From a virus: a DNA stretch of 64,000 bases. The translations under genes were made by a program, and so were the position numbers. Shown piece by piece: positions 1 through 64,000 of this stretch. Numbering within the stretch: the first letter of the stretch is position 1; every line of letters starts with the position of its first letter. The notes under the pieces were generated by a model. The model was given only the letters and a program-made list of their open reading frames with translations. It did not search any database and had not been told where the DNA came from. The stretch lies in the UHGV virus genome UHGV-0236300, one strand, 5' to 3'.

Positions 1-106
1 TTATTTAGTATTTAACGACGGAGACGGCAAATATAACCGGAATAAGTGTAACTACTTAAGCGAGATTACCGGACGCAACGTTTTCTATTGCCGTAACACG
101 GATCTG

Positions 107-847
107 GTGAAAGAGTTTAAAGAGGCGGCACACCATCCGTTTTTTGCAGATACGGTCAAATTGTTATCGGAGCTTCCACGCCGACCTACGAAGAAAGGTG
201 AAACCAAAACCCGTTACGAACCAGGCTATTGGGTTAAAAAACTTGAGAAGGATGGTTACTTCCGGCGTGAGCGTATTACTAAGGCAGAGTTCAGGAAGAT
301 TAAGCACTGCATACCGTATGAGGGGGATATCCAACGCGGAAGTTGTTGGCTAGGGCAGATGAGCAACATCTACCAGCAAGATTATGACCGTGTGCGTGCG
401 GCACTCCAGATTCCTGAAGGGGAAGATCTGTACCTGGTGTCGGAATCTCGTCTGCTTTGGACTGATCCTGATTGCCAATATGTTACAGAGAAGAATGTGG
501 AACATTTGTTGAAAGAGGATGCTTGGAAATTCTTACTAACTCGCGCAGCAAATGAAACTTCATATGACAGCCTGTACAGACAGTTAGGTAAAATTATCCC
601 CATGCAGGATTTTGGAAGTTATCGGCCACATTTCCACAAGTGGGAAGGTAGCACCACGTGGAAGTACGGTGAGCTAAATCATCGTGCCAAAATCTTAATC
701 GCCAACCGGGTTAAGTGCGGGAAGGCCTATATTGCAAGATTGGAAAAGAAATATCCACTTTTGAAGCATGTAGGCTTGAAATATTGGGATACTCCTGCTA
801 TGATTGAATACCGTGAACTGATTGATACAAAGAATAACATCAAATAA
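107..847 (+). CDS. hypothetical protein (possibly 5'-truncated by the window edge)
   Basis: ORF track; frame stays open back to nt 2 with no ATG, so the gene may begin upstream of the window or at GTG 107; no recognisable motif. Confidence 0.45.
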   Translation: MKEFKEAAHHPFFADTVKLLSELPRRPTKKGETKTRYEPGYWVKKLEKDGYFRRERITKAEFRKIKHCIPYEGDIQRGSCWLGQMSNIYQQDYDRVRAALQIPEGEDLYLVSESRLLWTDPDCQYVTEKNVEHLLKEDAWKFLLTRAANETSYDSLYRQLGKIIPMQDFGSYRPHFHKWEGSTTWKYGELNHRAKILIANRVKCGKAYIARLEKKYPLLKHVGLKYWDTPAMIEYRELIDTKNNIK

Positions 848-857
848 GGAGACCAAG

Positions 858-2063
858 ATGATTTTCATCTACGAACATTTCAAAACTCGTAAAGAAGCAC
901 GTGACCGCCGTGCAGAGCTTGAGAAGAAGGGTTTCACATGCGCTATTGAGAAAGGTAACACAACCTGGACACTGGCAGTAGGTGCCCCAGAGTTGTTCGA
1001 TCCTGACCGTGACAGCGTCTGCTACACCCGTGAGGATTTTGAAACCCGTGAAGAGGCCCGTTTATTTCGATATGGGCTGGAAGATAACGGTAAGTACGCC
1101 ATGATCTTAGACTTAGGCGAAGGTTCCGTTAAACGTTGGGGCGTGGTATATCCGCTGTGTGTTGTTCACGGTGTAGGGTTCACTGGGGTAGCAATCAAGT
1201 CAGAAGAACCTTTAGTAGAAGTCAAAGACCCGGTGCTGGAGGTGGTGAGCAGTGTGTCTCAGCAACAGACCCGAAGCATCGAGCCTTTGGTGGTTATTTG
1301 CGGGGAACTCCTCCAGATCACCTGCAACGAAGGTATTTTTGAAATTCGCCGCAGTGAAAGTGAGGAAGTTTACCAGAAAGTCTTCGACCATATCTCTGTT
1401 CAGGAATATGACGAGGCAATTGGTGAAATCCTTGTCTGGCTGGAACGCAAGAATGAGTTCACCACACTTGCAGACAACCTGATCATGAAAGATGGTAAGC
1501 TCTACTACTACGGTGTAGAGATGCGATCCACCATTGCAAAGAAAATTGAGAAAGATTATGCAGACGGAACACTGGATGACCGCTATGTGAAATTCCTCGT
1601 TCGCCTGCTACGCAATCCTTCTGCAAAATCTGTAAACATGCTCTACGATTTTATGCAGGCAAACGACATTCAGATTGCAGAAGATGGTCGAATCATTTGC
1701 TACAAAGGGGTTCAGTTTAACGGCGACAAGTGGGTGGATTGGCACAGTGGTAAAGTCCCACAATACCAGGGGGCTTTTGTATCCATGCCTCGTAACTTTG
1801 TAGAGGATGATCCGGAAGCTGCATGCTCTTATGGCCTGCACTGTGCCAGCAAAGAGTATGCAAAGAGCTACGGAACTGTGATGACGGTTATGGTTGACCC
1901 TGCTGATGTAGTTAGTGTACCTTACCGACACAACAGCGCCAAGTGCCGTGCATGCCGCTACGAAATCGTAGTAGCTCCAGAATCGCGCAAAGATGGCGAC
2001 CCAATTGAGTACGTGGTTGACCGCGACGGTAATACTATCGACATTATCTACGAGGAGGCGTAA
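858..2063 (+). CDS. hypothetical protein
   Basis: Long ORF (track 822..2063); ATG 858 preceded by AAGGAG; no recognisable catalytic motif. Confidence 0.6.
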   Translation: MIFIYEHFKTRKEARDRRAELEKKGFTCAIEKGNTTWTLAVGAPELFDPDRDSVCYTREDFETREEARLFRYGLEDNGKYAMILDLGEGSVKRWGVVYPLCVVHGVGFTGVAIKSEEPLVEVKDPVLEVVSSVSQQQTRSIEPLVVICGELLQITCNEGIFEIRRSESEEVYQKVFDHISVQEYDEAIGEILVWLERKNEFTTLADNLIMKDGKLYYYGVEMRSTIAKKIEKDYADGTLDDRYVKFLVRLLRNPSAKSVNMLYDFMQANDIQIAEDGRIICYKGVQFNGDKWVDWHSGKVPQYQGAFVSMPRNFVEDDPEAACSYGLHCASKEYAKSYGTVMTVMVDPADVVSVPYRHNSAKCRACRYEIVVAPESRKDGDPIEYVVDRDGNTIDIIYEEA

Positions 2064-3433
2064 TGGAAAAAGGGCAGTACGATGTAGGCACAGATGCTGC
2101 CCTTGTTGCAATCATGAGCGGTGAGAATGTCTTCGTAAGTGGACCTGGTGGAACCGGGAAGACATATCTTATCAACATGATCCAGTCCATGTATGGAGAC
2201 TCTTGCATAACGGTTGCCCCGACAGGGGTAGCCGCTTTAAACGTTAATGGAGCAACAGCGCACCGAACTTTCGATCTTGCCGCAGGTGTGAGCATGGAGT
2301 CAGACTGGACAGCAATAAGGGCAAAAACAGCAAAGCCTCTGAAAAGCAAGGCATTTACCATCCTGATTATCGATGAAATCTCTATGATCCGTGCTGACAA
2401 GTTCATAGAGATGGATAGAAAACTCCGCTTTCTTCGGAAAAATGACAAACCTTTCGGAGGCATTCAGGTGTTATTGTTTGGAGATTTCTACCAAGCACCT
2501 CCAGTTGTCTCTTCTATGGAGAAAGAAGCCTACTTCAACTTCTACCACACAGATCTGTGTTGCTATACAGAATCTTGGGAGGATCTTAATCTTCACAACA
2601 TAGCCTTGGTAGACCAGTTCCGTCAGGAATCTGTTCGCTTCGCCACAATGTTGAACTGTGTTCGTGAAGGTCGTCGCATAAAAGAGGTTGTAGCAGAGCT
2701 TAACACTCGTTGCTATCATGGTGGTGTCCCAACAGATGCCTTGACCATCTGTGCCACCAATAAGCAAGCAGAGGAGGTGAACAGACGTTTCTATGATGCC
2801 ATCAAGGCCCCAGAGAAGACCTACATTGGTAAAATGAAAGGTAAGTTCCCTTCCACACTACCTGTGGAGCAGGAAATGAGGCTGAAGATAGGGATGAAGG
2901 TTATGATAACCTCAAACGATGTTGACCCTACTCACAAAGTTCCGTATTATGTTAACGGGACACGTGCCACAGTGGTAAAATTCAAGACCAAATCCGTAGT
3001 AGTTGAGCTAGAAGACGGAACACAGGTTGAAATTGAGCCGAGATTGTGGGAGAATAACGAGTACAAACCTTCCCAGAGGTACAATATTGCCGAAAGGAAG
3101 ATGGAGAAGTTCATAGAGAGGGTTGTGATCGGGTCTTATGAGCAACTTCCTTTGAAATCTGGGTACGCAGTAACATCGCATAAAAGTCAAGGACTTACGT
3201 TAGATTGTTACAACCTAGACCTCGGAAAGAACGGAGCTTTCTCTCCCGGAATGACGTATGTTGCCTTGAGTCGGGTTAAGACGATACAAGGAATAAACTT
3301 GTTGCGTCCATTAAGAGAGGTGGATATTATTGTTGACCCGAGAGTCGTAGAGTTTTATAATACAACTTTCCCTGGCTTAGACGAGAAAGTCAGGAAAGAT
3401 TTTGAAACTAGAGCAGAAAAGGGGGACGTATGA
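2063..3433 (+). CDS. SF1B DNA helicase (Dda/RecD/Pif1-like)
   Basis: Walker A GPGGTGKT, Walker B LIIDEISMI, FGDFYQAPPV, and C-terminal TSHKSQGLT motif typical of RecD/Dda helicases. Confidence 0.85.
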   Translation: MEKGQYDVGTDAALVAIMSGENVFVSGPGGTGKTYLINMIQSMYGDSCITVAPTGVAALNVNGATAHRTFDLAAGVSMESDWTAIRAKTAKPLKSKAFTILIIDEISMIRADKFIEMDRKLRFLRKNDKPFGGIQVLLFGDFYQAPPVVSSMEKEAYFNFYHTDLCCYTESWEDLNLHNIALVDQFRQESVRFATMLNCVREGRRIKEVVAELNTRCYHGGVPTDALTICATNKQAEEVNRRFYDAIKAPEKTYIGKMKGKFPSTLPVEQEMRLKIGMKVMITSNDVDPTHKVPYYVNGTRATVVKFKTKSVVVELEDGTQVEIEPRLWENNEYKPSQRYNIAERKMEKFIERVVIGSYEQLPLKSGYAVTSHKSQGLTLDCYNLDLGKNGAFSPGMTYVALSRVKTIQGINLLRPLREVDIIVDPRVVEFYNTTFPGLDEKVRKDFETRAEKGDV

Positions 3434-3771
3434 GTTTGTGGAGAAATATCGTTAACTACGTGTGTGGCAATCCGACTCCTGAAGAGAAGGATGTTGTGAT
3501 TCACGATTTTACTAAAAGATCTCGTGAAAAAGATCTACTGCTAACAAAGGTGACTGATAAAGATCCTGCAGTAGGGGACTGGGCAGGTTTTGCGTTTACA
3601 TCGGACAAATACACCTTTAACAAAGGTGACTACCTTGTTGTGGATTTTAACGAAGATATTGAGGGTGCTGAACCTTACTATCAAACCCTTATTGTTGCAG
3701 GGTGTGTTGATCTCTCTGCAGGCATGCACAGTTTGATTCTTTTTGAGCTTGACTCTGAAGACCTTGAGTAG
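3430..3771 (+). CDS. hypothetical protein
   Basis: ORF overlapping the helicase stop by 4 nt (coupled); no motif. Confidence 0.5.
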   Translation: MSLWRNIVNYVCGNPTPEEKDVVIHDFTKRSREKDLLLTKVTDKDPAVGDWAGFAFTSDKYTFNKGDYLVVDFNEDIEGAEPYYQTLIVAGCVDLSAGMHSLILFELDSEDLE

Positions 3772-3832
3772 TAAGATGTGAGTATAAAGGGGAGGCACTC
3801 CTCCCCACAAAAACTAAGGAGAGCACCAAACG

Positions 3833-5176
3833 ATGAGTAAAACCAAATTAGAACTTACCTGGATAGGTAAGAACGAGCGCAAAAAGCTAGAGCCTCACAT
3901 TTTGTTAGAAGATTCGAGCAAGTCTTATTACGCCAGTAAAAAGGTGACCGAAAACGATATTTTTGATAATAAACTGATTTTTGGAGATAACTTACTGGCA
4001 TTGAAGGCACTAGAGCAAGAGTATGCAGGCAAAGTGAAGTGTGTTTACATAGACCCGCCATTCAATACCGGAAGGGATTTTGAGCACTACGATGATAGCC
4101 TGGAGCACTCCATTTGGCTGGGCTTAATGCGGGACAGATTAGAAATAATTCGTAATCTGCTAAGCGATGATGGAGTGATATTCGTTCACTTAGATGACTG
4201 CGAAATGGCTTATTTAAAAGTCTTGATGGACGAGATTTTTGGTCGTGCAAATCAGTTAAATACCATATCGATGACTACAAATTGCCCTTCAGGCTTTAAG
4301 GCAACAGGAACTACAGTTTTCTCCACAGCAAACTTTTTGCTTGTATATGCAAAAGATCGTACCAAGAAACCACTTAACAAAATCTATATACCTAAAGAGT
4401 ATGATACGGGATATAACAAATATCTATTAAACCCAGATGACCATTATAAAAGTTGGACGTGGTGCGGTATTGCCGATGCGTTTGCAAAGGCCAATGGCTA
4501 TAAAGATACAAAAGAAGCCAAGAAAAAACTGCCTGATACATTTGATGATGAATTAGCACAATTTGCAATTGATAATGCAGAACGTGTATTTCAATCCGTT
4601 GCAATTGGCGGTGGTGCCAAAATAAAGAGAAAAGAAACTATCGAGAAGTCAAAGAAAGATAGGGATAAGGTTTATGTACATCCAAATGAGGATGTCGAAG
4701 GCTTTTATATCGCAAATGGTAGGCAAATGGTCTTTTATTCCAATAGGCTTTTGGAAATTGACGGCAAGATGCAGCCTGCTGAACTAATAACTGATGTTTG
4801 GACTGACATTAGTTGGAATGGAATAGCAAATGAAGGCGGCGTTAGTTTCAAAAATGGAAAAAAGCCCGAAGCGCTTTTGAAGCGAATTTTCGAAATGTGT
4901 ACGCGAGAAGGAGATTTAGTCTTGGATTCATTCGGCGGTTCAGGAACTACTGCTGCCGTAGCTCACAAGATGAAAAGACGTTGGATCTCTGTCGAGTTAG
5001 GTGATCATTGTCATACCCATATCATCCCGCGCTTGCAAAAAGTGATCGATGGCAAAGATCAAAGTGGTATTTCTAAATCTGTAAACTGGCAAGGTGGCGG
5101 GGGCTTTCGCTATTACAAACTTGCCCCGAACTTAGTTATGAAAGATAAGCTTGACTCAGAAGAAGATTTAGAGTAA
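3833..5176 (+). CDS. DNA methyltransferase, beta-class amino-MTase (N6-adenine or N4-cytosine)
   Basis: Motif IV IDPPFNT precedes motif I VLDSFGGSGTT (beta-class order); SD AAGGAGA 10 nt upstream. Confidence 0.8.
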   Translation: MSKTKLELTWIGKNERKKLEPHILLEDSSKSYYASKKVTENDIFDNKLIFGDNLLALKALEQEYAGKVKCVYIDPPFNTGRDFEHYDDSLEHSIWLGLMRDRLEIIRNLLSDDGVIFVHLDDCEMAYLKVLMDEIFGRANQLNTISMTTNCPSGFKATGTTVFSTANFLLVYAKDRTKKPLNKIYIPKEYDTGYNKYLLNPDDHYKSWTWCGIADAFAKANGYKDTKEAKKKLPDTFDDELAQFAIDNAERVFQSVAIGGGAKIKRKETIEKSKKDRDKVYVHPNEDVEGFYIANGRQMVFYSNRLLEIDGKMQPAELITDVWTDISWNGIANEGGVSFKNGKKPEALLKRIFEMCTREGDLVLDSFGGSGTTAAVAHKMKRRWISVELGDHCHTHIIPRLQKVIDGKDQSGISKSVNWQGGGGFRYYKLAPNLVMKDKLDSEEDLE

Positions 5177-5235
5177 TATTTAAAATATCTAAGGGTAGGT
5201 CTACTCTTCACACAAGATAAGGAGAACACCAAACG

Positions 5236-5478
5236 ATGAAGCGTTATAAACCATACACTTTTGAAATCGATTTCGAACTTGACGATATGCTCACTGTAGA
5301 AGCTCAGGCAGTTGTCCAGTTGCCAGATCCGGAGTGCCGTGATTCTGATGTTGATTATTATGGATTTAGACAGATTACTGATGTGCATGTTTACCACACA
5401 ACGGAGAAGAGGTGGATTTTCACCAGTTACCAAACGATCTGCGCCACTCGATTTACAAACGTGCAGCACGTGAACTAG
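5236..5478 (+). CDS. hypothetical protein
   Basis: ORF with 5' leader nearly identical to that of the MTase at 3833 (TAAGGAGARCACCAAACGATG). Confidence 0.45.
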   Translation: MKRYKPYTFEIDFELDDMLTVEAQAVVQLPDPECRDSDVDYYGFRQITDVHVYHTTEKRWIFTSYQTICATRFTNVQHVN

Positions 5479-5539
5479 AGTCCTATCTGGATGCAGCGAC
5501 GACAGCGGCAGCATTTGCTGAAGAAGTAGGAGGCTTCTA

Positions 5540-5938
5540 ATGATTACAGATGTGAAGATTATCCAATACCACCTAACCAAATTAGAAGATGCTGAAAAAG
5601 AGCTTGCAGAAGTTCTGAACAGTGGGTATACTTTACTGACATGCTCCTGCTCAGACACATACATTGTGTGGACACTTGCTAAGAAGGAAGAGCCTGCATG
5701 GATCTTGGTGCCAAACCCAGAGATCGCTAGTGAAGTTGATGGCTACTCCCAAGATAACGGCTTGCCAGAAGGTTGGGAAGTGTGGGAAGGTGGTGAAAAC
5801 CCTGCACCAGGTAAGTGGGTAAAATACAAACTACGTAGCGGTGCACAGTATGCTGACTACTCTGATGACCTAGACTGGAGTCACTCTTCACCAGGATCAT
5901 CTGCAAGTGCATATGATATTGTTGCTTTTCAGGAATAA
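5540..5938 (+). CDS. hypothetical protein
   Basis: ORF with SD GGAGG upstream; no motif. Confidence 0.5.
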   Translation: MITDVKIIQYHLTKLEDAEKELAEVLNSGYTLLTCSCSDTYIVWTLAKKEEPAWILVPNPEIASEVDGYSQDNGLPEGWEVWEGGENPAPGKWVKYKLRSGAQYADYSDDLDWSHSSPGSSASAYDIVAFQE

Positions 5939-5950
5939 GGAGAGGGTGTT

Positions 5951-6433
5951 ATGTCAGATTTTATGTGGAAGGTAGGTTATGCCTCTCCTGAAATGTGTGA
6001 GGCTTGTTTTGTGAAAATAGGCCGCGAGGATATTGACAAAGTGATCCTTAAGTTTCGTGATGTGTCTGTAATCGGCAACCGAGTTCTTAAGCACTTAAAG
6101 AATCTGAAGCTCACCAAGAAGAAGTTCTTCGGACTTTTCGAAGAGAAAGTTGATGCTTGGACCCATTGCATTCAGGAAGCTAAATCTCACTACAGTGCTA
6201 TCGTTACTCCGGAACGGGTAGCCAAGATGGAAGGATTCATCAACAGCACGGAGTTTGAGTGCCTAAAGGCTGCCCTTGATAGCTATCCAAAGTGCCTCAA
6301 ACACCTTGACAAGTATGTAGAAAAGGATGGTGAAATGTATCTCACCCTGGACGCATACTATGAGATGCAAGAAATTTTAAATTTAGATTTGACATTGGTA
6401 TCCACCGAGTATACAATAGGTATCCGGGTTTAA
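5951..6433 (+). CDS. hypothetical protein
   Basis: ORF followed by a strong intrinsic terminator. Confidence 0.5.
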   Translation: MSDFMWKVGYASPEMCEACFVKIGREDIDKVILKFRDVSVIGNRVLKHLKNLKLTKKKFFGLFEEKVDAWTHCIQEAKSHYSAIVTPERVAKMEGFINSTEFECLKAALDSYPKCLKHLDKYVEKDGEMYLTLDAYYEMQEILNLDLTLVSTEYTIGIRV

Positions 6434-6439
6434 CACTAT

Positions 6440-6468
6440 GCCCTGCCCGAAAGGGTGGGGCTTTTTGC
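6440..6468 (+). terminator. rho-independent terminator (GAAA tetraloop hairpin + T5)
   Basis: GCCCTGCCC-GAAA-GGGTGGGGC stem-loop followed by TTTTT; near-identical copy at 17441. Confidence 0.7.
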
Positions 6469-6484
6469 ATTAGGAGACAGCAAA

Positions 6485-7249
6485 TTGAAATTTATCTACA
6501 AAGAACACTACCACAAAGGTGTCGTGTGGAGTCTATTTGACGGGTCTGGTGGTGCAGTTATTGACTGGGCAAAAGCTGGGTACCTGTGCCTGTGCTTTAA
6601 TGCAGAAGGTGCTGACCACGGTAGTTATGCAGAGGTGATAACCGATCATCCTAACATTCACTATGTGGATTATTGGATTGATCCATGGTTCCCTCAAGAA
6701 ACTTTTTGCATGTATCCAGCTCCAGACTTTATTCTTGCATTTCCTCCGTGCACGCATTTAGCAGTATCCGGAGCTGCACACTTTAAGAAAAAGCTGGCTA
6801 AGGACCCACTGATCCAAATTAATGCTGTGAAAGATGCTCGGGTTGCAGAAGAGTTGGGAGAGATTTATGATTGCCCGTGGCATGTAGAGAACCCTGTAGG
6901 AGTTATGTCAACACTGTGGCGAAAACCTGATTACCGTTTTCATCCTTCGGATTATGGTGGGTATCTACCAGAGGACGATGTAAACCCATGGTTTCCTGAA
7001 TTTATAGCTCCACGTGATGCCTACCCAAAAATAACTTGCGGTTGGATAGGCAATGGATTTATAATCCCCGCCACAAAACCTGTCCCGCAAATAGTTGATG
7101 TGGTTAGTGGTTATTCCATGCAACACGCTAAGCTAGGTGGAAAGAGTGCAAGGACGAAGATGATTCGAAGCCTTACACCACGTGGCTGGGCAAGAGCTGT
7201 ATTCTTAGCAAACGAGCCTGCAGTAAGGAGAAGAATTAATGGGCAGTAA
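6485..7249 (+). CDS. C5-cytosine DNA methyltransferase-like protein (divergent, short)
   Basis: FDGSGG (motif I-like), FPPCTHLAVSG (PCQ-like motif IV with Thr for Gln), ENPVGV (ENV-like motif VI); start uncertain (TTG 6485 after SD AGGAGA; track start 6455 lies inside the terminator hairpin). Confidence 0.5.
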   Translation: MKFIYKEHYHKGVVWSLFDGSGGAVIDWAKAGYLCLCFNAEGADHGSYAEVITDHPNIHYVDYWIDPWFPQETFCMYPAPDFILAFPPCTHLAVSGAAHFKKKLAKDPLIQINAVKDARVAEELGEIYDCPWHVENPVGVMSTLWRKPDYRFHPSDYGGYLPEDDVNPWFPEFIAPRDAYPKITCGWIGNGFIIPATKPVPQIVDVVSGYSMQHAKLGGKSARTKMIRSLTPRGWARAVFLANEPAVRRRINGQ

Positions 7250-9317
7250 ATTCATGGCATCTGCATACAACCGTTTCGGTGAGCCAAACCCGAAAGCAAC
7301 TAAGTATAAAAGTGGGGGAAGTGTGAAACGAGACTATCGTGATGAAAAAGAAGTTGAAACTGTAGAGACTGTTTTAGAAAATACTAAAATTGTCCCTGTT
7401 CCACAACAAAATATTGGACTGATGGCTGCACAATATTTTGGTGTACGATCATCGCTATCCCAAGAGGATGGTGTAACTGTTACTGCCACCTACTTTCCGT
7501 ATTATGACCGCTACGGTAATCTATCTGGCTTTAAAAAGCGGGACTGGACAATCCCTAAAGAGCAAAGGGGCCATTTCTCGGTTGTTGGCATAGTAAAGGC
7601 CAACTCCCAGATGTTTGGTCAAAAGCTGTGTGCATCCTCCAACAACCGCAAGCAGATTAACGTTTGTGAGGGGGAAGGAGATGTTATTGCAGCGTGGCAG
7701 GCTGCATATCAGGTACAAGTAAAAGGAATTCTCACCAATACTAAAGCCCCGGCGAAGGTGAAGCAGTGGGCTAAAGAAGTCCAGGATGGGATTGATGCAG
7801 TTATCAACGGCGGTGATCTGGCAGGAAAACCATGCCTGCCTTTTGTCGGAATTAACTGCGGGTGTGCAAACGCCGTAGACACTTTTGCGAACAATGAGAA
7901 ATTTATCCGTAGCTACGGAACAGTAGTCCTTGCAATGGACAACGATGCAGCTAACGAGGTAGAGAAGCAAAAACACGTTATCAAAGGTGTTGAAGCTACG
8001 CATAATATCGCAGCATTTTTGATGGCTGACAACGTTTACCACGTGGAATACCCAGGTGAGGTAAACGACCCTGATGGTGTAAAAGATATTCGTGACATGC
8101 TGAAGGCTAAAAAGCTGGAAGATATTGTCAACATGTTCCGTCACCCAGTCAAATATGTGCCTGATGCTGTATCTGATTTAGAAGACTTCTCCATTGAATC
8201 TCTTCGTAAGAAGACTTCCAATGGCGTGGATATCAGTGCAGAGTTCCCTAAACTGCAGAAGATGCTGAAAGGACTCCACAAAGGCACCTTGATGATGCTG
8301 ACAGGCCCGTCTGGCGGTGGTAAAACAACTGTAGCCAAGAAGCTGGAACATTGCATTGCAAGATACTTGATGGACCCAACATGCCCTAAAGCTGATGATT
8401 ATGAAGAGGATGATCGCCTGTGCCTGATTCACCTTGAAGAGGATCCTGAGGAAGCAATCAACTCTCTGTACGCTAACCAGCTGGGGTTTGATGTTAAAGA
8501 GTTTGTTGAAGACCCCAGTCAGTTCCTGACCGATCAGGAGCACGCTGAGATTCATCAATCTTGGGCCAAGGCCGGAAAAATCAAAGTGTTCAAGCATTTC
8601 GGCTCCATCCCTGTAGATGAGCTGATCACTAAGCTTAAACAAATGGTGTGCCTGTATCACTGCCGTTACATTGTGCTGGATCACTTGTCTATGGTGATTT
8701 CAGGGCTTAATGTTAAGGATGAGCGTAAAGAGCTTGACATGGCTATGACTCAACTAGCCGCGTTCTGTAAGCAGTTTAATGTGTTTATCTTGGTGATTGC
8801 TCACCTGAAGCGCACAGAGATTGTACCTCCGAAGGATAAGGATGGAAATCCGTTACCTTTCTGGTACCCTGTACGAAAAGAGAACCTTCGCGGTAGTGCC
8901 GGATTGGAGCAACTTAGCTGGGTGGTTGTCGGGGTAGAGGCAGAGGAGATGGTGGATCGTTCCCGTGGGCGTGTCCGGCTGGTAGGTCTTAAAAACCGCC
9001 CAGCAAAAACCTTAGGTATTGCGGACACTCTAGTTATGGATCCCCACACAGGCAAGTTCCACGATGCCAGCAATTGGTATTGGGATAAAGAGATGCAGAT
9101 GTTTACAGACGGGGAAGGTGGAGAGGTTGTTTGGAGACCTCAAGCTATGTTTGAGGATCAGGAGCATGCAGTTGTAGAAACACCTGTGGGCAAGGTTGTG
9201 GCTGATAAGGTTATAACTCCTGCTGTTAACCCTGTTGACACACAGGAAGATCTTCAGTATGATGATCCGTCCTCTAACCACGTTCCTGGTTTTGAAGACG
9301 ACGAAACACCTTTTTAA
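7239..9317 (+). CDS. bifunctional primase-helicase (toprim primase + DnaB-like helicase, T7 gp4-like)
   Basis: Toprim-like CEGEGD and MDNDAAN; helicase Walker A TGPSGGGKTT, Walker B IVLDHL, LVIAHLKR; acidic C-terminus ending DDETPF. Confidence 0.85.
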   Translation: MGSKFMASAYNRFGEPNPKATKYKSGGSVKRDYRDEKEVETVETVLENTKIVPVPQQNIGLMAAQYFGVRSSLSQEDGVTVTATYFPYYDRYGNLSGFKKRDWTIPKEQRGHFSVVGIVKANSQMFGQKLCASSNNRKQINVCEGEGDVIAAWQAAYQVQVKGILTNTKAPAKVKQWAKEVQDGIDAVINGGDLAGKPCLPFVGINCGCANAVDTFANNEKFIRSYGTVVLAMDNDAANEVEKQKHVIKGVEATHNIAAFLMADNVYHVEYPGEVNDPDGVKDIRDMLKAKKLEDIVNMFRHPVKYVPDAVSDLEDFSIESLRKKTSNGVDISAEFPKLQKMLKGLHKGTLMMLTGPSGGGKTTVAKKLEHCIARYLMDPTCPKADDYEEDDRLCLIHLEEDPEEAINSLYANQLGFDVKEFVEDPSQFLTDQEHAEIHQSWAKAGKIKVFKHFGSIPVDELITKLKQMVCLYHCRYIVLDHLSMVISGLNVKDERKELDMAMTQLAAFCKQFNVFILVIAHLKRTEIVPPKDKDGNPLPFWYPVRKENLRGSAGLEQLSWVVVGVEAEEMVDRSRGRVRLVGLKNRPAKTLGIADTLVMDPHTGKFHDASNWYWDKEMQMFTDGEGGEVVWRPQAMFEDQEHAVVETPVGKVVADKVITPAVNPVDTQEDLQYDDPSSNHVPGFEDDETPF

Positions 9318-9375
9318 TGTTTAACCAAGAGTGGGAGGGGTAGTACAACCGCCTCCCCTTTAAGGAGAACTGTAT

Positions 9376-11799
9376 ATGAGCATGTGGTCGTTCGATTTTG
9401 AGGCCTCTGGCTTGCTGGAAGACCCAGATCTTTATTATCACTGCGGTTTGTTTAAAGAGCTGAATAAGAACCGTTTTATGCTGTTCCTTCCCCTAAATGA
9501 CCGCACACACTACTCTGAAGAGGATGTGGAGAAAGCTAAGAACTTCATTCTGGCAAAGAAGACCCTTTATACAGATTTTGAGGCTCGCATAGCAGATTTT
9601 TCAGAGTTGGAAGGCTGGCTTACAGGCAATTCAGACTGGTCACCTACGGCTTTGAACTGTCATAACTGCTACAGTTACGACTTTATGCTGATGGAAAGAT
9701 TATCCGGTATTCATTTTGATATGTTCCGTGATCCTAAATGCATGGGAACTATCAACGACCACCAGGTTAATCTGTTTGATACGTTAGCGATGAGTCGAAT
9801 CTTGTGGCCTGACCGCCCTTTGCCAAAAGGTTGTCCAGACGCAGTATTCAATCCAGTTACCAAGAAAATGCAGCCTGTTGGACCTCATGGTCTTATGGCA
9901 TGGGGCTATGCCCTTGGTAACCAGAAAGTTCAAATCGATGACTGGCGGGAGCTTCCGCTGTGGAAGTATGTGGATCGTGTGTTCGAGGACGTTATCATTC
10001 AGGAGTTGCTCTGGAAGGAGTTGGTAGCGGAATCAAAAGGTGTATTCTACGGCAAATCTGACATGCAGAACTTTATGTACGATCCTGCCAAAGAGAAGCC
10101 GAAAGGCTTCAAGAAGATCACCTGGAAGAACGCATTACGCCGAGGCATGTTACAGCACTTCCTGATGGAGCTGCAGGCTCGACAGGGGGTGTATTTCGAC
10201 ATAGATGGGGCTATTGCTTTACGTGATCGTTGCGATGCGTGGATGAAAGAGATCGCTGATCGTGTTGAACCACAGCTTCCTTTAAAAGAGTTATCAATGT
10301 CTCAGCGGCCTAAGTTCCCTGAAAAGCCGTTTAACCAGGATGGGACAATCTCCAATAATGGTTGGAAATGGTTAAAAGACAAGCTTGGCTATCCTGTGGA
10401 CATGAGTGCTTTAGAATTTAAAGCCCCTCCTAAGCGAGCATTTACCTCCACAGGGGATGTAAGTAAGATGGGGATAAAATGGTGTGAAGAGATGGGCTGT
10501 AAAGACCCCGATAAGATGGCTGATTTCTTGAGGGGGTATATCAAAGGAACTTCTACACCACACCCTTTACCTAAAGAGCTGATGGATCAGGCGATAAGTG
10601 ACCTACAGCAGAAGCGAATGCCTGACTGCAAGATACCCATGAAAATCAGCAATCAGGACGACATCAAGCGATACCTGATCAGTGCTGGTTGGCTCCCAAC
10701 AATGTGGAGAACTAAGGATGTAACTAAGGATAGCAAGAAGAAAGCTTTACCTGATGCAGATGTTGATGCACGAGTATATGCATATATGGACGAGCTTTTG
10801 GAGTCAGAGTATTGTGACCTAATTATCAACTTCTGGAACAAAACTGATGCTAAGTTCCAGACAACTGTACATAAGTTCAGAAGCTTCCCTAACTCTGAAA
10901 GAATTAAAAAGGAAGTGTTCGGGAAAATACGTAGAAAAGCCAGAGCGCTTATTACTTCTCCGCAACTGAAAGATACGTTTGGGCACCTGTGCCCGAATCT
11001 TGAAAAATTGAACGGAGAGATGGCTAAAGATATCGTTTTGTGGTTATCATTGCGAAACCGTAGATCGGTCCTTGATCCAATCAAGGAAGATAAGGTTGAT
11101 ACTGGTCTTCTTAATCATCCACGTTTGAAGATTGACCACAAACTTCCTGCTAAAAGTTCTGGATTAACAAACACTTCCAGACAGAAACATAGTATTTGTG
11201 CAAACATGCCTAAACCATCTCCTAAAGTGGTTATGGGTAAAGAGATGCGTAGTCTGTGGGGTGTTCCTCCGGGATACTTTGAGATCGGTATTGACGGGTC
11301 CAACTTAGAGCAGCTCATCGGGGCCTGGGGTGCCTTTGAGTTTGACAACGGTCTGTATTATGATGTTGTAAGTAACGGGGACGCGCACCAAAACAATGCT
11401 GAGGCATATACAAAAGTAGCAGGTAGAGAGGTGTCCCGTAACGATGGTAAACCTATCACGTATGGGGTTATGTATGGGGCACAAAAAGATAAAGTTGCAG
11501 ATATGCTGGATATCTCTCCCGAACTGGGGCAGAGAGTAATCGATGCTCTCTGGGATGCCAACCCAGGTCTTAAGGGGCGCAAAGAGGATCTGGAGAAATT
11601 CTGGGAAGCAACAGGTAAGAAATTTATCTACTCTTTTGACGGGCATGCTATTTGGACACGCTCTAAACACTCTTTGCTTAATGCATATCAGCAAAATGGC
11701 GGTGCATCACTGTGTGACCTAGTTGGGATACTCATGCACCACCAGATGGTGAAGCGTGGATGGTATGATGAGGGTGTTCGTCGTATTATTTATTACCAT
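9376..11799 (+). CDS. DNA polymerase, family A (T7 gp5-like), exon 1
   Basis: N-terminal exo motif FDFEASGL and AWGYALG; motif A IDGSNLE, motif B KPITYGVMYG; ORF stops right after ...IIYYH-K, the H being the His of motif C (HDE). Confidence 0.8.
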
Positions 11800-12641
11800 A
11801 AATAACATTGTGGCTTCGTGCAGTGATGCACGTCGAAAACCTCTTTAATTGACGGGAAGGCTAAGTTGACTTTTACGCCTAAACATGGTAAAAGCTCAAT
11901 ATGCTAATCCGCAGCGAAGACTAAAGGGGTGTAGTTAAAATGGCTAGATCAGTTGATTATCACGGATATACCGTGTTTGATGATGGAACAATACCTTTAT
12001 CGAAACGTGATCATACAACAATGTTTTGTTTTGATAATGGTAGAGGTTACCTTTGCGTAACCATGCTCATCGAGGGGAAGCAGTGCACAAAAGGTGTCCA
12101 CCACTTGGTTGCTGAATGCTTTGTACCGAACCCTGATCCTGAAAAGCTCACATGGGTGAACCATAAGGATGGAAATAAGTACAACAATGCATACTGGAAC
12201 TTGGAATGGACTACCCCTGGCGGAAATATCAAACACGCCTACGATAATGAACTCAGAGTAAGGCCAGTCGGTGAGTATAATGCCAACGCTGTACTGACCG
12301 AGGATGAGGTAACGGAGATTTGTGAACTGTTGCAGAGTGGTCTACGACAATGCGAGATTAGGGATCTTGGGTATCCTTATGAGACGGTTAGGGCCATAAA
12401 GCAAAGAAGACAGTGGAAACATATCTCTAAAAACTACACCTGGTAGTAACGTTCAGAGACTATCGAAAGCATAGCTCCAACATAGTTTGGTGTGAAGAAG
12501 CGAGTAGAGTAGGCCAGCAAGTGCGGTCGAAATGAGAGGTGCCTTGGTGACAAGGCAGTGAGATAGTCCGATCCATACAGGAAACCGTATGGCTGTGCAC
12601 GTAATGGTGCGGGGTAGCTTAACGACCTACCTGAACTATTG
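11800..12641 (+). mobile_element. group I intron interrupting the DNA polymerase gene at motif C, carrying an HNH homing endonuclease ORF
   Basis: Exon 1 ends in U, intron ends in G before GATGAG; IGS-like GUGG near 5' end; conserved P (AATTGACGGGAAGG ~11847), Q (AATCCGCAGC ~11906), R (GTTCAGAGACTA ~12451), S (AGATAGTCC ~12561) elements. Confidence 0.8.
11940..12446 (+). CDS. HNH homing endonuclease (intron-encoded)
   Basis: HNH motif VNHKDGNKYNN...NLEW; lies between intron elements Q and R. Confidence 0.8.
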   Translation: MARSVDYHGYTVFDDGTIPLSKRDHTTMFCFDNGRGYLCVTMLIEGKQCTKGVHHLVAECFVPNPDPEKLTWVNHKDGNKYNNAYWNLEWTTPGGNIKHAYDNELRVRPVGEYNANAVLTEDEVTEICELLQSGLRQCEIRDLGYPYETVRAIKQRRQWKHISKNYTW

Positions 12642-12995
12642 GATGAGTACCAACTTCAAGTGCCTGACACACCTAAGTATAAAACTGTATACACCTTCGA
12701 CACAATTGAAGAGCTGGAAACATTTAAAGCCCAACAAGAGGCTAAACTTCATGTGTTCGACGGTCATAAGTACAAAAAGGCACGCAAAGATGAGGACGGA
12801 AACGAAGTGGTTGACAAGGACGGAAATACGGTATACGATCCTATCTTGAACGATGACGGAAAGCTTGAACTTATCTGGAGCCCTGTGGGCGAAATGGTGG
12901 TGCATTGCTTCTGGCAGGCTTCTAAAATGATGGGCGTTCCGTTCCAGATCACAGGTGAATACTTGTGCGGTCGTAACTGGGGCGATTGTCACTAA
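12642..12995 (+). CDS. DNA polymerase, family A (T7 gp5-like), exon 2
   Basis: Begins DEYQLQV (completes HDE motif C); ends ...GRNWGDCH, matching the T7 DNA polymerase C-terminus ...GPNWAICH; in frame with exon 1 after removing the intron. Confidence 0.8.
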   Translation, partial: DEYQLQVPDTPKYKTVYTFDTIEELETFKAQQEAKLHVFDGHKYKKARKDEDGNEVVDKDGNTVYDPILNDDGKLELIWSPVGEMVVHCFWQASKMMGVPFQITGEYLCGRNWGDCH

Positions 12996-13046
12996 TGTAA
13001 ACTATCAACACACGGAAGTGTTGTTAGACAAAGAGAGGAGACTTTT

Positions 13047-13331
13047 ATGGTAGTAGAACCAACAAAAACATTTACCTCCATGACTATCCCTGTCATTATG
13101 CAGGTAGAGTGCGTTCAGGTGTCCCAAGTGTGGCCCGGTACTAAAATTCCAACAGGGCCTGATTTCTTTCAGGTCGGCAAAGTGTATAATGTCTGGAAGG
13201 CACCGGATTGTTACCCTTTCATTAAAGATGACCGTGGAATGTTATGGTATCTGGGGAATGATTTGACACTGCATCTTGGAAATGCTATTATTGCAGTGTT
13301 CCGGCTCAACAAGAAGGAGACAGATCAATGA
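13047..13331 (+). CDS. hypothetical protein
   Basis: ORF with SD GAGAGGAG upstream. Confidence 0.5.
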   Translation: MVVEPTKTFTSMTIPVIMQVECVQVSQVWPGTKIPTGPDFFQVGKVYNVWKAPDCYPFIKDDRGMLWYLGNDLTLHLGNAIIAVFRLNKKETDQ

Positions 13332-13555
13332 CAACTTTGGTTAAAGCTACGTTTGTAGAAGAAAAGATGACAGACCTGTCATTCTTTGAAGAAGGTAAGG
13401 TCTACAAGGTTTATTACGATAAGGATCGCAGGAACAATATGATCGAAGACGAGGACGGTATCTCCTGGTATATCTCCCATCTGTCAAATGGTGAGTATCA
13501 TATCTATGGGACCACCCTACTTGCCAAGTTTGCAGTTGTTGAAGAGGATCTATGA
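13328..13555 (+). CDS. hypothetical protein
   Basis: ORF with start overlapping the upstream stop (ATGA coupling). Confidence 0.5.
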   Translation: MTTLVKATFVEEKMTDLSFFEEGKVYKVYYDKDRRNNMIEDEDGISWYISHLSNGEYHIYGTTLLAKFAVVEEDL

Positions 13556-13746
13556 AAGTAAAGTATCTGGCTGAAGGTATGAGTAGGTATTTTACCCTTG
13601 GGGAAGAGTATTGGCCCTTCACGGAAAATGGAGATGTATACGTGAAGGATGACCAAGGTGTGCCGTGGTTTCTGCACCCTAATGGGTTGGGATATTCCAT
13701 CTACTGCGGTGCGGTGAACAACACAACCCTTGCAGAGTTTGTATAG
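13552..13746 (+). CDS. hypothetical protein
   Basis: ORF with ATGA overlap with the upstream gene. Confidence 0.45.
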   Translation: MKVKYLAEGMSRYFTLGEEYWPFTENGDVYVKDDQGVPWFLHPNGLGYSIYCGAVNNTTLAEFV

Positions 13747-13756
13747 AGGAGGTAGA

Positions 13757-14128
13757 ATGTTAGTAAAAGGTACCCACACAGTCAAGCAACGTATTGAAGT
13801 TGAGATTGATGATTGTGAGCTGAAGCATATTTTACGGTCATGCTCCAACGTTTTGCTCCTTAGTATTCTTCAGGAGCGAGCGGAGAACGAGTTCTTAAAT
13901 GCACTGGCAGGCCGTCCTGGGGACTTCTGTGTGCGTAAGCGTGAAGATCGTAAGTCATGGTTGTGGGAAATCGATGCCGACTGGGATTACCACAAAAATG
14001 AGGGTATAGATGAGCCTATTCGTGAATTGACAGACAAAGAGATTCAGATGTACAATGAAGTTTGTCATTGGGCAAAACGCCAACAAATTTACCTCGACCC
14101 TGTGTGGATGATTGAAAATAGTCATTGA
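13757..14128 (+). CDS. hypothetical protein
   Basis: Track ORF 13730..14128; ATG 13757 preceded by GGAGGTAG. Confidence 0.5.
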   Translation: MLVKGTHTVKQRIEVEIDDCELKHILRSCSNVLLLSILQERAENEFLNALAGRPGDFCVRKREDRKSWLWEIDADWDYHKNEGIDEPIRELTDKEIQMYNEVCHWAKRQQIYLDPVWMIENSH

Positions 14129-14153
14129 CAAGAGGTAAGATTGGATATAAGAT
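14125..14153 (+). promoter_or_regulatory. candidate sigma70 promoter (TTGACA-N17-TAAGAT)
   Basis: Consensus -35 with weak -10, upstream of gene 14205. Confidence 0.35.
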
Positions 14154-14204
14154 TCTTCACACAAACAGAGATTTGATTTTTAAATAATTGAGGAGACTGC
14201 TAAG

Positions 14205-14459
14205 ATGCAAATCACTTTGAAGCCAGAATGCGTTGCAAATGACCGAGCTTTTAAAGATTGCACACTCGGTGCAATTTATGAAGCAGAATTTTGTGAGAAC
14301 CCTCTGGTAAAAGCCCTTCTGGAAGAAGGAACCTATTTATCACAAGAAGAGCTTGATGAGTTGGAAAACTCGGCCCAGTGTCTTACCTTTAAAGATGATG
14401 AAGGGGATTCTGTCTGGTGCACTGTTAACGAAGTAGTTTTTGTAAAACCTGAGCATTAA
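14205..14459 (+). CDS. hypothetical protein
   Basis: ORF with SD GGAG upstream. Confidence 0.55.
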   Translation: MQITLKPECVANDRAFKDCTLGAIYEAEFCENPLVKALLEEGTYLSQEELDELENSAQCLTFKDDEGDSVWCTVNEVVFVKPEH

Positions 14460-14462
14460 TAC

Positions 14463-14491
14463 TTGACAATAGAGATGGGGTCTAATATAAT
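14463..14491 (+). promoter_or_regulatory. sigma70 promoter, perfect consensus TTGACA-N17-TATAAT
   Basis: Exact -35 and -10 hexamers with 17-nt spacer, upstream of gene 14523. Confidence 0.6.
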
Positions 14492-14522
14492 GGCCCTATC
14501 AAAACGAAAGGAGACCACAGCA

Positions 14523-14795
14523 ATGACCAAACAATATCAACGAATTAAAGCCAAGGTTAAGCCAGACTATCTGGAGAAGGACTCTGCTTTTCGGGACTGC
14601 ACAGCAGACAAAATTTACACAGGGGCCGTCCTGCTAAACGATGAATTTGAAGTGGATGTGCTAGGTAAGGAGGCTACTATCAAGGATGACCAGGGGGATT
14701 ATGTTTGTTGCACCACCAGAGAGCTGGAGGTATTAGAATACTTCGGTGAAATCTTCACCTCTCTTGATGATTACTTAGATGACGAGGAAGCGTGA
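14523..14795 (+). CDS. hypothetical protein
   Basis: Track ORF 14463..14795; ATG 14523 with SD AAAGGAG, downstream of the consensus promoter. Confidence 0.5.
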   Translation: MTKQYQRIKAKVKPDYLEKDSAFRDCTADKIYTGAVLLNDEFEVDVLGKEATIKDDQGDYVCCTTRELEVLEYFGEIFTSLDDYLDDEEA

Positions 14796-15196
14796 TGAAA
14801 AACATTTGGGATATTAATATCTTTGAAGCCTCTGAGCTTGACGGTGCCGATGGAGTTATTATAGTCTCTGATGGAAAGGTAACATTGACCTCTGGACTGA
14901 CCTATGAGGACACTACCTACGCACTGGGAGATCTTGCCTTGTTGAAATCAACAGGTGACTCTCTGGAAGAACGTCTGCAAGGATTTGCCTTTAAAGAAGG
15001 CACAAGCACCACACTGATGTGCACTACACGCACTGTTCAGTTGGGCAACGGGGTCTATATGGTCATTGCAGTGTGCCCCAAATTCAGCAACATCAATAAA
15101 GATGATGCTGACGCTGTCAACGACGTGGTTGTCCTCTTCGTTGGTGACGCTATGGCAGATCTGATGAATGCAGGAGAAGCAGCAAATGAAGACTGA
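14792..15196 (+). CDS. hypothetical protein
   Basis: ORF with ATGA overlap with the upstream gene. Confidence 0.55.
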   Translation: MMKNIWDINIFEASELDGADGVIIVSDGKVTLTSGLTYEDTTYALGDLALLKSTGDSLEERLQGFAFKEGTSTTLMCTTRTVQLGNGVYMVIAVCPKFSNINKDDADAVNDVVVLFVGDAMADLMNAGEAANED

Positions 15197-15488
15197 AAAC
15201 ATCAACCCAACAGGATTCTTGAAAGTATACCGTGAACTGCTATATACTACAGAGGACAGTGTTCTAGAGTACCCAGAATACCTTTTGCTGTATAAGTATC
15301 TACAAGAAGCTGGTGAAAATCTACCAGTTAGTGCAGAAGGCGGTCCGAACTGGATATACAGCGCATGGAGAAAGGTTGACATTCTCCCAGATCCAGGAAA
15401 AGATATGGTAGTTTGGCAGCTTATCAACAACATCGGGATTCCAATCTTTGATGAAGCTGTTAAAATCTATTTTGAACTTGACGATTAA
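15186..15488 (+). CDS. hypothetical protein
   Basis: Track ORF 15168..15488; internal ATG 15186 is the likelier start. Confidence 0.5.
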   Translation: MKTENINPTGFLKVYRELLYTTEDSVLEYPEYLLLYKYLQEAGENLPVSAEGGPNWIYSAWRKVDILPDPGKDMVVWQLINNIGIPIFDEAVKIYFELDD

Positions 15489-15505
15489 TATCAGGAGACC
15501 TTAAG

Positions 15506-15751
15506 ATGGCTGGAGTAGTTGCTCGCGCAGGACAGAAAGTACGTTGTGTTGAAGTTGGTTTCGGCGGCAAAGGTTGCCAGAACCTAACACAAGGTAAGGA
15601 ATACGCTGTTATTTCTGGTGGTGGAGATAAGAGCATTGTGTTCGATGATCATATTCTGGATGCTGAAAACTTTGAAATATTTGACGATGATGGCGATCCG
15701 ATCACCTGCCTGCTGAACGGAAGCTGGGGCACTTTCGAAGTAATTGGCTAA
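15506..15751 (+). CDS. hypothetical protein
   Basis: ORF with SD AGGAGA upstream. Confidence 0.5.
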   Translation: MAGVVARAGQKVRCVEVGFGGKGCQNLTQGKEYAVISGGGDKSIVFDDHILDAENFEIFDDDGDPITCLLNGSWGTFEVIG

Positions 15752-15833
15752 CAAATAGCTGTTGTAATTTACAGAAGGAGATGCTAAAATGGTGTCTCCT
15801 TTATGTTGTTCAAATAAAATCGGAGATTCCACA

Positions 15834-16199
15834 ATGGAACAAATGAACGATCAAGCGTCGGTTGCGATGAACGAGCAAGAACAACCTCAAGAATTTTTCT
15901 TAGGGTTAAGCAAAGATCAAGTGTCTCTTCTGCTGGTACTTTCTTCTTTCATGGGGAGACTTCAGGAGCTCACACAACAACCAGAGGCTGAACAGTTATT
16001 CCAGGCTCTGCGAGAAGAAGAGAAATATCGTCGTTTGGATTATGCCTTAGGTTGGGTAGCTCAACAACGAGATATGCTAATGGCCCTTTCTGGGACGACG
16101 AGTTTTGCAATGGGCCTGTTAGCTCAAGTCCAGGACAAATTAATTCAAGCAGGGTTTGCACATACATCAACCACTAACGAAGAACAAGGAGATAAATAA
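15834..16199 (+). CDS. hypothetical protein
   Basis: Track ORF 15789..16199; ATG 15834 (MEQMNDQ) is the likelier start. Confidence 0.5.
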   Translation: MEQMNDQASVAMNEQEQPQEFFLGLSKDQVSLLLVLSSFMGRLQELTQQPEAEQLFQALREEEKYRRLDYALGWVAQQRDMLMALSGTTSFAMGLLAQVQDKLIQAGFAHTSTTNEEQGDK

Positions 16200-17425
16200 T
16201 GAGCGTTATCCAACAATTTGCTAACCCGATGAATCCGCGTGAAACTGTTTTACTGGCTCACGGTATGATTAAACGTGTCAGCATCAAGCCCATTAAAGGT
16301 GCTGATCCTACAACAGGTATTAAAACCACTGTGTGGCAAGGTAAGAAAATTGAATCCAGCCACACCATCTCTTTACTGATTTCTGAACTGGACTCCTCTG
16401 ATAACCTGCTCCAAGGTGGTGAAGAAGTTTGGATCAGCATGGGTGATAAGCTGCTTAAGCCTGGTCATCAAGACTCCGTCTCTGTTAAAATTGATGACAA
16501 GTGGGAAACAGTAACGCCAGGATGGATCGTAAATATCCCTTTAAAGGCAAATGAGCATAACGGTAAGACCTACTACAAAGGCTCACTGGCTAAAATGGTT
16601 AAGTTGGGGGCAGGAGAGGCTCCATCAGCTCCACAGCAACAAAAACAGCAACAAGGCACACAATCACAAGGCCAGAAGCAGAAACCTCAGCAGAATGCCA
16701 ATCAGGACGTTTTACGCATCTATGGTGATGTGACTCAGATTGTTGGTAACGTGGTTACTGTCAATGACCACAAGATTGGCGAAGGTGCTATGGTTGTCTC
16801 CGATGAGCAGCTTAAAGACCTGGTGGTTGGCGGTCGTGTTGCAGCTATTGTTGACAAAGACACCGGGAATATTATCAGCGGCTTCAAGGCCTACCCGCCT
16901 AAAGCAGAGAACGGTACACAAGGTTCTGGTGGTAAGCGTAAATCCTCTTACGACCCCATCGGTGTAGAGACAGGGCACAGTATCAATGCATTGCAGATCA
17001 TCCTGGATCGCGGGTTTAAGATTGACAGCCCTTTAGATGTGGCTAAAACACTGCACGTGGTCACCATCGAGCTTAAGAAAGAGTACGCTCAAGCCACTAA
17101 CCGAACTGAAGATGAAGTAGGTGCCAGTGTTGGTAATGCGGTATTGAACGCTTGTCGCCGTATTGACAAGAAAACGAAAGTTGATGATTTTGCAGTAGCA
17201 ATTACTGCAGAGGCAAAAGATGTCTTGACTAATCTTGCTGAACCGTTGTATGATTGGATCAAGAACGGTGCTGGAGCCACTGACCATCAAGAGCCTCAAG
17301 CTGCCAAACAGGAAGCCGCCCCACAGCAAAACACTGTAGACGCTCCTCCTGTAGATGATGCGGAAGACGACCCGATGGATCAGAATCCGGCACAGTACGC
17401 CTTTGATGATGACATACCTTTTTAA
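16199..17425 (+). CDS. putative ssDNA-binding protein with host-SSB-like acidic C-terminal tip
   Basis: Q/G-rich linker then C-terminus ...AFDDDIPF, almost identical to the E. coli SSB tip DFDDDIPF; an N-terminal OB fold is not verifiable by eye. Confidence 0.5.
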   Translation: MSVIQQFANPMNPRETVLLAHGMIKRVSIKPIKGADPTTGIKTTVWQGKKIESSHTISLLISELDSSDNLLQGGEEVWISMGDKLLKPGHQDSVSVKIDDKWETVTPGWIVNIPLKANEHNGKTYYKGSLAKMVKLGAGEAPSAPQQQKQQQGTQSQGQKQKPQQNANQDVLRIYGDVTQIVGNVVTVNDHKIGEGAMVVSDEQLKDLVVGGRVAAIVDKDTGNIISGFKAYPPKAENGTQGSGGKRKSSYDPIGVETGHSINALQIILDRGFKIDSPLDVAKTLHVVTIELKKEYAQATNRTEDEVGASVGNAVLNACRRIDKKTKVDDFAVAITAEAKDVLTNLAEPLYDWIKNGAGATDHQEPQAAKQEAAPQQNTVDAPPVDDAEDDPMDQNPAQYAFDDDIPF

Positions 17426-17440
17426 CATCTAGTTAACATA

Positions 17441-17470
17441 GCCCTACCCGAAAGGGTGGGGCATTTTTGT
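17441..17470 (+). terminator. rho-independent terminator (GAAA tetraloop hairpin + T-run)
   Basis: GCCCTACCC-GAAA-GGGTGGGGC followed by ATTTTTGT; paralogous to the terminator at 6440. Confidence 0.7.
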
Positions 17471-17487
17471 ATAGAGAGGACTGAAAA

Positions 17488-17904
17488 ATGACATTAGAAG
17501 ATATCATTGTTAAACCTGAGAACTATGACCAATACAATCTATCAACCCAATCTGTGGACCTTGGATGCGCCACTGTCAGTGCGTGGCTGGTTAACGGAAA
17601 AGAGTTGGATAAATGCTTAGAAGCTCACATGACTGTGAACAAGTTCCTTGATGAAAATACTCACTGGCTGGAAGGTGCAGGTGTATACGCTTCGTGGCTA
17701 GAGAGTATGGGATTTGACTACCAATCTGAAGAGGGGTGGTGGAGCTATCTGGCTATCTGTCCAGAGACATTGCAATGCTTCATGAAATATTCTGAAGATT
17801 TGGAGTACCGGGCGGTGGTTGACAGTGCTATTGCTCGTTATAGCCGTAAACCTTTTTCCCACGACATTAAAACTGTGGAAGAATTTGTTGAAGTTTTCTG
17901 TTGA
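17488..17904 (+). CDS. hypothetical protein
   Basis: ORF with SD AGAGGA upstream. Confidence 0.55.
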   Translation: MTLEDIIVKPENYDQYNLSTQSVDLGCATVSAWLVNGKELDKCLEAHMTVNKFLDENTHWLEGAGVYASWLESMGFDYQSEEGWWSYLAICPETLQCFMKYSEDLEYRAVVDSAIARYSRKPFSHDIKTVEEFVEVFC

Positions 17905-18000
17905 CACAGGTTGTAAGGTGTGCAATTATAACCTTGTAGAGCTGGAGGATGTGATGAACGAAGAAAACTGGGATGTGTAACTAACAGGAGGCCACTGCCC

Positions 18001-18198
18001 ATGATTTATCGAATCCGTGTGAGAGAAGATGCACCAGGTTGTTACTTTGACTGGCGTGGGTGGTGGTTTCTCCACCCAATGGATGGACTCACAGATAGAA
18101 TGCTGGATGCTGCCCTTTACACAGATACCGACATAGAGTATAATCTTTACTTGAAAGATGGTATCGATAACGGCCTGTTTGAAGCAATTCCTGCGTAA
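18001..18198 (+). CDS. hypothetical protein
   Basis: Short ORF with SD AGGAGG upstream. Confidence 0.45.
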   Translation: MIYRIRVREDAPGCYFDWRGWWFLHPMDGLTDRMLDAALYTDTDIEYNLYLKDGIDNGLFEAIPA

Positions 18199-18263
18199 GA
18201 GAATGTGATCGCCATGTTTTATGATCTTCCTGTAGCACCACCTATTGATCCTGGAGAACTACG

Positions 18264-18689
18264 ATGATTTATGAAATGCCAAAACTGATTCGTGACGATG
18301 CACGAAACGCCCACACCTTTATTATGGGCAAGCGCATGGATATTATTTGTCACAAAGACTTCTGGGAAGGGAGCTACTTCACAGAATATTTTGGAAAAAT
18401 GGATGATGGCCTACTGATCCAGTTTTACACCGATGCGGAAAACAACATTAGTTGGGAGTTCGAGACCGAAGATATCCATAAACTTTTCACCTTCCTTGGT
18501 ATTAAGATTAAGGCCAAGTTTGAAGAGGGAGAGTGCGACGATTGTGGATTTTATGAGGTAACAGATTTCTATCTTCCGAGCGGTAAAAACCTTTACTATG
18601 AAAGCCACTTCGGTAACTCCAATATGCCACAGTGCTGGACTGAGTTTTTTGAAATTGTGGAAGAGGAGCTGGAATATCGTGATTATTGA
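18264..18689 (+). CDS. hypothetical protein
   Basis: ORF; Cys pair ECDDCG; no assignable family. Confidence 0.5.
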   Translation: MIYEMPKLIRDDARNAHTFIMGKRMDIICHKDFWEGSYFTEYFGKMDDGLLIQFYTDAENNISWEFETEDIHKLFTFLGIKIKAKFEEGECDDCGFYEVTDFYLPSGKNLYYESHFGNSNMPQCWTEFFEIVEEELEYRDY

Positions 18690-19137
18690 TACTGTAGAGG
18701 GAGATTTAATCTCCCTTTTTAAGAGCGGTGCTGGTCACCTGATCCACGGTTGTAACTGCTTCCACACAATGGGTAAGGGTGTAGCAAAACAGATTGCCCG
18801 TGAGTTCCCTCAAGCATTGGAAGCTGATAAAATGACTATGCACGGTTGCCTAAGTAAACTGGGCGCGTTCTCCCGCTGGGAGCACTTATCTCCGAGAGGT
18901 ATTGTCTACGGAATAAATCTGTATACTCAGTTCTACCCAGGGCCTAATGCTGAATATTTCTCAATACTGAAAGGATTTGAGCGAGTCAATGAAGTATTTG
19001 AGGGGTCGATTTTACCATTCTACATCCCTAAGATCGGGTGCGGCATAGGCGGTTTGAAGTGGGAACATGTAGAGGACATTATTAACCTTGCCACTTTTGA
19101 TATAGATATTATCGTGGTGGAGTACAAAGAGTGTTGA
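18679..19137 (+). CDS. macrodomain protein, TARG1/OARD1/DarG-like (putative ADP-ribose hydrolase)
   Basis: HGCNCFHTMGKGVAKQIAREF and IPKIGCGIGGLKWEHVEDII...IIVVEY closely parallel TARG1 H-CISEDCRMGAGIA and MPRIGCGLDRLQWENV motifs; start uncertain (GTG 18679 or upstream ATG 18598). Confidence 0.65.
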   Translation: MIIDTVEGDLISLFKSGAGHLIHGCNCFHTMGKGVAKQIAREFPQALEADKMTMHGCLSKLGAFSRWEHLSPRGIVYGINLYTQFYPGPNAEYFSILKGFERVNEVFEGSILPFYIPKIGCGIGGLKWEHVEDIINLATFDIDIIVVEYKEC

Positions 19138-19162
19138 CAGCTATATTTTAAGGTGGTATAGT
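19134..19162 (+). promoter_or_regulatory. sigma70 promoter (TTGACA-N17-TATAGT)
   Basis: Consensus -35 and near-consensus -10, upstream of gene 19192. Confidence 0.5.
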
Positions 19163-19191
19163 CACCACAACGATTAAGACAGGGGAGCACT

Positions 19192-19386
19192 ATGGAGACT
19201 AAAATCTTAATTCTAGCTGTGATAGATACAACAGAAGGAGCCATGTTTGAATCTGCAGGAGGGTATTTCTACCTGCCCTACGGAAAAAGAACTTCCGAGC
19301 CGAGTAAAGATTCAATCCTCAAAGTGTTCCCGTGTGCTTTCTGGCTGGAGATTCTGGTAGAAGATTGCAGAGGCTTGGGGAGATAA
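19192..19386 (+). CDS. hypothetical protein
   Basis: ORF with SD AGGGGAG upstream. Confidence 0.45.
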   Translation: METKILILAVIDTTEGAMFESAGGYFYLPYGKRTSEPSKDSILKVFPCAFWLEILVEDCRGLGR

Positions 19387-19388
19387 TT

Positions 19389-19583
19389 ATGAGAAACAAG
19401 AAAGAGCTTTACTCTGGCGAGTGGATAAACGATCAACAGGTAGGAGAGGTAACCTGCTTCCGTTGCTTTACTCGGTACAATCTTAAAACTGCACCAAAAA
19501 GTGTTCCAAAGACTGACGGTTATTACATAAAAGAACCTCATTGCCCGAAGTGTAAATGCCGAGTATACTGGAGTAACCTGTAA
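19389..19583 (+). CDS. small zinc-ribbon protein
   Basis: Track ORF 19332..19583; ATG 19389 after SD GGGGAG; CxxC...CxxC pattern (CFRC, CPKCKC). Confidence 0.5.
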   Translation: MRNKKELYSGEWINDQQVGEVTCFRCFTRYNLKTAPKSVPKTDGYYIKEPHCPKCKCRVYWSNL

Positions 19584-19587
19584 AAGG

Positions 19588-19615
19588 TTGACATCTGAAA
19601 ACTGCGGTATATAAT
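19588..19615 (+). promoter_or_regulatory. sigma70 promoter (TTGACA-N16-TATAAT)
   Basis: Consensus hexamers upstream of gene 19647. Confidence 0.55.
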
Positions 19616-19646
19616 ATAAACATAAACTAGCAGAGAGGGATAAATT

Positions 19647-19838
19647 ATGGTAATTTTTAATCGAGACGGTATCATAGTTAGACAGCACCCATTCCTTGAA
19701 TACTATCAGGTTGAGCAATGGTGTTACGGTGATTGCAGTCATTCCTATGGGCAAAGTTGGGGATATCGCACAGTTTTTGAATCAACAGATCTTGATAAAG
19801 TAAAACAGAAAGTCTTAGAACTTCTTAACAACAAGTGA
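19647..19838 (+). CDS. hypothetical protein
   Basis: ORF with SD AGAGAGGGA upstream. Confidence 0.5.
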   Translation: MVIFNRDGIIVRQHPFLEYYQVEQWCYGDCSHSYGQSWGYRTVFESTDLDKVKQKVLELLNNK

Positions 19839-19848
19839 GTATTATACT

Positions 19849-20181
19849 ATGGTAACATTAGAAAGACGTAAAGCTATCGCCGCCACACTGGCAGACATCT
19901 TTTGGGATTGCAATTTAAAAGATACCCGATATTGCGGCGCATCTGTAGATGTATTATTCCCACGGCCCACCATTGTTGCAATGGGTAGCCTGCTGGGTGT
20001 AGTTGCAGGTGCATGGGATAAGGAAGGTGGTTTCTATATCTGGCAGCCTGACTACGGGACCTGGAAAGAAGTAAGGGGTGCTGATGACTTTGGGCCTGCA
20101 GTTGCTAAGATGGATGGCTGGGAAATTTATGTTGGAAACGACATGAAGCTGAAAGGTGAGATTGTTTACTGGTTACCTTAA
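19849..20181 (+). CDS. hypothetical protein
   Basis: ORF; no motif. Confidence 0.55.
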   Translation: MVTLERRKAIAATLADIFWDCNLKDTRYCGASVDVLFPRPTIVAMGSLLGVVAGAWDKEGGFYIWQPDYGTWKEVRGADDFGPAVAKMDGWEIYVGNDMKLKGEIVYWLP

Positions 20182-20201
20182 TAAAACGCAGGAGATAAAG
20201 T

Positions 20202-20447
20202 ATGAACAAAGGGTGGACATTTGTAGACGGCGTTAAAAACATGCCTCTAGGAAAGTATATTGTAGCCATGGCAGATGAGAATGGCAAGGTGGATTTCGGA
20301 GTTTGCGAGATTGTTCTTGCAGGATCTGGTGACTATGCCCACAAAACTGGGATAATTAACGGTCATTTCTACTTTGATTACAACCCTGTTGTGGCGTATA
20401 TGGCTATGCCAGAGTTAGAGCTCCCAAAGGAGGGTGCAGATGTTTAA
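20202..20447 (+). CDS. hypothetical protein
   Basis: ORF with SD GGAGA upstream. Confidence 0.55.
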   Translation: MNKGWTFVDGVKNMPLGKYIVAMADENGKVDFGVCEIVLAGSGDYAHKTGIINGHFYFDYNPVVAYMAMPELELPKEGADV

Positions 20448-20637
20448 GCTTAAATCTGCATGGAACATTGCTGTGGGTGATGAGATCCGCATCCCTGGTG
20501 GGAAGACCGTTATGAAGATATCTCGTATTGAATACGAAGGCGACCGTGTATTCCACATCTTTGCAGAAGATGGTCGGGAAATTTATGTACAAGCGGGCTC
20601 TCACATCTATATCCGTAAGAAAGGGGATGACAAATGA
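20434..20637 (+). CDS. hypothetical protein
   Basis: ORF overlapping its neighbours (coupled). Confidence 0.5.
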   Translation: MQMFKLKSAWNIAVGDEIRIPGGKTVMKISRIEYEGDRVFHIFAEDGREIYVQAGSHIYIRKKGDDK

Positions 20638-20963
20638 CAGAGATCATTATTTCAACTGCAGGGTATGTATTCCTGACAATCATTGCTCTGACCATTTTGG
20701 TGGCGGTATATGGATTTGTTATTCTACCTATTCTTGAGACAATTAGTTTGTGTCGGTGTTGGAGAAAGGCTTACGGTCCACAGCCGTGGAGGGACTGGCC
20801 CCACCTGGTTCGCATAGCGTTCTCTTATGCTTATGATCACGCCAGCAGTGCATGCATAACCGGGTATCACGCTCACAATTGGAACTGGGAGGGGTTGGGT
20901 AGATGGAATGTTATAAAGACCATACCTCTACGTATGCACAAGCCTAAAAACAAAGACAGTTGA
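20634..20963 (+). CDS. putative membrane protein
   Basis: N-terminal hydrophobic segment GYVFLTIIALTILVAVYGFVILPIL. Confidence 0.5.
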   Translation: MTEIIISTAGYVFLTIIALTILVAVYGFVILPILETISLCRCWRKAYGPQPWRDWPHLVRIAFSYAYDHASSACITGYHAHNWNWEGLGRWNVIKTIPLRMHKPKNKDS

Positions 20964-21274
20964 TACTTGAAAATCCCTGGCACATCAAGTATAAGGAGGA
21001 TTTCTAAAATGGACTTCCTCCTTTTGATATTTTACCTGGCCGGATATTTTAAAATTCTTAGAAAATCAGAAAATGGATCGAAAACTAAAATGGATTTTTC
21101 AAGACAGGCGCGATAAGATGTGCTGCTCATTCTATCGTTCGCACCGTACTTTAAGTTACTATTCCAGATTTTCCGCACATACTCTCACCCTTCTACCAGA
21201 ACTTTCCCAGCTTACCTTTGACCCTTTATAACAATAAACCCATTATTCTCAGTAGGTTTTGATACATCTCTCTC

Positions 21275-21440
21275 AGTACTCGATCTGTTTTTCGTTTCAA
21301 AGATTGAATTTTCTGAAAATTTTTCTCGATAAATTTCTTAGTACTCGATCTGTTTTTCGTTTTCTGAATCAGATTTTCTGGAAATCGTTCCGGAGCTCGA
21401 CCTGAAATTTTTGGGGACGAAATCGATTTTTCGTTTTCGG
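21275..21440. repeat. AT-rich tandem repeats (about 65-bp period; core TCGATCTGTTTTTCGTTT)
   Basis: AGTACTCGATCTGTTTTTCGTTT at ~21275 and ~21340, degenerate third copy ~21420; iteron-like. Confidence 0.6.
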
Positions 21441-21554
21441 AAATGGATTTTTAAAATTTGTATATGGAAATACTTAAGGAGGTATTATTTTATATAGAAT
21501 TGTCACGGTAGGTAATTAGCATGCTAACTAAATTTATGAAATGCGAAAAGTTCT

Positions 21555-21780
21555 CATTTAGAATTTTGAATGATAATCATTCTCGTTTGCAGAATAACGG
21601 GCACCCCCGGTGATTGTCTCCCGGCCCCTGTTGCCCCGGCTTGTTATTATAGTATCACACAGGACAAAGAAAGCAAGGATTTTTTGCATAAATTTTTAAA
21701 TGATAATGATAACCGTTCTCATTTTATGCAGCGCCCATCCCCGGTGGTTGTCTCCCCCGTCACCGGTGCCTGCCGTCCTT
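21555..21780. repeat. pair of GC-rich ~90-bp direct repeats in an AT-rich, ORF-poor region
   Basis: AATGATAAT...CCCCGGTGATTGTCTCCCGGCCCC versus AATGATAATGATAA...CCCCGGTGGTTGTCTCCCCCGTCACCGG; ACCTGGCGGGGCC also recurs at ~21800 and ~21862. Confidence 0.55.
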
Positions 21781-21941
21781 TCGATAGGTATATTGTGCCA
21801 CCTGGCGGGGCCGCTGTCAACACTTTTCAAAAAAATTCTAACCTGATGCGCTAACCGTTGCAACCTGGCGGGGCCAGCCTGGCAGGGCTATGCTATAGGG
21901 TAGGCAACAACTGAAGAGGAGGTACAAAAATAAAAGGTAAT

Positions 21942-22103
21942 ATGATCCCTGGAAATGTAGCGATTAATGACGCTGAGGCTATCGCCCTGGTTGAAAAGGC
22001 TATGGCGGGAGCGTTGGAACATAAAGAAGAGTACGAAAAAATGATGGTTAACCTGGCAGGGGCGGCGGCTGGAGAATTCTGCCCAAAAAATAATTCTAAC
22101 TAA
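21942..22103 (+). CDS. small hypothetical protein (53 aa)
   Basis: ORF below the track cut-off (MIPGNVAINDAEAIALVEKAMAG...); weak SD. Confidence 0.3.
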   Translation: MIPGNVAINDAEAIALVEKAMAGALEHKEEYEKMMVNLAGAAAGEFCPKNNSN

Positions 22104-22106
22104 TGG

Positions 22107-22134
22107 TTGACAGCTCGGATAGTTCTGTTATTCT
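22107..22134 (+). promoter_or_regulatory. candidate sigma70 promoter (TTGACA-N16-TATTCT)
   Basis: Consensus -35 with moderate -10, upstream of gene 22187. Confidence 0.4.
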
Positions 22135-22186
22135 TATCCTCGCAAGGTGAACAACACCACACTAATTAACAGAGAGGATAAAAATC

Positions 22187-22384
22187 ATGAACGCCTACGG
22201 AATTAAAGTACGTCGCAACACTCGCCAGGCCGTCACCGATCAAATGATTTGCCAGGTGGACGTAACCATCAACAACGGGCAAGGCCTTTATAAATTCCGT
22301 CGCGGTCAGAGCTACACCCGGCAACAGCTTAATCGTTGCGCCCTGACAAAAGGCCAGATCAACCACTGGTTTAATAAAAAATAA
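22187..22384 (+). CDS. hypothetical small basic protein
   Basis: ORF with SD GAGAGGA upstream. Confidence 0.55.
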   Translation: MNAYGIKVRRNTRQAVTDQMICQVDVTINNGQGLYKFRRGQSYTRQQLNRCALTKGQINHWFNKK

Positions 22385-22387
22385 GTA

Positions 22388-22416
22388 TTGACATACAGTC
22401 TGACACCAAATACACT
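22388..22416 (+). promoter_or_regulatory. candidate sigma70 promoter (TTGACA-N17-TACACT)
   Basis: Consensus -35, upstream of gene 22449. Confidence 0.45.
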
Positions 22417-22448
22417 AAAAGCACAAAAGACACTAAGAGGATAAAATC

Positions 22449-22847
22449 ATGAAAACCACTACCTTTAATTTTGATAATGCGGACTTTTCTTTTTCTGATG
22501 TCAAGAACTGCCGCCGTGATCGTGGATTTTACAAGGCCTATAATCTGGTGGGCCTGGACGATGACAATAATTTGCACGAAGTAGCTGAGATCCGGTATTA
22601 TGCCGCCGCCAGCGGGAACACTCAATACTGCGTTTTTTGGATTCACGACAACAAGAACAATAAGTACGGTTATACTGGCGGGAAGGCGAGCGGTCACGGT
22701 TACGATAAAGCTAATGCAGCACTTGAGAGCGCATTAAATGCTATGGGGATCACTGCCAACGGCTGGATCTATGAAGAAGAGTTTTTGTCGGCACTTGCTA
22801 ACCACCTGGGCTATAAAAAGCACATTGTAACATGCGCCCACGAATAA
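22449..22847 (+). CDS. hypothetical protein
   Basis: ORF with SD AAGAGGA upstream. Confidence 0.6.
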   Translation: MKTTTFNFDNADFSFSDVKNCRRDRGFYKAYNLVGLDDDNNLHEVAEIRYYAAASGNTQYCVFWIHDNKNNKYGYTGGKASGHGYDKANAALESALNAMGITANGWIYEEEFLSALANHLGYKKHIVTCAHE

Positions 22848-22853
22848 AAATTG

Positions 22854-22881
22854 TTGACACGCTGCAAAATTCAAGTAAACT
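22854..22881 (+). promoter_or_regulatory. candidate sigma70 promoter (TTGACA-N16-TAAACT) followed by a 5'-UTR hairpin
   Basis: Consensus -35; hairpin GGCGGGAA-TGT-TTCCCGCC at ~22892-22910 before gene 22930. Confidence 0.45.
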
Positions 22882-22929
22882 AATCACAAAAGGCGGGAAT
22901 GTTTCCCGCCAACACAAAGGAAAAAGATC

Positions 22930-23334
22930 ATGAATAAGAACGTACGCCGCATCATGAATGAACTGGCAAACGATGAAAAAATTATTGATATGCATTTGGT
23001 GAACATTTGCCGCCGTTGTGTAACATATAACAACCGCGCCGCAAAAGCGCGTGAGATGAACGCAAAAGGCACCTTAAAGCCCTTCCAGGTGGTGGTAAAG
23101 GCCATCAAAGATGTAACTAATACGGCAAACCAGGTACAGGGGAACACCAACGAGAGTACCGATATTGATCCGGCTTACATCATGAAACGGATCCGGACCT
23201 GCAAGAACAAAGAGCAAGTGTATAACGTCATAGACTGGTTGGATTCTATGGGCGACGTGGTGTACAATAGGTTTTCTGCAGCTATCGAGATCCAGCTTGA
23301 CAGGTTGGACGGGAAAGTACTGAAAACTTATTAA
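22930..23334 (+). CDS. hypothetical protein
   Basis: ORF with SD AAGGAAAAAG upstream. Confidence 0.6.
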   Translation: MNKNVRRIMNELANDEKIIDMHLVNICRRCVTYNNRAAKAREMNAKGTLKPFQVVVKAIKDVTNTANQVQGNTNESTDIDPAYIMKRIRTCKNKEQVYNVIDWLDSMGDVVYNRFSAAIEIQLDRLDGKVLKTY

Positions 23335-23382
23335 GTTTATTTTTAGATGGCCTTGACTCCAGGGCCATCAATAAAGTAAACT
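23335..23382. repeat. repeated intergenic element, copy 1 (T-tract + palindrome ATGGCC-TTGACTCCAG-GGCCAT + TAAACT)
   Basis: Near-identical to 23955-24003; embeds a TTGACT-N18-TAAACT promoter-like arrangement. Confidence 0.6.
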
Positions 23383-23414
23383 AGTCTCAACTAAGCGAAA
23401 AAGGGGGCTTTAAG

Positions 23415-23534
23415 ATGAGCACTACACGCCAATACACAAAGGTAACTATTATCGTTTGCGTTGTCGGTTACATCCTGGCGCAAATGTTAATGAGTAGCGC
23501 CAACAGTTTTGCAAAATTTTTCTTAAATTTTTAA
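23415..23534 (+). CDS. small putative membrane protein (39 aa)
   Basis: ORF below the track cut-off; SD AAAGGGGG; hydrophobic core VTIIVCVVGYILAQMLM. Confidence 0.35.
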   Translation: MSTTRQYTKVTIIVCVVGYILAQMLMSSANSFAKFFLNF

Positions 23535-23562
23535 TTGACAAGCTAACCCAAATCAGTATACT
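23535..23562 (+). promoter_or_regulatory. sigma70 promoter (TTGACA-N16-TATACT) followed by a 5'-UTR hairpin
   Basis: Consensus hexamers; CGGGAA-AAC-TTCCC hairpin ~23575-23588; upstream of gene 23614. Confidence 0.55.
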
Positions 23563-23613
23563 TAAGCACGTAAACGGGAAAACTTCCCAGAACACACAAA
23601 AGGAGAAAACACC

Positions 23614-23946
23614 ATGACTACTATGACCGCCGCAGAAAAAGCTATTCAGGTTGCCGCACTGAAAAAACAGATCGCAGACCTTGAGAACAAGATCGATAAC
23701 TTTGAAATCGACGAGGACAAGTACGACGAAAACTATGATGAATGGTTAGACGAGGTCTACGGCGAAATCATGATCGGAAACATTTCTTTTCTTCCGTCGC
23801 GTATCCTCAAGGAGCTAGATCCTATCGCTTACCGCTGCGGATTTAGCGACTACATCGACAGCCTGGATATTGAGGACGATGAAGAGTACCAAGAATTGCA
23901 AACAGAGTTGGAAGAAGCAAAAGAAGAGCTTGCAGAACTGGAATAA
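23614..23946 (+). CDS. hypothetical acidic protein
   Basis: ORF with SD AAAGGAGAAAA upstream; highly acidic C-terminal half. Confidence 0.6.
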   Translation: MTTMTAAEKAIQVAALKKQIADLENKIDNFEIDEDKYDENYDEWLDEVYGEIMIGNISFLPSRILKELDPIAYRCGFSDYIDSLDIEDDEEYQELQTELEEAKEELAELE

Positions 23947-23954
23947 AACGAGTA

Positions 23955-24003
23955 AATTTATTTTTAGATGGCCTTGACTCCAGGGCCATCAATAAAGTAA
24001 ACT
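23955..24003. repeat. repeated intergenic element, copy 2
   Basis: Same T-tract + ATGGCC...GGCCAT palindrome + TAAACT as at 23335. Confidence 0.6.
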
Positions 24004-24041
24004 TTACACTGTTAACACTGAACTAATGAGGAGTTAAAACC

Positions 24042-24287
24042 ATGGCAGCACTAATCACCAAATATTATGCGCCTACCAACACCAAAAGCGCCCGTATCAT
24101 GGTAAAAGGCTTCGGACGTAAAAAGGTCTACACCTGGGATTATGCCTTAGATATGGAAGACAACTACACCAACGCAATGACCGATTTTATTAATGATCTG
24201 AATAAACAGATCTTAACCGACTACAAAGTGACCGATATTGCCTACGTCGGGGAAGGCGGGATCTGTTTTGTGGGCATTGTGAAATAG
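24042..24287 (+). CDS. hypothetical protein
   Basis: ORF with SD GAGGAG upstream. Confidence 0.55.
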   Translation: MAALITKYYAPTNTKSARIMVKGFGRKKVYTWDYALDMEDNYTNAMTDFINDLNKQILTDYKVTDIAYVGEGGICFVGIVK

Positions 24288-24337
24288 TTATTTTTTCGGT
24301 GGTCCTGGCTGCAGGGCCATCTATAAAGATAATTTAT
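24288..24337. repeat. repeated intergenic element, copy 3 (degenerate)
   Basis: T-tract + GGTCCTGGCTGCAGGGCCAT + TATAAAG; diverged relative of the elements at 23335 and 23955. Confidence 0.45.
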
Positions 24338-24362
24338 TAACACCATGAAAGGAGAAAGTAAC

Positions 24363-24716
24363 ATGATCAGCGGTGCAAGTTTTATCATTGGCGCTATTGC
24401 TACGGCTTTAATTGTAAACAAGATCCAGGATAAAAAGGAAAGAGGAAGCACCGCCCTTGCAGAATATCCATTTTGGGCATTCAACGATAACGAAGATTAT
24501 ATTATAAAGTATAAAAATAAAGAAGGTGACCAAGTAACACCGCGACCGATCCCGGCTTACAAGATGCAGGAAACACTATACCGCCTGGAGGCGGGGGGCG
24601 CAAAAATTGTGGACTTTTGGGGATACGATCACACAGATCAGGAAGTTATAAAGCGCCGTATCCGGGCTATTCAGGCCAATATTGAAGTTAGCAAGGGGGG
24701 AATATATGAAGATTAA
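24363..24716 (+). CDS. hypothetical protein with N-terminal transmembrane anchor
   Basis: Track ORF 24345..24716; ATG 24363 after SD AAAGGAGAAAG; N-terminal ISGASFIIGAIATALIV. Confidence 0.55.
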   Translation: MISGASFIIGAIATALIVNKIQDKKERGSTALAEYPFWAFNDNEDYIIKYKNKEGDQVTPRPIPAYKMQETLYRLEAGGAKIVDFWGYDHTDQEVIKRRIRAIQANIEVSKGGIYED

Positions 24717-24903
24717 TTTTGAGAAGATTGTAAAGCGATCTCATGATTCCGAAGAGTTGCCGGAACGCCGCCAGCGTAACAATAAACTGAATAAGCCAAA
24801 AAGATTTGGAAAGATCTGGCGAAATCATTATGATCGTAAATTGCCTGGCCTACTTTTGGAACGTGAACGACAGGCAGAACGATACCGCCATAAAGACAAA
24901 TAA
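24706..24903 (+). CDS. hypothetical small basic protein
   Basis: Track ORF 24682..24903; ATG 24706 after a G-rich SD; Arg/Lys-rich. Confidence 0.5.
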   Translation: MKINFEKIVKRSHDSEELPERRQRNNKLNKPKRFGKIWRNHYDRKLPGLLLERERQAERYRHKDK

Positions 24904-24910
24904 CAACCAA

Positions 24911-24940
24911 CGCCCCGCCATTGTGCGGGGCTTTTTATTT
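24911..24940 (+). terminator. rho-independent terminator
   Basis: GCCCCGC-CATTGT-GCGGGGC hairpin followed by TTTTTATTT. Confidence 0.7.
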
Positions 24941-25083
24941 CTATTCTACGAATAGCGCCCCTGGTTGGCCCTGTAAGCGCCAAAAAGGCCCCCACCTATG
25001 CAATCGCCCCTTTAACCTGAAAACATCGCCCAGGGCCGTTTTATGGCGTTAAAAATATTATTGGCAGTGATTTTATTTAAAGC

Positions 25084-25111
25084 TTGACATCTTAAACAGG
25101 TTAGCTATACT
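25084..25111 (+). promoter_or_regulatory. sigma70 promoter (TTGACA-N16-TATACT)
   Basis: Consensus hexamers upstream of gene 25144. Confidence 0.55.
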
Positions 25112-25143
25112 AACCACATCAAAGAGAGAAAGGAGTAAACGCC

Positions 25144-25404
25144 ATGCGTAAATTAAAAAATTTTGATAAAGTTGATGTTATCCTGAATAATTTTTACTAC
25201 TGCAACAACAAGGCCATTTGGTGGCGTGATAGTTCCACCGATAAAGTCAAGGCGCGCTTTCTCCAGGGGCACTGGCAAGGCCGTCCAGTGATTAAAATCA
25301 TGGGGCAATTGGTAGCGTTTAAAAATTGCCGCCGTGTTGATGACGTTGAAGAGATTTTAAACATTTTGCGCCACAATAATTTAAAAAATAGTGTTGACAA
25401 GTAA
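25144..25404 (+). CDS. hypothetical protein
   Basis: ORF with SD AAAGGAG upstream. Confidence 0.55.
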   Translation: MRKLKNFDKVDVILNNFYYCNNKAIWWRDSSTDKVKARFLQGHWQGRPVIKIMGQLVAFKNCRRVDDVEEILNILRHNNLKNSVDK

Positions 25405-25421
25405 ATCTCGATAAGTATACT
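25394..25421 (+). promoter_or_regulatory. sigma70 promoter (TTGACA-N16-TATACT) followed by a 5'-UTR hairpin
   Basis: Consensus hexamers; CGGGAA-AAC-TTCCCG hairpin ~25434-25448; upstream of gene 25479. Confidence 0.55.
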
Positions 25422-25478
25422 TAAACACGTAAACGGGAAAACTTCCCGCCACTAACAAAGAAAATAGGAGAAAATATC

Positions 25479-26102
25479 ATGACCACCGTTAACATTACCA
25501 CAGGTTGCAATTTATCTTTCGACGTGCTGACCGACGAACAAAAAGAAAAAGCTATTGAAATGGTCCGCGAAAGAGAAGAACACAGCGGAGAGGATTTTTT
25601 CGCAGAAAGTGTAATTGAATATTATAAAGAACAAGTTTTTCCAGAGTACGGCCTTGAAGATACCGAAGTACATTGGTCCGGCTTTTGGTGCCAGGGTGAC
25701 GGCGCGTCAATCAGTGCTGAAAACGTGGATTTAGAAAAATTCTTGCGTAAAGTAAAGGCCCTGACCAAGTTCCGATCAATTCGTCACTTGTTCGGCACAA
25801 TGCACGATGGCGAGTTATCAGCCAGTATTGAACGCGACAAGTACAGCCATTACAGCCATGAAAACACTGTAAGCGGATACATTGATACCACCTGGCTAGA
25901 TCTGACCGCCAAACAAGAAAACAAAGTGGAAGACCTGGAAGAGCTGATCACCGAGACGGTACGGGAGCTATCCCGCAAGGTTTATGTAGACCTGGAGGAG
26001 TCCTATCTTGAACAGTTTACTACCGAAAACCTGATCGGCCTTATTGAAGCCAATGATTGGCGGTTTGATGTGGATGAATATGGTGAGATGAGTTTTTCAT
26101 AA
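25479..26102 (+). CDS. hypothetical protein
   Basis: ORF with SD AGGAGAAAA upstream; acidic; HWSGFWCQGDGA segment of unknown family. Confidence 0.6.
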   Translation: MTTVNITTGCNLSFDVLTDEQKEKAIEMVREREEHSGEDFFAESVIEYYKEQVFPEYGLEDTEVHWSGFWCQGDGASISAENVDLEKFLRKVKALTKFRSIRHLFGTMHDGELSASIERDKYSHYSHENTVSGYIDTTWLDLTAKQENKVEDLEELITETVRELSRKVYVDLEESYLEQFTTENLIGLIEANDWRFDVDEYGEMSFS

Positions 26103-26110
26103 ATAAAGTG

Positions 26111-26138
26111 TTGCAATAATCTAAAAACCTGCTATATT
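26111..26138 (+). promoter_or_regulatory. candidate sigma70 promoter (TTGCAA-N16-TATATT)
   Basis: Near-consensus hexamers upstream of gene 26158. Confidence 0.4.
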
Positions 26139-26157
26139 TAAAACTCAAGGGGGTGAG

Positions 26158-26457
26158 ATGACTTGCCTCCCACAAAACAAAGAGGAAAACATCATGAAAC
26201 GTCTTGACCAGCTCAAACTAGTTCAGTACATGGCTTACAGAATTCTTGAAGTCCAAAAAGGTAGCAAAAAAGAAGTTTGCGAGAAAGCGTACAAGATCTT
26301 TACTCGCAAAAAAGACGATTGGATGTTACGCCAGACCAAAAAAGCCGATATCTTGGGGTACCTGGAAGAAGAGATCCGGCTTGAAGAACAAGAAGAGATC
26401 CGCCGTAGTGAGGCAGATTATCAGGCAGCTTGGGAAAACTGGATGAGCAACAAATAA
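26158..26457 (+). CDS. hypothetical protein
   Basis: ORF with SD GGGGGTGAG upstream; alternative start at ATG 26194. Confidence 0.55.
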   Translation: MTCLPQNKEENIMKRLDQLKLVQYMAYRILEVQKGSKKEVCEKAYKIFTRKKDDWMLRQTKKADILGYLEEEIRLEEQEEIRRSEADYQAAWENWMSNK

Positions 26458-26523
26458 TACAACAGGTTGCATGGTCAGGGGCGATAAAGCCCCTTGATCA
26501 CATAAAAATTATGCTATCCCTTG

Positions 26524-26552
26524 TTGACAGGGATCGGCAGTTTTGCTATATT
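26524..26552 (+). promoter_or_regulatory. sigma70 promoter (TTGACA-N17-TATATT)
   Basis: Consensus -35 and near-consensus -10 upstream of gene 26602. Confidence 0.5.
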
Positions 26553-26601
26553 CTTTTTTGAAGGGAAGTTGTAAGAAAATTAACTAAGAGGTAAAAACAC
26601 C

Positions 26602-27021
26602 ATGAACATTAAATCTGATAATCCGGCATATAGCTTTGATAACGCTTTTTGTCACGGTCCGGCGGCGAAAGGATTCGAAATCGATGGTAAACTAATTATT
26701 GTCAATGTTGACGGGGAAGAGGTTGCAGTATATCCGGTGGCAGACGTTAAAAGCCGTCTACAATGCCGCATAGATGTTACCGCCTATCAGCTTGATCCGG
26801 TCCGGGTAGTTGCCCTGGTCCTGGAAGAAGAAATTAAAGCAATGCACCACAGCAACAAGTTTATTGGTGACGCTCAAGATAATATGCAGGTATGCCGCTA
26901 TAAAGTTAATGAAGTGCTTAAAGAGTACGGCTATAAGGATTTAATGATCAAGCGCGATGAAAAATTCCGCTACCGTAACGACCTGGCAAATCGGATTTTT
27001 GAAATATACGAATCATTATAA
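26602..27021 (+). CDS. hypothetical protein
   Basis: ORF with SD AAGAGGTAAAAA upstream; followed by a terminator. Confidence 0.6.
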   Translation: MNIKSDNPAYSFDNAFCHGPAAKGFEIDGKLIIVNVDGEEVAVYPVADVKSRLQCRIDVTAYQLDPVRVVALVLEEEIKAMHHSNKFIGDAQDNMQVCRYKVNEVLKEYGYKDLMIKRDEKFRYRNDLANRIFEIYESL

Positions 27022-27039
27022 TTTCTTAACTGAATTATC

Positions 27040-27068
27040 AAGGGGCTTAAAGGCCCCTTTCTTTTTGT
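27040..27068 (+). terminator. rho-independent terminator
   Basis: AAGGGGC-TTAAAG-GCCCCTT hairpin followed by TCTTTTTG; closes the plus-strand cassette array. Confidence 0.7.
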
Positions 27069-27526
27069 CTGCTCTTCTCCTACCATAAACGGCCCTACCT
27101 GGCAAGTGGAATAATTGACTAGCCATCAATCCCACATACTGTACAAATATACATGGAAAATAACTATTGCATAATCTTTCATTGTGTGGTAGCAGGGCCA
27201 TTTTTACCCGTTTTCTCTCCCAAAAGTGCACGTAATGCCGCTATTGCACAAATTTTAACCTGATGCACATCTCCAATATCTTGTCAACAACTAAAAATCT
27301 TTATAAGTCATACACTTACACAGCATCGAAAGCGTGTTCTACGCGAAAAATCGAGTATAACTATAGCCGCCAGATCTCAGAATTCACGTACGCACGCCAT
27401 TCTATAGTCTGCAAAGTATTTATTCCAACCACAGAATAACGGAATAGTCAATACCTGCATAAAATAATTATTCGTGTAAACTGCATAACATAAATCAGCT
27501 CAGGTGTCAACATTTTTCGTAAACAG

Positions 27527-28322
27527 TTCGAAATTGTCACGATAAGTTATTATACACAGAGAAATCTTTAGTCGTCTAATGTTTACTGTACATTACTATA
27601 CTGACTGGAATCATTAGATGACTAAGAGAAAGATAAGAAATAATTAATAATGTAATTGTTTTACCTGTAACAATAAGGCAACTATGCAAACGAATGGCAT
27701 GGCGCGACGGAGTCGCGACATAATATAAAAGCAGTAACAATCACCCCCGTGATAGTTTTTCTGCAATCTATTATTCAGATCATAGTTGCCTTGTATTTAG
27801 TTAATCATGACATAACAAGCAAGGCAACTATAGATCTTCTAATAGTTGCCCTGCTTTTATATTATGTCATAGATTGTTATCTTGTTAATTGTTTTCATGC
27901 AAACGAATGTCATGGCTTATCATCTCTGTGTAAACAATTTGGGCGTAAACTATTCAGATGAAAACTATTCAGGCGTAAACAGTCTATGCGTAAACAGTGA
28001 GATATGGAATAGTAACAGCCGTTATTGTGTCATATTGTGTCATTGTGTCAAAGGTAAAAGTGTCAAAAGTGACAATTTTGTCACATTGTGTCAGACAAGT
28101 TTTTCTCCTCTTTGTCAAGTGCCGCATGAAAAATTTACAAACTGGTATGGTAGCATTTTTGCGGCCCTGTTTACATTCAGGAATGTATGTATAATCCTTG
28201 CTGTGTGGGCGTTTAGACGTCTGGACGGTCAGAAGTCAGCAGGTCAATATCTAATCTATTGGTTGCTAACTATATCCCACACAAATAGTAAGAAATATAA
28301 TTGTTATGTGCGTAAACAGTAA
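27527..28322. repeat. iteron-like repeats (core GCGTAAACAGT) in a noncoding region
   Basis: (T/G)CGTAAACAGT at ~27527, ~27974, ~27988, ~28310; GCGTAAACT at ~27944; AAGGCAACTAT and its reverse complement recur at ~27673, ~27783, ~27821, ~27843. Confidence 0.55.
28025..28120. repeat. array of TTGTGTCA-type short repeats
   Basis: TTGTGTCAT x2, TTGTGTCAA, GTGTCAAAAGTGACA, TTGTCACA, TTGTGTCAG, TTGTCAAG within ~95 bp. Confidence 0.55.
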
Positions 28323-28622
28323 CTCATGTTATCAATCCCTGTATGTATCGCCAGTGGTGCGCATAATGGGTATTATGTTAAATTGCCCGTAATGATAACC
28401 ATTCTCACAATGATAGGTATTCTCATTCATCCCCACAAGATAGATTGCAAATGTTGTGCCACTGTGTGAACGGCCTCACCTATTAATTTGCCTCACTGCC
28501 TCGATATTTGAGAATTATTATAAAAAATGAGAAGTATTCCCATTCCGTCCGCCTGGCAGCACTCCTGTAGGACAAGCACAACATCGGGGTATAACTGGAC
28601 CTGTTCAGATATTTCTGGCTGA

Positions 28623-29162
28623 CTCTTCAGGCCTGTGTGGGAAAAGCCAACCTCTCCGGCGGCGGGGAGGGGGGTCAATTAAAAAATTTACGTGGTGTAT
28701 GAAGCGCTCTTCAGGCAAGGTGTGTATTATGGGATGAAACCCTCTTCAGGTGATGATATTTGTGGGGGGATATTTGCTGGAAAGCCAGATATGACGGGGC
28801 TCCCGGCGGGGATGGGGTAGTACAGACAGGGAAAATGTGGGGATGTGGTGGGAGTAAATTGATCAAGTAGGTAGGATATGGAATATGTTACAAGTATGTT
28901 AAATATAGAGGTAGGATATTTGTGAGATTTGTGTGTAAAATCAAAGACTTAGGTGGTGTTGTGGTATTTTCTATAAATAATTCAAGTTTAATAGGTGATA
29001 TTTGTCTCCATCCACTTTGTGTGGTAAACAGCTCCTAATTGAATTGGTTTACAAGTGTATATAAAGTATACAAATTAAAGATATAAGAAACCCCCCTCCC
29101 CCTTCGGCTACCATTCACCTTTTCCTCTGACTGGTACTTAAACACTTATTCAGACTCTTCAG
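28623..29162. repeat. dispersed 9-mer CTCTTCAGG (4 copies here, 5th at ~29814)
   Basis: Exact 9-mer at ~28623, ~28707, ~28742, ~29154 and ~29814; about 0.5 copies expected by chance in 64 kb. Confidence 0.55.
28664..29101. repeat. 12-bp G-rich inverted repeat pair (GGGGAGGGGGGT / ACCCCCCTCCCC) flanking a GT-skewed segment
   Basis: Perfect reverse complements at ~28664-28675 and ~29090-29101; the intervening plus strand is almost devoid of C and holds G-runs. Confidence 0.5.
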
Positions 29163-29526
29163 GTTATCACCCCTATACTATATGGCAGTGACTGGTGTCC
29201 TCCGGCCCCTCTTTCGCCACCCGTCCGCTTCGCCATGCTAATGCCATAGCCAAAGGTTCGGTTGTTCACCCTGTTCACTCAGGTGTATCTCCATACCCCT
29301 TCAAACCGAAGAGAACAGAAAACCCGAATTACTCGGTAAAAGAAAAGAGAAGAACTTAATTTTATCAAGATAGGCAAGAATGTCAAGGGATGACTGCTCA
29401 CTAAACAAGCAAACAGTCATGTGTGGTAGGTAAGTAACTGGGTTGGTAGGAAATTTAGTTGGAAGATGTTATAGGTGCCTCCAGAACCTTAGCTGGGCAG
29501 CTAAACCTGCAAAGCAGACTTGTGTG

Positions 29527-29808
29527 TCAGTCCAAAGGTTCATCTACTACTTCACTGAAATCAATGTTCAGGGTCTCTTCCCAACCATCAATCTCAGCAC
29601 CAGAGTAGAGATCTTTAGGGTCTACATCAAGGGCTTCCGCAACAGCATCTATATTTAACACTTCTGGCAGGTAAGATTCATCGAATTCAAGGTAAATCAG
29701 GCCACGAGTGTTGTCAGTCCCACCAAATATTTCTATTTTCATGAAATCTCCTCTGGAAATGAGAGTGTGAACAGGGTTTATACGTTCCAATACGCTGGAA
29801 TTATGCAC
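29527..29808 (-). CDS. hypothetical acidic protein
   Basis: ORF with GTG start; very acidic composition. Confidence 0.5.
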   Translation of the reverse strand: MHNSSVLERINPVHTLISRGDFMKIEIFGGTDNTRGLIYLEFDESYLPEVLNIDAVAEALDVDPKDLYSGAEIDGWEETLNIDFSEVVDEPLD

Positions 29809-29862
29809 GTTTGCCTCTTCAGGCCATGCTTTAGCATGATAAACTTATGTGGGCTCGGTGCT

Positions 29863-30048
29863 TCATAGTCTCCCACCTCTGAACTCTTCGTGCTCGGGCA
29901 TAATAGAGAACCAGATGGCTATGATATCTTCCCACGTTAGGTCATCAGCCTCAGGATCCACCTGGGACGGAGATAGAGAATCCTCAGAATTGAAGTTTTC
30001 CTCTATCACTCCTTCAGATGTCTCTGTAGATGCATGTGTGTTGGTCAT
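29863..30048 (-). CDS. hypothetical acidic protein
   Basis: Short acidic ORF. Confidence 0.4.
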   Translation of the reverse strand: MTNTHASTETSEGVIEENFNSEDSLSPSQVDPEADDLTWEDIIAIWFSIMPEHEEFRGGRL

Positions 30049-30546
30049 GTTCCACCCGTGAGTATTCCGGCAACATGTTTAAAAAATAAGACTTTATCAA
30101 CATATGGCCGGAACGTGTCGATGCCATAAGCATATTCCTGCAACAGCCGCTATGGACGTAATGATCATCAGGATCACCACTAAAACCTCTGACAATGTTT
30201 TCATTGTGTATTCCATATTATCCAAACAATGTGTGGATACTATCACAGGGGCGGTAATGTGTCAACAGAAGCGCCGCGAGGGTTTGGTTAAAATCCGAGC
30301 GTATGGTGATTTGGGTCAAAACGGGCGTGCGTTCTCGCTACGCTCGAAATAGAGAGTTGTTTGTAGGATGACTTTAAACGCTCTGTAAGGAGATTAATTG
30401 TCTAAGGTATGGAATCGTGCACCAGATAAAGAAAAGGACGCCACAGAGCGTCCTAGGTGCCTTAAATTTGATATTTTGCTATACCCATGAGGGCTTGTCT
30501 AGGTTGGAGTAACTGAAGGGGGTCAAAAGGTGACTGTCAAAATCTT

Positions 30547-30789
30547 TCAAACTGTCCAAGTCTTTTCCTCGTCCTGACACCATCTGTGCCTGCATTTATT
30601 GTTGTAGTGCATGGAATGCATAGCGTTCTGCAACTTAATAGGTACAAGTGATTCAGGAGTAGATAGAATTGTTGGGTATGCCAGGACTATCTCGAACAAT
30701 GGAAACACATCGAAACTGAAGTCTATTTCTGCTGAGGTTGCTGGCATATAGGAGTATTTAGCTGTCGTTGTAGACATAATCCACCTCAC
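30547..30789 (-). CDS. hypothetical protein
   Basis: ORF coupled to the upstream gene. Confidence 0.45.
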   Translation of the reverse strand: MRWIMSTTTAKYSYMPATSAEIDFSFDVFPLFEIVLAYPTILSTPESLVPIKLQNAMHSMHYNNKCRHRWCQDEEKTWTV

Positions 30790-31112
30790 ACAGGCTTGAT
30801 AATACCTTCACCGAATAACTCTTCATATTTAATCTTATCAGGATCCCACTCCTGGATAATTTCGAAGACAATATCCAGCCCAGGGATAATCACTTCTCCG
30901 GTATCAAGTCTGGCAAGAACAAAACCGGAAGGTTGAATGGTTTCCCAGTTGCGACGATTAGAATAGAGAACTTCGAAAATATCGCCAACCGCAATCTGCT
31001 GATCAAGGTGCTCAAGATTCTCTTTCATATAAACGCAGCGTATTTTCCGTGCAGGCCACAGGCCCCCTGCATCACGTTCATTTAGCTCTTTTACAGTAAT
31101 CGGCATTAGCAT
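30786..31112 (-). CDS. hypothetical protein
   Basis: ORF with SD GGAGA upstream. Confidence 0.5.
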   Translation of the reverse strand: MLMPITVKELNERDAGGLWPARKIRCVYMKENLEHLDQQIAVGDIFEVLYSNRRNWETIQPSGFVLARLDTGEVIIPGLDIVFEIIQEWDPDKIKYEELFGEGIIKPV

Positions 31113-31132
31113 TTCTGATCTTCTCCATAGAT

Positions 31133-31158
31133 AGTAAAAAGAGGGGCCAAGACCCCTC
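31133..31158 (-). terminator. rho-independent terminator (minus strand)
   Basis: On the minus strand GAGGGG-TCTTGG-CCCCTC hairpin followed by TTTTTACTAT. Confidence 0.6.
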
Positions 31159-31165
31159 CTCGTTG

Positions 31166-31471
31166 TTATTCTGCAGAGCGTTTGAACAGAATGTCTGCTT
31201 CAGACATGTGCTCAACCTCTTCTTCGATTTTAGCTCGACGTTTTTCAGCTTCGTAGCGGATATCGAATTCGGTAGCCACCAATGACTTGATAAACTTAGG
31301 AGAATACAGGTGATCCTGTTTCTCGACAAGAATAATATCCTTGATAGCGTCTTTCAGATCTTTAATCTGAAGCTGAAGTTCCACCAGCTCTTCAATTGTT
31401 TTACGGAGGCGATCACGCTCTGCAGTGTCAGAAGGCAGAGAGGTGAACAGTTCAACTTTAGATTTAGCCAT
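31166..31471 (-). CDS. hypothetical protein (predicted helical)
   Basis: ORF; Lys/Glu-rich repeats suggest coiled-coil. Confidence 0.55.
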   Translation of the reverse strand: MAKSKVELFTSLPSDTAERDRLRKTIEELVELQLQIKDLKDAIKDIILVEKQDHLYSPKFIKSLVATEFDIRYEAEKRRAKIEEEVEHMSEADILFKRSAE

Positions 31472-31499
31472 AGTAAGAGTCTCCTTATATTGTTTTAAA

Positions 31500-31751
31500 T
31501 TAACGTTCTACAAAAATACCGTTCAGTTCAATAACCAGGAATTTCTGGTCTTCACTATCGTCACGTGCCAGCACCTCACAGACGTAACGGTCATCTCCGT
31601 CATCATCACAGTCAAACACAAGGCTGAGGACTTTATCATGATAAACCTTCGCCACTACCGCCTCGTAAGTGTTGCCGATTGTGAATCCAAGATAATCCCC
31701 GATGCATTTGACAACAACATGGTCGCCAGCATTTAAGTCAATCTTCGTCAT
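31500..31751 (-). CDS. hypothetical protein
   Basis: Track ORF 31500..31817; ATG 31751 (MTKIDL) after SD AAGGAG is the likelier start. Confidence 0.5.
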   Translation of the reverse strand: MTKIDLNAGDHVVVKCIGDYLGFTIGNTYEAVVAKVYHDKVLSLVFDCDDDGDDRYVCEVLARDDSEDQKFLVIELNGIFVER

Positions 31752-31878
31752 TACTGTGCTCCTTGGGTGATAATACGGTATGTAAAACTCTAACCAGAGA
31801 TGTGAATAACGCCCCAAAACACACCGATAGCGCTAAAACAGATAAGGCCATCATTAAAGCTTCAGTAAAATCAGTCAT
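31738..31878 (-). CDS. small putative membrane protein (46 aa)
   Basis: ORF below the track cut-off; SD GAGGTGAGGA; hydrophobic MMALSVLALSVCFGALF; stop overlaps the next start. Confidence 0.3.
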   Translation of the reverse strand: MTDFTEALMMALSVLALSVCFGALFTSLVRVLHTVLSPKEHSNDED

Positions 31879-31906
31879 TCCTCACCTCTTGTTAGTCACT
31901 ATACTA

Positions 31907-32221
31907 TTATTTATCTTTGCCGTCAAGAACTTTTTTAAATCTCTCAGGAATATCTCCTGTTCTTAGATAGTTCATGACCTCACAAGGTTCCCACTTAAAC
32001 TTCTTGCACAGCAGAGCGGCTGAGATTGTCTCATTGCGAAAAGAAAGGATATCAATATCCCACTCTGAGAACCCTAATTTCCGAAGAGTGGCTATAGAAA
32101 TCCTCACAGCAACCCAACAAGAGAGGCACGCAACAAACGCCACTGCCACAACCCACACCAAGATGTTCATACAGCCCCTTAATGAAATACAAGACATAGT
32201 GCCAAGGTCACTATTCAGCAA
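31907..32221 (-). CDS. putative membrane protein
   Basis: Hydrophobic segment ILVWVVAVAFVACLSCWVAV. Confidence 0.45.
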   Translation of the reverse strand: MLNSDLGTMSCISLRGCMNILVWVVAVAFVACLSCWVAVRISIATLRKLGFSEWDIDILSFRNETISAALLCKKFKWEPCEVMNYLRTGDIPERFKKVLDGKDK

Positions 32222-32258
32222 ATAATTAACAGTGCCGTTGCAACCTTGGCAAGATTTA

Positions 32259-32546
32259 TCATAGCGTCTCTAAAATTTCATACCCTTCGGGTCGGAAAAC
32301 AAGCCACTCAGGTGCTCCATTTGGTCGATACGCTTTATACAGAACAACCTGATCTCGGCACATACACATTGCTACATAGTTTTCATCCACACCTGCAGCC
32401 TGCATTGCATCTTCTTCTCCGGCAACCGCTTTGCTTACAACTTCCTTGGTAGGCAGGTGGGCGATCAGCTCGTCACCATCGTTAATTCCAAAATGGCTGA
32501 GTTCTCCATTGGTGTCTTTAATCTTGATCTTAACCAAATCTTTCAT
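32259..32546 (-). CDS. hypothetical protein
   Basis: ORF coupled to the upstream gene. Confidence 0.5.
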   Translation of the reverse strand: MKDLVKIKIKDTNGELSHFGINDGDELIAHLPTKEVVSKAVAGEEDAMQAAGVDENYVAMCMCRDQVVLYKAYRPNGAPEWLVFRPEGYEILETL

Positions 32547-32875
32547 TAGTCTTCCCCCAAGTTCAAAGGTCCTAAGATTTCATATGCCAGATTAGAAGTT
32601 ACCAGGGGATCTTCTGCATCTTTAGTATTATACCACCCGTGAATAACCAGAGTCCCACTTTTCTTCATGTCTAACTGGAACTGTTCTGCCGTTTCCTCAT
32701 CCACCTCCAAGATCTCCATGAGGTATTTGATGTTAGGAAGGTATGCAGCTGTTACAGTCCCCTCTACCCGGCCTTCAGGCCAACCTACATCCGGATGACA
32801 AGTAGGGACCAGAGAGGTCAGCTTGATAGTGTATGCTTTTTCTGCACGAGCCTTCAGTAACGGATCAATCTTCAT
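32546..32875 (-). CDS. hypothetical protein
   Basis: ORF coupled to the upstream gene. Confidence 0.5.
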   Translation of the reverse strand: MKIDPLLKARAEKAYTIKLTSLVPTCHPDVGWPEGRVEGTVTAAYLPNIKYLMEILEVDEETAEQFQLDMKKSGTLVIHGWYNTKDAEDPLVTSNLAYEILGPLNLGED

Positions 32876-33225
32876 TATTCTTCCTCCTCTTCGGTGCCTG
32901 CTTCCAGTAGTAAGTTAAGAACATCTTCAGCAGAAGGTTCGTAGAACTCTTGGCCTTCGTTGTCGATGATGCGATAGTCATCACCACGAATAATCAGAGG
33001 ATCGTCATCAAAACCTTCAAGACCTTTAACAACGACAACACGGTCGATTGCCATCATTGTAAGAACTTTATCGACATCTTCCTCTGCTACACCATACTGC
33101 AGCAGAATGTCTTTGGTAGGAGGGACAGCATCCACCACAACACCGTTACTAAAACCTTCCGGAAGTTTAGCTAAAATATCTTCCGGAACCACATTCATAT
33201 CAAAACCTGTGATCTCTACTTTCAT
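32875..33225 (-). CDS. hypothetical acidic protein (paralog family B)
   Basis: Similarity by eye to 33226..33486 and 34651..34920; poly-Glu C-terminus. Confidence 0.55.
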   Translation of the reverse strand: MKVEITGFDMNVVPEDILAKLPEGFSNGVVVDAVPPTKDILLQYGVAEEDVDKVLTMMAIDRVVVVKGLEGFDDDPLIIRGDDYRIIDNEGQEFYEPSAEDVLNLLLEAGTEEEEE

Positions 33226-33486
33226 TTACAGCACCTCTTCGTCAACTACTTCATAAAAATGGCTAGGGATTGCAATAGCGTTCTCACCTTCACCTACAAA
33301 CACAGTCCCGTCAAGGATCAACATCATAAGAATGTCTGTAATATCCTCCTCCGGAACGTTGCCAAAACCTTTAATCAACTTATATGTCGGGACATTCGCC
33401 TCTAGGATGTCGCCATCTTTAGAACGGAAATCCACACCTTCCTGAATCTCTGCCATTTCAAGGTTTTTCAATCTAATCTTCATCAA
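33226..33486 (-). CDS. hypothetical acidic protein (paralog family B)
   Basis: Shares an MKI/MKV start and an YEVV(D/E)EE-type C-terminus with 34651..34920. Confidence 0.55.
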   Translation of the reverse strand: MMKIRLKNLEMAEIQEGVDFRSKDGDILEANVPTYKLIKGFGNVPEEDITDILMMLILDGTVFVGEGENAIAIPSHFYEVVDEEVL

Positions 33487-33515
33487 TCAGTCTCCTGTCT
33501 TGTTAAGATGAAGGT

Positions 33516-33544
33516 ATTATTGCACACAGGGTTGGTGTTGTCAA
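33516..33544 (-). promoter_or_regulatory. candidate sigma70 promoter (minus strand) overlapped by a 15-bp palindrome
   Basis: Minus-strand TTGACA at 33544-33539 with an AATAAT/TAATAC -10 candidate; perfect palindrome GGTGTTG-T-CAACACC (33534-33548) covers the -35. Confidence 0.35.
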
Positions 33545-33562
33545 CACCTGTGTGGCATAAAA

Positions 33563-33958
33563 TTACTGAAACAGTGCAGATAAATTACCTTCTGGTGGGA
33601 ACTTATCTGCCAGGAATGGGGTTAGAACAGTGGCCTTCTGAAGATCTGGGGTCCACTCGTTGTTCAGAACATCCCAGTAATACGCAATGTTGCTATGTGG
33701 GTGCCGCATTACGAACTTTTTCCCTTCGTAGTCAGTTGAAACCTCTACAGAAGAAATAACAACAGAATCTTCAAGGGTTTCTTCATAGAAAGATCCACCC
33801 TCAAATTTCCAACGAGATGCAAGAGCTCCTGCCTTGAACGCTGCAGATAACGGACTGTCTGCAAGAACATACATTTCTTGCACTCTGTCACTGCGATCTT
33901 TGCTTCTTACGTTGTATACAGTATCCGAGCTATACTCAACACGGTATAGACTTACCAT
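33563..33958 (-). CDS. hypothetical protein (paralog family C)
   Basis: Paralogous to 35766..36164 (HP(D/H)S...YW...WTP motif). Confidence 0.55.
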   Translation of the reverse strand: MVSLYRVEYSSDTVYNVRSKDRSDRVQEMYVLADSPLSAAFKAGALASRWKFEGGSFYEETLEDSVVISSVEVSTDYEGKKFVMRHPHSNIAYYWDVLNNEWTPDLQKATVLTPFLADKFPPEGNLSALFQ

Positions 33959-34317
33959 TACCGAGCCTCCTCAATAACTTCCACATCTGAACCCACCACA
34001 AATGCAAAAGGGCAGGTTTCATGAAAGATATCCGGATCTCCACCAAGCTTGCTAACTATCTCTCCACCACTAATAAACACAAGCTCACCAATATTCATCA
34101 GATTGCTAAAATAGTAGCCATAATGATTGAAGAATGCAGCTGGGTCAGGTAGACTGGTGGCCTCAAGCTCTACATTGCTTGAGATCACTTTCTTATCATA
34201 CCCTCTCGCCTTTTGAGATGCAAGATCTGCAGAGTCTTCAGGAGACCGGAGATGCACAGGAATTGTTTCACCAATAAAGCGTACTTTCATATTCTTACCC
34301 CACAACCATAGCTTCAA
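33958..34317 (-). CDS. hypothetical protein (possible family A relative)
   Basis: C-terminal FVVGSDVEVIEE resembles family A tails; start may be an internal ATG. Confidence 0.5.
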   Translation of the reverse strand: MKLWLWGKNMKVRFIGETIPVHLRSPEDSADLASQKARGYDKKVISSNVELEATSLPDPAAFFNHYGYYFSNLMNIGELVFISGGEIVSKLGGDPDIFHETCPFAFVVGSDVEVIEEAR

Positions 34318-34558
34318 AAGGTGTCATAAACGAATAAACAGCATCATCATCTGCTTCAGGGAATGCCCCCAAAGACTTTATGTCTGATCCCTTGACAAAT
34401 ACAAGGTTTTGATCAAAAGCTTCTTGTGGATCAATCCGATACATATCTCGTAGGATACCACTTACCTCCTCATCAAGAGGCGAGTATGCTGTGCACGTTT
34501 TTCCAATCAAGCTTTGAGAATCAGGGTATCCACCTGAAGTTTTAAAATAAACAATCAT
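34295..34558 (-). CDS. hypothetical protein (paralog family A)
   Basis: LVFVKGSDIKSLGAFPE resembles VFILGSDLIAAGAPE of 36177..36431. Confidence 0.5.
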   Translation of the reverse strand: MIVYFKTSGGYPDSQSLIGKTCTAYSPLDEEVSGILRDMYRIDPQEAFDQNLVFVKGSDIKSLGAFPEADDDAVYSFMTPFEAMVVG

Positions 34559-34650
34559 ATAGTATCACCTCTGGTAAGAGATGGGGATTCCTTTCCCACA
34601 AATAATTACAAACCTTTCTTGTCGAGGAAAGTATGCTAACCCAAGTAGGA

Positions 34651-34920
34651 TTACTCTTCTACAACCTCATACACATCCGGAGTTACAATCAACTCTTCTC
34701 CGTTACCTGGTGCAACAAACACTACCAAACCTTCCGGTGTGTGCTTTTTAGCCATCTCGATGACATCTTCTCGCAGAGCTGGCTCCATCAGATCAAAACC
34801 TTCACCCAGAGCATCACGAACCACCTTCATGTAGTCAACTGGTTGTGCTTCAACGATCATGCCTTCAACCAGTCCACAGTTTTTGTCTGCCAGCTCAGTT
34901 TGGAATAATTTAATTTTCAT
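34651..34920 (-). CDS. hypothetical acidic protein (paralog family B)
   Basis: MKIKL start and YEVVEE end shared with family B. Confidence 0.55.
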   Translation of the reverse strand: MKIKLFQTELADKNCGLVEGMIVEAQPVDYMKVVRDALGEGFDLMEPALREDVIEMAKKHTPEGLVVFVAPGNGEELIVTPDVYEVVEE

Positions 34921-35063
34921 TTAGAGGTCTCCTCAATTATTTGATATTAATAGCCGTAACCTAACACATTAACTACAACTGCGATTGCAAACATAATTTC
35001 AAAGCATGCAATCTCTACATTTGGGACTAATTTCTTAATCATGCCCATTGTAGCACCTCAATC

Positions 35064-35375
35064 TCAAAAGTCAATCTTTACTTTACCTTTTCCCTTACCT
35101 TTCTTTCCACCGCATTTAGCCAACTGGCGTGCTGCAACATCCACCATACGGTCAGTTGCCTCGTAAGCATCGCTACCTTTAGCTTTGGCGATAACTTCTT
35201 TCCCAGAATTGTCAAAAATGAAAGCCATAACTTCCTGGTGATCATTTTCAACTTTTACACTCACACGTGCATAGTTGGCAGAGGGGTGCAAACGCTCCAG
35301 CTTGGACATTTTGTGGGAAATGAAAGACACCATACCTTCAGTGATCTCTACGTTGCCAGTGATTTCAATCTGCAT
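35064..35375 (-). CDS. hpf: ribosome hibernation promoting factor / RaiA-like protein
   Basis: MQIEITGNVEITEGM...VSVKVEN...AKAKGSDAYEATDRMVDVAARQLAK parallels E. coli HPF MQLNITGNNVEITEAL...; basic C-terminal tail. Confidence 0.8.
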   Translation of the reverse strand: MQIEITGNVEITEGMVSFISHKMSKLERLHPSANYARVSVKVENDHQEVMAFIFDNSGKEVIAKAKGSDAYEATDRMVDVAARQLAKCGGKKGKGKGKVKIDF

Positions 35376-35422
35376 AACGTGCTCCTTTTAAAGAAGAGGG
35401 AACCAAACCCTCTTTGAAAATA

Positions 35423-35451
35423 ATGATACTAAAGATCAAATGTTGTGTCAA
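35423..35451 (-). promoter_or_regulatory. hpf: sigma70 promoter (minus strand, TTGACA-N17-TATCAT) with a 5'-UTR hairpin
   Basis: Minus-strand TTGACA at 35451-35446, TATCAT at 35428-35423; hairpin AGAGGG-N7-CCCTCT (35395-35413) then SD AAGGAG before the hpf ATG. Confidence 0.5.
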
Positions 35452-35457
35452 CAGTTT

Positions 35458-35748
35458 TTACAGCTTGTCGTCGATAGTTTTTAAAATATCCACTGCAAGA
35501 TCTGCCATTTTACGAACATACTCTGCAAACTCAACAGGATCCTTGATCAATGAGTTCACAGGGTCATACCCTAAAGCGTTTAAAATGGCTACAGCATCCA
35601 CAACCTTCTCATCATTTGCGAAGATCTCACCGTCAAACTTGTAAGTCCATTTTGAGTCAATCTTGGCATGGCAGGATTGGTCCATGCTTATTACACCATC
35701 TTTTTTAAACGATTCGGTGTTATCAGTATCCAAAACTAAATCCATCAT
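35458..35748 (-). CDS. hypothetical protein
   Basis: ORF; no motif. Confidence 0.5.
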   Translation of the reverse strand: MMDLVLDTDNTESFKKDGVISMDQSCHAKIDSKWTYKFDGEIFANDEKVVDAVAILNALGYDPVNSLIKDPVEFAEYVRKMADLAVDILKTIDDKL

Positions 35749-35765
35749 GTAAGTACCCCACTATT

Positions 35766-36164
35766 TCAGCTTATCTTTTCTTCAACAACCCCGTAGCTCG
35801 GGGCAGAGTCAAGAGCTTTCTGGTTTAAAAGTGGTGTAGCAGAATCTGCAAACGGTGTCCAGGTTTTTGTTCTGGCATTCCAGTAATGCTTTACTCTGGA
35901 ATCTGGATGCACTATAACAAAAACTTTTTCACTTGTCAACACATTAATTTCTTCTACACCCTTGCTGATAATCTCTCCGTCATAGCCACCAGTCTGGTAT
36001 CCTTCGTACCAGGTTCTTGCATAGGCATAGCCAGCCTGCCAGCATGCAGCCTCCTCCGAGGTGGAGACTACGTAGAAGTCTTTCTCAAATTCGGGGATAC
36101 GCCCTTGCTTTACGCTCCAAGCTCCGCGAATTTTCATTGTAACTTTGAACAGTTTATTTTTCAC
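35766..36164 (-). CDS. hypothetical protein (paralog family C)
   Basis: Paralogous to 33563..33958. Confidence 0.55.
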   Translation of the reverse strand: MKNKLFKVTMKIRGAWSVKQGRIPEFEKDFYVVSTSEEAACWQAGYAYARTWYEGYQTGGYDGEIISKGVEEINVLTSEKVFVIVHPDSRVKHYWNARTKTWTPFADSATPLLNQKALDSAPSYGVVEEKIS

Positions 36165-36176
36165 AACAGTTCCCCA

Positions 36177-36431
36177 TCACAGCTCTAAAATATCTGCATC
36201 TGACCCTGTCCCAAAGGCATAATACGAGTCCTCTCCGAAATAATATTCCGGGGCACCAGCCGCGATCAGGTCTGATCCCAAGATGAACACCACATTGTGG
36301 CCTACATGGCTGTGATTTTGCCGCACAGGATCGTCCCACGGCAACCCTTCGAAGTATACAGCAGGTACTACCTTTCCTTTCAGGAAGGATTGTCCCAAGT
36401 AGACGTTAGAGTCAAGAATTTTAACCTTCAT
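36177..36431 (-). CDS. hypothetical protein (paralog family A)
   Basis: MKVKILD... and GSDLIAAGAPE shared with 36421..36645 and 40069..40302. Confidence 0.55.
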   Translation of the reverse strand: MKVKILDSNVYLGQSFLKGKVVPAVYFEGLPWDDPVRQNHSHVGHNVVFILGSDLIAAGAPEYYFGEDSYYAFGTGSDADILEL

Positions 36432-36645
36432 GATCGTCCTCCACTATCTCCACATCCTCTCCTAGGGCAAAGTTGTAGGTCCACTGACTGTCAAAGCATT
36501 CCTGGGATGCACCAGCGGCAATAAGATCTGCACCTTTTATTTTTAAAAGGTCAGGATAATCTTCGTTAGGGATAGCGGTAAACACTTTCCCCACTAAGGG
36601 CTCCTGACCAATATAGAAGCTTGAATCTAAAACTTTAACTTTCAT
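36421..36645 (-). CDS. hypothetical protein (paralog family A)
   Basis: MKVKVLD... and GADLIAAGAS motif. Confidence 0.55.
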   Translation of the reverse strand: MKVKVLDSSFYIGQEPLVGKVFTAIPNEDYPDLLKIKGADLIAAGASQECFDSQWTYNFALGEDVEIVEDDHEG

Positions 36646-36929
36646 CAGCGGTCTCCATCGGGCGGTTGTGGAACGTAAACACTGTTACGAATCTCGTCAG
36701 CAGTATAGTAACAAGTTTTCCCCTCTCTGTCTCTGGCAGCAATGTATTCAGCTATACCAATAAGTGCCATAGCCTTGGTTGCGTATCTCTTAAGCTCGTT
36801 AGCTCCCCAGCAAAATCTCTGCCAAAACGGTATGAAACCGAATAGGTACACTTTCTGTTTCACTATCCAATAAGTTCCTTTACAGATCACTTTAAACTCT
36901 GCAGCACTATTGCTAACACCATTGCTCAT
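36645..36929 (-). CDS. hypothetical protein
   Basis: ORF coupled to its neighbours. Confidence 0.45.
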   Translation of the reverse strand: MSNGVSNSAAEFKVICKGTYWIVKQKVYLFGFIPFWQRFCWGANELKRYATKAMALIGIAEYIAARDREGKTCYYTADEIRNSVYVPQPPDGDR

Positions 36930-36941
36930 TATCTTCTCCTT

Positions 36942-37226
36942 TTATTTTTCTGGATTTGGCAGATATTGCACATTGGCAGGAGGAACACCGGATAGCTCCC
37001 AAACAACCATAGTGCTGTACCCTGGCACACTTCTAACATTTAAAAGAGTAGGAGCACCAACACATTTAAACTTCCTTTTCCCAAATCCGTTCTCCATCAT
37101 AACCCAGTATCCGGTATCCTGATCACCGGGAATTTGTGTTCCATCATCGTCCACCCAGCGGACGGTCCATTTCGATACAGCAACAGCCTGGTATTTAAAC
37201 TTTTTAAACCACTCGAACAGTTTCAT
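36942..37226 (-). CDS. hypothetical protein
   Basis: ORF; no motif. Confidence 0.45.
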   Translation of the reverse strand: MKLFEWFKKFKYQAVAVSKWTVRWVDDDGTQIPGDQDTGYWVMMENGFGKRKFKCVGAPTLLNVRSVPGYSTMVVWELSGVPPANVQYLPNPEK

Positions 37227-37321
37227 AATTCAGCCTCGCATAGCCATAATAACTATAAACAGACAAAGAATGAATCCGAATGCCACGCCACCCATAAACG
37301 TTAATATTGATGCGACCATAA

Positions 37322-37507
37322 TCAATCAGCCTCGTTTGGCAGCTCTTCCATTTTGACATACCGGAAAGTGTTGCCGTAATAGTTGATCCATGACATCAGC
37401 TCACTTTCTTGCTCTTCCTCTGGGATGGACTCTCGAACGCTGACAAGTTTTAAGAAAACCCAATCACAATCCACCCCCATCCTACCAGACAGACAATAGT
37501 GCTTCAT
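37322..37507 (-). CDS. hypothetical protein
   Basis: Short ORF. Confidence 0.4.
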   Translation of the reverse strand: MKHYCLSGRMGVDCDWVFLKLVSVRESIPEEEQESELMSWINYYGNTFRYVKMEELPNEAD

Positions 37508-37525
37508 AAAACCCTCCCGCCTGGT

Positions 37526-37720
37526 TTAGAATACTGCTTCTTCCATTGCACCTGAGAGCAACAAAGAGGTAATCTGGCTAACATTCATCTCAGACTCCAC
37601 TTCCTCCCCTTTGAAAGGTTCGCGGCAGAATAGGACTGTTTCAGGATTTTTACTTCGAACAATATAATACAAATCATTCAAAGTGTTGTAGTAATAAGTG
37701 TTAAAACGTAAGTTTTTCAT
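37526..37720 (-). CDS. hypothetical protein
   Basis: Short ORF. Confidence 0.4.
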   Translation of the reverse strand: MKNLRFNTYYYNTLNDLYYIVRSKNPETVLFCREPFKGEEVESEMNVSQITSLLLSGAMEEAVF

Positions 37721-38004
37721 TTTCTAGTCCCCTTTTTAGATTTTTGTGCAGAAACGCTTTCTGCAATACGAGACAGGCGTTCTTCTGAAGCTTTACCTAC
37801 TCCAGGTTTCTTGAGCGGGCTATCTTTATGACCGCAATCCAATTGGATGCTAGATACATCCCCAACCTTGTAAGTCAATTCTAGCAAAAGGTTGTCGTCC
37901 TTGTCAAATGTTTTTACGATAAATTTTTTATCGTCCTCCTTAACTTCATATCTAGTACCTGCAGTGTACAGCATGGTGCCATCAGCGTAGGATATCCAGA
38001 TCAT
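37717..38004 (-). CDS. hypothetical protein
   Basis: ORF coupled to its neighbours. Confidence 0.45.
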   Translation of the reverse strand: MIWISYADGTMLYTAGTRYEVKEDDKKFIVKTFDKDDNLLLELTYKVGDVSSIQLDCGHKDSPLKKPGVGKASEERLSRIAESVSAQKSKKGTRK

Positions 38005-38321
38005 TGCACCTCCTTCTGCTGCAACAGCATCAACTCTTTGTTGGAAATCTTTACTGCTGTCTTTATTGTCCCATCTTCACGGAACCACGACCAGAATTCT
38101 ACAGTGTCACCACTATCAAGCAAGGCATGACCATGGTAAAAATCTTTGTCCTTAGACAGTTTCTCATCTATATCTGCATCGACACATTCGTGATCCATAG
38201 CATTCTGCCTGAATGCATCGGTTATGCCAATGCACGCCTTACTCTCAAGGCTGGTATACCCAATATCTTTTAATTCAGTTCCCAAGTCCAGTATCCTACA
38301 AAAGCTACAACAGCCACCCAC
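38001..38321 (-). CDS. hypothetical protein
   Basis: ORF with GTG start per track; start uncertain; a 26-codon hydrophobic mini-ORF overlaps the 5' end. Confidence 0.4.
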   Translation of the reverse strand: MGGCCSFCRILDLGTELKDIGYTSLESKACIGITDAFRQNAMDHECVDADIDEKLSKDKDFYHGHALLDSGDTVEFWSWFREDGTIKTAVKISNKELMLLQQKEVQ

Positions 38322-38407
38322 ATTAATATCGATTTAATCTTTGACATTCTCTCTACCTCTTTCTTAGTTTATTTAATTATGGCACATCCTTTGTGCCATA
38401 ATGCACA

Positions 38408-38869
38408 TTACTTAAACAACAGTTCAAAATAGTGCAAAATTAACAGAAGTTGAATTACGCCTAGCACAACGGCGAGTATGTTGATCTTAGAATCAAAAAA
38501 CTTCTTAACTTTTACCCTAAAAGGCTCCTTAATGTCCTTTACGATCCTATTTATAGATGATTTCATATCCCTGATTACCATCCTAAACATTAGGGACGGA
38601 TCTTCCTTCTCTGTAACGGAATCGAAAACATACTCTCTTCGGTCATAAGGACCTCCAGATCTGCGTATTAACCTCTCCACAGATACCTCGTACGACACAC
38701 CTGTAACGTAATCATCTATGACAAGTAGTGACGGATCTTTATCGTCCAAAGGTATTAAAGTTATCTTTCCAGATTTTGTTAAAATTTCTCCTTTTTCAAG
38801 CAGTGTGTACCAATGCTCTCTACCAAGGTTGTTGAGGCACGTTTTTACATATTTAACAAACATCGTCAC
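38408..38869 (-). CDS. hypothetical protein with C-terminal hydrophobic helix
   Basis: C-terminal ILAVVLGVIQLLLILHYF. Confidence 0.5.
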   Translation of the reverse strand: MTMFVKYVKTCLNNLGREHWYTLLEKGEILTKSGKITLIPLDDKDPSLLVIDDYVTGVSYEVSVERLIRRSGGPYDRREYVFDSVTEKEDPSLMFRMVIRDMKSSINRIVKDIKEPFRVKVKKFFDSKINILAVVLGVIQLLLILHYFELLFK

Positions 38870-39069
38870 CCCTCATCGCACGTCTGATATAGCCATTCTA
38901 TGAAATCTTGATACCACTCTCCCTCTGAGCGCTCCGTAGGCCAATAATCTTCCCCCTCTCTTGCATTAAAATCTGAGTATTCAACTTTCCACTCCTTTAC
39001 CAGCTCGTGGAGAAGGTTTTCAGCCTGTTCTAAGGATTTATTTTTTGTCATTACTGTCCCCTTTTTCAA
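38866..39069 (-). CDS. hypothetical protein
   Basis: Short ORF; likelier start at internal ATG (MTKNKSL) after SD AAAAGGGGA. Confidence 0.45.
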   Translation of the reverse strand: MKKGTVMTKNKSLEQAENLLHELVKEWKVEYSDFNAREGEDYWPTERSEGEWYQDFIEWLYQTCDEG

Positions 39070-39271
39070 GATAATTATACATCAGCGCCGCACCACCCAA
39101 AATGGCTACCAGCAGTAATACCCCAGAGAGCATTTCAATAAACATGGCTTGAAACATTAGAAGGCCCCCTCTAATTTCACGCACCATTTTAAATACATAT
39201 TCTTTTCCCATAAAGGTGCCCGGCTAAGATCTGTGTAGAACGCAATCTCTTTAAGAACAGTATAAACAGTT

Positions 39272-39508
39272 TTAGGTGCGGTATCCATCCCTACTCTCCT
39301 TTTTCTCCTTACGGGTATTCTTGTAGTAATCAACCAGACACATTATTACGATGAAGACAACCACAGGCCAAAAAGGTGCAGCAGTGATGATGGTGATAAA
39401 ATCATCAAACTTCACCCTTCGTGTAGACACGATGCATATACCTGTCAAGATTACTGCTGTTATAACAGCTACTACTAGGTAACCTATTAGCACAGCATTT
39501 ATACTCAT
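39272..39508 (-). CDS. small two-TM membrane protein with charged C-terminal tail (holin-like topology)
   Basis: Two hydrophobic segments (LIGYLVVAVITAVILTGICIV; ITAAPFWPVVVFIVIMCLV) and a Lys/Arg/Glu-rich C-terminus. Confidence 0.45.
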   Translation of the reverse strand: MSINAVLIGYLVVAVITAVILTGICIVSTRRVKFDDFITIITAAPFWPVVVFIVIMCLVDYYKNTRKEKKESRDGYRT

Positions 39509-39526
39509 TGGCTCCTCCTTCGTAGG

Positions 39527-40072
39527 TTAAATTGTGCACTTCAGGTGGTTGTCGATGGTGTCAAGAAAATTATCCCGTTCTTTCTCAGAGTTTTCACGGA
39601 TGTAGCTGAAAAACATATCTAGAATAACCTTATTGATATATTCCAACTCCTCTGTGTTCAAGTACTTAGCAGGATCTACAATGACATCCCAAGTATCATA
39701 CAGACCGCACTCATGATACCCCCAACGCCGCTCAATTGTCAAACTGATCGGCAAATCTTTACCGTCACAAACAACCCTCCATCTACAGATACTGGTATCT
39801 GGGCGTACCTGTGCACGGTATACCTGTACAAAATCCAATTTGAATTTGAGGTACTCGTCATACAATTTAAGCACAAAGCTCTCGATTTGTGGAGACACTT
39901 TTGCAGCAAACTGTGCGTATTTGTACTTGCACTGGATGATCTTTCTGCGTTTTGCAGTTAAATTTTTTGCAGCCAGTTGTTCTTCAGTGTACCTCCACCT
40001 ACGATCAACAAACGCAACAGGGTCTTTGTCCCCATAGAGGTCTTCCCAGTTAATCAGAAGCATACCTGTCAC
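39527..40072 (-). CDS. hypothetical protein
   Basis: ORF; no motif. Confidence 0.55.
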   Translation of the reverse strand: MTGMLLINWEDLYGDKDPVAFVDRRWRYTEEQLAAKNLTAKRRKIIQCKYKYAQFAAKVSPQIESFVLKLYDEYLKFKLDFVQVYRAQVRPDTSICRWRVVCDGKDLPISLTIERRWGYHECGLYDTWDVIVDPAKYLNTEELEYINKVILDMFFSYIRENSEKERDNFLDTIDNHLKCTI

Positions 40073-40302
40073 TCCTCCACAACTTCAAGGCCTTTACCGC
40101 CTCGCTCTGGCAGATTGCCTAAAGATAGGTAATACGTATAATCAGGAGAGATCCTACCAGACTCTGCACCTGCAGCTAGTAAATATTTTCCCTTAACCAT
40201 GACAACATTATCGTTTGCAGATAGCCGTTTTGCTTCCACAATTTTACCAACGCAGTCAACCAAGGAAGGGTACCCTAAATCTGTAAGAAATTTAACTTTC
40301 AT
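40069..40302 (-). CDS. hypothetical protein (paralog family A)
   Basis: MKVKFLTD... and KYLLAAGAESG resemble family A. Confidence 0.55.
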   Translation of the reverse strand: MKVKFLTDLGYPSLVDCVGKIVEAKRLSANDNVVMVKGKYLLAAGAESGRISPDYTYYLSLGNLPERGGKGLEVVEE

Positions 40303-40341
40303 GCTACCTCCTACTTCTACCGTCCCTGGTAAGATAAATTA

Positions 40342-40740
40342 TTACTGAACAGAGCGCGGAGCTGGGAAGGATAACTCTTCTAAAGAGAATATTTCATTTC
40401 CCACAATCCATGTTGCCGGATCATCCGGGTTGACTGGATAGATAATCATCACCTCATCAGTGTTACATACCCGCTTTTTACCTGTGGAGTTATCAGCAAC
40501 TAGCATGCGAGGCTCTTCAGAGATACACAGGTATCCGCCACGTCCAACTGTCCCTTCTACAGGGTCCTGACCTTTTATTACGATGAATATCTTCTCTCCT
40601 GAGGTGATATTACCTTGCACACTTACCGTTTGACCAACCTTGGATGTACCAATCTTAGTGACTTCGAACATTACATCACGGATAACTGTTGCATAGTTAC
40701 CAGAGACTTTCTTACCTTCTTCAGTAATCTCAATCTTCAT
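40342..40740 (-). CDS. hypothetical protein
   Basis: ORF; no motif. Confidence 0.55.
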   Translation of the reverse strand: MKIEITEEGKKVSGNYATVIRDVMFEVTKIGTSKVGQTVSVQGNITSGEKIFIVIKGQDPVEGTVGRGGYLCISEEPRMLVADNSTGKKRVCNTDEVMIIYPVNPDDPATWIVGNEIFSLEELSFPAPRSVQ

Positions 40741-40976
40741 AATCTAGGCTCCTTAAATGAATCTATATAGTCAATTAAATCCCAAGCATCCCTATGACCT
40801 GTCAGAGGGTATACTTCTCCAAGAGGGATCATAGCAATAAGCCTATCAAAAACCCAGTCTGGACGCAACATTTTATGATGATATTCCCACTCACCTTCCA
40901 CAGATTTTTTCTGAGTGATCAGAATCTCTGTGTAGTGTTTTGCCTGTCTTGAGTAAATTGAAAATGACTTATACAT
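40737..40976 (-). CDS. hypothetical protein
   Basis: ORF coupled to the downstream gene. Confidence 0.5.
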   Translation of the reverse strand: MYKSFSIYSRQAKHYTEILITQKKSVEGEWEYHHKMLRPDWVFDRLIAMIPLGEVYPLTGHRDAWDLIDYIDSFKEPRL

Positions 40977-41013
40977 AGATGACCCCCCCTCTTGTTGAAA
41001 ACAAAATACACTA

Positions 41014-41298
41014 CTACCAGGTCACTGTCAAGTAGGCAACTGTGTTATTTTTCTCCGGGGAGATGCCAACAACATCCACCCGCAGACCTCCTGCCCTCAA
41101 ATCCCCAACGATGTGTGGGAAGTAGTCTGAGAGGTGTGATGGAAGATTTATCGAAAATCCGCATCCCAGAAAGCCTGCTAACGCCTTATTTTGTATCTCC
41201 CCTACAATCGCATCATAAATGGAGTTAAGCTCGTCAGGGAGAGTTACAGGACGTTTTAGCGCTAACTGGTGCAACTTGTCCTTAGCACTCATTTTCAT
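41014..41298 (-). CDS. hypothetical protein
   Basis: Track ORF 41014..41367; likelier start is the internal ATG forming an ATGA overlap with the MTase stop. Confidence 0.45.
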   Translation of the reverse strand: MKMSAKDKLHQLALKRPVTLPDELNSIYDAIVGEIQNKALAGFLGCGFSINLPSHLSDYFPHIVGDLRAGGLRVDVVGISPEKNNTVAYLTVTW

Positions 41299-41828
41299 TT
41301 CAAGTCTGCCTCCGGAGGTGCCAACCACATAAATGGTGGTAGGTCTAAACGGTTCTTCTTGTCCCACACAAAATATGCATATGCTTGCCCGTCAGTTCTG
41401 CCATTAGATTGGAATGATGGACGCTTAGATATTGTGATCACAGTGGTAGGGGCATTATCAAGCCACCATTCAAATCTGGCCTTGCTTTCCAGAAAATTAA
41501 GACGCAAAAGCATAATAACTACGTCAGCATCTTTCAACGCCTTGTCCACAAACTCACGAGCCAGGCTGTACGGCGGGTTGGTGATAATACAGTCAACATG
41601 GTTGTATTCCGTATTCAGATAGTCAACACCTTCTTGGATTTCTCCCCATGCAGATCCTAACGGCATACGGGAGTAGAATACACCTGAGGCGCTATTCCTG
41701 CAAGGCTCCAAATAGGTCCAATCTTCTGGGAACGGAATGAGGTTATACAACCCTTCTGCACACCACTCTGGTGTCACATATTCATCATAGGCGTTACGTT
41801 GTTCGTCAGGTTTTCTAGCACAAGTCAT
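41295..41828 (-). CDS. small DNA N6-adenine methyltransferase (phage Dam-like)
   Basis: Catalytic motif IV ITNPPYS; small size (177 aa) as in phage T1-type Dam proteins. Confidence 0.6.
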   Translation of the reverse strand: MTCARKPDEQRNAYDEYVTPEWCAEGLYNLIPFPEDWTYLEPCRNSASGVFYSRMPLGSAWGEIQEGVDYLNTEYNHVDCIITNPPYSLAREFVDKALKDADVVIMLLRLNFLESKARFEWWLDNAPTTVITISKRPSFQSNGRTDGQAYAYFVWDKKNRLDLPPFMWLAPPEADLK

Positions 41829-41840
41829 GCAAATCTCCAG

Positions 41841-41865
41841 ATCATAAAAGCCCTCCGAAGAGGGC
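41841..41865 (-). terminator. rho-independent terminator (minus strand)
   Basis: On the minus strand GCCCTC-TTCG-GAGGGC followed by TTTTATGAT, directly after the ClpP-like gene stop. Confidence 0.6.
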
Positions 41866-41879
41866 TTTAAGATTAATGT

Positions 41880-42929
41880 TTAAGCTTCTTCGACAATTCC
41901 TGCGCCCAGGATTTTTTCATTGAGCTCTTTTGCTGTTTTAATAATATTGTCAACCAGACGCTTGCGGGTCTTATCTTTAACCTGAACTTCTTCACCTCCG
42001 TTCAGGGTGGTTTTCAATTGGGACAAAATGTCCTGAAGCTCTACCACAGAGAATCGCTGCAGATCTTCCGAGGTAATCTCACCCAGTGCAATCTTAACGG
42101 TCTCACCACTCTCCATCTGCAGATTCAGGAACACAGTGTGAACATCACCTTTCATACCATTTGCTTTTGCAGACTCAACAGCATGAACCAGCTCGTCCAG
42201 AGATGTGCATTGGTGAATCTCTGGCAAACCTGCTTCACCTAGCACACCTTCTTCATCACTTTTTGCCAAAAGCTTTTTCGGTTTCTGTCCATTCTGAATG
42301 TGCTGAATGTTTTCATCGTCCAGAATGATAGCACCAGTTCGAGATGCCAGCTCTTCTCCATCCAACCACACTTCGCCACCAGCTGTGATGGATGCGATCT
42401 CATCTTCTGTCAGAACCCCACCGTAGTATTTTTCAATCAGGCGTTCAAAACGTTTCTTCCAGTAGTTAACCTGGGTATTCATGTTCACACCGTTGCCATA
42501 GGTGCCACCTTGATAGTAGTGGAACATAAACTCTGTGTCCGGAGCCACAGTTCGTTCTTTGCACCCCAGCCATAAGATTGTTCCTGCTGAGCAGCACATC
42601 CCTTCAGCGTGTACAACAACGCTTGCCTGAGACTCGCGAAATGCCTGCAAATACGCCATAGCAATGTGAACGCAACCACCAGGGCTGTTAATGATTACAC
42701 GGATACTTTCTTCTGGCTGTGCCATACGAATTGTTTGCAAACGTGACATATGATCCTGCAAGTCTTCAAGATCGTCAATATAAAGGACGTGGTCAACAAC
42801 TGGCGTTGGGTAGCTATATGTTTCCATAATACCACCAGGCATACCGAACATTTTATTACTCATCGGTTCGAAGCCGTTCTGTTTTTCTTTCATACCGTGT
42901 ACCATGGTGCTACGAGGTGTTAAATTCAT
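41880..42929 (-). CDS. ClpP-family serine protease-like protein with C-terminal extension
   Basis: INSPGG motif, candidate catalytic Ser in GMCCSAG and His in FMFHYY; ~150-aa acidic C-terminal extension; start uncertain. Confidence 0.65.
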   Translation of the reverse strand: MNLTPRSTMVHGMKEKQNGFEPMSNKMFGMPGGIMETYSYPTPVVDHVLYIDDLEDLQDHMSRLQTIRMAQPEESIRVIINSPGGCVHIAMAYLQAFRESQASVVVHAEGMCCSAGTILWLGCKERTVAPDTEFMFHYYQGGTYGNGVNMNTQVNYWKKRFERLIEKYYGGVLTEDEIASITAGGEVWLDGEELASRTGAIILDDENIQHIQNGQKPKKLLAKSDEEGVLGEAGLPEIHQCTSLDELVHAVESAKANGMKGDVHTVFLNLQMESGETVKIALGEITSEDLQRFSVVELQDILSQLKTTLNGGEEVQVKDKTRKRLVDNIIKTAKELNEKILGAGIVEEA

Positions 42930-42990
42930 GTGAGGTCCTTAATGTTGGAAAGTTAAAAGCGATCTATTTAAACCTGATTATCATTTACCT

Positions 42991-43302
42991 TTATTTAGCA
43001 ATTACCATGGAATACTTACAATTGTCAGAAGCATCACAGGTCAACGATTGCCAGTCTACAACATACCACGTATCATTGTCAACAATTACTTTATCGCCTG
43101 TTCTGTAAAAGGTGTTGCTTTCAATAACACGAGACTCAGTGAAGAATCGGTGTCTCCGCTCACGCAGTAGTGCTAAGTTGATTATATTACCACCGCTGTC
43201 CTTAATCCACACATTCTTGTATCCTTTGTTTGCCAAAATTGTCTCGCCGTTATAGACAAATAGGCAGTATATTTTATTCAGTCTCTCTTGTATTGTAGCC
43301 AT
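42991..43302 (-). CDS. hypothetical protein
   Basis: ORF; no motif. Confidence 0.5.
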   Translation of the reverse strand: MATIQERLNKIYCLFVYNGETILANKGYKNVWIKDSGGNIINLALLRERRHRFFTESRVIESNTFYRTGDKVIVDNDTWYVVDWQSLTCDASDNCKYSMVIAK

Positions 43303-43401
43303 ACTGTCATTCTCCTTGCCTTGTTCGATAATATCTAAAACTTATCCGTTTGTCAACAATTGTTTTAGGTATTTAAGGGTGGAATAAACCACCCTTTTGT
43401 A

Positions 43402-44190
43402 TTACTCGGAAACAGGGGTCCAAATATGATTTGCACGATCCTCAATGAGATTGAGTGCAATCTGACGACCCAACCCGGAACGAACAACATCGTCTGGACT
43501 ATCAAAGCTGATCATTCCGACCTCAGGATCTGGATGGCGAGTAAAGAAATCCGTAACCCACGCAAGGCCAGATTTACCAGGAATGTCACGTTGGCTGTTA
43601 TCGCCCATAATTACAAGGGTTGCCTGATCAGAGATCCTTGTGATGATTGACAACATCTCTTCAGGGTTGGTTTGCTGTGCTTCATCAATAAGGACAAAGC
43701 ATCGTTCATCAAAACTACGACCACGAATGCTTTCAACCTCACAAATCTCGATACGGCTGTTCTGACCATCCCCAAGCATTGCTGCAAAAGCACCTTTGCC
43801 GACACGTTTGCAAATCGTGTCCATCATACTGCGAAGGTAAGGCCACAGTTTCTGCATTGCATTTCCAGGTTTAAATCCTGAAGTCTTTCCTGTTTGAACG
43901 TAAGGGCGTGCAACAATGATCTTATCAATCTCGTTCTTACGCAAAAGATCACCTGCATATGCGGATGCCATGAATGTCTTACCGGATCCAAACACACCGT
44001 TTACAATAATAATCTTACGCGATCCTAGATAATCAAGATACTTTTGCTGCTTTTTGTTCATTGGTCTAAGAGCTGGAGCTGTGTGCTCTCGTTCGTCAGC
44101 AAATTTCTCAGCAGCCTTACGCAGGCGATCAGATTTGCGAGCCTCTCTGGCTTCATCACGCATGCGTTTTGTTTCTTTAGCTCGACCCAT
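43402..44190 (-). CDS. phoH: PhoH-like ATPase
   Basis: Walker A GVFGSGKTF, Walker B-like VLIDEAQ; PhoH family architecture. Confidence 0.8.
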   Translation of the reverse strand: MGRAKETKRMRDEAREARKSDRLRKAAEKFADEREHTAPALRPMNKKQQKYLDYLGSRKIIIVNGVFGSGKTFMASAYAGDLLRKNEIDKIIVARPYVQTGKTSGFKPGNAMQKLWPYLRSMMDTICKRVGKGAFAAMLGDGQNSRIEICEVESIRGRSFDERCFVLIDEAQQTNPEEMLSIITRISDQATLVIMGDNSQRDIPGKSGLAWVTDFFTRHPDPEVGMISFDSPDDVVRSGLGRQIALNLIEDRANHIWTPVSE

Positions 44191-44228
44191 GTTGGGACTC
44201 CTTTCAGATTGAGATGTGTCAAGGACTT

Positions 44229-44579
44229 TTACTGCAACAGTTTTTCAATAGCCGCTTCCATGCTGCTTGCAACAGCCTGAACTCGGATATTCATCTCTTC
44301 TTGGCGGATCAGCTCCTTAAGCTCTTTAACGGTAAATTCTTTAGAGAAACCTTCCACCATAATCTTGTGCAAGGCTTCTTGCGTGTCTACTTGCAAGAAC
44401 TTTTCCAGTTTGTTGGCAGAGGCCTCTAAATCGGCCCGAATACGTGGGTCATCTGTTCGGTTCAGCATTAGGCGTAAGCCATCAAGATTGGTAGAAATAG
44501 CGTCTGCATGTTGAGTAACCAACCGTGGCAAAATGAGATCTACAAACTTACTGGCTAAATCAATACGCTCTTGTGTCAC
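44229..44579 (-). CDS. hypothetical protein
   Basis: ORF with GTG start overlapping the upstream small ORF stop. Confidence 0.5.
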   Translation of the reverse strand: MTQERIDLASKFVDLILPRLVTQHADAISTNLDGLRLMLNRTDDPRIRADLEASANKLEKFLQVDTQEALHKIMVEGFSKEFTVKELKELIRQEEMNIRVQAVASSMEAAIEKLLQ

Positions 44580-44689
44580 TGTTGCACCCCCTCTTCATCT
44601 TCATGATATTTCTTTTCACGCTTGTGTTTTTTCTTAAGCTCAAGCGCAATCTCTTTCTTGTACGCCTTCTTCAAGGCTTTTTTAGCCAT
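44576..44689 (-). CDS. small Lys-rich protein (37 aa)
   Basis: ORF below the track cut-off; strong SD GGAGGTG; MAKKALKKAYKKEIALELKKKHKREKK... Confidence 0.35.
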   Translation of the reverse strand: MAKKALKKAYKKEIALELKKKHKREKKYHEDEEGVQQ

Positions 44690-44751
44690 TTGGCACCTCC
44701 TCTGCTTTCATTATGATAATTATAACCAACTTATCAAAGCTTTGTCAACGA

Positions 44752-45225
44752 TTAGTCAACCTGAACCCAACCGCCTGCTACCTTTTTAAACATTCTTTGG
44801 TTATCGCTGCCTCGGAATGGTTTCTTTGTTGGTAAATCTTTTACATACTTTCCATCAATGACGATATCAGCCAGTTTAAGAACATCACTAGAGATATGCT
44901 CAAATGTGAACCCAGTATACACAAGAATAGTTTTCTTGTCACCAAACTTTTCCTTAATTCTCCTCATAAGGTCTATAATACCTGGCTCATTATAAGGAGC
45001 CAAAGGCTCTCCACCAAGTAAAGAAATACCGCATACAGATTCATTGTCTAAATCCGACAAAATTTTCTGCAAATCTTCTTCGGTGAACTCCCTTCCTTTA
45101 TCTTTTGACCAAAATGCTTGATTAAAGCAACCAGGACAAGCGTGTGGGCACCCAGATACCCACAAAGCTGTCCTAATGCCTGGCCCCTCGGTGTAAGATA
45201 TCTCTGTATACCCGACAATATTCAT
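44752..45225 (-). CDS. nrdG: anaerobic ribonucleotide reductase activating protein (radical SAM)
   Basis: CPHACPGCFN (CxxxCxxC radical-SAM cluster motif); directly downstream of nrdD; track ORF 44752..45243, start set at MNIVGYT. Confidence 0.8.
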   Translation of the reverse strand: MNIVGYTEISYTEGPGIRTALWVSGCPHACPGCFNQAFWSKDKGREFTEEDLQKILSDLDNESVCGISLLGGEPLAPYNEPGIIDLMRRIKEKFGDKKTILVYTGFTFEHISSDVLKLADIVIDGKYVKDLPTKKPFRGSDNQRMFKKVAGGWVQVD

Positions 45226-45338
45226 ACGTACTCCGCATCGCATTTAGGACAATGCCAAATAAAATCGTCCAGTGCCTTACACCAACGAAGATTGCAATGA
45301 CAACCACACTTGCAAATTTTATAAATACCTGTAGACAT
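45222..45338 (-). CDS. small Cys-rich zinc-ribbon protein (38 aa)
   Basis: ORF below the track cut-off between nrdD and nrdG; SD GGAGGTG; CKCGCHC...CPKC; stop overlaps the nrdG start. Confidence 0.4.
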   Translation of the reverse strand: MSTGIYKICKCGCHCNLRWCKALDDFIWHCPKCDAEYV

Positions 45339-45401
45339 ATTGCACCTCCTAGTTTACTGTGTGACAACAATATGCCACATCCTTGTGACTTTTGTCAAGT
45401 A

Positions 45402-47522
45402 TCAGCAACCACAACTTCCGTAGTGCTTAACCCGTTCTATAACCTCAGCCTGCTTACCCTTATTGTAAGGGCGGGAGTTTGGACTAGACAGATACCCGGA
45501 TACGCGTCTGATCACACTGATCGTTCCTTCTTCATGGTTTCCACACTCTGGGCATACAAAGCCTTTAGCTGTTGCACTGAACTCGCCAGAGAATCCACAC
45601 TTAAGACATTTATCCACAGGCTGGTTAATACCAAAATACATAATGTGTTTATACCCGAAATCGACAAGAGCTTCTAAAGCATCTAAGTTGTTTTTCAGGT
45701 TAGGTGTTTCTATGTATCCAATGTTGCCGCCAGAAGAGATCATAGCAAAACCTTCCTCATACTTCCACTTGTCAAAAGGTGAGCTATTGATCCACACGGG
45801 TTGGTGGAAACTGTTGGTAAGGTATTCGTGCTCGTGCTTCAACACTTCAGGATATTCACGATCTAGACATGTTGCAGCCTTATAGCACAAGCTCTCTGAA
45901 GGAGTGCCGTACAAGCTGAATGCCAGACCACTTTCTTTTTTGTACCGATCACAAGCATCTTTCATGTGTTGAAGGATCCCAAGAGCTAAGGACTTGTCTC
46001 CCTCTCTGCCTAAAATCTGGCAGGTTTCATACACACCAATATACCCAATACTTATGGAAGCATACCCGTCATAGAAGAGTTTATCAATACTCTCTTCAGG
46101 ATCCAGGCGAGCAAGGGCCCCTTCACACCACATGATGGGGTTCTGCCCTGCCTTTGTTCCTTTTAGACGGTTAACTCTTACAAGGTGAGCCTCGTATGCC
46201 AGATCCAAGTACTCGTCAAGAACTGCAAAGAAATCAACACCTTCCGTTTTAGCTTTTGCCGCAATCATTGGTAGGTTAAGGCTAACAACACCCAAGTTGA
46301 ATCTGCCAAGGTATTTTTCATCACCCTCCGAGGTAACGTATTTGCCAAGGAACGACCTACATCCCATGCTTGTTACTTTGCCATCTGTTGAACCTGTCAC
46401 TTTACGATTTAGCGGAACAGAAACAAAGTCAGGATAAATCCGCTCTGCAGAGCATTCTAGGGCCAATCGTTTCAAATCATAGTTAGGATCCCCAGGGTTC
46501 ATGTTGACACCATCTTCTAAGAAGAACAGCACTTTAGGGAACACAGGCGTGATCCGTTCTTCACCAAGACCCATTTTGTGGACTTTCAAGTAGTTTTTGG
46601 TAATCATTCTACCAAAGACCGAAGTATCCAGCCCTAAACTTAATGTGATGAATGGGGTTTGCCCGTTGACAGAAGTTAACGTATTGATTTGGTAGAGCAA
46701 AGTTTGCATACTATCAAACACGTCTTTATCGGTCATTTGCATTGCAACAGTCTCAGCATCTGGCAACCAATGTTCCTGACAAAATTTAAGGTTCTTCTCA
46801 TAAGTTGCTTCAGCATATTGTGCCAGATAATGATCAATATGGCTCATAGTTTGACCACCATATTGAGCACTAGCTACTGCACTAGAGATTTGACTAAGGA
46901 TTGTTGTTGCAACCCCTATTGACTTCGGCTTACTGACATGGGCGTTGCCAATGTTGAATCCGTTTTCCAGCATATCCGGATAATTTACCAAACAACAGTT
47001 TGTTAACGGACTGATCAGGTAGTCAAGATCATGCACATGGATGAAGCCCTTGTTGTGCTCTTCTGAGACACGATCTGGCAGGATCTGTGTTGATGCAAGG
47101 TGTTTGCTAAGGATGCCTGCAAGCAGGTCACGATGAGTGTGTACATGATTAGTAGGCTTATTTGCGTTTTCTTTTGTAAATTCATCACAAGTACGATCCA
47201 AAAAGCCACTAATATCTGCAAGCAGTTTTCCACCTGCCTCTCTGTTATTATCTCTTGTCTGTCTATACTGGATGTATTCTCTGGCTGCACATTTTAAACC
47301 CATATCCATAAGAGCATCTTCAACAAGGATATGGATATTTTTTACAGAGATCGTGCACTGGTCGGTTGGCAGATTGTTGGCAACAACTTCATTAACCGCG
47401 CAGGCAATCCGGTAAGCTTCTTCTTCAGTATGCCCAGACTCAAGTAAGGCGGACTCTGCCGCCTTGATCACCTTAATTCCGTTATAAAACTCTTCTCTAC
47501 CGTCCCGTTTTACAACTTTCAC
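45402..47522 (-). CDS. nrdD: anaerobic ribonucleoside-triphosphate reductase (class III)
   Basis: C-terminal zinc site CLKCG...CPECG and glycyl-radical motif RRVSGYL. Confidence 0.9.
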   Translation of the reverse strand: MKVVKRDGREEFYNGIKVIKAAESALLESGHTEEEAYRIACAVNEVVANNLPTDQCTISVKNIHILVEDALMDMGLKCAAREYIQYRQTRDNNREAGGKLLADISGFLDRTCDEFTKENANKPTNHVHTHRDLLAGILSKHLASTQILPDRVSEEHNKGFIHVHDLDYLISPLTNCCLVNYPDMLENGFNIGNAHVSKPKSIGVATTILSQISSAVASAQYGGQTMSHIDHYLAQYAEATYEKNLKFCQEHWLPDAETVAMQMTDKDVFDSMQTLLYQINTLTSVNGQTPFITLSLGLDTSVFGRMITKNYLKVHKMGLGEERITPVFPKVLFFLEDGVNMNPGDPNYDLKRLALECSAERIYPDFVSVPLNRKVTGSTDGKVTSMGCRSFLGKYVTSEGDEKYLGRFNLGVVSLNLPMIAAKAKTEGVDFFAVLDEYLDLAYEAHLVRVNRLKGTKAGQNPIMWCEGALARLDPEESIDKLFYDGYASISIGYIGVYETCQILGREGDKSLALGILQHMKDACDRYKKESGLAFSLYGTPSESLCYKAATCLDREYPEVLKHEHEYLTNSFHQPVWINSSPFDKWKYEEGFAMISSGGNIGYIETPNLKNNLDALEALVDFGYKHIMYFGINQPVDKCLKCGFSGEFSATAKGFVCPECGNHEEGTISVIRRVSGYLSSPNSRPYNKGKQAEVIERVKHYGSCGC

Positions 47523-47797
47523 TTTTTCTCTCCAAAACCATTCTTAACAAAAGAGATGAAATCGTCAGCACCACCTATGTGGAGACTGTCAAGGTTGCTT
47601 TCCAAGAAGATCTGAGGCAACGTTCTAGGAACAAATGGGCTACACTTCTCGATAAGCTCTTCTTTTGTGTATCCTTCACCCAGCGTCTTGTATACGAAAG
47701 GTATGCCTTTGCTGACTGCAAATTCTTTTGCTCTTACACAATGTGGGCAGTTATCCTTGCCGTAAATGATGATGAAAAAAGATTTTTCGCAGCTCAT
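47519..47797 (-). CDS. glutaredoxin-like protein
   Basis: CPHC active-site motif in a ~90-aa protein within the RNR cluster. Confidence 0.7.
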   Translation of the reverse strand: MSCEKSFFIIIYGKDNCPHCVRAKEFAVSKGIPFVYKTLGEGYTKEELIEKCSPFVPRTLPQIFLESNLDSLHIGGADDFISFVKNGFGEKK

Positions 47798-47800
47798 ATA

Positions 47801-48889
47801 TTAAAACTCCCAAATTTCTTCTTCAGCGTCGTTAACAGTTGTGTTGACGCGGTAGTCAGTGTTAGACATTTCCTGGTTAGCCGTCTGTTGCAGTGAAGGT
47901 TTCATCCACACCTGCATAAACGGTAGCGGGTCTTTTGTTGGCGGCACAAAGTCTTTGTCGATATTGTAGTAATCATAAATCGGTGAGCAGTTATAGTCAA
48001 CCCATTCTTTAAGTAATGGTGAGTTAAGACCTATAATTGCTCTTCCTTCGCTGAAAATATAGTCACTCCAACCGTACTCCTTGATTCGCACTTCGTCAAG
48101 AATTTCTTTTAACTCACCCTTAATCTCAAGAAAGCTTTGCTCCCATGCAGGGTCATCAAGCAGGATATCGATGATAGCAAAATCACCTTTCGAATGCAGC
48201 ATTTCATCAAGCATAATTTTTTGAACGAGTTGTGCAACTTGAACAAAAATACCTTGCTCAGCTACTGCGAACGTACATGCAAAACTTGCAATAAACTCAA
48301 TACTCTCTAGAGCTAAAAGTGCAAAAAGTGCTCTAAGGATACATTTCCGTACAACATCTTCTTCAACACTGGAAGGATCCAGTCGGTATTTTGCACCAAT
48401 AACCTCAAGCTCTTGCATATATTTGACAATAACTCCAGACCTGCTCAGCACGTTCTGGTTTTCCTGAATCTCTTCTATAATCTCACGAGCATTAGGAAGG
48501 CATTGTCTAACAATCTCTGAGTAAGTTAGTGCATGAAGAACCTCAATCTCAGACTGCTTCATCAACAAGGTGAAAAGTTCACTATTGGTGATAAATGGTG
48601 AAAACAGACAAATGATAGATCTTGCTGCAACACTGTCTGCCTCCCATTGCCACATCAGTGTCTGCACCATCACATCGTAAGTTGACTTTGAGCATGTTAC
48701 GAAATCCGAAATAGACTGTGACAGATCTACTTCGTCCTCTGCCCAATCTTGTTCTTTTTGTTTTTTGTATAGTTCAAACAGCTGTGGGTACTTTTTGTTA
48801 ATAGAGTCGTACATCCCCATCTGCTGTCCTAAAAACAGTGGATAATCACCAGTTTTATGAGCAGTGTTCTCAGTATTAAATACAGCCAT
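47801..48889 (-). CDS. nrdB: ribonucleoside-diphosphate reductase beta subunit (class Ia)
   Basis: PLFLGQQ, EIEVLHALTYSE and ALESIEFIASFACTFAVAEQG parallel E. coli NrdB; track start 48979 overlaps nrdA, start set at MAVFNTE after SD. Confidence 0.85.
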   Translation of the reverse strand: MAVFNTENTAHKTGDYPLFLGQQMGMYDSINKKYPQLFELYKKQKEQDWAEDEVDLSQSISDFVTCSKSTYDVMVQTLMWQWEADSVAARSIICLFSPFITNSELFTLLMKQSEIEVLHALTYSEIVRQCLPNAREIIEEIQENQNVLSRSGVIVKYMQELEVIGAKYRLDPSSVEEDVVRKCILRALFALLALESIEFIASFACTFAVAEQGIFVQVAQLVQKIMLDEMLHSKGDFAIIDILLDDPAWEQSFLEIKGELKEILDEVRIKEYGWSDYIFSEGRAIIGLNSPLLKEWVDYNCSPIYDYYNIDKDFVPPTKDPLPFMQVWMKPSLQQTANQEMSNTDYRVNTTVNDAEEEIWEF

Positions 48890-48929
48890 TATTCTACCTC
48901 TAAAATGGGGCCGAAGCCCCTTTTTTAAA

Positions 48930-51245
48930 TTACAGTGCACAACTTTCGCAATATGGATCTTCAACTGAACTATCTGCAATCAAAGGATAGTTCTTTCTGG
49001 TTTCATCTTCAGCCTGTTTCTTCGCGTGAAGCTCCTCTGTCAAAGAGTCACCAGCACCAACCCGAGAGTTTAAGTAATACCATGTCTTCATCCCGAATTT
49101 AGTAGCACGGATAAGATACCCCAGCTGCTCCTTCATTGAAATTTTACCATCTTTCAACTTGGTGTAATCAATATATAGGTCAGCACTGATTGCCTGTCCT
49201 GTGAATTTTTGAATCACAGCATACATATCAATCATGTCGTTAGTATCAACGTCCCAAGCCGAGGTATAATACTCTTTCAGTTCATCATATTCAGGAACGA
49301 TAAACAGCACCTGTCCTTGTGGCGACTTTTTAAAGATAATGTGCTCACGGACAGGATAAACCCCGTTAGTGGTGTTTGTTGCCAGCGAAGAGCTTTCATT
49401 AGGCATATATGCTTCAAGAACGCTATTACGTAGCCCACCATTTTCAATGATTTCTTTACGTAACCCTTCCCAATCCTGCTTAAGAGAAGGATCTTTCACC
49501 ACACTATCGACCTCTTTGTTATAGGTGTCGATTGGTAACCAACCATCCGGGTATTTTGTTTTATGCATCCACTCACAGACACCACGCTCTTTTGCCAATC
49601 GTAAACTTGCCTTATGCAAGCTGTAGCTGTGGAGCTCTGCAAGATCGTGAACAAGCTGTTTACTTTCAGGAGACCCGTAAGCAACCTTGTGGCTGGCAAT
49701 AAAATGTGCAACATTGGTAAGGCCAACCCCGATGGATCTGCGTTTTTTAACAGTGCTCTCCATATTTTCATACGGATATGTCATGATTTCCATAACATTG
49801 TCAATCATAAGCACAGTGTAGTATGCAACATCCTCATACTCCTCTGGGGTAACCCTTCCAGCTACAAGAGATGACAGGAAGCACAATGCAACTTCGCCAT
49901 CATCAACATCGTACTTGAAGATATTACGCATATCTGAATAGCCTTTTGTCGGGAGGGCTATTTCTGCACACAGGTTACTTGAATAGATCACATCTTTAAA
50001 AGGTGTATGTCTATTCATCTCATCTGTCCAGTATACGTACAGCCTGCCAACCTCGGTACGCTGCGTGATCAGTTCAACAGCAAGGTCTCTAGCACGGATC
50101 CATGTTTTAGGAATGCTGTCATCTTTAGCAATACGATCAACCTCTGCATCAAACTCCTCCATAGACATGGTGAAGATACCCTCATGCAGTTGAGGCGCGT
50201 GCTTATAAGAAACAAGCATCCAATCTAAATTCTTAGCCACACGGTTGATAAACGACCTATTAATACCTATAGAGTAATCCATGGTGTTGATTCTTTTTGA
50301 AGCAACAGTCATAGGGTTTCTCAAACGGATTAGCTCATCAATCTGCGGGTCCAGTGCAAGGAATGATACTGTTGCAGAACCGCCACGTGATTGTTGTCTG
50401 TTCTCCTTAACCCCAGCATCAATACCTCGATAATATGGAATCTTGCCCATATGTTTAATAGTGTTACCACGAACACCATCACCTGCAGATCTTGATGATA
50501 AATAGTATCCAATACCTGCTTGGTTAACCGTCATTGTGTATGCAACTTCACGTGCCACACCAATAGATTTTGCTGTATCGTCAGCTTTTATTACACAACA
50601 AGATGCATACCCTGTCTTGCCTGTGCGTAGACCGTTTAAGTACGGTGTCGGGGCATTGATCTTTAAGTCTGACAGATAAGTGTATAATTTTACAACATCG
50701 TCAATACGGCGTTCTTTCGGCATATTTTTCATGACAGCCATCGCTATCCCCATAAACATCATCTGTGGAGATTCGAACAGGGTGTCTTTAAGAGTATCCT
50801 TGATCCCGTATTTGTCTCGAAACTGTTTAAGGACTGCATAGCCATAACCAAGGTCTTTACTGTGATCAATAACAGTGTCTAAAGTGTTTAACTCGGTAAA
50901 GCTATAACCCATATCCTCCCAATACCCTTTATCAACCATGGTATTGTAAAATGATGGTAAGGAAGGGATCTTTGTGAATCCTCCAAAAGCCTCTTTATAA
51001 ATCTGACCGATAAGAACACGACCAGCCATACGAGAATGTGCTTCGTCCTTACGGCTAACACAGGAGTCTATAATAGCTTGGTTAACTTCTTTGGTTGTGC
51101 ATCCATCATACAGCCGTTTGTATGCATCAAGTGCAATATGTGACCAATTGCCGTTACCGTCGTCACCGAAAATAGCTGCCTTATTTAAACGTTCCGGATC
51201 GAATGCCACTTCACATCCGTTGCTTTTAATTACCTTAGTGATCAA
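48930..51245 (-). CDS. nrdA: ribonucleoside-diphosphate reductase alpha subunit (class Ia)
   Basis: N-terminal ATP-cone-like segment, active-site NLCAEI, C-terminal CESCAL cysteine pair. Confidence 0.9.
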   Translation of the reverse strand: MITKVIKSNGCEVAFDPERLNKAAIFGDDGNGNWSHIALDAYKRLYDGCTTKEVNQAIIDSCVSRKDEAHSRMAGRVLIGQIYKEAFGGFTKIPSLPSFYNTMVDKGYWEDMGYSFTELNTLDTVIDHSKDLGYGYAVLKQFRDKYGIKDTLKDTLFESPQMMFMGIAMAVMKNMPKERRIDDVVKLYTYLSDLKINAPTPYLNGLRTGKTGYASCCVIKADDTAKSIGVAREVAYTMTVNQAGIGYYLSSRSAGDGVRGNTIKHMGKIPYYRGIDAGVKENRQQSRGGSATVSFLALDPQIDELIRLRNPMTVASKRINTMDYSIGINRSFINRVAKNLDWMLVSYKHAPQLHEGIFTMSMEEFDAEVDRIAKDDSIPKTWIRARDLAVELITQRTEVGRLYVYWTDEMNRHTPFKDVIYSSNLCAEIALPTKGYSDMRNIFKYDVDDGEVALCFLSSLVAGRVTPEEYEDVAYYTVLMIDNVMEIMTYPYENMESTVKKRRSIGVGLTNVAHFIASHKVAYGSPESKQLVHDLAELHSYSLHKASLRLAKERGVCEWMHKTKYPDGWLPIDTYNKEVDSVVKDPSLKQDWEGLRKEIIENGGLRNSVLEAYMPNESSSLATNTTNGVYPVREHIIFKKSPQGQVLFIVPEYDELKEYYTSAWDVDTNDMIDMYAVIQKFTGQAISADLYIDYTKLKDGKISMKEQLGYLIRATKFGMKTWYYLNSRVGAGDSLTEELHAKKQAEDETRKNYPLIADSSVEDPYCESCAL

Positions 51246-51472
51246 TTTGCTTCCTCCACTTCATCAACGTATTTATCAAGGCAGGTATCAGTATCTTGTT
51301 GGGTAAAGGTATCCTCTTCTACAGAGATATTTATAATTTTACCTGTATACTCGTCATAATAAACATCATCATACATTTTAATATCGTTTGTCAGGCCATT
51401 GAACCAAAGCCAACCAACATATTCTGCCCGACTTGCAAAACCAAGATCCTTCCACTTGGAGTTATGACTCAT
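51242..51472 (-). CDS. hypothetical protein
   Basis: Track ORF 51242..51550; ATG 51472 after SD AAGGTGG is the likelier start. Confidence 0.45.
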   Translation of the reverse strand: MSHNSKWKDLGFASRAEYVGWLWFNGLTNDIKMYDDVYYDEYTGKIINISVEEDTFTQQDTDTCLDKYVDEVEEAN

Positions 51473-51482
51473 CTTCACCACC

Positions 51483-51944
51483 TTAGCTTTCAATACCGAA
51501 TAATTTTTCCAGGAGATGCAGATCTTCAAAATTGAAAGGTTCATCAACAATATGAATATCTTCAGCCTTTTCAGATTGTTTTGTATACTTTCTTACATTA
51601 ACACGATCTTCTACAGGGATATCATATGGAAGATCTTGAACAAGCATTGTCTCACCGGGTGCTTTATCTACATCGAGAATATCTACACCATTATACATTT
51701 GTGGGTATCTAAAGTCTGCACGCATGACACCAGCAAATACATCGGCCTTTCGATAATGAGTTGGTTTATTTTTGCATCTAACGTTTTTTCCACGAAGAAC
51801 ATCAATATTTTTTAAATCAAACCCTACGGCAAAGAGTGCAGCTCGAAGACCGTTTCGTGTGCGAACGTTAAACCCGGGAACGGTAGATAGGAAATCTAAA
51901 GTAACTGAAATAAATGTCTTTTTAGGAATCATAACATCACTCAT
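51483..51944 (-). CDS. hypothetical protein
   Basis: Track ORF 51483..51983; ATG 51944 after SD AAGGGAGA is the likelier start. Confidence 0.5.
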   Translation of the reverse strand: MSDVMIPKKTFISVTLDFLSTVPGFNVRTRNGLRAALFAVGFDLKNIDVLRGKNVRCKNKPTHYRKADVFAGVMRADFRYPQMYNGVDILDVDKAPGETMLVQDLPYDIPVEDRVNVRKYTKQSEKAEDIHIVDEPFNFEDLHLLEKLFGIES

Positions 51945-52042
51945 ATCTGTCTCCCTTTCTGGCTCACCAACAAAGTGAGCCACTATTATAGATTATCTAA
52001 TGCTATTAGTCAACACAAAAGTTACCTATCGCTGTGATAGGC

Positions 52043-53026
52043 TTACCCTTTCATGAAGTGGTTATTAAGCAACTGTCTGTGCTGAACCCACCCACAAAAG
52101 TTGGCAGACCAGAATTTACCATCGCGGTCTTGATGGGTTACACCTTCCTGCCAAACACAACTATCTTGTGTGATTTCACATGAAGACAGGTAGTAGTTTA
52201 AACGTTCCATTGCATTGTCGTGATCCATAGGTGTCGCCTGGTGCTCGTAAGGGCTTGCATGAATACGATCCCCACCAATCAATTTTTTAGCCACACTATC
52301 TGCTTTTTCAAACGTGCTGTCAATATTGCGATAAGATACTTGTGCACAGCAGCTCGCACTAATAGATAGAGCTTCTCCAGTATCGAGAATGCATAGCTTC
52401 CCTTCTGTGTCACGCACAGCATAGTTAAACTCACCGTCCAAATAAACGTGTTCTACATATGGGGTGTGCCATTGACCTGGTTTAAGGACTTCAGGAGTGC
52501 TATTCACAAGAGCCTCCCACATACAATTAGCCAACATCTGAATCGTAGGATCCGCATCGTGCCAGCAACGGAGGTGGAAAAAATTATTCCACTCGGTGCT
52601 TGTTACAACTGTTTTCATGCGTTGAAAAGGTTCCACTAAGCGGTTACATACTTGCTTATGGTAACCAGCAAGGGCGAACTTCTCTGCATGCCAAGCGGCG
52701 TTTTTTGCAGCTTCTTTCCAAAACTCTTCAGGAGTCAGCTCCATGTCAGTGTATTCTACACGGATCTTTTGATCGTGTTCCCCACCATCTTCCATCCCTC
52801 GCTTATTTACACCGAAGCGAACTGGCATTGCCGGATTCTCCACGATCTGCTGCAGCATCTTGCTGACAGGTACTGCACGAGAAGACATAGCGTTTCGGCT
52901 GAACACTCGATGTGTCATAAGCTCTGAGTGAATAATTCGAGGATATTCTAGCTCAAAAGTGGTGATACGCTTACCTTTCTCGGAAATGCTGTCGGCAATA
53001 ATCTTTGCAGTGCACAGTTTTAGCAT
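52043..53026 (-). CDS. thyX: flavin-dependent thymidylate synthase-like protein (ThyX family)
   Basis: ELMTHRVFSRNAMSSRAV parallels the ThyX signature (RHRxxxxxxxS...R), with Thr in place of the first Arg; longer than typical ThyX. Confidence 0.65.
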   Translation of the reverse strand: MLKLCTAKIIADSISEKGKRITTFELEYPRIIHSELMTHRVFSRNAMSSRAVPVSKMLQQIVENPAMPVRFGVNKRGMEDGGEHDQKIRVEYTDMELTPEEFWKEAAKNAAWHAEKFALAGYHKQVCNRLVEPFQRMKTVVTSTEWNNFFHLRCWHDADPTIQMLANCMWEALVNSTPEVLKPGQWHTPYVEHVYLDGEFNYAVRDTEGKLCILDTGEALSISASCCAQVSYRNIDSTFEKADSVAKKLIGGDRIHASPYEHQATPMDHDNAMERLNYYLSSCEITQDSCVWQEGVTHQDRDGKFWSANFCGWVQHRQLLNNHFMKG

Positions 53027-53226
53027 TATTTAGCTCTCCTTGTTTTAATTTTGGAAATTTCGTCTGGGTTTATGTTGGCCTTAAATGCAAGGTATCTGTT
53101 GAACATATCGGAGCACATATCTTGGGTGATCCTAGAGGCATACACCAGCTTACCACCCAGATCATACACCTCTAGCCAGTCACCGTATCTGACTACAGGA
53201 TCGCCACCCTTAGAACATCTGCCCAT
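53026..53226 (-). CDS. hypothetical protein
   Basis: Short ORF coupled to thyX. Confidence 0.45.
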   Translation of the reverse strand: MGRCSKGGDPVVRYGDWLEVYDLGGKLVYASRITQDMCSDMFNRYLAFKANINPDEISKIKTRRAK

Positions 53227-53227
53227 T

Positions 53228-53821
53228 TCAAATACCTTCTAAAAACTTCCCTATTTTATACCAGCTGTTAGCGGTATAGTCAACACTAACCTTCAACTCC
53301 TCGAATTGCTCATAAGGAGTGTCTTTTAAGATTTTAATAACTTCAGGGCGTGAAGCGAATTGGTTCAGGTATTCATGCCTGTCGTCAATTATAACATCTA
53401 CAGCCACATTACCTTTGAAATGTGTGGCGTAGAAGCCGTGACCCTGGGTGTGATCGTCCAGATCCATAAAATCGCTGGTCCAACGCTTTAAGAACCTTGA
53501 TTTAGATGCAAGGTGACCTTTCTTGCATACAGAGATAAATGCAAGCTTGTGACCACGAGCCACCAAATCTTTCATAACCTCAATAGCCCCCTCTTCAGGC
53601 TTAAGAAAGTCGTAGAGGAACGGGTCACTCCAGAAATCAAAAGGTCCTATGATGTTTTCTTTGGGGCGATCAGGCCAATACTTTGACAGATCGTAATACA
53701 TCAGCCCGTTAGAAGGTTTAGCAACTGTCTTGCTGGCTGGACCATATAAACGCTCTAGCCACTCCCACCATGCTGTTCCTGAGTCTACCAGTGTTAAATC
53801 TACATCAATTCCGATCAGCAT
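53228..53821 (-). CDS. HAD-family phosphatase (putative 5'(3')-deoxyribonucleotidase)
   Basis: N-terminal IGIDVDLTLVDS (DxDxT HAD motif I); sits between thyX and a dNMP kinase. Confidence 0.5.
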   Translation of the reverse strand: MLIGIDVDLTLVDSGTAWWEWLERLYGPASKTVAKPSNGLMYYDLSKYWPDRPKENIIGPFDFWSDPFLYDFLKPEEGAIEVMKDLVARGHKLAFISVCKKGHLASKSRFLKRWTSDFMDLDDHTQGHGFYATHFKGNVAVDVIIDDRHEYLNQFASRPEVIKILKDTPYEQFEELKVSVDYTANSWYKIGKFLEGI

Positions 53822-53826
53822 TGTTC

Positions 53827-54429
53827 TCAGACCTCTTTAGCATCAATATACTTGCACACAATCTCAGATGCGCACTCCCAAGGAGACCCCTCAGGGTTAA
53901 CAACATCAAACTCGATACCTTTTATCCCGTTCTTCTCTAGGCTAAGGTAAGTTCTGGAATCATTCCCCCAATCATACCCTGCACGGTGGATACGGAACAG
54001 TAGAAGATCACCACCTGTGCTGTATGCGTACTCGCCAAGGCATGCCAGCTCCTCTTTGAAGCCACCATCGGAGTAAACAACAACCCCTTTACCTTCAGGG
54101 AAATCTTTCTTCAAGGATGCTACTGCGGCCTTACCGAAAGCGTCTTCACCAAAGATAGGTTTAATCAGATTTTCACTACAATGGATCATCCATTCTCGCG
54201 GAGAAACATGCTTGCCGTCTATCATTAAGAACGGGCACGGTTCTTCTTTGTAGCGGCGATCATAGAGTGCATTCCACAACTGTGGTGAAATACCAGCTGC
54301 CTTAATTGCCACACTGAATAGCATTTCCTTTACCTCGCGGTGATGCGAGTTTGGAATGGCTTCCAACAAAAGATCTGCGATATGGTCTTTTCCAGAACTT
54401 GGTGGAGCATTAAGAACAATAATATCCAT
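53827..54429 (-). CDS. deoxynucleoside monophosphate kinase (T4 gp1-like)
   Basis: MDIIVLNAPPSSGKDHIADLL parallels T4 gp1 MKLIFLSGVKRSGKDTTADFI (P-loop). Confidence 0.6.
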   Translation of the reverse strand: MDIIVLNAPPSSGKDHIADLLLEAIPNSHHREVKEMLFSVAIKAAGISPQLWNALYDRRYKEEPCPFLMIDGKHVSPREWMIHCSENLIKPIFGEDAFGKAAVASLKKDFPEGKGVVVYSDGGFKEELACLGEYAYSTGGDLLLFRIHRAGYDWGNDSRTYLSLEKNGIKGIEFDVVNPEGSPWECASEIVCKYIDAKEV

Positions 54430-54632
54430 TAAAAACCTCCGTGGTATTCTTCAACTGCATCAATAATACTTTTACACTTATCTACCAGCTCGTTAGCCAC
54501 TACAGCATCGTCTTCCCAAACAGCCTCCTCAATCTGGTCAAGCAGTGATCGCATCTTTCCCATCATTTCTGGAATAAAGCTTTCTGAAAAGCTGTCTGGG
54601 ATTGTTAACTCTGGTGTCATTGCGGTCTCCAA
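54429..54632 (-). CDS. hypothetical acidic protein
   Basis: Short ORF coupled to its neighbours. Confidence 0.45.
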   Translation of the reverse strand: METAMTPELTIPDSFSESFIPEMMGKMRSLLDQIEEAVWEDDAVVANELVDKCKSIIDAVEEYHGGF

Positions 54633-54647
54633 TCATACTGTGCGTTA

Positions 54648-55088
54648 TTAGAAGTTTGTTTTTACACGTCCCTTTTCATCTACTTCGTTGTTAGCTAAAA
54701 GCGTTACAAAGTCTGTAAAACGAACATGAAGAACTCTTTTCTTATCTAGGTATCCTAAAGCCACACCTGAGAAATTTACCATCAAAGGGGCTAAAGAAGC
54801 TCTGGCACTGAGATGTTGCTGTTCCACTCTTCCAACACCTTTAGTATAAGAAGGGTTGAGATTGTAAGTTCTGAATCCAAGTTTTGTTGGAGCTTTAGAA
54901 TTAAAAACAACTTTATAACGTTTCTTACTCAGCTTATGTTCCAGAATAAGCATCCCCTTTTCACCACGGATAAGCTGAAAATCTGTAAAATGCTCTTTTA
55001 AGACAAAAGGTAGTGCCAGGCCCATAGCCTGCCCCCTTTGCACAGCTGTCTCACCAAAAGCTTTTGCATCAGTAAGCTCTTTAGTCAA
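54648..55088 (-). CDS. hypothetical protein
   Basis: ORF; no motif. Confidence 0.5.
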   Translation of the reverse strand: MTKELTDAKAFGETAVQRGQAMGLALPFVLKEHFTDFQLIRGEKGMLILEHKLSKKRYKVVFNSKAPTKLGFRTYNLNPSYTKGVGRVEQQHLSARASLAPLMVNFSGVALGYLDKKRVLHVRFTDFVTLLANNEVDEKGRVKTNF

Positions 55089-55090
55089 GT

Positions 55091-55882
55091 CTATAGATCA
55101 TACCTGGTCTCCAAAATGTATTGTAGTTCTTTCTTGCCTATACTCTTCATTCCAGCAGTCTTACCTGCTTCTTCTTGAAAAGAAGAATAGCATTCAGCAA
55201 ACACTCTGTCAACACCGTCAACTAAAGATTTTATGAAATATGTTGATTCTTCAGATTTTGGGTCATCATCCCCCAATACTTTTCCAGCATTATACCCAAC
55301 ACGTCTTATGCAGAAGTCGTAGTCATCTGGTGTACTAAAAGAAAATAGCTTATTCTCCCCAATCTCTACAGGATCCCTATTGCACACCTTTTTCTCCCAA
55401 ATTTGGAAAACACATGGCACGTCATAAGGTTTGCCGTTGAGTAAAAACGAGTTCTTGGGGCACCTTTCACTGTAAATAAGGTGCATCGACATGTCCAGTT
55501 TGTTTGCAAAAAATATTTTTTCAAATGTCCGTGGCAAGATGAAGGCTATAGCCCCACCAGGCTCTAGCAATGATGCGCAGTGGTTAAAAAACTTGCAAGC
55601 TAAAGACGAATTTTTGCCGAATGGGGGATTACCTATGAAGACATCAGCCTTAGGGTACACCTCTAAGAAGTCTGCCTTAATACACGGTGTTGGGCCTTCA
55701 AATTCAGGATCTGGTACCAAATCGTACGACAGTATCTCTGAAAATAGTTTTGAAAAAGAACCCTTTCCAGCAGAAGGCTCAACGTATGCACAACTCCCAT
55801 ACTTACCTTTTACTTTACCAACAAGATATTCTGCATACTCAGGGTCTGTGTAATATTTGTCGTTGGACTCTTTCTTGCTCAA
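55091..55882 (-). CDS. DNA N6-adenine methyltransferase (gamma-class)
   Basis: YYTDPEYAEYLV, motif I VEPSAGKGSF before motif IV IGNPPFG (gamma order). Confidence 0.7.
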   Translation of the reverse strand: MSKKESNDKYYTDPEYAEYLVGKVKGKYGSCAYVEPSAGKGSFSKLFSEILSYDLVPDPEFEGPTPCIKADFLEVYPKADVFIGNPPFGKNSSLACKFFNHCASLLEPGGAIAFILPRTFEKIFFANKLDMSMHLIYSERCPKNSFLLNGKPYDVPCVFQIWEKKVCNRDPVEIGENKLFSFSTPDDYDFCIRRVGYNAGKVLGDDDPKSEESTYFIKSLVDGVDRVFAECYSSFQEEAGKTAGMKSIGKKELQYILETRYDL

Positions 55883-55928
55883 AGTGCCTCCAAAAATGAA
55901 AAGGGAGGCGCAAGCCTCCCTCTACTTG

Positions 55929-56912
55929 TCAGATTATCTGAATCAGGGTGTTTTTCATCTCTTCTCTGGTACGGATGTTGTTACGATCACGAACAACAGA
56001 TCCACAACCTTCGCAGCGGTATGTTTTAAATGCACTCAGCTGAGTATACGCCAAAGCTTCTTCCTCGTGAAGGTGTTCTCCACCACAACGTGGGCAACGA
56101 ACTTTTGACTCCTCATCTTGGTAGTACAATGACATGTTAGGGTGCTGCTTGGCAAACGGACGCGCCAGCAAATACAGGCCTTCCAGAGACAAGATGTCCC
56201 CAACATTATACTCCCGCATCTGTTTAAACGCCTCAAGATCACCATGAACACACTTGATCCACATTTCAAATGTGTGGTCAATCAGCTTCTGTCGGGCCAG
56301 TTGGAAGTATTTACATGCATACTCTAACGTGTTTGCATTCAAACGGAATGCCTTTTTAATCATCTTGAGGGTGTCAACCTCTTTGTATGGACTTGTTGGC
56401 GGCAAACCGTGAAATGCAAATCGTTGGTTGGCCCACCCACAGTCAAAACCAGAGTTGTGCGCTACTGCGACATCACATTTATCCAGATAATACCACAAAT
56501 CTTGAATCAGTTCAAGATCGTTGTGGATATCCTCGCCCCACATTTTGTAATCGGGAAGAGCACAGTCAACCACGCTAGGGCTGTCTAACCATTTACCTGC
56601 GAAAGTTAGCATATAAGGCATAATTTCAATACCGCAGGTTTGAATGTTGGTCTTATAGTGCCCAAAGAACCAGCCGTTTGTTGGGGATGTCTCTGTATCA
56701 TACACCCAAACTTTAGCGCCCTTGTGTTCTTCAAGGAAGCGCTCCGTTGCCTCCCCTACAATCTCTGACATATTCTCTTGTGCACGTTTAAGCTGTAGCC
56801 GGATCCAGCTCTCACGTGACTCACGACCTAAAAATTCACGAGCAATCTGTCTATTAGTGTATCCCTGTTGCTTTAGTGTTAAAATTTGCTCAAGAGTTAA
56901 CTTTGTCATCAT
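55929..56912 (-). CDS. DEDDy-type 3'-5' exonuclease with N-terminal HTH-like and C-terminal zinc-ribbon segments
   Basis: Exo I VWVYDTETS, Exo II AHNSGFD, Exo III YNVGD; C-terminal CPRCGG...CEGCG. Confidence 0.7.
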   Translation of the reverse strand: MMTKLTLEQILTLKQQGYTNRQIAREFLGRESRESWIRLQLKRAQENMSEIVGEATERFLEEHKGAKVWVYDTETSPTNGWFFGHYKTNIQTCGIEIMPYMLTFAGKWLDSPSVVDCALPDYKMWGEDIHNDLELIQDLWYYLDKCDVAVAHNSGFDCGWANQRFAFHGLPPTSPYKEVDTLKMIKKAFRLNANTLEYACKYFQLARQKLIDHTFEMWIKCVHGDLEAFKQMREYNVGDILSLEGLYLLARPFAKQHPNMSLYYQDEESKVRCPRCGGEHLHEEEALAYTQLSAFKTYRCEGCGSVVRDRNNIRTREEMKNTLIQII

Positions 56913-56924
56913 CGTTAAGATTCC

Positions 56925-57146
56925 TTAGTAAAACTGAAGAATGTCTTTTAAAGCGAAGTCACGATATTCGCCCTTGTCTACATCAAATGCATGCATCAAC
57001 CACTGATCTTCTTTATGATAATCTGTAGAGCCAAACCATAAACTAGGCTCAGTAACGCAGCGATCTGCAACAACACCTTTCCAGTTACGGTATTTCATCC
57101 TGATCAGAACTGAATCGCAAGGATTGAATACCTTTTTCATCTCCAT
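56925..57146 (-). CDS. hypothetical protein
   Basis: Short ORF overlapping the endonuclease VII 3' end; start probably internal. Confidence 0.4.
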   Translation of the reverse strand: MEMKKVFNPCDSVLIRMKYRNWKGVVADRCVTEPSLWFGSTDYHKEDQWLMHAFDVDKGEYRDFALKDILQFY

Positions 57147-57690
57147 AGAAATCTCTCTCCTCAGTTTTCTTTATAAACTCCTGCATGTAGGCCTCAATAG
57201 CCTCATGCTTGGTATACTCTGAATTAATGACAAGATCTAGATCCGATTCTGCCCGTGCAATAATCGTAGCTTTAGAGCATCTCCTCAAGAACTTTGTCAT
57301 ATCGTCCCTGTAGTTTTTGTGGAGCGGGAAGTCGCTGTAGTCTTTCTCCAGATAGTCAGCCATCCGGCGCAACGCCTCTGATAAACTGCAATCTGTATAC
57401 TCGTTACAGTATTTCATCCAGTATTTAAGCACATACCCCTCAAAGGTATTAGTGCATTGGGACAAAACACCCCTGCAACGACCAGTCAGATGATCATGAT
57501 CTAAACAAGGCTTACGAAGTGGTTCGCACAAGATCGGATCAAGACCATCCTGCTCTTCTGACAATTCTTTCCGAAAGTTAGCTATGTCCTTAGAATCTTT
57601 TAGCCACCCGCTATGAACGGGGGCTTTGACAGCTTTCTTTCTTATTTTACGCTTTGCGATAATCCCTCCAGATGCGCCCTGCCTATCCAA
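57085..57690 (-). CDS. endonuclease VII-like junction-resolving enzyme
   Basis: CLDHDHLTGRCRGVLSQCTNTFEG parallels the T4 gp49 zinc/active-site segment HLDHDHELNG...RGLLCNLCN..EG. Confidence 0.75.
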   Translation of the reverse strand: MDRQGASGGIIAKRKIRKKAVKAPVHSGWLKDSKDIANFRKELSEEQDGLDPILCEPLRKPCLDHDHLTGRCRGVLSQCTNTFEGYVLKYWMKYCNEYTDCSLSEALRRMADYLEKDYSDFPLHKNYRDDMTKFLRRCSKATIIARAESDLDLVINSEYTKHEAIEAYMQEFIKKTEERDFYGDEKGIQSLRFSSDQDEIP

Positions 57691-58271
57691 TAAGCATCTG
57701 CGAGATCGGCCTTACCTTGTACCAAATTGATCCCATCTAGGAACCCCGGTTCAGATACTTCGCAGGCCTTAACCATCAACTTTTTATCCATCGTAACAGG
57801 TTTCTTCACAGTAAGCTCCTTACCTGTCCTTTTGTCAAGCTTTTTCTTCTCCTCAAAAGCAAGTTCTTCAGGAAGATGACTACGAGCAAACTTTTTGGCA
57901 GTTGTTGGTGTCACTGTGTGAACCTTAAACAGGCCGTCATTTTCACAATCTGCTAAAGCATCCCAAAGCATAACTTCAAGACCGTAAAACAACCCAGCCA
58001 GTTCACGTGTGGCATCTCCTCGCGATCCGAAGGAGAGCCCTTCCATAACCACGGTGTCAACGCCGTGCGTGTGGATATAATATCTAACCTGTTTGCAGAT
58101 CCAGTCAATACGCTCAGCAGCTGTTGCAAAAGAAACCGTCCCTGGTTTCTTCTCTTTTGCAGACGAGCTTTGGGTTCGTAACACAACCTTATGAACAGGC
58201 CTACCATCGTCCCATACAACGCAGGCAGTGTGGGTAAGAGACTGGTCTATAGACAGCAGTCTTTCTCTCAT
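57642..58271 (-). CDS. putative RuvC-like Holliday junction resolvase
   Basis: N-terminal LSIDQSLTHTACVV (RuvC-like Asp motif) and VVMEGLSFGS...ATRELA (Glu motif); weak, by eye. Confidence 0.4.
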   Translation of the reverse strand: MRERLLSIDQSLTHTACVVWDDGRPVHKVVLRTQSSSAKEKKPGTVSFATAAERIDWICKQVRYYIHTHGVDTVVMEGLSFGSRGDATRELAGLFYGLEVMLWDALADCENDGLFKVHTVTPTTAKKFARSHLPEELAFEEKKKLDKRTGKELTVKKPVTMDKKLMVKACEVSEPGFLDGINLVQGKADLADAYWIGRAHLEGLSQSVK

Positions 58272-58594
58272 GCTGTTTCCTCTTCATCTGGGGCATAAGC
58301 TTTGTCTTTGAACAACACAAGGGAGCAAAGCTTAACATCTGTTTCCACACTGGTAAACATGCATAACCGCTCGCCCTCGATCAGCTCACAGTCCTCTTTT
58401 AAAACAGCAGACCATACACGATCATCTGCGTAATCATCAGTATACAAGATGTATGCAATAGTATCATCTTCATACAATCGCCACATACCTGTGGCAACAA
58501 TAAATGTATTTTTTGTTTTAATGGTGCCTGTTGTATGATCATCCTCAAAAACAGCTTCCATAATTGCATTATCTACAGAATTTTTAGTCATCAA
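58268..58594 (-). CDS. hypothetical protein
   Basis: ORF coupled to its neighbours. Confidence 0.5.
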   Translation of the reverse strand: MMTKNSVDNAIMEAVFEDDHTTGTIKTKNTFIVATGMWRLYEDDTIAYILYTDDYADDRVWSAVLKEDCELIEGERLCMFTSVETDVKLCSLVLFKDKAYAPDEEETA

Positions 58595-59730
58595 ATTGCT
58601 CCAACATTTCTAAGAACGTTAACAAGTTTTGTTTGATCATTGAATGTTCGCTTCATATACAAACAGTCAAAAATTATACTCATCCACTGGCCTACGGAAA
58701 TCCTACGGTCGATACCATTGAAATCAGTATACTTAACGGCACCTTTCGGAAACCATTTTTTATACTGATCAATAATTGCTAACCACATCTCTTTCGGTGT
58801 GCTGCACTGAGACAGTAAGGAGAATGCAGATGCATCTCCAAACTTTCCTTTACCAATAAGCCCTTGGTAAGGCTTAATATTGTCAGCCGAGTCACCACAC
58901 AGCATTTGATAACCGAAGAACAACATTCCATACCCACCAACATCGCCGTTTGGTTTCATGAATATGTTACCCATACCGTTATCAATGAGCATAGGTGTCT
59001 CTCTTACAAAATCACCTTTATCGTTCCTCATCGGATCGAATACAAGCCCAGGAAGTGTTCGCTGGTCCTTATCTATAGAGATAATAAACTTGTTGAACTT
59101 TCCTGTTTTCTGGTAGTGGTTCCAACCTTCAAATTGCTGGATAGCTAACCAGTCGTCAGCTTCAATACCGTTGATCACTTGAGCGTTATATTGCTTTTGT
59201 AGATACTGTCTTGCATCTTCAAGCAACAGTGGTCGAAGAGTATTGTTACGGTTGGCTTTATATCGTTCCGGCATGGGAAGATCTAGTCTGAAATTGCCTG
59301 TTCCTCCAAGCACCCCTACGCACCGATCTTCAGGAATACCGAGATAGTTAAGGACTGCATTAGCTTTACACTTAATTGTGTGCAAGCAGTTCTCTACAGG
59401 ATCAGGGGTTTGGATATCCAAGACATCAAAATCTTCGCGTGTCCACGGAATAAACTCCTTGCCAGCTTTTTTACATGCAGCTTCACGGTTGGTGTTCTCA
59501 GCCTTTAACCAACCGCCAACTGCGTTCTTCTGCCTCCCCCAAAATTCTGTTCGTGTTTTAAACACCTTCTTACGTCCGGAGGCTTTATGTGTTACCTCAA
59601 TTGTCCTTTTTTCACAACTTGCTGCAGCTTGATATGCAACCTGATCGAAGTCATAATAAACTATAGCGTCAGGTTCAAGAAGATCAGCTAGACAATCTAT
59701 AGACTCAATAAGTGGATATTCTCTACTCAA
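58591..59730 (-). CDS. 5'-3' exonuclease / flap endonuclease (FEN family)
   Basis: LCGDSADNIKPYQGLIGKGKFGDASAFSLL parallels the Pol I 5'-nuclease motif GDSSDNIPGVPGIGEKTA..LL. Confidence 0.7.
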   Translation of the reverse strand: MSREYPLIESIDCLADLLEPDAIVYYDFDQVAYQAAASCEKRTIEVTHKASGRKKVFKTRTEFWGRQKNAVGGWLKAENTNREAACKKAGKEFIPWTREDFDVLDIQTPDPVENCLHTIKCKANAVLNYLGIPEDRCVGVLGGTGNFRLDLPMPERYKANRNNTLRPLLLEDARQYLQKQYNAQVINGIEADDWLAIQQFEGWNHYQKTGKFNKFIISIDKDQRTLPGLVFDPMRNDKGDFVRETPMLIDNGMGNIFMKPNGDVGGYGMLFFGYQMLCGDSADNIKPYQGLIGKGKFGDASAFSLLSQCSTPKEMWLAIIDQYKKWFPKGAVKYTDFNGIDRRISVGQWMSIIFDCLYMKRTFNDQTKLVNVLRNVGAI

Positions 59731-60031
59731 AGACCCTCCTGTTAGTTACTCTGCAAGATGGTTGGATGCTGTAATGGAATGCATCATCACTCTCTGCAAT
59801 AAGAGACTCAACATCCCAATATTTTTCAAAAAGGAACGGATTAGACCCCCAGTGGTGGGTTATTTTCATCAAGGAGTCTGGTATCAGATAGCCACAAATC
59901 TTAATTACATCACCAGGTTGAATGGTGTTTTCATGAAGGTTGCTTGCCTTCTTCAGGATCATACCTTTATGATTCTCGTTTGCATACAACTGGACAATAT
60001 CTTTATCTTCAACAATAAAAATTTTAAGCAT
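59723..60031 (-). CDS. hypothetical protein
   Basis: ORF; no motif. Confidence 0.5.
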   Translation of the reverse strand: MLKIFIVEDKDIVQLYANENHKGMILKKASNLHENTIQPGDVIKICGYLIPDSLMKITHHWGSNPFLFEKYWDVESLIAESDDAFHYSIQPSCRVTNRRVFE

Positions 60032-60090
60032 GTCTAGTTCTCCTAGTTTATAAATATCTGACTGATAATATCAGATTAATAGAACTTTTG

Positions 60091-60384
60091 TCAAGACTTT
60101 TTAGTCTTTCTTGGAGAGCCTTTTGTTGATCTTTTCCTTTTGTGGTAGATTCCAAGTGCGGCGTTTTCTTGGGCGCACGTTTTAACAGTTCTCAGACAAG
60201 AACTTTCAGCTTTAGGCAGGTTTAACTCCCACCAACCAAGCCAGTAAAGTTCTGATTCAGACAATTGCTCAGATTCAGCCTTCCGATACAATGATTGCAT
60301 ACCTCTGATAATGTCGTCCAGAGGCGTATCAAATACAAAAGCTGTCTTATCGAATTTCTCTTTTACAGGTTTCTTAGCCATCAA
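60091..60384 (-). CDS. hypothetical basic protein
   Basis: ORF; Lys/Arg-rich C-terminus. Confidence 0.5.
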   Translation of the reverse strand: MMAKKPVKEKFDKTAFVFDTPLDDIIRGMQSLYRKAESEQLSESELYWLGWWELNLPKAESSCLRTVKTCAQENAALGIYHKRKRSTKGSPRKTKKS

Positions 60385-60838
60385 GGTAACCCTCTATCCA
60401 CGAAAAGTCAGTCTTCCATTCCGGAACTTTACTAAGCTCACGCCACTCTGCAAAGCAGTCTCGGTAATACGCCTCTGCCATACCCTTGGTGATCTTATTC
60501 ACCTTAGCCAACTGATTAACTGCCTGAGCATACTTTCCACGGATATTTGCTAACCCAGGATGCACCGATGTGTGACAATCTGGGCACAACGCTATCAGTC
60601 CGACAAGCCGGATCACTCCCTCTTCGAAAGTGTAAAGTTCATGACACTCCACCGGATGTTTGCTGCCTTTACCGCCGCACACCTCACAAGTATAGTTGGC
60701 TTCTCTGTAGCACTTCTTACGGATCTTATCCCACTCACTCTTCTTCACAGCGTTTCGGAGATTATTATACCAAGCTGTCTCTGGGATCAGCTGTACAATA
60801 AGCCTGCGTTCAGACTTCATTAAACGTCCGTCTTCCAC
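60374..60838 (-). CDS. zinc-binding protein, possible HNH-like nuclease fold
   Basis: CEVCGG...HPVECHELY...LCPDCH cysteine/histidine spacing reminiscent of zinc-bound HNH motifs. Confidence 0.4.
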   Translation of the reverse strand: MEDGRLMKSERRLIVQLIPETAWYNNLRNAVKKSEWDKIRKKCYREANYTCEVCGGKGSKHPVECHELYTFEEGVIRLVGLIALCPDCHTSVHPGLANIRGKYAQAVNQLAKVNKITKGMAEAYYRDCFAEWRELSKVPEWKTDFSWIEGYLDG

Positions 60839-60847
60839 GTATCCTCC

Positions 60848-61054
60848 TCATTCAAAGAAATGGGTGCGAGGGCAGGAACCTGCCTCGCCTTGTTTCACAA
60901 GCTCGTAGAGCTCACCTTGGCTTGTCTCATAAAGGCAAATACGTTTACCATTGTCCCGATATACATCCACAAGATACGCTGTTTCACCTGCAAACACGAC
61001 ACCACAGGCAAGGCATGCTGCCATGAACAAAATTGCCAACAGAAAATCTTTCAT
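60848..61054 (-). CDS. small secreted or lipoprotein-like Cys-containing protein
   Basis: N-terminal signal-like FLLAILFMAACLACGVVFAG; immediately downstream of the endolysin. Confidence 0.5.
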   Translation of the reverse strand: MKDFLLAILFMAACLACGVVFAGETAYLVDVYRDNGKRICLYETSQGELYELVKQGEAGSCPRTHFFE

Positions 61055-61117
61055 GGTTAAACCCTCTTGAGTACTTTATGAGGTAACAATACCACATCCA
61101 TGTGGTCATGTCAATGA

Positions 61118-61588
61118 CTAATCTAGGACAACACCGCCTGACTTTTTAAACACCTCGATCAACTTTTCGATCTTCTGTTCGTGCTGACCATACCCTGCAC
61201 CAGGAAGGCTTGCCCATCGGGATCTGCAAAGATGGATGGCCTGATGAATACGACCTTCATCAATATCATCGAGCGCCTTGCACTCACGGATCAATTGTAG
61301 TGCGATCTTATCCTGACTGGCAGGGCCAAAATCTGGTAATCCTAACTGTTTCATATAGTGTTTAGCAAACTTCTCCAAAACTTGGTAGCGACCCGCAGCA
61401 GAGGAGGTAAGTTTAGCATTTAGCTTAACGTACACACCTGGATGCTTACTGTAATCGCTAAACAGCTTGCCACCGACTATGACATCATAGCCACGATCCT
61501 TGGTAGGTTGTCTACCATTATCTGTGCCTTCTGAATATGCGATCATATCCAAGAAAGCTTTTCGTTGAACATTTTTATCAAGTTTCAT
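61118..61588 (-). CDS. endolysin, lambda R-like lytic transglycosylase
   Basis: NVQRKAFLDMIAYSEGTDNGRQPTKDRGYDVIVGG...GRYQVL...WASLPGAGYGQHE is near-collinear with lambda R, including the catalytic Glu in SEGTD. Confidence 0.9.
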   Translation of the reverse strand: MKLDKNVQRKAFLDMIAYSEGTDNGRQPTKDRGYDVIVGGKLFSDYSKHPGVYVKLNAKLTSSAAGRYQVLEKFAKHYMKQLGLPDFGPASQDKIALQLIRECKALDDIDEGRIHQAIHLCRSRWASLPGAGYGQHEQKIEKLIEVFKKSGGVVLD

Positions 61589-61712
61589 TTTTCATACTCT
61601 CCAGTTTACTCATAACTAACCAGATCAACAACACTGCATAATGTGGTTATGCAGGGGCCAATTGAAAAACCATCATTCAATTGGCTACCGTTATCTACTG
61701 AACATCCCTACA

Positions 61713-62996
61713 TTATTCCAGCACCTCCCAAGTGTCTGGGTTAACATTTCGGACACAGATGCCGACAGGGAATTGGTAGTTGTTGTCTTCTGTCCTTGCT
61801 TGATATTTGAAGGTGACAAACTTGCCGATCATTTCCTGCATCCTGTCATAGCTGCGCTCCTCGTGCGTACCTTTCATCTTCATTTTAACAACGATACCTT
61901 CCTTGTCAACACAGATAAGAACACCTTCATCATTCTTATCTTTCTCAACGTCAATAACTTTCACCTCAGCATCGTTGAACTTTTTCCATTTCAATGCTTC
62001 GGATGTTCGCTGACCGTATTCGTATTTACCACAGAAGTTACGCATGATAGTACCTTCATATCCTTCGGACATGAATACACCAACAGATTCTTCGCAATGA
62101 TCAACTGTGTACGCAAGCTCTGCGTCAACAACCTTGATATTGTCAAGCATCAGAGTGGCAATGGTATCTTCTGCATCCATGAGATCCTTGCATCGTCCAG
62201 ATTCTGTTTCCGGATCCCACCATACCTTGTCACTAGGGATGTCGAAAATATGATACTCTAAGTCATAGCTACAGTACCCTCCGTAACGCAAATCATCACG
62301 AACAGGCTCAACATCAACAGGAATATCTACCTTATTGAAGTTTTTGTATGTTGATAAGCCTGCCTTAATTGCGGCATGACGGCGTTTTTTATCTGCCTCG
62401 TAGTCTTTATCGATCTCGGCCTGAATCTCTTCCTGTGTGCGCCACCGTTTAGCAAGAGACACTATTTTCTGCAGAGGCAGACCATGAATATAGATCTCTC
62501 CGTCGAGCTGTTTAATCCCGGTGGTGAAGTGGAAAGAACGAAGTTGCTCCAGAAGCTTTCCTTGAATAGGGTAGGACTTATTACCACGGGAAATAAATTT
62601 AGGCTCACCGTTTTGGAAAACAACCAGTAGACGAAGGCCATCTAACTTACGCAAGATCCAGCAAGGCAATTTAAGTGCCTTTCCACGCTTCAGGTAGTCA
62701 TGCACCAGCATGGGTAAAAGGTCAACACCCTGCTCGCAATCTTCCATATTTTCAACATACCCCAGACGGACTTGTTTTTCCCACTTACTGATCGCTTCCA
62801 GCTCAGCCTGTTGCTCAGCTGTAGTTTCATTGGCACGACCCACGTTCTTAGGTGTGCAGATCGTCTCTTTGTATTGCAGTTTACCATCAAGCTTGCCAAA
62901 CTCTACGATAACCTTATCACCATCCGTGAATACTTTCCACTGTTGGTAGCTGCCATCTTTGTTCAGTGCGTACAGTGTTGTTTTAATCTGATGCAT
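61713..62996 (-). CDS. ATP-dependent DNA ligase
   Basis: Adenylation motif I KLDGLR (KxDGxR), motif IV-like EGTIMR, motif V-like KWKKF. Confidence 0.8.
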   Translation of the reverse strand: MHQIKTTLYALNKDGSYQQWKVFTDGDKVIVEFGKLDGKLQYKETICTPKNVGRANETTAEQQAELEAISKWEKQVRLGYVENMEDCEQGVDLLPMLVHDYLKRGKALKLPCWILRKLDGLRLLVVFQNGEPKFISRGNKSYPIQGKLLEQLRSFHFTTGIKQLDGEIYIHGLPLQKIVSLAKRWRTQEEIQAEIDKDYEADKKRRHAAIKAGLSTYKNFNKVDIPVDVEPVRDDLRYGGYCSYDLEYHIFDIPSDKVWWDPETESGRCKDLMDAEDTIATLMLDNIKVVDAELAYTVDHCEESVGVFMSEGYEGTIMRNFCGKYEYGQRTSEALKWKKFNDAEVKVIDVEKDKNDEGVLICVDKEGIVVKMKMKGTHEERSYDRMQEMIGKFVTFKYQARTEDNNYQFPVGICVRNVNPDTWEVLE

Positions 62997-63265
62997 TACT
63001 CAGCCTCTTCCTTAAAAATTTTAAACATCTCTTCTTTGCTCATTACCAACCAGTCTCCCATAAAGTCAACTAACCAATCCCCTTGGTACAAGACCAGGTT
63101 ACCAAACGGCTCGACAAGCTCACACATGCGGAGAATATCTCTGGTCCGAACAGGTGACGGTGTAAACACACCTGTATCAATCCACCGTTGCAGATCAGAT
63201 ACTGATGAAGAGCTTCCGTCAAACTGGTGTGCTTCTACAGGTTTAGCAAGATTAAATAACGGCAT
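62996..63265 (-). CDS. hypothetical protein
   Basis: ORF coupled to the ligase gene. Confidence 0.5.
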   Translation of the reverse strand: MPLFNLAKPVEAHQFDGSSSSVSDLQRWIDTGVFTPSPVRTRDILRMCELVEPFGNLVLYQGDWLVDFMGDWLVMSKEEMFKIFKEEAE

Positions 63266-63560
63266 TGCAGTCCTCCTTCTCTAATAGGTCTTTTATCGGG
63301 TAAACAAGTAGGTGTGGATCGTAATAATTTATAGTTTTATTCTGCCACACTATGAACTTAATTACAACTAAATTTACCACATCTTTATCTCCATGCAGTC
63401 CAACACACAGATTTGTCCATACTTTGTGGTTGAATACTTTGCTGTCGATATAGATCTTAGTGTCAAACTTATCCTCTATCCTACCTATAAGTTTAACCAA
63501 TTCTTTCATCTGATCCCCAAACACATCATCGTTTTCAAGATCTCTGGAGTGCTTGTACAT
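63252..63560 (-). CDS. hypothetical protein
   Basis: ORF; no motif. Confidence 0.5.
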   Translation of the reverse strand: MYKHSRDLENDDVFGDQMKELVKLIGRIEDKFDTKIYIDSKVFNHKVWTNLCVGLHGDKDVVNLVVIKFIVWQNKTINYYDPHLLVYPIKDLLEKEDCNAVI

Positions 63561-63584
63561 AACTTTCTACCTCACTTGCATACT

Positions 63585-63618
63585 TTCCGAAACAAGTAAA
63601 GCCGGGATCGCCCCGGCT
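63585..63618 (-). terminator. candidate rho-independent terminator (minus strand)
   Basis: On the minus strand AGCCGGG-GCGAT-CCCGGCT hairpin followed by TTACTTGTTTC. Confidence 0.45.
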
Positions 63619-63624
63619 ATGTTA

Positions 63625-63900
63625 TTAAATATATTCTGTTACATCCTTGAAGCTTGAAGGCTTCATAATCTTACCTTTACTGTCGAGGAATATGATAACT
63701 TTATTTCCGTTGTAGAATTCTTCTTTAGCAACAAAACCTTCATAGCGACCATCAAAGCGTCGCTCAAGATCTTTAATCTCCAACTCGATGAGTTGTTCAG
63801 CAGGCATATCTGCACTGGCACCGTGTGAATGCCGCAGATGGTTGACACGTGCAAACTTGCTGTCATTAGATTTTAGAACCTTCCGCATCATCCCGCACAC
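63625..63900 (-). CDS. hypothetical protein
   Basis: ORF; upstream region runs to the window edge. Confidence 0.5.
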   Translation of the reverse strand: MCGMMRKVLKSNDSKFARVNHLRHSHGASADMPAEQLIELEIKDLERRFDGRYEGFVAKEEFYNGNKVIIFLDSKGKIMKPSSFKDVTEYI

Positions 63901-64000
63901 ATCACCGCGAAGCTGGAACAGTAAAGCCGTTGACAGCTCTGCTAAGCGGTAAGCAGACGCTCTTTGCTTAGAGGTATTTTTCGCAGCGATCAGTGTATCA

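Follow-up and report, generated by a model that had tools for sequence, protein, structure and literature searches.

The 78-residue two-helix membrane protein of the Vequintavirus ORF128–ORF134 block, a known holin candidate, and its alternatives

The ORF128–ORF134 block

The DNA analysed here, a stretch of 64,000 nucleotides referred to as the window, is a contig of Vequintavirus, i.e., of an rV5-like E. coli myophage. Its region 38001–40063 is the Vequintavirus ORF128–ORF134 block, a conserved series of small genes that includes four for inner-membrane proteins. The block is collinear with rV5, LL12, WM, EmilHeitz, B9-1, ECP26 and FV3, as well as with a divergent metagenomic contig (ClpP ... 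ORF128, ORF129, ORF130–134). Transmembrane (TM) proteins are encoded by four of six consecutive genes (129, 131, 133 and 134), a clustering modestly above chance (permutation P 0.02–0.04). All genes of the block discussed below lie on the minus strand.

Several products of this block have been annotated in phage rV5. Kropinski et al. (2013, Virol J 10:76; PMC3606486) called rV5 ORF129 a “putative holin, separated from the lysin as in T4”, and their Table S3 labels ORF129 “putative holin, 2 TMD”, ORF131 “membrane protein”, ORF133 “structural protein, 1 TMD” and ORF134 “membrane protein”. Among the rV5 proteins, only gp129 was given two TM domains (TMDs) by both TMHMM and Phobius (PMC3606486). 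The holin reading of the 78-residue gene is thus a hypothesis already known since 2013 and an in silico proposal. Searching the literature for transcriptomes of Vequintavirus or for experiments on its holin yielded nothing.

The ORF128 homologue (39527–40063) encodes a soluble protein of 178 residues, which belongs to phrog_13467, a family without assigned function. Neither Pfam, PDB, NCBIfam nor PADLOC yielded a match (the best PADLOC hit, REase_II with an E of 0.012, is insignificant), and a search of 5.8 billion proteins returned two clusters only. PDB, Pfam and NCBIfam lend no support to the label “putative glycosidase”, which ORF128 bears in some records, and the homologues are too few for a useful model.

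Downstream of the 78-residue gene follow five further small genes. The preliminary description regarded the small ORFs of this neighbourhood as unannotated and hydrophobic. Their rV5 homologues, ORFs 130–134, are, however, annotated (Table S3), and hydrophobicity applies to one of the two ORFs in question: the ORF131 homologue (39038–39157; phrog_15251) encodes a 39-residue peptide with a single TM segment according to hydropathy, while the 43-residue product of the ORF130 homologue (39157–39288; phrog_16157) contains no hydrophobic segment. The overlapping stop and start codons described earlier are indeed present, since a TAATG joins ORF130 to ORF131 at 39157, and ORF129 and ORF130 overlap by 17 nt. 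ORF130 comprises 43 residues in the window versus 50 in rV5 and ECP26, a length set by a G5/G4 homopolymer run at ~39170, and its dN/dS of ~0.8 derives from very few sites. ORF131 is strongly constrained (dN/dS 0.03 at a dS of 0.8) and 100% identical to its FV3 counterpart. The ORF132 homologue (38866–39051; phrog_8789; dN/dS 0.02) encodes an acidic soluble protein of 61 residues; its homologues come after a two-TM gene in Mydovirus and Seunavirus (similar proteins at L005 2531–2707 and L006 2525–2695).

The ORF133 homologue (~38408–38869; phrog_7821) encodes a protein of ~151–153 residues with a C-terminal TM anchor, a gene that the earlier description of the cluster had omitted. Mass spectrometry detected gp133 in rV5 virions as “one of the predominant proteins” (PMC3606486), and the homologue gp170 of PVP-SE1 is annotated as a virion protein. 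An AlphaFold (AF2) model of ORF133 (pLDDT 74) matched its own family only upon Foldseek searches of PDB and BFVD. Finally, the ORF134 homologue (38001–38347), which in relatives encodes 115 residues and comprises an acidic domain as well as a TM segment at the N-terminus, is split by a 1-nt deletion at ~38279 into an N-terminal TM part (38270–38347) and a remainder (38001–38321), as revealed by alignment and by the list of indels versus B9-1 and ECP26. The deletion is absent from rV5, LL12, WM, EmilHeitz, B9-1 and ECP26, and the phrog_11867 match covers profile positions 21–115 only. What had been taken for a separate mini-ORF of 26 codons (38270–38347) is therefore no gene of its own, being the first 25 codons of the interrupted ORF134 homologue.

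The 78-residue two-helix protein

The gene at 39272–39508 is the orthologue of rV5 ORF129 (RefSeq rv5_gp124, YP_002003626; 87% identity to rV5 94058–94294). As judged from the ORF, hydropathy and the match to phrog_10061 (E 9.7e-38, residues 1–75), its product is a real inner-membrane protein with two predicted TMDs and a basic C-terminal tail, published as the candidate “putative holin”. Hydrophobic segments span residues ~3–27 and ~38–59 (Kyte-Doolittle, 19-residue window), with peaks of 2.66 and 2.49, respectively, and TMD1 is rich in I, L and V. The connecting loop, STRRVKFDDF, carries three K/R, and the tail (residues 60–78) combines seven K/R with four D/E. By the positive-inside rule, these charges (seven K/R in the tail, three in the loop) would favour an N-in/C-in orientation. 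The AF2 model is a helical hairpin of low confidence (pLDDT 67; helices 2–29, 34–43 and 46–75). The two TM helices and the charged C-terminus noted in the preliminary description are thus borne out by hydropathy, charge count and model alike.

A strong Shine-Dalgarno sequence, AAGGAGG, lies 5 nt upstream of the ATG (AAGGAGGA at 39513–39520 on the minus strand, by direct sequence reading), at the place where a ribosome-binding site is annotated in LL12; the gene is therefore probably well translated. Since just 18 nt separate ORF129 from ORF128, the two are probably co-transcribed. Consensus promoter scans gave a sigma70-like site at 39742–39713 and an extended -10 at 40249–40240, and the search for the rV5 “late promoter” motif gave the extended -10 TGGTAAAAT inside ORF127, the conservation of which is inseparable from coding constraint. 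Inspection of the sequence for a dual-start motif in the 78-residue gene found none.

The gene is near-universal in Vequintavirus, where it was found in 116 phage records, and all 26 clusters retrieved with the protein from 5.8 billion proteins belong to this genus. A divergent metagenomic relative (33% identity) keeps the gene at the same position. To these, a profile search of 1.84 billion representatives could add no more than three small proteins, none of them named. At the syntenic site of Seunavirus, a two-TM protein (PVP-SE1 gp167 family) is non-homologous to the 78-residue family (hhalign probability 0.4%), whereas a 71-residue family of Mydovirus and phage Av-05 reaches an hhalign probability of 67%. 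These comparisons are suggestive of the 71-residue proteins of Mydovirus and Avunavirus being remote relatives, and their PHROGs category reads [quoted passage not shown]. A muralytic enzyme beside a sister-genus relative was considered and rejected, the neighbouring “hydrolase” being PTH2-like.

The 78-residue gene is under purifying selection (dN/dS 0.40 versus rV5 and 0.14 versus FV3), yet its value of 0.40 compares with 0.01–0.1 for neighbouring genes. ORF129 and ORF128 diverge together from FV3 (54% and 50% identity, respectively), while the flanks remain 95–100% identical, and recombinants are seen inside the 78-residue gene. By sequence comparison, ORF128 and ORF129 form a fast-diverging cassette of two genes and two alleles; such fast, cassette-like divergence is typical of host-interaction or exclusion genes.

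Endolysin and layout of the lysis genes

The endolysin gene (61118–61588, minus strand) encodes a soluble lambda-R-type enzyme (PDB 1am7 and 3d3d at E ~3e-56; phrog_90 endolysin). Hydropathy analysis found neither a signal or SAR sequence nor any hydrophobic segment, and the distance to the 78-residue gene is 21.6 kb; the earlier view of a lambda R homologue lacking a signal peptide and located ~22 kb away thus stands (PDB 1am7, E 3e-56). Because the endolysin has no export signal, a holin is required, and none is recognised outside the 78-residue candidate. According to the CPT annotation group there is no identifiable holin. The spanin genes adjoin the terminase in relatives. A dispersal of the lysis genes, as had been proposed, agrees with this layout and is already published (endolysin among replication genes, spanins by the terminase, no assigned holin).

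The statement that no holin adjoins the endolysin calls for a refinement: nothing recognisable as a holin is found there, but the ORF90 homologue (60848–61054, minus strand), whose 68-residue product begins with a hydrophobic stretch (signal or anchor) and ends in an acidic tail with two Cys, lies directly downstream of the endolysin gene and has its own sigma70-like promoter. ORF90 is at least 95% identical in 120 records. In SSBI34 and ChuuTotoro its homologues are flanked by ligase and exonuclease genes, and an endolysin gene is lacking from this neighbourhood. ORF90 is therefore unlikely to be a hidden holin beside the endolysin, and it is probably not a lysis gene.

Public records contain a second candidate. 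The rV5 ORF183 family, chosen by the BASEL curators instead of ORF129, bears the label “putative holin” in at least 10 records (e.g., bas49_0116, phage EmilHeitz) and occurs in 119 records with a conservation of at least 94%. What is new here is that this candidate belongs to a 4.6-kb block which the window has cleanly lost. The deletion of 4,614 bp, the junction of which falls within a direct repeat of 21 nt located at the RBS/ATG of two genes (26179–26199, plus strand), removes 14 small genes including ORF183; tblastn gave no match to the family in the window, and the 132.5-kb source contig shows the same gene order at the deletion. If the phage of the window replicates, both ORF183 and the frameshifted ORF134 are dispensable. 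The 78-residue gene was retained in the contig that lost these 14 genes.

The 78-residue protein as a candidate holin

The holin reading starts from the gene, its topology-type features and its conservation, together with the dispersed layout of the lysis genes, all of which are shown. It is topologically reasonable and agrees with the published in silico proposal for rV5 gp129. The size, the two very hydrophobic TMDs, the short loop and the tail with seven K/R fit a class II holin, and the 78-residue product is the best single candidate; holin is its most likely specific function, an assignment that we hold tentatively. Our analyses neither confirm nor exclude holin function.

A canonical large-hole class-II-type holin of this kind would be expressed late and accumulate in the inner membrane with both its N- and C-termini in the cytoplasm, as predicted by the positive-inside rule. 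Its timed opening of holes would release the soluble endolysin encoded 21.6 kb away, and the spanins would be provided from a third locus beside the terminase. As the partner endolysin is soluble and not of the SAR type, the holin would have to be of the large-hole kind. The features of a pinholin/SAR-endolysin pair were not found: TMD1 is strongly hydrophobic (peak KD ~2.7–3.0), and the endolysin has no hydrophobic N-terminus. Late expression is plausible, because the same block encodes ORF133 and ORF137, both found in virions. Moreover, the endolysin gene, located among replication genes, shares a long leftward unit with the 78-residue gene, and hence the “early-looking” location of the latter is no argument against a role in lysis.

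Several results bear in the other direction. Searches of Pfam, NCBIfam and PHROGs matched the protein to no holin family, and a Foldseek search of BFVD with its AF2 model (pLDDT 67) gave nothing with an E below 0.4. In Vequintavirus and in the related and sister genera examined, the gene never lies beside an endolysin or spanin gene. Two expert annotation groups did not adopt ORF129 as the holin, CPT seeing no identifiable holin and the BASEL curators settling on ORF183. Phage accessory proteins commonly include small two-TM proteins with a basic tail (e.g., T4 Imm), and the same topology heuristic would have missed the holin of T4.

Alternative functions

The 78-residue product may instead be an accessory inner-membrane protein without a role in lysis that acts, perhaps jointly with the co-varying cytoplasmic protein ORF128, in superinfection exclusion, host takeover or counter-defence; the real holin would then be another small TM protein. 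Such a protein could, for example, block DNA entry of competing phages or alter membrane energetics. We regard this as possible, if short of probable. The allelic ORF128/ORF129 cassette with its sharp drops in identity and intragenic recombinants, and the raised dN/dS relative to neighbouring genes, fit an exclusion or membrane-acting accessory function at least as well as a holin. Further points in its favour are the location in a long array of small genes without assigned functions, the confinement of the family to one genus, the lack of linkage to lysis genes anywhere and the takeover-type PHROG label of the probable remote relatives. On the other hand, exclusion or defence families gave no match (the best PADLOC hit of ORF129, PycTM with an E of 0.018, is not significant), PHROGs assigns the protein only to phrog_10061, a family without assigned function, and the gene, unlike many exclusion morons, is near-universal in its genus and was kept in a contig stripped of 14 other small genes.

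It is unlikely that the holin is encoded by one of five other genes, namely rV5 ORF183, ORF200, ORF190, ORF90 or ORF31, with ORF129 serving a different purpose. ORF183 (123 residues, two N-terminal TMDs) has the BASEL label and its conservation to recommend it, but is deleted from the window; its loss weakens this rival, and ORF129 is therefore modestly favoured by elimination. ORF90 adjoins the endolysin gene and is well conserved, but its homologues keep their position in genera with no endolysin there, and the acidic two-Cys tail looks periplasmic. The ORF200 homologue (20634–20963) begins with ~38 residues of hydrophobic character and ends in a basic C-terminus; the ORF190 homologue lies at 24345–24716. 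In T4, gene t follows gene 38, and ORF31, located outside the window in the late tail-fibre operon, likewise comes after a tail-fibre chaperone gene, but resembles a TMD plus coiled coil and is thus spanin-like. None of these candidates matches a holin family. With ORF128–134, ORF90 and the remaining TM candidates, searches of Pfam, NCBIfam, PHROGs and PADLOC yielded families without assigned function only.

A bolder proposal, which we consider quite improbable, is that ORF128 and ORF129 together form a new diversifying module composed of a cytoplasmic protein and a two-TM membrane effector. Such a module might serve superinfection exclusion or counter-defence; alternatively, it might represent a novel holin family timed by ORF128 or ORF131. 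In the latter case, lysis in Vequintavirus would draw on four unlinked loci (holin, endolysin, spanins and rIIA/B).

Least likely is a membrane module for virion assembly or a virion-borne membrane protein, in which the 78- and 39-residue proteins and the products of ORF132–134 would cooperate, the small TM proteins helping to insert, hold or release ORF133 at the inner membrane: a two-TM protein, an acidic ORF132-like protein and an ORF133 homologue succeed one another in this order in Vequintavirus, Mydovirus, Seunavirus and Henunavirus, ORF133 is present in rV5 virions and annotated as a virion protein in PVP-SE1, the TM genes are clustered beyond chance and ORF131, ORF132 and ORF133 are strongly constrained (dN/dS 0.02–0.1), but no homology to the 78-residue family is detectable for the two-TM proteins at this site in other genera, shared gene order counts little since the whole subfamily is broadly syntenic, ORF134 is broken in the window, ORF133 has no recognisable fold and virion preparations can be contaminated by membrane proteins.

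Implications

Vequintaviruses rank among the E. coli phages most often isolated, and they serve in cocktails for therapy and biocontrol. The holin sets the timing of lysis, and public records hold two incompatible candidates for Vequintavirus, rV5 ORF129 and the ORF183 family (BASEL). The holin finding itself adds nothing past the 2013 annotation; a contig that kept ORF129 and cleanly lost ORF183 makes it cheap to decide which of the two should be tested first.

Comparison with known systems

Superinfection immunity proteins of the T4 Imm type are small, have two predicted TMDs and are encoded by an early gene. The 78-residue protein resembles T4 Imm in its comparable size, predicted two-TM topology, place among small accessory genes and fast evolution. 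This resemblance is topological only, and the PHROG search gave just phrog_10061.

Class II holins such as S21 of the lambdoid phage 21 share with the 78-residue protein a length of ~70–80 residues, two TMDs and a charged C-tail, which the predicted N-in/C-in orientation would place in the cytoplasm. Yet the two show no similarity in sequence or profile, and the 78-residue TMD1 is strongly hydrophobic and not SAR-like. The 78-residue gene also differs in having neither a dual-start motif nor a lysis cassette.

Within the same subfamily, gp82 of Pectobacterium phage CB7 is the candidate class II holin of Certrevirus (~65 residues, two TMDs), and its gene overlaps that of a SleB-like cell-wall hydrolase (PMC7344957). 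It was picked by the same logic, because a lysis cassette is absent. Through this overlap CB7 gp82 has at least positional support, while the 78-residue gene has no muralytic neighbour.

The BASEL candidate bas49_0116 (rV5 ORF183) is likewise a small protein of the Vequintavirus inner membrane, in which two TMDs are combined with a hydrophilic tail, and it too was put forward as a holin from topology alone. It is unrelated to the 78-residue protein (phrog_13090; 123 residues), is encoded in the rightward small-gene array and is absent from the window.

The closest counterpart is rV5 gp129 itself, which likewise comprises 78 residues, is 87% identical and occupies the same slot between ORF128 and ORF130. 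Both TMDs and the tail rich in K/R are shared, and the same reasoning has led to a putative holin apart from the lysin. Nothing of substance separates the two: the window has another mix of alleles, and its ORF134 neighbour is frameshifted.

A putative holin in a retained gene block

The gene at 39272-39508 (minus strand) of this rV5-like Escherichia coli myophage encodes a 78-residue protein, the homologue of rV5 ORF129. In agreement with the preliminary description, the reading frame is real and its product comprises two strongly hydrophobic stretches (approximately residues 3-27 and 38-59) and a highly charged C-terminus, a 19-residue tail with seven K/R and four D/E. The hydrophobic stretches are separated by a loop of ten residues (STRRVKFDDF), and an AlphaFold model based on 14 homologues places helices at residues 2-29, 34-43 and 46-75, with only moderate confidence (pLDDT 67). 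A strong Shine-Dalgarno sequence (AAGGAGG) lies 5' of the ATG, and the gene is under purifying selection (dN/dS 0.40 versus rV5 and 0.14 versus FV3).

The protein matches phrog_10061 (E 1e-37), and searches of Pfam, NCBIfam, PHROGs and PADLOC returned neither a holin family nor any named family. Its own family is narrow: all 116 phage records belong to Vequintavirus, 26 clusters are found among 5.8 billion proteins, and among 1.84 billion representatives, profile searching yielded only three further, unnamed proteins of 72-75 aa. One of these (33% identity) stems from a divergent metagenomic relative, which keeps the whole order ClpP ... 128, 129, 130, 131, 132, 133, 134; the ORF128-ORF134 block is therefore old and retained. 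The conserved core of the family spans the loop and the first part of TM2 (KFDDFITIITAAPFWPVV). For TM1 and for the tail there are alternative alleles, which recombine and are mixed in intragenic ORF129 recombinants.

The 6 kb around the gene share 98.5% identity with two Escherichia phages, B9-1 and ECP26, and about 91% with rV5 and LL12, and match 120 records, nearly all of the genus Vequintavirus. Every gene in the cluster 38001-39508 is on the minus strand. The window appears to be metagenome-assembled rather than derived from a cultured isolate, and gene losses in it thus represent population variants.

The holin interpretation is already published and twelve years old, and it is still a putative assignment. 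When Kropinski et al. 2013 (PMC3606486) looked for holin candidates among the rV5 proteins by TMHMM and Phobius, the sole qualifier was gp129, with 78 residues, two TMDs and a Lys/Arg-rich C-terminus. A literature search for holin experiments or a transcriptome in Vequintavirus found none. Added here are corrections to the preliminary description, a conflict between two database holin annotations and a natural deletion, which helps to choose between ORF129 and ORF183. Given its canonical features, its genus-wide presence and the loss of its main rival, the 78-residue protein is the best single holin candidate, and its identification as the holin is proposed tentatively.

The competing ORF183 annotation and a natural deletion

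In the curated BASEL genomes the ORF129 orthologue is not labelled a holin; the “putative holin” is bas49_0116 (EmilHeitz 88483-88854), and its orthologues carry this label in at least nine further Bas phages. This gene corresponds to rV5 ORF183 and codes for 123 aa, with two TMDs at the N-terminus and a tail of 75 aa, and its family is conserved at 94% or above across 119 records. A search of the 64-kb window for ORF183 gave zero matches. Mapped against B9-1, the window cleanly lacks 4,614 bp and with them 14 small genes, the ORF183 family among them; in rV5 these correspond to about ORFs 166-184. The junction, at 26179-26199 (plus strand; affected region 25479-27021), falls within a direct repeat of 21 nt, AAAGAGGAnAACATCATGAAA, made up of the ribosome-binding site and start codon of each of two genes, and the block missing there is kept by nearly all relatives.

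The deletion appears to be real: assembly at k=141 should not collapse a repeat of 21 nt. The 132,554-bp metagenomic contig ENA ERZ27264784 k141_18095, the apparent source of the window, has the same structure and unusual gene order, and the variant was probably abundant enough to replicate; sister contigs with an identical neighbouring protein retain the block. If the variant replicates, it can do without both ORF183 and the frameshifted ORF134, and ORF183 could not be the only holin; this argument is indirect, and the search behind it covered 64 of the contig's 132.5 kb.

The ORF128-ORF129 cassette

Protein identity to FV3 falls to 50% for ORF128, 54% for ORF129 and 72% for ORF130, compared to 95-100% for the flanking genes. 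Accordingly, ORF128 (39527-40063, minus strand, 178 aa) and ORF129 form a swapped, allelic two-gene cassette at 39272-40063 (minus strand), and ORF129 has the highest well-supported dN/dS of the block. Such fast, cassette-like divergence suits host-interaction or exclusion genes; holins themselves are also diverse. The 78-residue protein may, with some reserve, be regarded as a membrane-acting accessory or exclusion protein with ORF128 as its partner. For ORF128, neither a recognisable family nor a solved relative was found in PDB, NCBIfam or the 5.8-billion-protein search, and the label “putative glycosidase” in some records is unsupported.

Other holin candidates

That a different named gene encodes the holin is unlikely, and would be compatible with either an accessory/exclusion or a virion-associated role of ORF129. 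Directly downstream of the endolysin, the ORF90 homologue (60848-61054, minus strand, 68 aa) is hydrophobic at its N-terminus, FLLAILFMAACLACGVVFAG, and acidic in its tail, which contains two Cys; the gene has a sigma70-like promoter to itself (TTGACA-N17-GTATTG, ~61085-61113). It is at least 95% identical across 120 records, far above the conservation of the 78-residue protein. The SSBI34 and ChuuTotoro homologues occupy the same ligase/exonuclease slot with no endolysin nearby, and hence the adjacency is probably incidental. Further small ORFs with hydrophobic segments are the homologues of ORF200 (20634-20963) and ORF190 (24345-24716) on the plus strand, and, on the minus strand, the ORF155 homologue (31907-32221) and a 31-aa peptide annotated in EmilHeitz (37230-37325). 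The 109-aa ORF200 homologue, hydrophobic over its first ~38 residues and basic at its C-terminal end, is another holin-like candidate. In rV5 ORF31, which belongs to the late tail-fibre operon, a coiled coil follows a TMD. ORF90, ORF200, ORF190, ORF155 and ORF31 gave zero matches to holin families; apart from ORF90, each is a possible holin.

Neighbouring small genes

The small ORFs nearby, described as unannotated, are all listed in rV5, and their overlapping stop and start codons are as described. Their supposed hydrophobicity holds for the 39-aa ORF at 39038-39157 (phrog_15251, single TM, strongly constrained at dN/dS 0.03) and fails for the 43-aa ORF at 39157-39288. In the latter, ORF130, a G5/G4 homopolymer run at ~39170 sets the length at either 43 or 50 aa, depending on the isolate. 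At ~40983, in the ORF125 RBS region, the window has a plus-strand run of seven C, B9-1 one fewer and ECP26 two fewer; homopolymer-length polymorphisms at both sites thus occur between close relatives.

A presumed 26-codon mini-ORF turned out to be part of the ORF134 homologue (115 aa; 38270-38347 plus 38001-38321, minus strand): it encodes the membrane segment at the N-terminus, which is severed because a short homopolymer at ~38279 lacks one base. ORF134 is intact in six relatives, rV5, LL12, WM, EmilHeitz and the two closest, B9-1 and ECP26. The preliminary description also lacked the ORF133 homologue at 38408-38863. The gap between ORF133 and ORF134 contains a perfect hairpin with an 8-bp stem (38379-38399, ATGGCACA-N5-TGTGCCAT) and no subsequent T-run; the stem is invariant across five phages, and the hairpin may serve in RNA processing or RNA stability.

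Counterparts in sister genera and dispersed lysis genes

Four of six consecutive genes in the ORF129-ORF134 block encode TM proteins, a modestly non-random clustering (permutation P 0.02-0.04, drawing on rV5's own TM list). Homologues of the virion protein ORF133 occur in Mydovirus, Seunavirus and Henunavirus, preceded 5' by a ~70-aa 2-TM protein (PVP-SE1 gp167, 2001-2213 of its locus) and an acidic ORF132-like protein, and hhalign detected no relationship of the gp167 family to the 78-residue family (probability 0.4%). A membrane module tied to ORF133 is an improbable setting for the 78-residue protein.

Mydovirus has two distinct ~70-aa 2-TM proteins (173-388 and 2332-2544 of its locus), and the one unrelated to the 78-residue family takes the syntenic position, upstream of the homologues of ORF132 and ORF133. 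The other belongs to a second 2-TM family, of 71 aa, which occurs in Mydovirus and Avunavirus and has a possible relationship to the 78-residue family, judging from profile and pairwise comparison (hhalign probability 67%, pairwise E 5e-5). This second family adjoins a PTH2-like hydrolase rather than a cell-wall enzyme, and its PHROGs category is host takeover. As these relatives and neighbours keep no company with lysis genes, they provide no guilt-by-association with lysis.

The endolysin (61118-61588) is, as proposed, a lambda R homologue (PDB 1am7, E 3e-56) whose N-terminus is not hydrophobic. In the 124 nt 5' of it (61589-61712, minus strand), where no sigma70 promoter is evident, there is a pair of hairpins, CCAATTGA...TCAATTGG and TGCATAA...TTATGCA; this region may regulate the timing of endolysin expression. 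The dispersal of lysis genes, also suggested earlier, is already on record for LL12 and other Vequintavirinae: the LL12 announcement, from the Center for Phage Technology, names the endolysin and places the i- and o-spanins next to the terminase, and the papers on CB7, KPP-1, BME3 and phiSalP219 give much the same lysis-gene picture.

Follow-up and report, generated by a model that had tools for sequence, protein, structure and literature searches.

What does a ClpP-family protease do in a phage if its gene lies far away from the genes for head assembly? This question is raised by a gene on the minus strand of the DNA analysed here, a stretch of 64,000 nucleotides from the virus genome UHGV-0236300, which is referred to as the window. 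A preliminary description, made from the sequence alone, had presented the gene product as an orphan protease with a long acidic C-terminal extension, which might target host or defence proteins or act as a decoy of the host Clp system. The analysis described here partly supports this interpretation: the protein is an additional ClpP-family protease without a morphogenetic role, whereas a decoy function found no support. In the explanation that we favor and consider probable, the protein would be an active ClpP-fold protease of the infected cell, which is not involved in head maturation and works independently of the canonical host unfoldases.

Gene, protein and family assignment

The gene was located as follows:

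41880..42929, minus strand: ClpP-like serine protease gene (open reading frame of 349 amino acids; orthologue of rV5 gp122)

The surrounding region (positions 41000-44300) is shared, with 92-97% nucleotide identity, by rV5/FV3-like Escherichia coli myophages (more than 110 complete genomes), and the source of the window is such a phage of the genus Vequintavirus. In almost all of these genomes, the product is named 'ClpP ATP-dependent protease subunit', 'ATP-dependent protease' or 'ClpP-like protease'. The description of phage rV5 published in 2013 lists gp122 in its Table S3 as a 'ClpP (ATP-dependent) protease subunit' of 349 amino acids, which is encoded next to the PhoH-like gp120 and the 103-amino-acid protein gp121. 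rV5 gp122 and the other Vequintavirus orthologues represent the same gene, coding for 349 amino acids with 96-99.7% protein identity, and share the neighbors (PhoH, the 103-aa ORF and a methyltransferase), the promoter and the terminator, without any difference of substance. Furthermore, the profile of phrog_5410 ('ATP-dependent protease', the long form of the Vequintavirinae type) covers the full protein in a PHROG search (E 6.9e-154), with residues 24-345 aligned to profile positions 4-322 of 323 and the C-terminal domain included. Calling the protein an orphan was thus an overstatement, as it belongs to a catalogued family that is annotated in more than 110 genomes and was described in the rV5 paper. 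The gene has already been annotated and catalogued and a likely role already hypothesised, and it adds no information beyond its annotated orthologues. Literature searches found no functional study of any member of the family, and a 2023 paper explicitly states that the function of the T5-like homologue is unknown. Iyer et al. (2021) proposed in general terms that phages use ClpP proteases, which are patchily distributed, against proteins of the host. What is added here is that the docking pocket for unfoldases is not conserved, that the third catalytic position is occupied by Asp, Glu or Gln in different lineages, that the C-terminal domain is a clade-restricted orphan, that the gene is part of a promoter-to-terminator unit and that it is linked to phoH over several genera.

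The assignment to the ClpP family, which had been based on three sequence motifs, held up: the open reading frame and the motifs INSPGG (at residue 80), GMCCSAG (at 110) and FMFHYY (at 134) are real, and Pfam, Foldseek and AlphaFold2 agree. The Pfam family CLP_protease (PF00574) matches residues 59-168 with 50 bits (E 4.2e-13), well above its gathering cutoff of 20.2. The NCBIfam equivalog and subfamily models of ClpP remain far below their cutoffs, with 33.4 bits versus 308.6 for TIGR00493, 38.1 bits versus 249 for NF001368 and 41 bits versus 228 for NF009205. The closest curated models are those of phage head-maturation proteases, namely NF045542 (62.8 bits versus a cutoff of 120) and phrog_1684 (1.9e-23). 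In terms of families, the protein is a ClpP-fold (S14-like) peptidase that stands between cellular ClpP and the ClpP-related head-maturation proteases of phages, and the curated cutoff is reached for neither group.

Transcription unit and genomic neighborhood

The gene is preceded and followed by several conserved features on the same strand:

43402..44190, minus strand: PhoH-like P-loop ATPase gene (Pfam PhoH, 2.3e-47; conserved upstream neighbor)
43328..43356, minus strand: sigma70-type promoter TTGACA-N17-TATTAT (agrees with the consensus at 11 of 12 positions; precedes the 103-aa ORF)
42991..43302, minus strand: 103-aa ORF, orthologue of rV5 gp121 (phrog_5456, 1.5e-36; preceded by the promoter and followed by the protease gene)
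41846..41868, minus strand: terminator-like hairpin AAAGCCCUC-UUCG-GAGGGCUUU followed by UAU (directly past the stop codon of the protease gene)

On the minus strand, the stop codon of the phoH gene is followed by a hairpin without a U-tract, the promoter, the 103-aa ORF with the ribosome binding site AAGGAGA and the protease gene with the ribosome binding site AAGGA. The claim that the gene has its own terminator was confirmed: the hairpin at 41868..41846 has a fold energy of -15.7 kcal/mol (z -3.2 versus shuffles) and is identical to the rV5 terminator t122, which is predicted at -14.9 kcal/mol in Table S4 of the rV5 paper. A consensus scan missed this hairpin because of its short T-run. The same table contains the promoter as P121, which is grouped with the sigma70-like and not with the late promoters, and the late-promoter motif of rV5 differs from P121. 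Since the promoter is of the sigma70 type and distinct from the late motif, the protease gene and the 103-aa ORF are predicted to form a two-gene unit that is expressed in the early or middle phase by the unmodified host RNA polymerase. A homologue of the 103-aa protein is encoded by Seunavirus 4MG (gp207, E 5.6e-7).

The start of the next gene, which codes for a DNA methyltransferase (phrog_799), lies 18 nt past the terminator hairpin, and further neighbors are NrdG, NrdD, NrdAB and ThyA, as deduced from synteny with the relative DrSchubert. With PhoH, the methyltransferase and the Nrd/ThyA genes as neighbors, the gene is indeed located among DNA-metabolism genes and outside of the head module, as had been described.

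ClpP fold and active site

A structure of the protein was modelled with AlphaFold2 using a 20-sequence alignment of the family as input. The region that corresponds to ClpP was delimited by this model, Foldseek and family conservation:

42290..42797, minus strand: ClpP-fold catalytic core (approximately residues 45-213)

The model has a pLDDT of around 90 over residues 45-220 and contains every secondary-structure element of ClpP, including the handle helix (helix E region) at residues 148-169; a short helix at residues 205-212 follows the core. In a Foldseek search against the PDB, the best 50 matches are all genuine ClpP chains (E ~1e-10), and the TM scores against ClpP structures, normalised to the target, are 0.64-0.70. 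The phage protein therefore has the fold with the handle helix, the positions of the Ser-His-acid triad and the oxyanion Gly in an xNSPGG motif in common with bacterial ClpP (MEROPS S14; E. coli ClpP, PDB 1TYF), whereas the identity between the sequences is only ~19-22% (~19% to host ClpP).

The active site was assigned to the oxyanion Gly85 of the INSPGG motif, the nucleophile Ser114, the general base His137 and the acid Glu186. By alignment, Ser114, His137 and Gly85 correspond to S97, H122 and G68 of E. coli ClpP, for which the reference sequence was checked and is identical to PDB 1TYF. Assignment of the triad acid is based on family conservation and on a phmmer alignment with Pseudomonas aeruginosa ClpP, in which Glu186 is paired with the triad Asp ('ERDFWL' versus 'GGEVWL'); when the whole protein was aligned with E. 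coli ClpP by MAFFT, the long extensions caused a misalignment after His122, and a core-only HMM alignment ended at E. coli residue 137. Thus, bacterial ClpP has an Asp preceded by Arg (the ERD motif) where the phage protein has a Glu, which is a conservative substitution, preceded by Gly. Among the 20 members of the family alignment, Ser114, His137 and Gly85 (of the PGG) show no exchange, and Ser, His and Gly are still invariant across nine genera when the homologues of ICP1, PWH3a-P1, PAK_P1, the T5-like phage My1, the KVP40-like phage ValKK3, Otagovirus and Barbavirus are added. The third triad position is Asp in four, Glu in three and Gln in two of the nine genera. The expectation that the catalytic residues are conserved was therefore borne out, with two invariant residues and an acidic residue at the third position in seven of nine genera. 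Such a pattern is that expected of an active serine protease. The lineages with Gln are represented by the Seunavirus and Barbavirus homologues, whose activity may be regulated or partner-dependent. These variants recall ClpP1 of Listeria, which carries Asn172 at the triad and needs a partner ring for activity.

A separate head protease in Vequintaviruses

The first function to be considered is head maturation. It could be speculated that the protein is a descendant of a prohead protease that was relocated and uses its C-terminal domain for targeting to procapsids or to another assembly, or that it is packaged into the virion and delivered together with the DNA. Indeed, its best curated-family matches are the ClpP-related head-maturation proteases (NF045542; phrog_1684, phrog_94 and phrog_2976, with PHROG E-values of 1e-15 to 1e-23), which are also phage-borne and, like the window protein, often carry C-terminal extensions; in ClpP-like prohead proteases, these are frequently scaffold or targeting extensions, as in the fusion family NF045540. 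However, the window gene differs from the genes of these proteases in its location outside of the portal-capsid interval, in its early-type promoter, which is not of the late motif, and in the score of its product, which is below the NF045542 cutoff.

A separate prohead protease was sought in the genomes of relatives, as the head module is absent from the 64,000-nt window. In the whole annotated genome of DrSchubert, the structural block codes for the portal, a 139-aa 'prohead protease', the scaffold, a decoration protein and the major capsid protein. The 139-aa protein, which is thus encoded between portal and scaffold, belongs to the XkdF-type Pfam family Peptidase_S78_2 (65 bits versus a cutoff of 24); among the phages nearest to the window, namely ECP32, S127 BCL3, the NWU phages and VB-EcoM-WM, its sequence is 100% identical, and 118 records contain it with at least 99% identity. 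The ClpP-like gene is located ~100 kb away from the gene of this protease, in the nucleotide-metabolism block and in a strand block opposite to that of the structural genes. Given this dedicated Peptidase_S78_2 protease in the head module of the relatives, the ClpP-like gene codes for a second protease. This distinguishes the phage of the window, judged by its relatives, from phages that have a ClpP-related head protease, as its own head protease is of the XkdF type. A similar situation is found in the T5-like phage BF23, which encodes a 'Clp protease' in addition to its prohead protease.

The content of virions has also been determined for some of these phages. Three peptides of the BF23 'Clp protease' ORF45 were found in purified virions, and ClpP of phage G was likewise detected in virions, which would fit a packaged protease. 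In BF23, however, the prohead protease gave a ~25-fold stronger signal than ORF45, and dihydrofolate reductase (DHFR), a likely contaminant, was detected as well. In rV5, a MudPIT survey of virions identified 19 proteins, all of which are named in the text and table of the paper, and gp122 was not among them; likewise, six tryptic peptides of the window protein were compared with the rV5 virion table, and none was contained in it (0/6). As this mass spectrometry was shallow, a protein packaged in low copy number may have escaped detection. Taking the promoter, the location, the presence of the XkdF-type protease and scaffold in the head module and the virion data together, a role in morphogenesis or inside the virion is unlikely.

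The docking surface for ClpX and ClpA

The product names found in the databases suggest another function, namely that of a true ATP-dependent ClpP subunit, which would recruit host ClpX or ClpA or mix with host ClpP, thereby redirecting ATP-dependent proteolysis of the host. The ClpP fold with its handle region, the Pfam CLP_protease match above the cutoff and the widespread annotation are in agreement with this proposal, and phage G, which encodes both ClpP and ClpX, illustrates that phages can use ClpXP. No phage unfoldase is annotated in the DrSchubert genome, however, except for a distant MoxR ATPase, and ClpX or ClpA would have to be recruited by a protein that is only ~19% identical to host ClpP and remains far below the cutoff of every NCBIfam ClpP model. 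A paper on an LL12 host-gene screen, which provides weak evidence against this function, mentions neither Clp nor a protease in its text.

The surface to which the unfoldases bind was compared as well. In E. coli ClpP, the IGF/LGF loops of ClpX and ClpA, and also ADEP, are accommodated by a hydrophobic pocket, which in ClpP-ADEP and ClpXP structures is formed by L48, F49, Y60, Y62, F82, I90, M92, F112, L114 and L189. These residues were mapped using two independent alignments, which are reliable in the N-terminal two-thirds. The E. coli residues are replaced in the phage protein as follows: Y60 by R77, Y62 by I79, F82 by E99, I90 by H107, M92 by E109, F112 by T127 and L114 by A129. L48 and F49 fall into a 5-residue deletion of the phage protein, helix B is five residues longer in bacterial ClpP, and L189 is not alignable. 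The altered residues are mostly polar or charged and are kept so within the family; counted against an ATP-dependent subunit are six alignable pocket residues that are polar or charged and the two that are deleted. Furthermore, the segment at the position of the N-terminal axial loop is unrelated to ClpP in sequence, is disordered in the model and has a conserved motif of its own (F28-G29...Y40-P41). These substitutions make canonical docking onto host ClpX or ClpA unlikely, and the name 'ATP-dependent protease subunit' finds no support in the docking-surface residues. Because such docking is unlikely, both this name and the idea of a decoy of the Clp system are weakened, and we regard recruitment of the ATP-dependent machinery of the host as rather improbable.

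Linker and C-terminal domain

The part of the protein beyond the core consists of two segments:

42215..42289, minus strand: linker (approximately residues 214-238; residues 223-238 modelled as disordered, pLDDT below 50)
41901..42209, minus strand: lineage-specific C-terminal domain (approximately residues 241-343; helix, beta-hairpin, helix-loop-helix)

An acidic C-terminal domain of ~150 amino acids had been noted before. The length was essentially correct, since the part that starts at around residue 205 comprises ~145 amino acids with a pI of 4.7-4.9; it is composed of a linker and a folded domain, however, and its acidity is not distinctive, because the whole protein is equally acidic (pI 4.97). 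The linker is poorly conserved and varies in length in the family alignment. The domain, which reaches a pLDDT of 75 when modelled alone, is conserved within the clade, and F293, E297 and R322 are invariant.

In a Pfam search, the C-terminal domain matched no family at its cutoff; on its own, it is recognised by phrog_5410 (1.4e-32). A profile of the domain retrieved only six proteins from 1.84 billion cluster representatives, all of which belong to the same protease family or are fragments thereof, apart from one spurious match. The latter, a protein of 2508 amino acids, is a surface protein with Cna-B-type repeats and was rejected. A search of a viral structure library gave one significant match, a 303-aa phage protein that probably belongs to the same family. 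The C-terminal extensions of ICP1 gp211 (326 aa) and of the PWH3a-P1 protein (321 aa) were not detected by the domain profile. Based on these sparse matches and the undetected extensions of ICP1 and PWH3a-P1, the domain is a lineage-specific orphan appendage that is restricted to the clade.

The following picture of the protease is suggested by these features. It would be a serine peptidase with the ClpP fold and with catalytic competence, its place of action would be the infected cell, and its gene would be transcribed, together with that of the 103-aa protein, from a promoter of the host type (sigma70-like). Since the ClpP core is complete and includes the handle helix, the protease probably assembles into a ring- or barrel-shaped chamber. 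Lacking the hydrophobic docking pocket, this chamber would most likely not plug into the Clp unfoldases of the host in the canonical way. In ClpP, the C-terminus comes to lie at the rim of the apical face, on which the ATPase docks, and the C-terminal domain of the phage protein, which is attached via a flexible linker, would thus be positioned next to this face. It may most plausibly function as a built-in receptor for substrates or partners, or as a gate.

It is tempting to go one step further and to propose a machine that is either independent of unfoldases or coupled to PhoH, and in which the C-terminal domain and possibly the 103-aa protein select host defence or stress proteins early in infection. 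We assign a low probability to this extension; if it is true, substrates would be delivered to a ClpP-type chamber by a new route.

Linkage to phoH and homologues in other phages

The conserved upstream position of phoH raises the possibility that the protease is the proteolytic partner of the PhoH-like ATPase, either in a phage-specific ATPase-protease or in an RNA-linked quality-control module. A phoH gene is located upstream on the same strand in Vequintavirus, Seunavirus 4MG, the Vibrio phages PWH3a-P1 and ICP1, Rheinheimera Barbavirus and Otagovirus phiPsa381, and in the latter it shares 8 nt with the protease gene. When 35 IMG/VR loci, found with a five-sequence alignment, were examined as an independent sample, the same arrangement was seen in 16 of 17 loci of the Vequintavirinae type and in the ICP1-type locus; at two further loci, PhoH is encoded within 2 kb on the opposite strand. 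However, the linkage is absent from the jumbo, KVP40-like and small-contig loci of IMG/VR as well as from the T5-like phage My1, ValKK3 and PAK_P1. The genera that have it also share other replication genes, and in several of them a DNA ligase is encoded downstream at a distance of a few kb, which means that the synteny may simply be inherited as part of a wider replication module. Moreover, a hairpin and the promoter lie between phoH and the protease unit in the window, and PhoH is an RNA-associated ATPase similar to SF1 helicases rather than an AAA+ unfoldase. In view of the shared replication genes and the intervening promoter, inheritance is the simpler reading of the synteny, and functional coupling of the two proteins is a low-probability alternative, with a PhoH-protease partnership being very unlikely.

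The least probable reading is that of a decoy or pseudo-protease without catalytic activity, by which Clp components of the host would be titrated: although the triad acid is replaced by Gln in some homologues, the invariant Ser, His and oxyanion Gly and the Glu at the acid position in this phage argue against inactivity, and the ClpX/ClpA docking surface, which would be needed for titration, is not conserved.

Non-structural ClpP-like proteases are encoded by many important groups of virulent phages, namely rV5-like, ICP1, PAK_P1-like, T5-like and KVP40-like phages and some jumbo phages. If such proteases degrade host or defence proteins, or if they need no canonical AAA+ unfoldase, this would add to the mechanisms of takeover as well as to the variations of ClpP regulation that are known so far. 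The short, non-structural ClpP-like proteins of phrog_1827 comprise ICP1 gp211, PAK_P1 gp173, BF23 ORF45/My1_040 and ValKK3 ORF255. They are encoded among early or DNA-metabolism genes and have a homologous core with 25-36% identity, in which Ser, His and Gly are invariant as in the window protein. Unlike the Vequintavirinae proteins, they do not possess the C-terminal domain described above; some of them consist of the core only (182-238 aa), and the extensions found in ICP1 and PWH3a-P1 are of a different kind.

Genomic linkage of the PhoH-like and ClpP-like genes

In six phage genera, a gene for a PhoH-like ATPase is located upstream of the non-structural ClpP-like gene and on the same strand. 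The region of the window concerned contains the following features:

41880-42929, minus strand: ClpP-like gene
42991-43302, minus strand: 103-aa ORF (phrog_5456), between a sigma70-type promoter and the ClpP-like gene
43375-43396: palindromic GC-rich hairpin, AAGGGTGG...CCACCCTT, directly after the PhoH stop codon
43402-44190, minus strand: PhoH-like ATPase gene, paired with the ClpP-like gene

Among the phage and viral-contig loci compared, the pair is present in the window, L004, L005, L006, L010, L011, L012-L028 and L031, with an 8-nt overlap between the two reading frames in Otagovirus phiPsa381. The T5-like, KVP40-like, PAK_P1 and jumbo-phage loci compared lack this arrangement.

The 103-aa ORF is probably co-transcribed with the ClpP-like gene and is kept in Seunavirus 4MG, where it is designated gp207. 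A Pfam search with this ORF gave no match; its product may serve as an adaptor or inhibitor, or may itself be a substrate. The hairpin has a predicted folding energy of -13.9 kcal/mol (z -3.5), carries a T-run on the plus strand only and is not among the elements predicted in the 2013 description of phage rV5. It could act as a terminator of antisense read-through or as an RNA-stability element.

The third triad position across phage groups

Alignments of the ClpP-like protein family (A1, 20 members; A4, extended to nine genera) revealed that position 186 (numbering of the window protein), which corresponds to the triad aspartate of ClpP, is occupied by Glu in Vequintavirus, PAK_P1 and Otagovirus, by Asp in ICP1, PWH3a-P1, T5-like and KVP40-like phages, and by Gln in the Seunavirus-type and Barbavirus homologs. 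The 'Arg sensor' site just before this position is Gly in all Vequintavirinae.

The prohead protease of the head module

The Vequintavirus head module encodes a separate protease, listed here for the annotated relative DrSchubert (L001):

L001 4838-5257: XkdF-type (Peptidase_S78_2) prohead protease, 139 aa, bas50_0006

Several RefSeq records (V18, Murica, APECc02, HMD-6) name this protein 'DNA methyltransferase'. It matches the C-terminal part of phrog_1530, from whose label the name was apparently taken over, and the designation is likely a propagated annotation error.

Further observations

The plus- and minus-strand gene blocks converge at about 28320-30550 of the window; this stretch of about 2.2 kb contains no ORF of at least 100 aa, tRNA, Rfam family or notable repeats, and the syntenic stretch of DrSchubert (92,425-94,930) likewise lacks annotation. 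For the anaerobic ribonucleotide reductase NrdD (45402-47522, minus strand), the longest ORF comprises 706 aa with a provisional GTG start, whereas the DrSchubert ortholog is annotated with 636 aa (1911 nt) plus small ORFs upstream.

Follow-up and report, generated by a model that had tools for sequence, protein, structure and literature searches.

A seven-cysteine microprotein gene and a conserved C(UUCG)G hairpin in the ribonucleotide reductase operon of a Vequintavirus genome

Phages of the rV5-like group (Vequintavirus) carry a set of ribonucleotide reductase (RNR) genes whose content and order are already known. Small redox or metal proteins are encoded in other RNR operons: YfaE is a 2Fe-2S ferredoxin encoded after nrdAB in E. 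coli and NrdI is the flavodoxin of class Ib RNR, and we know of no such small accessory protein for class III RNR. Stand-alone zinc-finger microproteins of the CPxCG type, with CxxCG...CPxC knuckles, are represented by HVO_0758 of Haloferax (PDB 8Q5B) and ZifS of Thermus (PDB 8YOZ). In T4, a weak terminator with about 30% termination lies between nrdA and nrdB, in the 5' end of mobE, and has been proposed to coordinate or balance the synthesis of NrdB with that of NrdA (PMC2988022). The nrdD/nrdG junction of T4 contains mobC and is a landing site for selfish ORFs; free-standing cassettes at this junction are promoter-less and rely for expression on promoters further upstream and on overlapping starts (PMC2988022). 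The first CUUCGG hairpins to be described were those of T4 mRNA; such hairpins have been proposed to be fast-folding nucleation sites, and no proteins bind the CUUCGG loop (PMC4371310).

The 64-kb window, by which we mean the whole stretch of DNA analysed, belongs to a Vequintavirus and is 97% identical to phage NHEP1. Its RNR block is an ordinary rV5-type nucleotide-reduction operon of an E. coli phage: the order and content (nrdA-nrdB-grx-nrdD-small ORF-nrdG) are the same as in the rV5-like blocks in GenBank, the DNA is 93-97% identical, and nothing substantive differs. All of these genes are contiguous on the minus strand, as are all the features described below. The initial annotation had reported a complete, contiguous set of aerobic and anaerobic RNR genes (class Ia and class III) with a glutaredoxin, which is borne out by Pfam, NCBIfam and reading of the sequence, and its coordinates are correct.

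Families were assigned using Pfam and NCBIfam, and NrdG, NrdD and NrdA score above the NCBIfam equivalog cut-offs. The gene for the class Ia alpha subunit, nrdA (48930..51245; 771 aa), matches Pfam Ribonuc_red_lgC and lgN and NCBIfam TIGR02506 (500 bits against a cut-off of 341); it starts at a TTG that overlaps the upstream ORF (TTGA), its product ends in a C-terminal CESC redox pair, and the 2316-nt CDS is annotated identically in rV5, Murica and EduardKellenberger. The beta subunit gene, nrdB (47801..48889; 362 aa), matches Pfam Ribonuc_red_sm (101.7 bits against 33.6), and its best NCBIfam model is that of the class Ia beta subunit, with a score below the cut-off of that model. It has a Shine-Dalgarno sequence (SD), GAGGT, at 48896-48900; a TTG at 48979 was rejected as its start in favour of the ATG at 48889. 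The glutaredoxin gene, grx (47519..47797; 92 aa), encodes a CPHC active site (...DNCPHCV...) and matches Pfam Glutaredoxin (34.5 bits against 22.9) and PHROG 22. The class III gene, nrdD (45402..47522; 706 aa), starts at a GTG that overlaps the grx stop (GTGA) and matches Pfam NRDD, Gly_radical and ATP-cone as well as NCBIfam NF006732 (824 bits against 657); its product combines an ATP-cone with a Zn(Cys)4 ribbon and the glycyl-radical motif RVSGY, and its C-terminal tail reads ...YGSCGC. Its radical-SAM activase is encoded by nrdG (44752..45225; 157 aa; NCBIfam TIGR02491, 152 bits against 126; Pfam Fer4_12 and Radical_SAM), with the cluster motif CPHACPGC. An in-frame ATG at 45243 was rejected as the nrdG start, and NrdG begins with MNIVGY, aligning from residue 1 with NrdG of a sister lineage.

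The whole block is probably transcribed from a strong promoter-like site near 52013-51985, in a single run that would extend from nrdA through nrdB, grx, nrdD and the small ORF to nrdG. In addition, a promoter scan identified a sigma-70-like candidate, TTGACA-18-(TG)gCATATT (45369..45398), in the 63-nt spacer between nrdD and the small ORF. This candidate is conserved among 12 Vequintavirus loci: one site varies over 31 nt, as against about 10 over the 30 nt that follow. The same block contains a weak hairpin, GUCACA-AGGA-UGUGGC, whose folding energy does not differ significantly from that of shuffled sequences (z = -1.5).

The small ORF (45222..45338) encodes a 38-aa protein with seven Cys, MSTGIYKICKCGCHCNLRWCKALDDFIWHCPKCDAEYV. 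Its SD, AGGAGGT (45344-45350), lies 5 nt ahead of the ATG, and its TGA stop overlaps the nrdG ATG by 4 nt (ATGA); the SD of nrdG itself (GGAG), which falls within the final codons of the small ORF, is much the weaker of the two. The strong SD and the coupling to nrdG described earlier are thus confirmed by the sequence, but the label "unannotated" holds only for some genomes: the ORF is missing from the annotations of Murica and nimi, while it aligns with PHROG 20137 over its full length (E = 6e-30) and is an annotated CDS in many GenBank relatives. It is not new as an ORF. At this locus, the rV5 reference (RefSeq) annotates a wrong frame (gp109), and the PHROG 20137 label 'ribonucleotide reductase' is an annotation by neighbourhood.

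The microprotein family is tiny, comprising Vequintavirus, one sister lineage, whose version has an added Lys/Glu-rich tail, and one ORF-exact transfer into a podovirus, Vectrevirus ACG-C91, where the ORF is ATGA-coupled to a DNA ligase gene and no nrdDG was found within the 8 kb read around it. All carriers read have E. coli as the recorded host. In Seunavirus, a sister genus, the ORF is absent and nrdD and nrdG overlap directly, despite near-identical NrdD C-termini; one further locus (L006) lacks it although its NrdD and NrdG are closely similar. When the Cys tail of NrdD was compared with the presence of the small ORF, the two did not track each other. In about 33 rV5-type genomes, gp110 and gp111 part the ORF from nrdG and uncouple the two. 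Because of this uncoupling, the absence from Seunavirus and the small size of the family, the small ORF is not among the core RNR components; its behaviour is that of a self-contained cassette. Its variants have been shuffled against nrdG variants by recombination (typing phage 14, rV5), and the nrdD/nrdG junction also houses HNH endonuclease genes (L007, L019), a 386-aa insert and gp111, which is common to rV5-type phages and Rtp-like siphoviruses. T4 mobC and SegH of T4 relatives are likewise free-standing ORFs at this junction, but a homing endonuclease would be far larger than the microprotein, which lacks a nuclease domain.

Conservation in related phages, proposed at the outset as a check on the small ORF, was found along with all the sequence hallmarks of translation. 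We consider it nearly certain from these patterns that the ORF is a genuine protein-coding gene under strong purifying selection. The ORF is intact in 16 of the 17 loci read, with an SD in every context; in phage nimi a nonsense codon replaces that of Cys9. The dN/dS is 0.03-0.1 (dN 0.03-0.12, synonymous sites saturated), the variable columns among 28 codons number 9, 3 and 19 at codon positions 1, 2 and 3, 27 residues including all seven Cys are invariant, and the core retains about 85% identity in a comparison in which NrdG retains only 56%. The codon-position pattern and dN/dS place the ORF beyond chance. The RefSeq frame and a terminator annotated inside the region in Murica might suggest that the ORF is not a gene at all, its conservation stemming from one of these overlapping elements or from an nrdG promoter. 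This is extremely improbable and effectively refuted by the same analysis, since the Cys-rich frame is the only one that accounts for the variable columns and for the alternation of TGT and TGC Cys codons; moreover, the palindrome of the Murica 'terminator' (TTGCAA...TTGCAA) is a by-product of Cys-Lys and Cys-Asn codons, and the segment transferred to ACG-C91 has exactly the boundaries of the ORF. Hardly more credible is a translated leader with a nearly functionless peptide, in which termination and reinitiation bring ribosomes to the nrdG start and set NrdG output. The ATGA overlap present in most genomes, the position of the nrdG SD and the far stronger SD of the small ORF would suit such a leader, but so many invariant residues at so low a dN/dS would be unexpected of it, and the ORF has remained intact both in genomes where a TAA stop closes it 380 nt ahead of nrdG and upstream of the ligase gene.

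The product of this gene likely has a metal-binding, zinc-ribbon-like fold, judging from its Cys layout and modelling. One metal would be bound jointly by a C-terminal CPxC knuckle and an N-terminal cluster, which reads CxCxCxC here and CxxCxCxC in other lineages; the remaining three invariant Cys might provide a second metal site or ligate an Fe-S cluster. The AF2 model, with a pLDDT of only 62, has three strands (16-20, 25-30 and 35-37), consistent with a small three-stranded module. The top Foldseek matches are almost all zinc ribbons (Rpb9, NudC-type ribbon, ZifS, HVO_0758; TM about 0.6, rmsd 1.1-1.4 Å), none of them significant (E > 1), and the weak HMM matches are to zinc-ribbon families only, the best in a PDB HMM search being non-significant at E = 0.18. 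Pfam gave no match to the window protein, and hhalign gave only 10% probability against the NrdD zinc ribbon. The best, though weak, counterparts in sequence and structure are therefore HVO_0758 and ZifS, which are of similar size, and the zinc-ribbon domains of Rpb9 and of the NudC N-terminus; unlike these, the phage family has seven invariant Cys rather than four, and in the window the first knuckle is CxC, not CxxC. The term "zinc ribbon" used in the initial annotation accordingly fits the knuckle layout but has no significant sequence or structure match behind it.

Whether this protein serves ribonucleotide reduction has to be weighed against a mobile origin. That it works with NrdG and NrdD is a tentative reading. 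The protein would be made from the mRNA of NrdG, usually by stop/start coupling, and would most likely be a metal-binding auxiliary partner in anaerobic RNR activation, assisting the step in which the NrdG activase acts on the Zn-ribbon/glycyl-radical domain of NrdD; the enzyme may be that of the phage or that of the host, as E. coli has its own nrdDG. The slot directly 5' of nrdG is occupied by the small ORF in two lineages, with the 4-nt overlap and the conserved promoter-like block ahead of the pair, and a Cys/metal protein fits thematically beside an activase with a [4Fe-4S] cluster and a substrate domain with a Zn ribbon. A helper of this kind would resemble YfaE and NrdI in being a small redox or metal protein of an RNR operon that is dispensable in some lineages, but there is no homology and the link to RNR rests on gene position. 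The link to nrdD and nrdG implied by the initial annotation is favoured by the shared slot and weakened by Seunavirus, by the uncoupled rV5-type genomes and by ACG-C91. The same observations make it quite conceivable, if short of an even chance, that the microprotein is unrelated to ribonucleotide reduction, being a mobile, moron-like zinc finger that binds another host or phage protein or nucleic acid (e.g. in host takeover or replication); the junction would then be a tolerated landing site, as it is for the other inserts and for T4 mobC, and coupling to nrdG the way in which promoter-less cassettes get expressed (PMC2988022). The intact but uncoupled rV5-type ORF, the loci that lack it, the transfer to ACG-C91 and the tail rich in Lys and Glu, as is typical of proteins that bind nucleic acids or other proteins, fit such a cassette. 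However, ACG-C91 is the only genome with that copy, which could be a passenger acquired recently, and the independent insertion contexts effectively number just two. As both are early regions of nucleotide/DNA metabolism, a role in nucleotide metabolism is compatible with the context. In addition, most mobile ORFs in the loci read have inserted on the upstream side of the small ORF, the rV5-type gp110/gp111 cassette being the one exception that separates it from nrdG, and seven invariant Cys suit a redox or metal enzyme partner better than a generic binder.

The hairpin reported between nrdA and nrdB, GGGGC-TTCG-GCCCC (48907..48920), is present, and its rarity, folding energy and conservation make it more than a chance occurrence. 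It has a 5-bp all-GC stem flanked by A6 (5') and AUUUUA (3'), and lies between the nrdA stop (48930-48932) and the nrdB SD, 6 nt upstream of the latter. Only two CUUCGG hairpins with a stem of at least 5 bp occur in the 64 kb, both intergenic on the transcribed strand. Folding of the 26-nt hairpin including its A/U flanks yields -11.6 kcal/mol (z = -2.6), and the 81-nt sequence around it shows no significant excess of stability over shuffled versions (z = -1.1). The hairpin is invariant in 11 Vequintavirus loci, and across Vequintavirinae-like lineages the 14-mer is identical in Seunavirus-like and other loci with diverged flanks and NrdB identities of 69-79%; Justusliebigvirus muut has a GGGGG/CCCCC variant in which the stem is preserved and the loop changed. 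Because the stem is invariant, it exhibits no covariation, and RNA structure is therefore not separable from a conserved sequence motif. The distance to the nrdB SD is steady at 6-9 nt in all lineages. A U-rich tail follows in most lineages, with no U-tract in one locus (L033), and on the coding strand of the window just 4 of the 8 nt that follow the stem are U, too few for a terminator by a standard measure.

On balance, we think it rather probable that the hairpin works at the RNA level, where such an exceptionally stable C(UUCG)G stem-loop, placed at the 3' end of nrdA, would terminate transcription weakly, impede 3' exonucleases, or do both. Transcripts of nrdA would then be longer-lived or more abundant than those of nrdB-grx-nrdD. 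The earlier suggestion that it could set the nrdA:nrdB (alpha:beta) ratio is thereby supported by its placement and by the T4 precedent (PMC2988022), but not by the terminator scan. The T4 terminator is likewise a GC-rich tetraloop hairpin right after nrdA in a polycistronic RNR transcript; however, the two are unrelated in sequence, the U-tract of the present hairpin is short, and the T4 element is known from proven termination, this one from sequence. In T4, nrdB is also served by a middle promoter that follows the terminator, whereas no promoter was seen in the 40-nt spacer of the window. The 'extraordinarily stable' C(UUCG)G hairpins of T4 share the CUUCGG loop, the C:G closing pair and the phage mRNA setting (PMC4371310), but they are a generic structural motif rather than a family with a single defined function. 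An action through neither termination nor mRNA decay, as a folding insulator that stops the nrdA coding RNA from pairing with the nrdB ribosome-binding site or as a recognition site for a protein or nuclease, appears rather unlikely. The constant spacing to the SD, the hairpin retained in L033, conservation of the exact 14-mer including the loop rather than of pairing alone, and the proposed role in nucleation would favour it (PMC4371310), while most lineages retain the U-rich tail, muut alters the loop and keeps the stem, no protein binds a CUUCGG loop (PMC4371310), and the equivalent position in T4 has a proven weak terminator (PMC2988022).

Taken together, the best explanation, to which we give a probability of roughly 40%, is that the microprotein is an auxiliary of NrdG and NrdD and the hairpin a terminator or stability element. 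The RNR block is ordinary overall, with one modestly interesting orphan microprotein and, as its other uncharacterised part, the conserved hairpin.

Along its entire length, the 6.6-kb region that carries the ribonucleotide reductase (RNR) genes shares 93-97.5% identity with over 110 Vequintavirus (rV5/FV3-like) genomes, of which Escherichia phage NHEP1 is the closest. In the part of the window between ~29.5 and 64 kb, every gene is on the minus strand. Translations and Pfam and NCBIfam matches bore out the six ORFs of the initial annotation: nrdA (48930-51245), nrdB (47801-48889), a gene for a CPHC glutaredoxin (47519-47797), nrdD (45402-47522), a 38-codon cysteine-rich ORF (45222-45338) and nrdG (44752-45225), all on the minus strand; nrdA, nrdD and nrdG exceed equivalog cut-offs. 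The genes are tightly packed, with a TTGA junction between the upstream ORF and nrdA, a 3-nt gap between nrdB and the glutaredoxin gene, a GTGA junction between the latter and nrdD, and an ATGA junction between the small ORF and nrdG. The complete aerobic and anaerobic RNR set with glutaredoxin that had been claimed (class Ia plus class III) is supported by these matches, and rV5, Murica, EduardKellenberger, NHEP1 and many other genomes have been annotated with the identical gene order. As a textbook block, annotated before in over 100 related genomes, it adds nothing new. Overall, the observation stands and its interpretation stands in part only: the finding as a whole is mostly ordinary and already annotated, and the sole item that merits experiment is the small ORF, which encodes an orphan microprotein with seven cysteines. 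As a side observation, 19 GenBank records (MG0656xx) named 'Campylobacter phage', with C. jejuni as host, are ~93% identical over the full length to this E. coli rV5-like region, and their host labels look doubtful.

NrdA scores 500 bits against TIGR02506 (cut-off 341), matches the Pfam barrel domain at E = 8e-101 and ends in ...YCESCAL, the C-terminal redox cysteine pair of a class Ia alpha subunit. NrdB scores 101.7 bits against Pfam Ribonuc_red_sm (cut-off 33.6); its best NCBIfam model is class Ia beta, at 151 bits, under the 346-bit cut-off of that model. The glutaredoxin assignment rests on PF00462 (34.5 bits, cut-off 22.9) and on the CPHC active site in the translation, the scores against the NCBIfam GrxA models being under their cut-offs. 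In NrdA, no ATP-cone is found by Pfam at E < 0.01, although the alignment to the class Ia alpha model starts at residue 4 and the N-terminal sequence is MITKVIKSNG...FDPERL; its activity-site cone may be degenerate. In NrdD, by comparison, Pfam finds a clear ATP-cone.

NrdD scores 824 bits against NF006732 (cut-off 657) and 535 bits against TIGR02487 (cut-off 326), with Pfam NRDD at E = 6e-161. Its C-terminus contains a four-cysteine zinc ribbon followed by the glycyl-radical motif (...CLKCG...CPECG...RRVSGYL...; Pfam Gly_radical E = 4e-23). NrdG is the radical-SAM activase, with the CxxxCxxC cluster motif in CPHACPGC and 152 bits against TIGR02491 (cut-off 126). In Vequintavirus, NrdD ends in ...RVKHYGSC(G/S)C, that is, with a cysteine pair past the conserved RVKH (45402-45422, minus strand, in the window), which may be a redox or metal tail. 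Elsewhere, the protein ends in ...NNGDCCSIY (L019, a locus of a sister lineage) or stops at RVKH(V/FH) (Seunavirus and the sister-lineage loci L007 and L008). Both nrdD and its junction with the small ORF have been invaded repeatedly by HNH-type and other inserted ORFs (L007 1588-2541, 3806-4600 and 5279-5971; L019 3399-3908; L009, a further locus, 4279-5439; also FV3-type records). In L007, nrdD is in up to three pieces, the second split being a 264-aa ORF with no Pfam hit. The inserts seen sit upstream of the microprotein gene, and only the rV5-type gp110/gp111 cassette separates that gene from nrdG.

The hairpin between nrdA and nrdB (GGGGC-UUCG-GCCCC, 48907-48920, minus strand) lies 9 nt past the nrdA stop. 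All five of its stem pairs are G:C, the loop is UUCG, and the folding energy including flanking A-U pairs is -11.6 kcal/mol (z = -2.6). With a CUUCGG loop, a C:G closing pair and a position between cistrons on the mRNA strand, it is of the type that was first noted in T4 mRNA (PMC4371310), and the window contains only two CUUCGG hairpins with a stem of at least 5 bp, both of them intercistronic on the mRNA strand. The hairpin is invariant in 11 Vequintavirus loci in which the preceding A-run and the following spacer are variable; since the stem never varies, covariation is unavailable. Seunavirus SPLA5a and nine IMG/VR contigs carry the identical 14-mer between nrdA and nrdB; in the contigs, NrdB has 69-79% identity and the flanks are unrelated. 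In Justusliebigvirus muut, with an NrdB of 50% identity, nrdA is immediately followed by a GGGGG-CUUUGU-CCCCC stem-loop. There is no such nrdA/nrdB spacer in ICP1 and Felix O1-like phages.

It had been proposed that this hairpin could set the alpha:beta ratio. The closest precedent is the weak terminator between nrdA and nrdB of T4, which stops ~30% of transcripts and has been proposed to coordinate NrdB with NrdA synthesis (PMC2988022); this precedent makes the idea reasonable and not new in kind. In most lineages the stem runs on into a U-rich tail (in Seunavirus-type loci, UAUUUUUU or GUUUUU), but the tail here, AUUUUAGA, is short, with 4 U in 8 nt (AUUUUA), and L033, another of the loci compared, has no U-tract after the stem, so that on the coding strand of the window the site falls short of a standard terminator. 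A terminator scan calls the site on the non-coding (plus) strand only. We somewhat favour a hairpin that would act as a weak terminator and/or as a barrier to 3'-exonucleases. The main alternative is a fold that insulates the ribosome-binding site, the hairpin being 6 nt ahead of the nrdB Shine-Dalgarno (SD) sequence. An antisense-strand terminator was rejected (on the plus strand, the A-run that would serve as T-tract varies between 3 and 6 nt among relatives, and no plus-strand genes are nearby), and sequestration of the SD by the hairpin context gained no support (the 81-nt fold is no better than shuffles, z = -1.1). We found no transcriptome of an rV5-like phage in the literature. Conservation of this T4-like intercistronic hairpin extends over a number of Vequintavirinae-like lineages (Vequintavirus, Seunavirus and related uncultured contigs), and it provides a simple, testable example of genes in one operon being expressed differentially.

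The second CUUCGG hairpin, AAAGCCCUC-UUCG-GAGGGCUUU (41847-41868, minus strand; 9-bp stem, -15.3 kcal/mol, z = -3.9), is placed between the genes for the ClpP-like protease and the methyltransferase, where Murica has an annotated terminator, and resembles a classic bidirectional terminator. Other GC hairpins between genes occur at 43375-43396, 55902-55921, 63600-63618 and 31141-31158. Downstream of nrdG, a perfect 12/12 sigma-70 consensus promoter (TTGACA-18-TATAAT, 44719-44748, minus strand; promoter P118 in the rV5 record) begins 4 nt past the stop; behind it come a strong SD and a 37-aa Lys-rich ORF of PHROG 7670 (MAKKALKKAYKKEIALELKKK..., 44576-44689, minus strand). A similar 46-aa protein (MSKKTLRKAYQKELALELRGKK...) is encoded directly after nrdG in Seunavirus SPLA5a; thus, a small basic protein is kept next to nrdG across genera.

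The small ORF is, on the combined evidence of profile match, codon statistics, conservation and SD, a gene. AGGAGGT stands 5 nt ahead of its ATG, and an SD precedes it in every context. Residues 1-38 align with positions 1-38, the full length, of the PHROG 20137 profile at E = 6.3e-30. The ORF was examined in 17 loci, with substitution statistics calculated over a 28-codon core in 11 of these: dS between lineages is saturated (0.4 to above 2), dN is 0.03-0.12 and dN/dS is mostly 0.03-0.1, so the conservation in related phages proposed as a check is found, under strong constraint. Variable columns number 9, 3 and 19 at codon positions 1, 2 and 3, respectively, the cysteine codons alternate between TGT and TGC, and 27 residues, including all seven cysteines and those of NLRW, LDD and IW, are invariant across the family. 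The ORF had been described as unannotated. This is only partly right: the ORF belongs to PHROG 20137, and many relatives have a CDS annotated for it. The copy in the podovirus (Vectrevirus) ACG-C91 has no annotation, and in rV5 the frame is wrong: the codon pattern of variable sites fits only the Cys-rich frame and not the overlapping frame of RefSeq gp109. The 'terminator' annotated inside the ORF in Murica was likewise rejected, its palindrome consisting of Cys-Lys and Cys-Asn codons that give TTGCAA twice. The rV5 reference frame, the Murica terminator within the gene and the name of PHROG 20137, which was assigned by neighbourhood, are thereby corrected. No paper containing the peptide motif was found.

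Two details of the coding sequence are recorded here. In the NLRWC motif (45276-45289, minus strand, and homologues), Leu and Arg are encoded by CTT CGT in every one of the 6 diverged sequences aligned, even though each of these residues has six codons and the synonymous sites nearby are saturated; the invariance could reflect codon preference or an extra constraint at the nucleotide level. Among the 17 loci read, phage nimi alone has a disrupted copy, with TGC changed to TGA at Cys9 (L012 ~5525-5527), be it a natural knockout or an error of sequencing.

The family is narrowly distributed. An exhaustive HMMER search of 1.84 billion representative proteins yielded only three real clusters (50% identity), the hits P0001 and P0004 being repetitive false positives; the homologue search used a 54-aa homologue as the query. 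A tblastn search of 50,697 phage records located the small ORF in ~120 genomes of Vequintavirus and in a single podovirus. When IMG/VR, JGI metagenomes and GTDB genomes were scanned with degenerate DNA patterns, all further members came from the same two lineages, the sole new match being L019; L024 (a 3-hydroxyanthranilate dioxygenase) and L025 (a TrxR-like flavoprotein) were discarded as chance WHCPxCD matches. The family HMM found no paralogues or distant relatives in the window and all loci compared. Three forms exist: the 38-aa form with CKCGCxC, a 41-aa form (typing phage 14 and SophiaRose) with CKHCGCxC, and a 53-54-aa form with a Lys/Glu-rich N-terminal extension. The sister lineage (L007, L008 and L019) consists of ~136-kb phages seen only in metagenomes; between it and the window, NrdG is 56% identical and the microprotein core ~85% identical. 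The microprotein thus forms an orphan family that evolves far more slowly than the enzyme gene coupled to it.

The label of zinc ribbon fits the layout of knuckles (CxxC ... CPxC, ~15-20 residues apart): the 41-, 53- and 54-aa forms have CKDCG or CKHCG followed by CPKC, and the window protein has CKCG (CxC) and then CPKC, all cysteines being invariant. It does not extend to a significant sequence or structure match with a described zinc-ribbon family, since none was found by Pfam, NCBIfam, PDB HMM, Foldseek or hhalign. The window protein itself has no hit in Pfam or NCBIfam, and the HMM hints are to zinc-ribbon families only: Zn_ribbon_NUD at E = 0.0029 for one of 10 homologues, and a Haloferax CPxCG microprotein at E = 0.18 among PDB HMMs. 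An AF2 model with a mean pLDDT of only 62 has strands at 16-20, 25-30 and 35-37; strands 2 and 3 flank the CPKC knuckle, and the cysteine cluster comes ahead of strand 1. The Foldseek matches of the model are nearly all zinc ribbons (Rpb9, a NudC-type ribbon, ZifS and HVO_0758), with TM ~0.6 and all E >= 1.2. 'Zinc-ribbon-like' is thus a reasonable but unproven description. The three invariant cysteines beyond the four of a ribbon point to an Fe-S cluster or to a second metal site.

We conclude that the microprotein is not a core RNR subunit. Its position invites the reading that it is an auxiliary partner of NrdD/NrdG, to which we assign a probability of roughly 0.35-0.4. The ORF lies between nrdD and nrdG in all Vequintavirus and sister-lineage (myovirus) genomes read, so placed directly 5' of nrdG in two lineages, and it would be translationally coupled to nrdG through ATGA; a Cys-rich metal protein also suits, thematically, the neighbourhood of an Fe-S activase. 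A conserved promoter-like block precedes the pair, namely a sigma-70-like candidate in the spacer after nrdD (TTGACA-18-(TG)gCATATT, 45369-45398, minus strand) in which 1 of 31 nt varies over 12 Vequintavirus loci, compared with ~10 of the following 30 nt. From this candidate, the small ORF and nrdG could be transcribed as a unit of their own; at this site, a terminator-like hairpin is present in the sister lineage instead. However, nrdD overlaps nrdG directly in Seunavirus SPLA5a although the NrdD C-terminus is nearly identical, and L006, a more distant phage, has no small ORF. In ~33 Vequintavirus genomes including rV5, gp110 and gp111 stand between the microprotein gene and nrdG and the 5' half of nrdG is replaced, whereas the microprotein gene remains intact with a TAA end of its own; the TGA of phage nimi also counts against a partner.

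The other reading, about equally probable on the sequence evidence, is a mobile microprotein unrelated to NrdD/NrdG. In ACG-C91, the gene is found between a DUF3310 'nucleotide kinase' gene and the DNA ligase gene, again ATGA-coupled to the downstream gene, and the DNA homology (80-87% identity) starts at the ATG and ends a few bases past the stop, so that the transferred unit is the ORF itself. The nrdD/nrdG junction, moreover, also gathers HNH endonuclease genes (L007 and L019) and a 386-aa insert (typing phage 14), which matches the placement of the HNH gene mobC between nrdG and nrdD of T4 (PMC2988022). Two other links to NrdD were rejected. Homology to its C-terminal zinc ribbon, as a ribbon in trans or a duplication, is not supported by the hhalign probability of 10%, and the ORF does not track the Cys-pair tail of NrdD (...YGSCGC in Vequintavirus and ...GDCCSIY in L019), since L007 and L008 have the ORF without such a tail.

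The rV5-type insertion (L011, the rV5 locus, 5618-6005; ~33 Vequintavirus records) consists of a 34-aa Lys-rich ORF and the 78-aa gp111, which is mislabelled 'minor capsid protein' and is 50-70% identical to proteins of Rtp-like siphoviruses. The 5' half of nrdG is divergent in these genomes, and the chimeric protein P0005 joins the N-terminus of the microprotein to a gp111-like C-terminus.

If the auxiliary-partner reading is carried to function, the Cys7 microprotein would be an accessory factor of class III RNR, a tiny metal or Fe-S protein acting on the NrdG activase or on the zinc-ribbon/glycyl-radical domain of NrdD, of phage or host, that would aid cluster loading, electron delivery or radical installation. 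We consider this function rather unlikely. It would be the class III counterpart of YfaE in class Ia or NrdI in class Ib, and we know of no accessory protein for class III RNR so far. Should the microprotein not be a helper of NrdG, it would be one more phage zinc-finger microprotein; should it truly help the activase, it would be, to our knowledge, the first accessory protein of class III RNR and a handle on the cluster or electron supply of NrdG.
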